This document shows, piece by piece, positions 1-8,777 of a stretch of DNA of 8,777 bases; position 1 is the stretch's first letter, and the number at the start of each line of letters is the position of its first letter. Position numbers and translations under genes: made by a program. Below the pieces are notes generated by a model. It saw only the letters and a list, made by a program, of their open reading frames with translations. It had not been told where the DNA came from and did not search any database. Where the stretch lies: IMG/VR virus record IMGVR_UViG_2711768073_000009; one strand, given 5' to 3'. This DNA is from a virus. Lineage: Duplodnaviria > Heunggongvirae > Uroviricota > Caudoviricetes.

Positions 1-864
1 CCCGCCATCATCGCGGAGCCTGACTTTGAGGCAATTCTGGCTGACACAAAGGCCATGATGATTGCGTCCTATCCTGCCGAACAGCGTGAAGCCGTCTCCG
101 CCGCGCTGGAGCTGGAATCGGAACCCCTGAACGTTATCGCCCAGACAACAGCGTTTCGTGAAATGCTGTTACGCCAGCGGGTCAATGAGGGGGCACGCGC
201 CTGCATGTTAAGCCACAGCGCCGGGACAGACCTGGACAACCTCGCGGGCAATATGAACACAAAGCGCCTGACCATCACTCCGGCAACGGATACCACCGAC
301 GCAGTGATGGAAAGTGACACCTCGCTGAGACTGCGGGCGCAGCGGGCGTACGATGGCCTGAGTGTTGCTGGCCCGTCAGGTGCATACGAGTATTTTGCCC
401 GCAGCGCCAGCGGTCTGGTGCGTGATGCGCGGGCTATCAGTCCGTCTCCGGCAAATGTGACGGTTTCCATCCTGTCCACTGAAGGCGACGGCACAGCAAC
501 GGAGGCGTTGCTTAATACCGTTCGCGCCGTTCTGAATGCAGAGGATACCCGCCCGGTGGCCGACCGCCTGACGGTACAGAGCGCCAGAATCGTGACATGG
601 CGGCTGAATGCAAAACTGTACTTTTACCCCGGCCCGGAATCCGAACCTATTCTGGCGGCGGCTGAATCGTCGTTCAGGAAGTGGCTGGCTGAGCAGGGGC
701 TTATCGGTCAGGACGTGGCGTTGTCCGCCATTGCTGCCGCACTGCATGTGCACGGTGTGCAACGCGTGGAGATAATCGAACCCACACAGAATATGGCCAT
801 CAGCGACATACAGGCGGCGCGCTGTGAGTCGTTCACCATCAGCGAAGGTGGGCGCAATGAGTAA
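1..864 (+). CDS. J: Baseplate assembly protein J (P2 gpJ family), 5' end beyond window start
   Basis: The frame of ORF 55..864 stays open back to nt 1, so the gene starts upstream of the window. The translation (QRVNEGARA, RLTITPA, VMESDT, LSVAGPSGAY, SPSPANVT, RPVADRLTVQSA, LYFYPGPESEPI, LHVHGVQRVE) matches my recollection of P2 gpJ (about 302 aa) from roughly residue 34 onward. Stop TAA at 862-864. Lies directly upstream of the I, H and tfa genes as in P2. Confidence 0.88.
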   Translation, partial: PAIIAEPDFEAILADTKAMMIASYPAEQREAVSAALELESEPLNVIAQTTAFREMLLRQRVNEGARACMLSHSAGTDLDNLAGNMNTKRLTITPATDTTDAVMESDTSLRLRAQRAYDGLSVAGPSGAYEYFARSASGLVRDARAISPSPANVTVSILSTEGDGTATEALLNTVRAVLNAEDTRPVADRLTVQSARIVTWRLNAKLYFYPGPESEPILAAAESSFRKWLAEQGLIGQDVALSAIAAALHVHGVQRVEIIEPTQNMAISDIQAARCESFTISEGGRNE

Positions 865-1387
865 TTCACTGTTACCACCATCAGCCAGCAGTTTCATGCG
901 TTGTGCCGAAGCTGTCGGAACGCGCATTACAGACATCCCGGTAGACCTCAACACGCTGTGGTCGCCGGACACCTGCCCGGTGCACCTGCTGCCTTATCTC
1001 GCCTGGGCATTTTCCGTTGACCGCTGGGATCGCAACTGGCCGGAAGAGACAAAACGACAGGTGATTCGTGATGCATGGCTGATACACCGACACAAAGGGA
1101 CCATCAGCGCACTGCGCAGGGCCATTGAGCCGCTGGGATACCTCATTCGCGTGTCTGAGTGGTGGGAGTTCGGCGGAGAACCGGGAACATTTACCGTTGA
1201 AGTCGGCACACTGGACAGTGGCGTGACGGAGGAAATGTATCTGGAAATGGAGCGGTTGATTGCTGATGCCCGTCCGGTCAGCCGCCACATGACAGGGCTG
1301 AATATCATTCAGGAAATTCCGGGGGATATTTTTGCAGCGGCGGCAACTCATGACGGTGAAGTTATTACCATTTATCCGGACGATTAA
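857..1387 (+). CDS. I: Baseplate/tail protein I (P2 gpI family)
   Basis: ORF track frame 824..1387. I place the start at ATG 857 (MSNSLLPP...), which has a Shine-Dalgarno-like AAGGTGG about 6 nt upstream and overlaps the J stop, rather than the GTG at 824. Motifs [67 protein letters not shown] and the C-terminal DGEVITIYP match recalled P2 gpI (about 176 aa). Confidence 0.88.
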
Positions 1388-1389
1388 GC

Positions 1390-3522
1390 ATGAGTACCAC
1401 AACACGAAAATTTAAAACCGTTATCACCGATACGGGTGCAAAAAAATTAGCTCAGGCAGCCGCGCCAGATGGTAAGCCTGTCCGCCTGACTCATATGGCC
1501 GTGGGCGACGGTGGCGGCGCGTTGCCCACACCAGACAGTAAGCAGACCCGTCTGGTGCATGAGGTGTGGCGACACACTGTTAATCGCGTCATCCTGGACG
1601 CAACACATCAGAACCGCATTATTGCGGAGCTGGTTATTCCTCCAGAAACGGGCGGATTCTGGATCCGGGAAATTGGTGTTTTTGATGAGCACGGCGATTT
1701 AATCGCGGTGGGCAATACTGCCGAAAGTTACAAGCCAGCCGTTGCCGAAGGGTCCGGACGTGCACAAACATTTCGCACCATTCTGACCGTATCCAGCACT
1801 GCCACTGTGGCGCTTACCGTGGATAACACCATGGTGATGGCCACAGTGGATTACGTGGATAACAAACTGAAAGAGCATGAACAGTCACGATGTCACCCGG
1901 ATGCCTCGCTGACCGCAAAAGGCTTTGTTCAACTCAGTAGCGCCACTAACAGCGATTCTGAAACGCTGGCTGCAACGCCGAAAGCGGTTAAGGTCGCGTA
2001 TGATCTTGCTAACGGAAAATATACAGCGCAGGATGCCACAACAGCGCGAAAAGGCCTTGTCCAGCTTAGTAGTGCAACCAACAGTACATCTGAAACGCTG
2101 GCGGCAACATCAAATGCAGTAAAAGCTGCCTATGACAATGCTGAAAAACGTCTGCAGAAAGCTAAGAATGGTGAGGATATCTCTGATAAAGACACCTTTA
2201 CGAAAAATATCGGTGCCTGCCGTGCATATAGTGCAGAGCTGAATATTGGTGGAGATAGTGAAGCATGGACAACTGCGCAGTTGATTTTTTGGCTAGAGAG
2301 TCAGGGGGCATTTAACCATCCTTACTGGATGTGCAAAGGCTCATGGGCTTATGCAAATAATAAGGTCATTACAGATACAGGTTGCGGAAGTATTTGTCTT
2401 GCAGGTGCTGTTGTGGAAGTTATTGGCACCCGCGGCGCAATGACCATACGCATTACCACACCGAGTACATCCAGCGGTGAAGGCATCCCTAATGCTCAAT
2501 TTACTTATATTAATCATGGTGATGCTTATGCTCCTGGCTGGCGAAGGGACTATAACTCCAGGAATAAGCCAACAGCATCAGAGATCGGGGCGTTACCGTC
2601 AGATGGGACAGCAGTATCGTCAGTTAATCTGGCTTCAAAAGGTCGGCTGACCGCCCTGACAGATAATATGCAGGGGGCCACAGGTCTGGAGTTATACGAG
2701 GCGTATAACAACGGATATCCAACAACGTATGGAAATATCATTCACCTGAAAGGGATGACAGCCGTTGGCGAAGGCGAATTACTCATCGGCTGGAGTGGTA
2801 TAAGCGGTGCTCATGCTCCGGCATTTATTCGTTCACGACGGGATACGCCCGACGCAAACTGGTCGCCGTGGGCGCAGCTTTACACCTCGGCTCATCCTCC
2901 TGAAGAGTTTTATCCAGTCGGTGCACCGATTCCGTGGCCATCAGATACCGTTCCGTCTGGTTATGCCCTGATGCAGGGGCAGACTTTTGACAAATCTGCA
3001 TACCCGAAACTTGCAGTCGCTTATCCGTCAGGCGTTATTCCTGATATGCGTGGCTGGACGATTAAGGGCAAGCCCGGCAGTGGTCGTGCCGTATTGTCTC
3101 AGGAACAGGACGGCATTAAATCGCACACCCACAGCGCCAGCGCATCCAGTACGGATTTGGGGACGAAAACCACATCGTCGTTTGATTACGGTACTAAAAC
3201 GACCAGTTCATTTGATTACGGCACAAAAACTACGAATAGCGCTGGAAATCATTCACACAATATACCTGTTGGTCACACTGGCGCGGGGAATGGTGTATCA
3301 GCCGGTTATAACGCTGCGTTAGGTACTGGTACCACGTCGAGCGCAGGCGAGCATGCTCACAATGTATATATCGGTGCCCATAACCACACTATCGGCATTG
3401 GTGCTCATGCCCATTCTGTCATTATTGGTCCCCACGGACACACCATCACCGTTAACGCTACGGGTAACGAAGAAAACACCGTAAAAAACATCGCATTTAA
3501 CTATATTGTGAGGCTTGCATAA
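1390..3522 (+). CDS. H: Tail fibre protein (P2 gpH-like N-terminus, phage tail collar domain, His-rich T4 gp37/lambda Stf-like tip)
   Basis: 710-aa ORF starting 3 nt after the I stop. The N-terminal about 250 aa ([60 protein letters not shown], duplicated [16 protein letters not shown]) resembles P2 gpH. Residues around [29 protein letters not shown]...DMRGWTIKG fit the phage tail collar domain. The C-terminus carries HxH motifs (NHSHN, EHAHN, AHNHT, AHAHS, PHGHT) and ends [11 protein letters not shown], as in T4 gp37-type and Stf-type fibre tips. Confidence 0.9.
1912..2130 (+). repeat. Intragenic duplication in H: two copies of a 44-codon unit ([34 protein letters not shown] and [33 protein letters not shown]), 132 bp apart
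   Basis: Direct read of the sequence and translation. The nucleotide copies are diverged but clearly homologous (ctcagtagcgccactaacagcgattctgaaacgctggctgcaacg versus cttagtagtgcaaccaacagtacatctgaaacgctggcggcaaca). Confidence 0.75.
3158..3240 (+). repeat. 30-bp tandem repeat, about 2.7 copies, encoding [27 protein letters not shown] in the fibre tip
   Basis: Copies at 3161-3190, 3191-3220 and a partial copy at 3221-3240. The first two encode an identical peptide with synonymous nucleotide differences (acgaaaaccacatcgtcg versus actaaaacgaccagttca). Confidence 0.8.
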
Positions 3523-4100
3523 TGACATTCAGAATGAGTGAACACTCACGGACCATAAAAATTTATAATCTACTGACCGGAACCAATGAGTTTATTGGTG
3601 AAGGTGATGCATACATTCCACCTCATACAGGTCTGCCTGCAAACAGTACCGATATTGCCCCGCCAGATATTCCGGCTGGCTTCGTGGCCGTTTTCAACAG
3701 TGATGAGGCATCGTGGCATCTCGTTGAAGACCATCGGGGTAAAACGGTTTATGACGTGGCATCAGGGGACTCGTTATTTATTTCTGAACTCGGTCCATTA
3801 CCGGAAAATGTTACCTGGTTGTCGCCGTATGGAGAGTATCAGAAGTGGAACGGCACATCCTGGGTGAAAGATGCAGAAGCAGAAAAACTGTTTCGGATAA
3901 GGGAGGCGGAAGAAACAAAAAACAGCCTGATGCAGGTAGCCAGCGAGCATATTGCGCCACTTCAGGATGCCGTAGATTTGGATATTGCAACGGAGGAAGA
4001 GGCATCGTTACTGGCTGCATGGAAGACATACCGGGTATTGTTGAATCGTGTTAATACAGCGGTAGCAGCGGATGTTGAGTGGCCAGTCGCCCCACAATAA
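3522..4100 (+). CDS. tfa: Tail fibre assembly chaperone (Tfa; P2 gpG / Mu U / lambda Tfa family)
   Basis: 192-aa ORF whose ATG overlaps the H stop (TAATG at 3520-3524), with GAGG about 10 nt upstream. The N-terminus [62 protein letters not shown] is the classic enterobacterial Tfa N-domain, and the C-terminal [15 protein letters not shown]...EWP resembles the gpG C-terminus. Position immediately after the fibre gene is canonical. Confidence 0.88.
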
Positions 4101-4104
4101 AGAG

Positions 4105-4136
4105 AAAAAGCCATCGATTGAAATATAGATGGCTTT
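4105..4136 (-). terminator. Candidate rho-independent terminator between the convergent tfa and acetyltransferase genes
   Basis: Inverted repeat AAAGCCATC (4107-4115) and GATGGCTTT (4128-4136) with a 12-nt loop. Read on the minus strand, the stem is followed by TTTTTCTCT, directly after the acetyltransferase stop (TAG, complement of 4144-4146). On the plus strand the stem lies 7 nt after the tfa stop but has a weaker U tract. Confidence 0.5.
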
Positions 4137-4143
4137 ATGTACT

Positions 4144-4701
4144 CTATTTATACAATACAACACCGCTCTTTTTAGTTATATATGTGCAGTTCGATGGTAT
4201 ATCTTTATTTATAAAAGACATTGCACCTATTTTTACATTATCCCCAATTTTACGTGATAATCCAATGATGCAACAATTAGCTCCGATATCAACGTTACTA
4301 CCAATTTTTACTCTTGAACCAGGCATGTCACCATCTATCTGTCCAATGGTAGTATTCTGTCGTAACACCAGATTTTCACCAGCATCAACAGCAAAATGAA
4401 CAACAATTCCAGCATGATGGGGAATTGTTAACCCTTTTCCAATATTTGCGCCCAATCCAATTTCACAACCAAATTTGTTAATTATTTTACTGTTTAACTT
4501 TTTGGCTGCTTTCTTATGTAATTTATTACCATTAATATACATTTCGTTAGCCAACCGCCACCAGAAAAGGAAATTCCGGTTACGCTGTTTTTTCTCTCTT
4601 AAAAGCCTCCAGATATCCATACGTTTCCGCCGAATTACTTCATATTTCCAGAAGTTTTTTAAATTAGTAGAGTCCCCAAATAAAACAAAGTGAATTGCCA
4701 T
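4144..4701 (-). CDS. Hexapeptide-repeat acyltransferase (left-handed beta-helix, serine acetyltransferase CysE/WcaB-like); cargo gene
   Basis: ORF track 4144..4749 (201 aa from a GTG with no Shine-Dalgarno). I start the CDS at ATG 4699-4701 (MAIHF...); another in-frame ATG at 4618-4620 (MDIWRLL...) is possible. The C-terminal half has imperfect hexapeptide repeats and a CysE/WcaB-like pattern (GCEIGLGANIGKGLTIPHHAGIVVHFAVDAGENLVLRQNTTIGQ...IGSNVDIGANCCIIG...IGDNVKIGAMSFINKDIPSN). The region is very AT-rich: about 25-32% GC in hand-counted 60-nt samples, against about 55-65% in flanking tail genes. Confidence 0.72.
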   Translation of the reverse strand: MAIHFVLFGDSTNLKNFWKYEVIRRKRMDIWRLLREKKQRNRNFLFWWRLANEMYINGNKLHKKAAKKLNSKIINKFGCEIGLGANIGKGLTIPHHAGIVVHFAVDAGENLVLRQNTTIGQIDGDMPGSRVKIGSNVDIGANCCIIGLSRKIGDNVKIGAMSFINKDIPSNCTYITKKSGVVLYK

Positions 4702-4751
4702 TAAGTAAGACAGCACGATAATCTCCTTAATTATTATTTCAGACCACACAT

Positions 4752-4796
4752 ATTATAAGGTTAAGAGATTATAAAATCCTGTTGTTTGTTATTCAA
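4752..4796 (-). promoter_or_regulatory. Candidate sigma70 promoter for the acetyltransferase gene
   Basis: On the minus strand, TTGAAT (complement of 4791-4796), a 17-nt spacer, then TATAAT (complement of 4768-4773); a second TATAAT lies at the complement of 4752-4757. Located in the AT-rich gap between the gpU stop and the acetyltransferase ORF. Pattern match only. Confidence 0.3.
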
Positions 4797-4872
4797 AAAC
4801 AATTTTCTGAGAAGGACATACAACAGCAAGTCGCCAGTCACCTTCATCAGGAAATTGGCGACATACGTTAAA

Positions 4873-5367
4873 TCAGAGCAGCCCCTTAACTGAGCTGGTC
4901 GCGCTATTAAGGGATGATGTCACCTTATCTTTGAAGCCGGACAACATATCGCTGAACGATGAGGATTGCAGGCGCTCCCGCAAATCCTCATCACAGCGTT
5001 CAAGAGTCAGTGAAAATTCTATCTTTTTCGCCTTACCGTAGCGATCAAACTCGGAGCGGGTCGTATTCGTTTCGGTCAGGACATACATGCCGTAAATCTG
5101 CCCGACGCCATCAATCAGAGGCCAGGGCCGTCCTGTATACGCCTGCGTGGTCAGCAGAGACAGCGACACTTCGCCACCTGTAATTTCAGGATAAAGCACA
5201 CCAGAAAGAACGATGCGATCATCACCTGCACCGATATACTGCCAGCTTGCTGAACGGTTAACGCGTTCATTTTTCACATGCCGCCAGCTTTTGTTTTGCT
5301 GTAACTGCTGATGCGGCAGCGTGCGCAGCTCAAAAACAAACATGCCATAGATCATCATCATGGCCAT
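4873..5367 (-). CDS. U: Tail protein U (P2 gpU family)
   Basis: 164-aa ORF with GAGGAG just upstream of the ATG on the minus strand, starting immediately after the tape measure stop. Motifs MFVFELRTLPHQ, GAGDDRIVLSGVLYPEITGG, GRPWPLIDGVGQIYGMYVL and KKIEFSLTLERCDE match recalled gpU. Sits directly downstream of the tape measure gene as in P2. Confidence 0.82.
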   Translation of the reverse strand: MAMMMIYGMFVFELRTLPHQQLQQNKSWRHVKNERVNRSASWQYIGAGDDRIVLSGVLYPEITGGEVSLSLLTTQAYTGRPWPLIDGVGQIYGMYVLTETNTTRSEFDRYGKAKKIEFSLTLERCDEDLRERLQSSSFSDMLSGFKDKVTSSLNSATSSVKGLL

Positions 5368-5373
5368 GACTCC

Positions 5374-8300
5374 TCAATCTTTATCGTAAAAACTGCCACG
5401 CCCGGCACGGGCGCGCCGTTCCATTTCTGCCCTGACCATTTCACCGACCAGTTTCGCCAGTTCGCGGGGATTCTGCGTAACAACGTTATGCAGATGAACA
5501 TGAATTTCACCGCCAAATCTGGAGACAGCAGGCTCCCGATTACGGGAAGCTGCAGGAACTGATGCCACTGGCGATCGTATGGCCTCCGCCACCGGGCGGG
5601 AGCTGGCCGCAACAACAGGGACCAGCGCCGGAGGCAGCGGAGCCGGGACTACGGGTGTGATATTAATTGCGGGGGCAGGCTTACTGACCTGCGCAATCTT
5701 CCGCTCCTGCCACTCCCCACGAACAGCAAGTGCGCGGGGCAGGTTCTTAAAGACAATATCGCCAGGGCCAATGCGTTTTTTCGTCTCATCAACCAGCTTA
5801 CCTGTGTTATCAGCAATTTTGCTGAGTCTGCGTAGCGTCCCGGTATTGCTGTCTGTGAGCGGTTTGTTGTCTTTGGGTTTATCACCTCCGGTGCCATTGC
5901 CATTTTCCACAGGCTTCGGCGGATTGATTTTCGCCAGGTCCCCCTGAAGTAAGGCAACCTTATCCTGAAGAATGGCCGCACGCTGTGCGTCTTCGATTTT
6001 CTTGCGCGCCCTTTCCGCTTCATCCGGAAGGACGCCAAGTTTTTCAAGTATCCACGCCAGCGTATCCAGTAGCATTTTTGCAGGTGTCAGAACAAGTTGT
6101 AACGCACCGCCAAGAACGTTACCGAATATCTCGCCAGCACTGGTACATTTATCCAGCGTTTCCTTGCTGGACTCCATCGGTGACAGCAGCGATTTAAACC
6201 AGTTAAACACCTGGCTGATCCCGCTTCCGATTGCGTCAAAAACAGGGCCAAACCGTTCAAAGGTTTCACGCAACGGGTTCAGCCTTTCCATAATCCCGCT
6301 GAACACCCCGGCAAAAAATGCCCTGATGGGATCCCAGTATTTCCAGATAAGGACGGCAGCTCCGGCAAGCGCAGCCACGATAAGACCAACCGGACTGAAC
6401 AGCGCCCCGATAGCGCCTCCCAGTAAAGAAACGGAACCCGTCACCATTCCCCATAGTGCTGGCAGGACCCTGACAGCATTCATTGATCCGGTCAGGAGAG
6501 AAAAACCAAGACGCAGTTTTGCCAGCGGACCAGCAAGCACACCAATAGCCAGCGACAACGAGCCAACCGTTGCAGTCATTGCCAGCAACGCACCGCCTGC
6601 TATCAGTAGCTGGCGCGTCAGTGCCGGATGGGCCTGCGCCAGCGCCGTCACCCTTGATACCACCCGCGCGAGCCACTGCGTGACAGAACGCAGCGGACCG
6701 TCAATCAGATCTGCAATGCGGATGCGCAACCCTTCCCATGCACTGCCGAGTGATTTCAGATCGCCGTCAAGGTTGTTGGCCATAACCTTTGCTGTGCGTT
6801 CAGCCTCACCGCGCGCGCCTTCAAGTTCTTTTCTCAGTTTGGGTAAGGAACCGTCACCCGCTGCATCAACGAGCGCCATAAACGATGTGAAAGCCTCTTC
6901 TCCGGCAATGTCCTTAAAGAACGATACCCGGTCAACTTCCCCGTATTTGCGGGTGGCTTTATAAAGGTCGGCCAGCACATCCTCCATCGGGCGCATTTTA
7001 CCCCCGGCATCCGAGACGGACACGCCCAGCTCTTTCAGAGCTTCTGCCGCCGCCTTTGGCGGTGATGCCAGACGAGCCAGGCTGGCACGCATTGCCGTCC
7101 CGGCATCACTCCCCCTGATACCCATATTCGCCAGCACGCCCGCCATCGCTGCGGCCTGCTCCAGCGATATTCCCAGCTTGCCCGCCACCGGACCTGCATA
7201 TTTCATGGTTTCGCCCAGTGCGCGAAGGTCAGTGTTGACACGCCCAGCTCTTTCAGAGCTTCTGCCGCCGCCTTTGGCGGTGATGCCAGACGAGCCAGGC
7301 TGGCACGCATTGCCGTCCCGGCATCACTCCCTCTGATGCCCATATTCGCCAGCACACCAGCCATCGCTGCGGCCTGCTCCAGCGATATTCCCAGCTTACC
7401 CGCCACCGGACCTGCATATTTCATGGTTTCGCCCAGTGCGCGAAGGTCAGTGTTGGTACGGGTAAACGCTGCGGTGAGTGTGTCACCGACCCGGTCCATC
7501 TGGTCAGCAGAAAGGCCGAACTGCGTCAGGATATTTGAGCCAATATCTGCCGTCTCGCCGAGATCCATACCGCCAGCCGTTGCCATGCTCAGCACGCCGG
7601 GAAGCGCAGCCTGAATGGCCTGCGGAGTGAAGCCAGCCATTGCAAGAAATGCCTGTCCACTGGCGGCATCGCCTGCGGTGAACTGCGTTTCAGAGCCAAG
7701 TTTTAACGCCTGCTCACGCAGCGCCTTAAACTGCGGGCTGTTCTGGTCGATTCGCGTCAGTGCCTGAACGCGGGACATCTCTTTGCCGAACCCGATCGCA
7801 GGCTGCAAAAAACGCCCGGCAGCATAGCCGCCCGCCGCTGCCGCACCAATTGCCAGCGCACCACCTGTTTTCAGTTTTCCCGCTGTTTCCTGCGCGCGCG
7901 AATACCGCTCACGCGCCTGCGTTACACGCGCAAGCGCCTGCCGTTCGCGTTCAAGCTGGTTGTTGTACTGTTCGGTGCGTCTGATGGCCTGCTGGATGGT
8001 GTTATCGCTGCCTGTCAGGGAAATGCCGTGGCGTTTCAGCTCTCCGCCAAGTTCCCGCATTTTCTGAATTTCCCGTGTGCGCGATTCATTCAGGCGTTCA
8101 AGCCGGGTGCTTAACTGCTGCATCAGCTTTTGTTGTTTTTCGCTGAGCACTGTACCCGTGCGTTGTAACTGATTAAGGGCGTTAAGCTGGCGTCGTGCTT
8201 TCAATATGCCAGCATCCGCTTTACTGACAGCGTCACAGGCGCGCTCAAATGAACGCGCCTGACGCTCGAGATTTTTGATCGCCCCCTGAGTTCGCTGGAT

Positions 8301-8399
8301 GGAGTCACCAAACTGCCCCATCAGGCGGCGGGCGTTTTCGGCAGGCCGGGTCAGCCTGTCAACGGCGCTGAAAGCGACCCGGATATCAAGAGTCTTCAT
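5374..8399 (-). pseudogene. T: Tail tape measure protein (P2 gpT / TP901-type core), frameshifted by a 218-bp tandem duplication
   Basis: Two adjacent ORFs, 7203..8435 (N-terminal part) and 5374..7206 (C-terminal part). The 63-aa block MKYAGPVAGKLGISLEQAAAMAGVLANMGIRGSDAGTAMRASLARLASPPKAAAEALKELGVS ends the first and begins the second. Deleting one 218-bp copy restores a single frame of about 935 codons. Likely start is ATG at 8397-8399 (MKTLDIR...), with AGGA 9 nt upstream, rather than the GTG at 8435. Motifs KYAGPVAGKLGIS, AGVLANMGIRGSD and a Gly/Ala-rich hydrophobic middle are typical of tape measure proteins. Confidence 0.8.
7019..7454. repeat. Tandem direct duplication, 2 x 218 bp, inside the tape measure gene
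   Basis: Copy 1 is 7019-7236 and copy 2 is 7237-7454, aligned by hand. There are 5 mismatches in 218 bp (ccccctgata/ccctctgatg, cacgcccgcc/cacaccagcc, cttgccc/cttaccc), all synonymous in the gene's frame. 218 is not a multiple of 3, so the frame shifts at the junction. Confidence 0.9.
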
Positions 8400-8777
8400 T
8401 ATCTGCATTCCTGCTGCGAAGTGCCGCCCGCTCACGCCAGCTAACCACTTCGCCGGGCGTCATCATGAAGATTTCGGCGGGCGACCAGTTAAAAATAACG
8501 GCAATATCTGCCACAAAGTCTTCTATGTGCTCAAAGCACACAACCGTGATCAGGCTTCCGTCGCCTGTTCGTTCTTCCCGCCAGAGTCCGCACCGCTCAA
8601 AAAATTTACGGCAACCACACATAACTGAATAAAGTCACGGGATGCCATTTTTTTGATCGTCACTTCATCCAGTCGCGGTGATGTCACGCGTGACAGCAGC
8701 GTAAACATGGATTCCGCTTTCAGATTCAGCACATCAGACAGCGACAAATCTCGCAGAGATCCAGCCTGCTCAATAGC
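8386..8777 (-). CDS. Tail assembly chaperone E+E' fusion made by programmed -1 ribosomal frameshift (P2 gpE+E' / lambda G-GT analogue), partial
   Basis: The -1 frame ORF 8386..8622 has no credible start of its own and overlaps the 3' part of E. It ends (TGA, complement of 8386-8388) 14 nt inside the tape measure start. The two frames meet at T TTT TTG. Confidence 0.6.
8550..8777 (-). CDS. E: Tail assembly chaperone E (P2 gpE-like), 5' end probably beyond window end
   Basis: Small ORF directly upstream of the tape measure gene; stop TGA at the complement of 8550-8552. The frame is open to the window edge (ORF track begins at a TTG at 8747), and a gpE-sized protein of about 90 aa would start past nt 8777. 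Contains the slippery heptamer. Assignment rests on position and the frameshift architecture rather than remembered sequence. Confidence 0.6.
   Translation of the reverse strand, partial: AIEQAGSLRDLSLSDVLNLKAESMFTLLSRVTSPRLDEVTIKKMASRDFIQLCVVAVNFLSGADSGGKNEQATEA
8598..8604 (-). other. Slippery heptamer T TTT TTG for the E to E' -1 frameshift
   Basis: Minus strand reads cgtAAATTTTTTGagc. In the E frame the codons are AAT TTT TTG (X XXY YYZ with the heptamer in phase); in the -1 frame AAA TTT TTT GAG continues as KFFERCGLW in the E' ORF. P2 E/E' is reported to use the same TTTTTTG heptamer. Confidence 0.6.

Follow-up and report, generated by a model that had tools for sequence, protein, structure and literature searches.

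Between the tail genes of a P2-type prophage of E. coli lies an AT-rich island with a single convincing gene, whose product has the fold of the SAT-type left-handed beta-helix (LbH) acetyltransferases. From its sequence and genomic contexts we propose, with moderate confidence, that this gene is a moron expressed in the lysogen and that it encodes a soluble O-acetyltransferase. Its acceptor is likely a sugar of an envelope glycan, the LPS core being the best candidate. We regard the finding as a useful lead rather than a surprise.

A foreign island between tfa and gpU

The window, meaning the whole stretch of 8,777 nucleotides analysed here, comes from a Xuanwuvirus (P88)-like P2-type prophage of E. 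coli; its positions 3400-5500 are 100% identical to O103 and O111 strains. The edges of the island are two stop codons, that of tfa at 4100 and that of gpU at 4873. The features discussed below are the following.

3522..4100, plus strand: tail-fibre assembly gene tfa (Caudo_TAP), convergent with the SAT gene and moving together with it
4095..4136, minus strand: intrinsic-terminator-like hairpin (arms 4107-4118 and 4125-4136), with a U-rich tail running into the tfa stop
4101..4872, no strand: AT-rich island, from the tfa stop to the gpU stop, 34.1% GC
4144..4716, minus strand: gene of the SAT-fold left-handed beta-helix acetyltransferase, 190 aa, GTG start (WP_000954196.1, PHROG 2154)
4723..4728, minus strand: Shine-Dalgarno motif AAGGAG, 6 nt before GTG 4716, read from the sequence
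4768..4796, minus strand: sigma-70-like promoter predicted in silico, TTGAAT at 4796-4791, 17-nt spacer, TATAAT at 4773-4768
4830..4862, minus strand: hairpin just past the gpU stop (dG -21.3, z -4.9), followed by UUGCUGUUGU
4873..5367, minus strand: gpU tail protein gene, the right boundary of the island

The GC content of the island stands against 54.3% in the remaining window. All other 772-bp segments have at least 46.5% GC (mean 54.6, sd 4.2), so that 4101-4872 lies about 5 sd low; among the neighbours, tfa has 48%, gpU 50.5%, and T and J 57-60%. The initial annotation had rightly picked out an AT-rich stretch between tail genes. The direction of the contrast also stood, but the hand counts given for it (25-32% against 55-65%) were exaggerated at both ends.

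The one convincing gene lies on the minus strand, convergent with tfa. A search of the island for RNA genes with Rfam gave sub-threshold chance matches only. The sole real Rfam match, IS009, falls within tfa.

Start codon and expression signals

We place the start of the gene at GTG 4716, because the N-termini of homologues (MLSYLM...) align with V12 of the long open reading frame and because AAGGAG stands 6 nt upstream. This motif is kept in alleles whose proteins are only 70% identical, and the RefSeq protein WP_000954196.1 likewise counts 190 aa from GTG 4716. All three starts proposed earlier were wrong: GTG 4749, some 12 nt away from the predicted transcript start, has no Shine-Dalgarno motif, while ATG 4701 and ATG 4620 would remove conserved N-terminal residues.

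The promoter-like site agrees with the consensus at 10 of 12 positions, and a second TATAAT is found at 4757-4752 on the minus strand. Both promoter hexamers recur unchanged in the O157 allele and also in L004 and L162 (protein 70% identical); the region spanning promoter and Shine-Dalgarno motif is about 95% conserved between alleles with proteins only 70% identical. No Ogr-type late-promoter dyad (TGT-N12-ACA) occurs anywhere in the window.

On the tfa side, the hairpin at 4136-4107 has a dG of -14.4 (z -2.9) on the minus strand and of -14.3 (z -3.7) on the plus strand; the whole element at 4095-4136, a predicted terminator, would be common to the convergent tfa and SAT genes. The hairpin on the other side is probably the terminator of the FI-FII-E-T-U operon, and would insulate the SAT gene from late transcription.

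The promoter and terminator of its own that had been ascribed to the gene are therefore both found in silico, next to a Shine-Dalgarno motif. With its foreign composition and its insulation from both neighbouring operons, the gene also fits the earlier description of a stand-alone, moron-like unit: P88, UTI89 and T28R hold other content between tfa and gpU. By its architecture we call it a moron and predict its expression from the repressed prophage, where its own promoter would drive transcription apart from the neighbouring operons. Since H-NS often silences AT-rich islands in E. coli, the gene may nevertheless stay unexpressed in the lysogen.

Searches of the literature for WP_000954196.1 and the CP-933T prophage, and of an O157 proteome supplement, turned up no transcriptome or proteome entry for the gene. 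In the two papers where it does appear, its role is given as unknown, or simply as 'fitness' (PMC9603915, PMC6456863).

Fold and family of the protein

The AF2 model (pLDDT 85) consists of a five-helix N-terminal domain of 82 residues, followed by a C-terminal coil of short strands. Every Foldseek match listed (50 of 99, E down to 1e-5) is a CysE structure, with a probability of 1.0 and a TM of 0.6-0.7; together, model and matches place the protein in the LbH acyltransferase superfamily. Profile searches agree, as hexapeptide and SAT-type models are matched; Pfam Hexapep itself stays below threshold for the island protein (23.6 against a gathering score of 27), PF00132 being present in most homologues. 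The match to PHROG 2154 is full-length (E 1.7e-87, residues 24-201 against profile positions 3-181 of 185), and that family is annotated 'unknown function'. The integral-membrane model PF01757 (Acyl_transf_3) is absent from the island protein, which is modelled as a soluble helical domain plus LbH.

H100 aligns with CysE His158 and E85 with CysE Asp143. Across 40 homologues the E85 column always holds D or E, and His occupies at least 90% of the H100 column. We expect a soluble, probably trimeric, acetyl-CoA-dependent O-acetyltransferase, in which the Glu85/His100 dyad would perform the chemistry.

After or around CysE, the best-scoring NCBIfam models are WcaB (TIGR04016 and PRK10191, about 54 bits against cut-offs of about 195) and the EpsC type (NF041874, 75 against 150); the gene is moreover located in a prophage, not in a wca cluster. 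All 40 family members lie far below every NCBIfam equivalog cut-off. Of the initial 'serine-acetyltransferase/WcaB-like' hexapeptide assignment, the fold is upheld, but membership of WcaB, CysE or EpsC is not, every cut-off having been missed.

Homologues in LPS-core clusters and the proposed envelope acceptor

Full-length homologues with 41-45% identity are found in LPS-core clusters of four proteobacterial, non-enteric lineages. In Halopseudomonas/Pseudomonas abyssi the order is hldE-msbA-LPS kinase-SAT, adjoining pseI/H/G. In Ca. Pelagadaptatus it is waaL-msbA-hldE-SAT-AT3/SGNH acyltransferase, with a GT9 heptosyltransferase nearby and the SAT start overlapping the hldE stop. A Dechloromonas MAG has LPS kinases-SAT, and Oceanospirillales Hp36 has Kdo-kinase-hexapep-SAT. 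Such a neighbourhood is seen for these homologues and not for the island gene or any enteric copy: enteric copies are always solo, never within a polysaccharide cluster. Chromosomal homologues lie mostly in uninformative contexts (e.g. Rahnella, Orbus).

The suggestion that the enzyme acts on a surface sugar gains support from these clusters. The homologues are only 41-45% identical and come from distant taxa, and over such a distance acceptor specificity can change. The most likely acceptor would be a sugar in the precursor of an envelope glycan, reached on the cytoplasmic side of the membrane, with the LPS core favoured. The resulting O-acetylated surface of the lysogen would amount to lysogenic conversion.

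Alternatively, the protein could acetylate a small molecule, either a free sugar or toxic analogue (cf. LacA, Maa) or a xenobiotic or antibiotic, with detoxification as the benefit. Weak matches to maltose and galactoside O-acetyltransferases hint at this, as do the solo state of the gene, which has no partner glycosyltransferases in any enteric context, and its presence on plasmids. We consider it unlikely: the SAT/WcaB branch is matched far better than Maa and LacA, no CatB or Vat-type model was matched, distant homologues sit in LPS-core operons, and detoxification offers no evident reason for the gene to stay paired with a tail-fibre gene.

If envelope-glycan O-acetylation is what the gene brings about, phage susceptibility, phage typing, serology and innate immune recognition could change. 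Should the acceptor prove mundane, the gene would be one more prophage moron.

The genomic slot

The Z/fun region of P2 is one of three sites that gather foreign genes (PMC3091744); it is an exclusion locus, at a position equivalent to that of the island (PMC3091744, PMC8594841). The tail block FI-U is inverted in the window with respect to P2, and the neighbour of the island is gpU, not FI. In P88, the type phage of the lineage, an invertible fibre cassette and its invertase occupy the slot, not anti-phage cargo. Compared across related prophages, the locus is differently filled in P88, UTI89 and T28R, all of which have an inversion system that is absent from the window.

Homology to island-lacking P88-type phages starts at 4867. 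A query of the joined flanks met both of them only with the island between, at the same span in every match sampled, and no precise insertion scar is definable. We considered TTATTCAAAAACAATTTTCTGAGAA, hix-like, at 4789-4813 as a remnant of a Gin/Cin crossover and rejected it: site searches of the window, with AAACCNNGGTTT (up to 2 mismatches) and with the P88 site (up to 3 mismatches), gave no match.

The initial annotation had equated this slot with the Z/fun hotspot for accessory and anti-phage cargo. Its position agrees (PMC3091744), but anti-phage cargo is not what normally fills it in this lineage. An intracellular anti-phage or toxin-type effector like Fun/Z, whose acetylated target would be a macromolecule of phage or host, or else a signalling nucleotide, is quite unlikely here, even if the gene is prophage and plasmid cargo kept in a decayed prophage and shares its position with the exclusion locus of P2. 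It matches none of the PADLOC-DB defence models (0 families at E<=0.1), and it stands alone, lacking both sensor and partner. No such enzyme is mentioned in an E. coli pangenome defence screen, nor among the P2 hotspot systems of two P2/P4 papers, both of which centre on other hotspots and in which no mention of Z/fun was found. Finally, the acceptors of LbH enzymes of the SAT branch are small hydroxyl compounds, and the slot in the P88-type lineage normally holds genes for fibre inversion.

Linkage to the tail-fibre assembly gene

The gene directly next to the SAT gene in viral contigs, convergent with it and in most of them at a distance of 43-54 nt, encodes Tfa. This holds in 40 of 42 cases above 95% identity, in 15 of 16 at 75-95%, in 7 of 10 at 55-75% and in 3 of 8 at 45-55%; the identities of SAT and Tfa drop in parallel, down to 47% and 38% in Gilliamella. 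The P1-like JL22 has the module with 93% nucleotide identity; there, the cin-invertible segment contains the gene, with a tfa gene on either side of it. By these comparisons the gene is inherited as a unit with tfa and moves with it between P2-like prophages and P1-like plasmids. The linkage could simply mean that the end of an operon is a safe place for insertion. As a recurring pairing, it offers an example, open to testing, of cargo tied to a host-range module.

O-acetylation by the proposed enzyme may mask the receptor of phages with the linked fibre module. Extended further, O-acetylation of the LPS core would mask the receptor of the adjoining fibre, and host range would be swapped together with a matching superinfection exclusion, as one cassette, between P2-like prophages, P1-like plasmids (in their invertible segment) and phages of other Gammaproteobacteria. 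About 10% of E. coli, including O157:H7, O26, O103 and O111 EHEC, would then carry an unrecognised LPS modification. We hold this extension to be doubtful. At the nucleotide level, the linked fibre tip and tfa have 89% similarity to lambda stf/tfa. Lambda Stf binds OmpC and not just LPS, making the link to receptor masking weaker.

It is very unlikely that the enzyme acts on the phage's own tail fibre or Tfa, or in virion assembly. Such a role would explain the near-constant tail-to-tail pairing with tfa and the co-divergence of both proteins. However, the gene is on the opposite strand, behind the late-operon terminator; its promoter is of the sigma-70 type, and no Ogr-type dyad is present; many homologues have no phage nearby, and P88, UTI89 and other close relatives build their fibres without it.

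A misleading database label

PGAP names the protein serine O-acetyltransferase. A true enzyme of this kind would be the product of an auxiliary metabolic gene, by which the lysogen would make more O-acetylserine and cysteine or have stronger CysB signalling. The name accords with the top sequence and structure matches, which are all CysE, and with the retained catalytic dyad. Yet the scores against the CysE models fall far short (TIGR01172, 61.5 against 210.65; PRK11132, 36.7 against 397), and the 40 family members give weak CysE matches only, with a best cysE E-value of 1e-23.

In CysE structures, Asp157 and Arg192/His193 are the serine-binding residues. Pro99 of the island protein aligns with Asp157, in a variable column (P/L/F/G/A/S), and the Arg192/His193 segment falls within the most variable, unconserved loop of the family. 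CysE also has a full-length N-terminal helical domain and a CysK-binding C-terminal tail that ends in Ile, whereas the island protein has a shortened N-domain and ends in ...GVVLYK, with no terminal Ile. Because of the equivalog scores, of Pro99 and of the variable loop, we consider the label wrong for the island protein and serine acetylation a highly improbable role. The label would then mislead in about one in ten complete E. coli genomes, including major EHEC serogroups.

Spread and selection

The island with both flanks is present in 495 of 5426 complete E. coli genomes, with a flank-to-flank span of 1372 bp in every sampled match; the gene itself is found in about 10% of complete genomes. 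Carriers include O157:H7, O26, O103 and O111 EHEC and many P1-like plasmids. The open reading frame is intact in 510 genomes, including heavily decayed prophages: in O157:H7 it persists although IS elements have destroyed most of the prophage. Compared with the O157 allele the gene has a dN/dS of 0.07, and compared with the JL22 allele one of 0.19. From these values and its intactness in the decayed prophage, we judge the gene to be under purifying selection in O157:H7 and functional; a benefit from envelope-glycan O-acetylation would explain why it survives in that remnant. A decaying or silent hitch-hiker is barely credible given the low dN/dS, the intact frames and the conserved catalytic residues and promoter, even though AT-rich DNA is commonly silenced by H-NS and the window's own prophage is defective, its T gene being frameshifted.

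Comparison with known systems

CysE (PDB 6WYE, 4N69, 1T3D) has the same helical N-domain joined to a left-handed beta-helix, and the same position of the Asp/Glu-His dyad. In contrast, the N-domain of the island protein has 82 residues against about 140, and the serine-binding residues, the CysK-binding tail and the cys-regulon context are lacking. WcaB and EpsC-type enzymes are short SAT-like LbH proteins of similar size, acting on sugars of lipid-linked glycan precursors. The island protein reaches 54-75 bits against their cut-offs of 150-196, and its gene is never in a colanic-acid or EPS cluster but solo on mobile elements.

NeuO, the polysialic-acid O-acetyltransferase of E. coli K1, is also soluble and of LbH type, and prophage CUS-3 carries it as cargo for lysogenic conversion. 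Its LbH subfamily is a different one, and a PDB sequence search with the island protein (E<=0.01) did not match NeuO. NeuO is phase-variable via heptanucleotide repeats, none of which were seen by eye in the island gene, and its K1 capsule acceptor is strain-specific. Oac of Sf6 and GtrC share the proposed outcome, a surface glycan O-acetylated through a prophage; they are, however, integral-membrane AT3 proteins (PF01757) that act on the periplasmic side and are encoded beside int/att, whereas the island protein is soluble LbH with no AT3 match and its gene lies beside tfa.

As to position, P2 Z/fun and the invertible cassettes of P88, Mu and P1 use the same slot, directly after the tail-fibre assembly gene. 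The island gene has no homology to Fun or Z and, unlike those cassettes, comes with no invertase and no gix/cix site in the window.

Receptor-masking genes are tied to receptor-binding genes in other phages: llp of T5 adjoins pb5, and cor adjoins the tail genes of phi80 and N15. The island resembles them in its proposed plan, a surface-modifying gene of lysogeny or early infection beside a host-range determinant and exchanged together with it. Llp and Cor, both small lipoproteins, act by directly blocking FhuA, while the mechanism proposed here is enzymatic; if the receptor-masking cassette were real, it would be the enzymatic counterpart of the llp/pb5 pairing of T5.

An AT-rich island with predicted moron anatomy

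The island (4101-4872) fills exactly the interval between the stop codons of tfa and gpU. Its GC content is 34.1%, against 54.3% in the remainder of the window, where 772-bp segments go no lower than 46.5% (mean 54.6, sd 4.2); GC3 is 0.30 in the acetyltransferase gene (4144-4716, -; hereafter the SAT gene) versus 0.44-0.67 in its neighbours. The contrast described in the initial annotation is large and real, although its hand counts (25-32% versus 55-65%) overstated it.

The long ORF 4144-4749 (-) offers several possible starts. Forty homologues begin with MLSYLM..., aligned to its Val12, AAGGAG lies 6 bases 5' of GTG 4716 on the coding strand, and RefSeq agrees (190-aa product, WP_000954196.1). 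All point to GTG 4716, and none of the starts first proposed, 4749 (GTG), 4701 (ATG) and 4620 (ATG), fits. The promoter and terminator of its own that had been suggested for the cargo gene are, on the other hand, recovered by in silico prediction:

Window, + strand: J, I, H (tail fibre) and tfa (Caudo_TAP, E 1e-39)
Window, - strand: SAT gene, gpU (E 5e-39), tape-measure gene T and the E genes
4862-4830, - strand: hairpin directly after the gpU stop (dG -21.3, z -4.9)
4796-4768, - strand: predicted sigma-70-like promoter, TTGAAT-17 nt-TATAAT, 10/12 matches
4136-4107, - strand: terminator-like hairpin followed by UUCUCUUUAUU, 3' of the SAT gene (dG -14.4, z -2.9)

The hairpin after gpU should end late tail transcription ahead of the SAT gene; that at 4136-4107 is its predicted terminator, also used by the convergent tfa. 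The consensus dyad of P2 late promoters, TGT-N12-ACA, occurs nowhere in the window. Promoter hexamers and Shine-Dalgarno sequence are unchanged among alleles whose proteins are only 70% identical. Together with the hairpins they make up, as purely computational predictions, a textbook moron layout, that of an independently transcribed prophage cargo gene.

Compared with two relatives (L004, L162) whose proteins are only 70% identical, about 110 nt 5' of the gene (window 4714-4830: promoter, leader, Shine-Dalgarno) are roughly 95% conserved. This reflects either stronger constraint than on the enzyme or a recombination breakpoint common to different cassettes.

Fold and putative active site

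The protein matches PHROG 2154 ('unknown function') over its full length (1.7e-87) and none of the PADLOC models. Its Pfam Hexapep match is just under threshold, and the NCBIfam EpsC, CysE and WcaB models score it at 54-75 bits, with cut-offs of 150-210 that all 40 family members tested also miss. In an AlphaFold model built from a 40-sequence alignment (pLDDT 84.9, pTM 0.81), five N-terminal helices (residues 2-82) precede a beta-helix, and every one of the 50 Foldseek PDB hits listed, out of 99, is a serine acetyltransferase. The serine acetyltransferase/WcaB-like hexapeptide acyltransferase of the initial annotation stands as to fold and not as to membership of the WcaB, CysE or EpsC families.

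In HMMER alignments, His100 occupies the position of the catalytic His of CysE structures and Glu85 that of its Asp partner, CysE residues being numbered as in the E. coli sequence; both are kept across the family. Pro replaces the Asp with which CysE contacts the amino group of serine, in a column that varies within the family, and the carboxylate-binding Arg/His segment corresponds to the family's most variable loop. Compared with CysE, the protein has a shortened N-domain and lacks the C-terminal tail. Since the dyad is kept, the serine-binding residues and tail are lost and the cut-offs are missed, alignment and model indicate an active acetyltransferase of the serine-acetyltransferase fold that is not itself a serine acetyltransferase. 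A small-molecule or xenobiotic substrate is possible; a true serine acetyltransferase is unlikely given these scores, residues and domain ends. The database name is an over-annotation, and the family is mislabelled in databases.

A cargo slot linked to tfa

The chromosome of E. coli O103 RM8385 matches window 3400-5500 at 100% identity, as do several O111 and other strains; RefSeq annotates a P2-type prophage in the matching chromosome, beside tRNA-Leu/Cys/Gly and pgsA. The FI-FII-E-T-U block is reversed relative to P2, as in phage P88 and other Xuanwuvirus members, and this inversion leaves a cargo slot lying where two operons, ending in tfa and gpU, converge. The inverted block, FI-FII-E-E'-T-U, spans window 4873-8622 (21474-28307 in locus L001), with gpD after it on the opposite strand. 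Lambda stf/tfa is 89% identical in nucleotides to the 3'-terminal 120 nt of H together with tfa (window 3400-4087), so the fibre is a mosaic.

Three further features were seen nearby. The H C-terminus (window about 3100-3522) is a fibre tip with tandem repeats and five HxH motifs (GNHSHN, GEHAHN, GAHNHT, GAHAHS, GPHGHT). A full-length match to Rfam RF02111 'IS009' (3865-4063, +; 192 bits versus a gathering score of 117) lies wholly within tfa, and the model probably describes conserved tfa coding sequence of cryptic prophages, not a separate RNA gene. Within T (5374-8399, -), a 218-bp tandem duplication absent from RM8385 (7019-7236 and 7237-7454, 97.7% alike) causes a frameshift that divides the gene into ORFs 7203-8435 and 5374-7206. 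Compared with RM8385, identity is 99.86% left of 7237 versus 98.6% right, which suggests that two prophage alleles underwent unequal crossover or that the assembly is chimeric.

In a set of 80 viral contigs, the immediate downstream, convergent neighbour is a Tfa gene at 40/42 loci with SAT identity above 95%, 15/16 at 75-95%, 7/10 at 55-75% and 3/8 at 45-55%, mostly across a gap of 43-54 nt. SAT and Tfa proteins lose identity roughly in parallel, reaching 47%/38% in Gilliamella, a genus of the bee gut. A joined-flank query found the window's tfa allele and gpU together only with the island in between. In the P1-like phage JL22, the H end, tfa and SAT gene are 93% identical and the SAT gene sits inside the cin-invertible segment, flanked by two convergent tfa genes; its authors describe the acetyltransferase gene's role as unknown (PMC9603915).

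Cargo is known to occupy the slot that follows the fibre chaperone gene. In P88, UTI89 and T28R this slot holds the alternative fibre cassette with invertase, in other relatives a 70%-identical acetyltransferase along with a methyltransferase and a tfa fragment. Related P2-like prophages (L004-L006, 5617-6605) carry, besides this acetyltransferase, a tfa fragment of 87 aa and, on the opposite strand, a class I methyltransferase, as if recombination within tfa had stacked two 'tfa 3' end plus cargo' cassettes one after the other. In E. coli 2014C-3655 (L185, 3769-4314), a 38%-identical left-handed beta-helix 'transferase' adjoins a 77%-identical Tfa in the same slot. There Ser-Tyr replaces the family Pro-His (catalytic His) and the RQNTT and GAMSF motifs are missing; this may be a paralogue that has lost its activity or taken on another role.

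Other enteric homologues are solo cargo: some lie at prophage ends beside hok or int, some follow the bfp operon on EPEC EAF-type plasmids, and in Salmonella the neighbour is an integrase; none of those examined lies in a polysaccharide cluster. A very common 57%-identical homologue (L007-L010, 5001-5573; 594 collection blocks in the index) is located where a different P2/HP1-like prophage ends, with a hok/gef toxin gene and chromosomal copA as neighbours. The EPEC virulence-plasmid copies (L011-L014, 5001-5594; 50% identical) lie 3' of bundle-forming-pilus genes (prepilin peptidase, SLT), in surroundings that contain IS66, IS remnants and part of espF.

An intracellular defence role draws support only from position, that of P2 Z/fun (PMC3091744, PMC8594841). 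A role in virion assembly conflicts with the gene's strand, the terminator upstream of it and its absence from close relatives.

Abundance and selection

Of 5426 complete E. coli genomes, 510-530 carry the island, which is also present at 66 plasmid places, mostly 90-100 kb P1-like replicons. In the O157:H7 prophage, head and baseplate genes are lost to IS elements, T is frameshifted and D truncated; the SAT gene is intact. In O157 AR-0428 (L022, 7408-16907), the remnant comprises replication/partition genes, tfa, the SAT gene and a damaged tail block between IS3 and IS30 copies, with head, lysis and baseplate genes gone.

Against the O157:H7 allele the SAT gene shows 11 synonymous and 3 non-synonymous differences (dN/dS 0.07), and against the JL22 allele a dN/dS of 0.19. 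These values show that it is under purifying selection and contradict a decaying gene.

LPS-core neighbourhoods and a proposed role

Most neighbours of homologues at 78 species-level genomic loci tell little. Four separate lineages, however, have full-length homologues (41-45% identity) that share the family's conserved motifs and lie in LPS-core clusters:

Halopseudomonas and Pseudomonas abyssi (six loci): hldE-msbA-LPS kinase-SAT, adjoining pseI/pseH/pseG
Ca. Pelagadaptatus: waaL-msbA-hldE-SAT-AT3/SGNH acyltransferase; SAT start overlaps the hldE stop; GT9 heptosyltransferase and LPS kinase nearby
Dechloromonas MAG: LPS kinases-SAT
Oceanospirillales Hp36: Kdo-family kinase-hexapep-SAT

By guilt by association, with sequences moderately distant, these clusters point to LPS core as a putative ancestral acceptor. 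If the acceptor is conserved, as the inner core is, that would also account for a solo gene being able to work in hosts of many O-serotypes.

We propose that the repressed prophage would transcribe the SAT gene from its own promoter, and that the soluble enzyme, using acetyl-CoA and the Glu85/His100 dyad, would act on the cytoplasmic side and O-acetylate a sugar in an envelope-glycan precursor, LPS core being the foremost candidate. Export of the modified glycan would change the cell surface. LPS core is the adsorption target of P2, P1 and Mu, and T4-type fibre tips bind OmpC together with LPS, so an acetylated surface could reduce superinfection by phages with the linked fibre module. That the moron encodes an active acetyltransferase is very probable; a glycan acceptor is somewhat favoured, LPS core specifically is a tentative assignment, and receptor masking is rather doubtful.

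Surface-converting prophage acetyltransferases are well known (Oac, GtrC, NeuO). For persistent SAT-tfa coupling and for the LPS-core context of chromosomal relatives, we found no description in the searchable literature. Exclusion of phages with the linked fibre module, if it occurs, would be analogous to the case of llp in phage T5, which adjoins pb5.

Follow-up and report, generated by a model that had tools for sequence, protein, structure and literature searches.

A 218-bp tandem repeat that splits the tape measure gene of a P88-like prophage contig is probably a false duplication joining two natural alleles

The window analysed here, which is the whole stretch of 8,777 nucleotides, contains a P2-like tape measure gene that is interrupted by a 218-bp tandem repeat. 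The repeat lies far beyond chance, and its presence in the deposited sequence is confirmed. Nevertheless, our best reading is that it should be filed as an assembly artefact rather than as a biological feature: the allelic composition of the sequence points to a false 'heterotype' duplication, which would have been introduced during the assembly, scaffolding or gap closing of a short-read draft (we put the probability of this reading at roughly 0.78). Within the P2/P88-like tape measure family, the gene itself is unexceptional.

When the 610-aa product encoded by the downstream part of the gene was looked up by exact match, a single contig was returned, and the window is the entirety of that 8,777-bp contig (CYGD01000052.1, draft assembly GCA_001284425.1). 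The database entry of CYGD01000052.1 lists 2 samples with the contig, and a literature search for CYGD01 or GCA_001284425 found no paper. The genes of the window constitute a P2-like tail module. The plus strand encodes baseplate J, baseplate I, the tail fibre and the protein for tail fibre assembly; the minus strand carries an acetyltransferase-like gene, gpU, the gene for the tape measure and the two chaperone genes gpE'/gpE. The landmarks on either side of the tape measure gene are the following:

4873-5367, minus strand: GpU (PF06995)
8386-8541, minus strand: GpE (PF06528)
8604-8598, minus strand: slippery motif TTTTTTG

The nearest phages are P88-like (Xuanwuvirus) phages and Citrobacter phage Shae_phiSM; over positions 6700-7800 the identity to P88, P884B11, PhiR44_2 and Shae_phiSM amounts to 95.9-98.5%. 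Prophages of O103, O111 and O26 strains are 99.6% identical to the whole window and colinear with it except for the extra 218 bp. Judged by identity and gene order, the window thus represents a P2-like prophage of the P88 type (Xuanwuvirus).

In the deposited sequence, the repeat cuts the minus-strand P2/P88-like tape measure gene of 935 codons into an ORF of 398 or 410 aa and an ORF of 610 aa. The two fragments and the elements of the repeat are arranged as follows, where A and B denote two natural alleles of the gene:

7203..8399, minus strand: upstream tape measure fragment, 398 aa from the ATG at 8399 (the call in the public record) or 410 aa from the GTG at 8435
5374..7206, minus strand: downstream tape measure fragment, 610 aa, with an internal Met start; protein CTZ86857.1, annotated as 'tail protein (modular protein)'
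7019..7236, minus strand: repeat copy 1, B-type (OSUCMP42NDM-like) at 5/5 informative sites; holds the start of the 610-aa ORF (ATG at 7206)
7237..7454, minus strand: repeat copy 2, A-type (RM8385-like) at 5/5 informative sites; the patch that is 'extra' within the B-type tract around it
7212..7261, no strand: junction between the copies (7236/7237), with 1 nt of microhomology; novel sequence, found nowhere else

Since 218 nt correspond to 72 codons plus 2 nt, the upstream ORF leaves its frame in copy 1, where it ends after 10 out-of-frame residues (TLTFAHWAKP) at a TGA codon (7205-7203). The upstream and downstream ORFs overlap as ATGA. The ATG of the 610-aa ORF is an internal Met codon of the stretch ...GETMKYAG..., and the shifted frame across this ATG reads CCA TGA. 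When either copy is deleted, one uninterrupted ORF of 935 aa is obtained, as in all relatives.

Both fragments matched the tape measure profiles well above the respective cut-offs. For PF10145 (PhageMin_Tail, 201 positions, cut-off 33.2 bits), the upstream ORF scored 171.8 bits over profile positions 1-168 and the downstream ORF 101.9 bits over positions 100-201; for TIGR01760 (tape_meas_TP901, 349 positions, cut-off 28.8 bits), the corresponding values were 183.9 bits over positions 4-203 and 170.7 bits over positions 140-349. As the profile spans divide between the two ORFs, the repeat is located inside the conserved domain, and the deposited sequence does not contain the one long unbroken ORF, with a length that sets tail length, that is typical of the family. 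The position of the gene is the usual one, directly downstream of the frameshifted gpE/E+E' chaperone pair and upstream of gpU. These profile matches, together with the identity to phages, bear out the original prediction that this is a P2-like tape measure gene and place it close to P88 (Xuanwuvirus). It resembles the gpT homologues of the P88 group in its nucleotide identity of 96-98.5% to the tape measure genes of P88, PhiR44_2, 503458 and Shae_phiSM, in having gpE/E' upstream and gpU downstream, and in encoding the usual 935-aa protein once one copy is removed. It differs from them in that the deposited gene is split into two ORFs, with a 218-bp repeat inside the conserved domain.

Tandem Repeats Finder reported one array at positions 7019-7455, with a period of 218, 2.0 copies, 97% matches, 0 indels and a score of 839. 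Direct comparison of copy 1 with copy 2 revealed five mismatches (7114/7332 C/T, 7120/7338 A/G, 7138/7356 G/A, 7141/7359 C/A and 7180/7398 G/A). All five are silent third-codon-position differences in the minus-strand frame (AGG/AGA, GGT/GGC, GGC/GGT, GCG/GCT and GGC/GGT), and both copies consequently encode the same 63-aa stretch, MKYAGPV...KELGVS. The 218-bp copies, their five silent mismatches and their common product were therefore exactly as initially described. The homology between the copies breaks off sharply at either border, with a microhomology of 1 nt (G). A plain concatenation of two arms of an assembly bubble was rejected as the origin of these borders, which lie asymmetrically around the differing sites (7236 is the last SNP plus 56, and 7019 is the first SNP minus 95).

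To assign the copies, we used two sets of single-copy prophages as references: E. coli RM8385 (O103) and the O111:H11 strain 88.0502 for allele A, and the prophage adjoining flk-yfcJ in OSUCMP42NDM and CH468 for allele B. Exactly five positions of the 218-bp unit distinguish A from B. Copy 2 matches allele A (RM8385, 88.0502) with 0 mismatches and allele B with 5, and copy 1 matches allele B (OSUCMP42NDM, CH468) with 0 mismatches and allele A with 5. Each copy is thus identical to a different pre-existing allele. This agrees with the view that the repeat is not a recent in-place duplication, the copies being two diverged natural tape measure alleles. The silence of the differences had been regarded as special, but it is what the gene would lead one to expect: 37 of the 53 A/B differences across the tape measure gene are silent (~70%) and 16 are not, so that five out of five silent differences have a p-value of ~0.17. 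Selection keeping the copy differences silent was rejected as unnecessary for this reason. As judged from these allele comparisons, the silent differences already existed between the two functional alleles from which the copies derive. We also noted that the tape measure alleles of P88-like prophages are visibly mosaic in nature.

As single-copy genes, A and B are both common. Matches to most of the region 6700-7800 (1,101 bp) occur in 577 complete E. coli genomes as well as in 11 phage records, and among the matches listed all span 883 bp (1,101 minus 218) instead of 1,101 bp, as had been anticipated for relatives of this prophage. To look for the repeat itself, we used a 50-mer with 25 nt on either side of 7236/7237, which cannot seed on a single copy. 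This probe had no megablast hit among 5,426 complete E. coli genomes; likewise, neither metagenome contigs nor GTDB species-representative genomes contained a 40-mer that spans the junction. The 610-aa product was found on 1 contig only among ~15 billion proteins, and it belongs to a cluster of 13,557 members, the complete ones of which are typically 935 aa long. The 398-aa upstream fragment was not on record, and the repaired 935-aa mosaic protein was absent from the same collection of ~15 billion proteins; since both were missing from the records, no independent assembly of the same allele was found. The junction is accordingly unmatched in independent assemblies of the locus, and the split protein occurs on this contig alone.

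The distribution of alleles along the contig was then read from the sites that distinguish A from B:

4903-6562: allele A at 40 informative sites, with no switch
6669 and 6860: allele B
7000: allele A, a single site
7114-7180 (copy 1): allele B at 5 sites
7332-7398 (copy 2): allele A at 5 sites
7573-8401: allele B at ~20 sites; 8237 and 8412 are private
8609: allele A
6669..8412, no strand: B-type tract, B throughout except for site 7000 and copy 2, inside an otherwise A-type contig

Outside 6669-8412, the contig differs from the A-type prophage by 3 mismatches in 1-6600 and by none in 8441-8777, and it is less than 0.1% different from its closest relatives. In OSUCMP42NDM, the equivalents of 6600-7236 and 7455-8440 are directly contiguous, which identifies the extra 218 bp as an A-type patch in a B-type tract inside an A-type prophage. 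Neither 6840-7236 nor 7237-7700 had an exact match in the 5,426 complete E. coli genomes, the best match being one mismatch off in each case. The second prophage of 88.0502 and that of MDR_56 were considered as donors of the B tract and were rejected, having 8 mismatches in 7455-8440 and 48 in 8441-8777. The original prediction of a junction between two diverged alleles therefore holds in so far as the copies are alleles A and B, but because both flanks of the repeat are B-type, a simple two-allele junction and a single unequal crossover are excluded. Such a crossover would leave the sequence of one parent on the left of the junction and that of the other on the right. Of the two origins that had been proposed, recombination and an unmerged contig overlap, the evidence favours the artefactual one, and one unequal crossover cannot produce the observed pattern.

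The ends of the contig provide separate information on the composition of the reads:

1..74, no strand: left contig end; the base before position 1 is an A/B polymorphism (RM8385 has A, OSUCMP42NDM and CH468 have C), and 1-74 is common to both alleles
8610..8777, no strand: right contig end; the base after 8777 is polymorphic between A and B (C versus T), and the last 168 bases are common to both alleles

With A/B SNPs at local densities of 0.038 and 0.011, the probability that chance alone puts each of the two ends flush with such a SNP is ~4e-4. A contig that stops one base before a SNP shows the pattern of a branch point in a de Bruijn graph, and the reads therefore very probably held both A-like and B-like versions of the region. 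Genomes with two P88-like prophages are common: P88-like matches were found at 1,530 places in 1,373 genomes, and the O111:H11 strain 88.0502, for example, carries an A-type prophage plus a second one at flk-yfcJ. From such indirect signs, we infer a probable second prophage in the genome sequenced here. When eight proteins of the OSUCMP42NDM/CH468-type (B-type) prophage were looked up, no CTZ accession of GCA_001284425.1 was among the accessions listed, at most four per protein.

These observations suggest the following course of events for the favoured explanation, an error of assembly. The sequenced DNA would have contained two related P88-like prophages, one whose tail region is A-type, like that of RM8385, and includes the acetyltransferase gene, and one whose tape measure gene is B-type, like that of OSUCMP42NDM. 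With an identity of 97-99% across the tape measure gene, the two prophages would have given rise to allelic bubbles in the assembly graph, and the assembler may have threaded one contig through mixed A and B arms. Such a chimeric path through two alleles fits both the mosaic order of A and B sites and the lack of exact matches for 6840-7236 and 7237-7700. At the five-SNP bubble, both arms would have been laid in tandem, B first and A second, each with shared flanks. Each real prophage would then have a single, unbroken tape measure gene for the 935-aa protein; the frameshift, like the pair of ORFs and their ATGA overlap, would be a by-product. An assembler that works purely on a de Bruijn graph cannot produce a junction that no read contains, which speaks against an artefact of graph traversal as such and means that a scaffolding, gap-filling or overlap-merging step is needed. 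We infer that a post-assembly step made the junction 7236/7237, probably scaffolding or gap closing; to tie it to any particular scaffolding or gap-closing tool would be speculation. Three further observations weigh against an artefact. The borders of the duplication (7019 and 7236), unlike the contig ends, are not flush with A/B SNPs; allele A is maintained at the 40 consecutive sites of 4903-6562, which is more like a real haplotype than a series of random bubble choices; and the contig entry lists more than one sample.

False heterotype duplications, in which the haplotypes, or paralogues, of a locus are both placed side by side and are sometimes joined by incorrect gap filling, have been described for heterozygous diploid vertebrate genomes, where they are defined by read-depth and k-mer evidence (Ko et al. 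2022, PMC9516828). The present repeat shares with this class adjacent copies whose only differences fall on allelic sites of two natural haplotypes, a probably false gene disruption, an origin in a short-read draft, and a locus with a presumed near-identical second copy. It is unlike the class in that the 'haplotypes' would here belong to two prophages that are paralogues within a haploid bacterium and in that it was judged from sequence alone.

If the repeat is an artefact, the organism probably has neither the 610-aa protein CTZ86857.1 nor the second fragment, and to call the gene a pseudogene or the virus a 'defective prophage' on their account would be wrong. The earlier conclusion that the gene is broken and the prophage defective hence probably does not describe a property of the organism, given that the junction and the split protein occur in one draft contig only and that the contig ends point to two haplotypes. 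Confirmation from reads is called for before the 610-aa 'modular' tail protein, or the seeming pseudogenisation of the gene, is relied upon. Errors of this kind may be checked for even where reads are not at hand, by asking whether each copy corresponds to a different natural allele and whether the contig ends are flush on allele-differing sites.

Recombination between related prophages in the same cell yields mosaic or defective prophages, as for lambdoid and P2-like prophages in STEC. The main competitor of an assembly error, which we consider improbable though worth weighing, is a real event in vivo, in which patchy gene conversion of an A-type by a B-type P88-like prophage of the same cell would have been combined with an out-of-register template switch or an illegitimate join. 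The repeat would then be a genuine heteroallelic tandem repeat, with the tape measure encoded by two ORFs that are translationally coupled through ATGA, each with the duplicated 63-aa segment; we hold this reading of the gene to be just as improbable. In its favour, the contig ends point to a sample with two haplotypes and hence to an available donor, and the B tract at 6669-8412 in an A-type prophage resembles a conversion tract. The mosaicism of natural tape measure alleles is in line with such exchanges, an illegitimate join would agree with the microhomology of 1 nt at the junction, and the contig runs through the junction without Ns, as would be expected with read support. However, a single lineage would have to have gone through about six switches within ~2 kb, in the order A>B>A>B>A>B>A, including one that is out of register. 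The B-type flanks exclude a single unequal crossover, the 'parents' that a crossover requires were not found in the 5,426 complete genomes, and the junction and both products were in no other assembly searched. The two related prophages and the mosaic allele patterns are thus shared with known cases of same-cell recombination, whereas homologous prophage exchange keeps the register and leaves no out-of-register 218-bp repeat with 1-nt microhomology, and the present pattern needs many switches within 2 kb. Were the event real, the tape measure gene would be inactivated, as originally argued, and no tails would be made unless another prophage complemented the defect. One would then be looking directly at an intermediate stage in the inactivation of a prophage by inter-prophage recombination or, conceivably, at a two-piece tape measure; as a small example of one prophage damaging another by recombination, the event would leave tape measure biology unchanged.

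Considerably less probable is a variant of the assembly error in which the second haplotype came from another E. coli strain, through contamination or a mixed colony, with one P88-like prophage in each strain. The evidence from the contig ends and the mosaic pattern requires two haplotypes in the reads and not in one chromosome, and is to this extent compatible with a mixture. Nevertheless, the frequent occurrence of two such prophages per genome makes a mixture needless, and nothing in the window points to contamination.

In-place tandem duplication of one allele by replication slippage, followed by point mutations in one copy, agrees with the perfect head-to-tail arrangement and the absence of indels but is very nearly ruled out, because the five differences are exactly the sites at which A and B differ, with the alternative bases, each copy having 0 mismatches to one allele, and because the contig outside the B tract has diverged so little from its closest relatives. 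Drift after duplication was rejected on the same grounds, as independent mutation cannot recreate both natural alleles exactly. Genuine slippage and a single unequal crossover are both at odds with copies that differ at allelic sites and with a repeat that is flanked by allele B on either side.

Sites that are polymorphic between the RM8385-type and the OSUCMP42NDM-type prophages directly adjoin both termini of the contig, each lying one base outside it.

Polymorphic sites at the contig ends, at these positions:
window 1 and 8777
prophage of RM8385 (L002) 3000 and 11560
prophage of OSUCMP42NDM (L004) 1051 and 9324

Judged from the sequence, such flush contig ends are a read-free sign of two haplotypes in the assembly graph. 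The contig's database entry gives two samples and displays a single record (GCA_001284425.1); the second could be a GenBank/RefSeq twin or another isolate from the same assembly pipeline. Compared with all six reference prophages examined, the window also carries private single-base differences, located at 1434, 1440 and 1680 in the tail fibre gene and at 8237 and 8412 in the tape measure gene. By this comparison, the prophage or prophages of the source strain differ from every complete genome compared.

When window 4880-8777 was compared with the prophages of OSUCMP42NDM, CH468, O111:H11 strain 88.0502 (its second prophage) and MDR_56 (L004-L007), the alleles of gpU, gpE and the tape measure gene in P88-like prophages of E. 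coli were found to be strongly mosaic, with densely differing blocks alternating with identical ones. Examples of the former are 6508-6658 and 8434-8757, as seen with the type shared by MDR_56 and the second prophage of the O111 strain. It follows that these prophages often recombine in nature. The tape measure gene additionally contains an internal repeat, which probably reflects a 7-codon periodicity of the encoded protein.

Internal repeat of the tape measure gene:
window 7906-7956, 2.4 imperfect tandem copies of a 21-bp unit (77% matches), within the coiled-coil-like N-terminal part

Within the gpE gene, which extends from 8550 to past the contig end, a slippery-type motif was found in the gpE frame, and the −1 frame, namely the gpE' ORF ending at 8386, is open right at this motif.

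Motif in gpE:
window 8604-8598, minus strand, TTTTTTG

Together, the motif and the open −1 frame fit the arrangement of the programmed E/E+E' frameshift of P2. The A7 run at 8654-8648 was rejected as the frameshift site because a stop in the −1 frame separates it from E'.

A further gene is flanked by the tail fibre assembly gene and gpU.

Acetyltransferase gene:
window 4144-4749, minus strand, hexapeptide-repeat acetyltransferase of 190-201 aa, annotated in RefSeq as serine O-acetyltransferase

EpsC, CysE and WcaB were weak, sub-threshold matches of its product. The A-type prophage carries the gene, and the OSUCMP42NDM type lacks it. It has the look of a 'moron' (cargo) gene, and surface polysaccharide is possibly the target of the putative modification. 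An inverted tail-fibre cassette and a recombinase occupy this slot in the type shared by MDR_56 and the second prophage of the O111 strain.

Lastly, in OSUCMP42NDM, O111:H11 strain 88.0502 and MDR_56, the annotation of the flk-yfcJ prophage shows late control gene D as a 'VgrG/Pvc8 family' CDS of reduced length, accompanied by a pseudogene fragment.

gpD region of the flk-yfcJ prophage:
OSUCMP42NDM (L004) 11626-12479
O111:H11 strain 88.0502, second prophage (L006) 13173-14026
MDR_56 (L007) 13173-14026

The flk-yfcJ prophage has therefore already decayed in several lineages; in CH468 the D gene is intact (369 aa).
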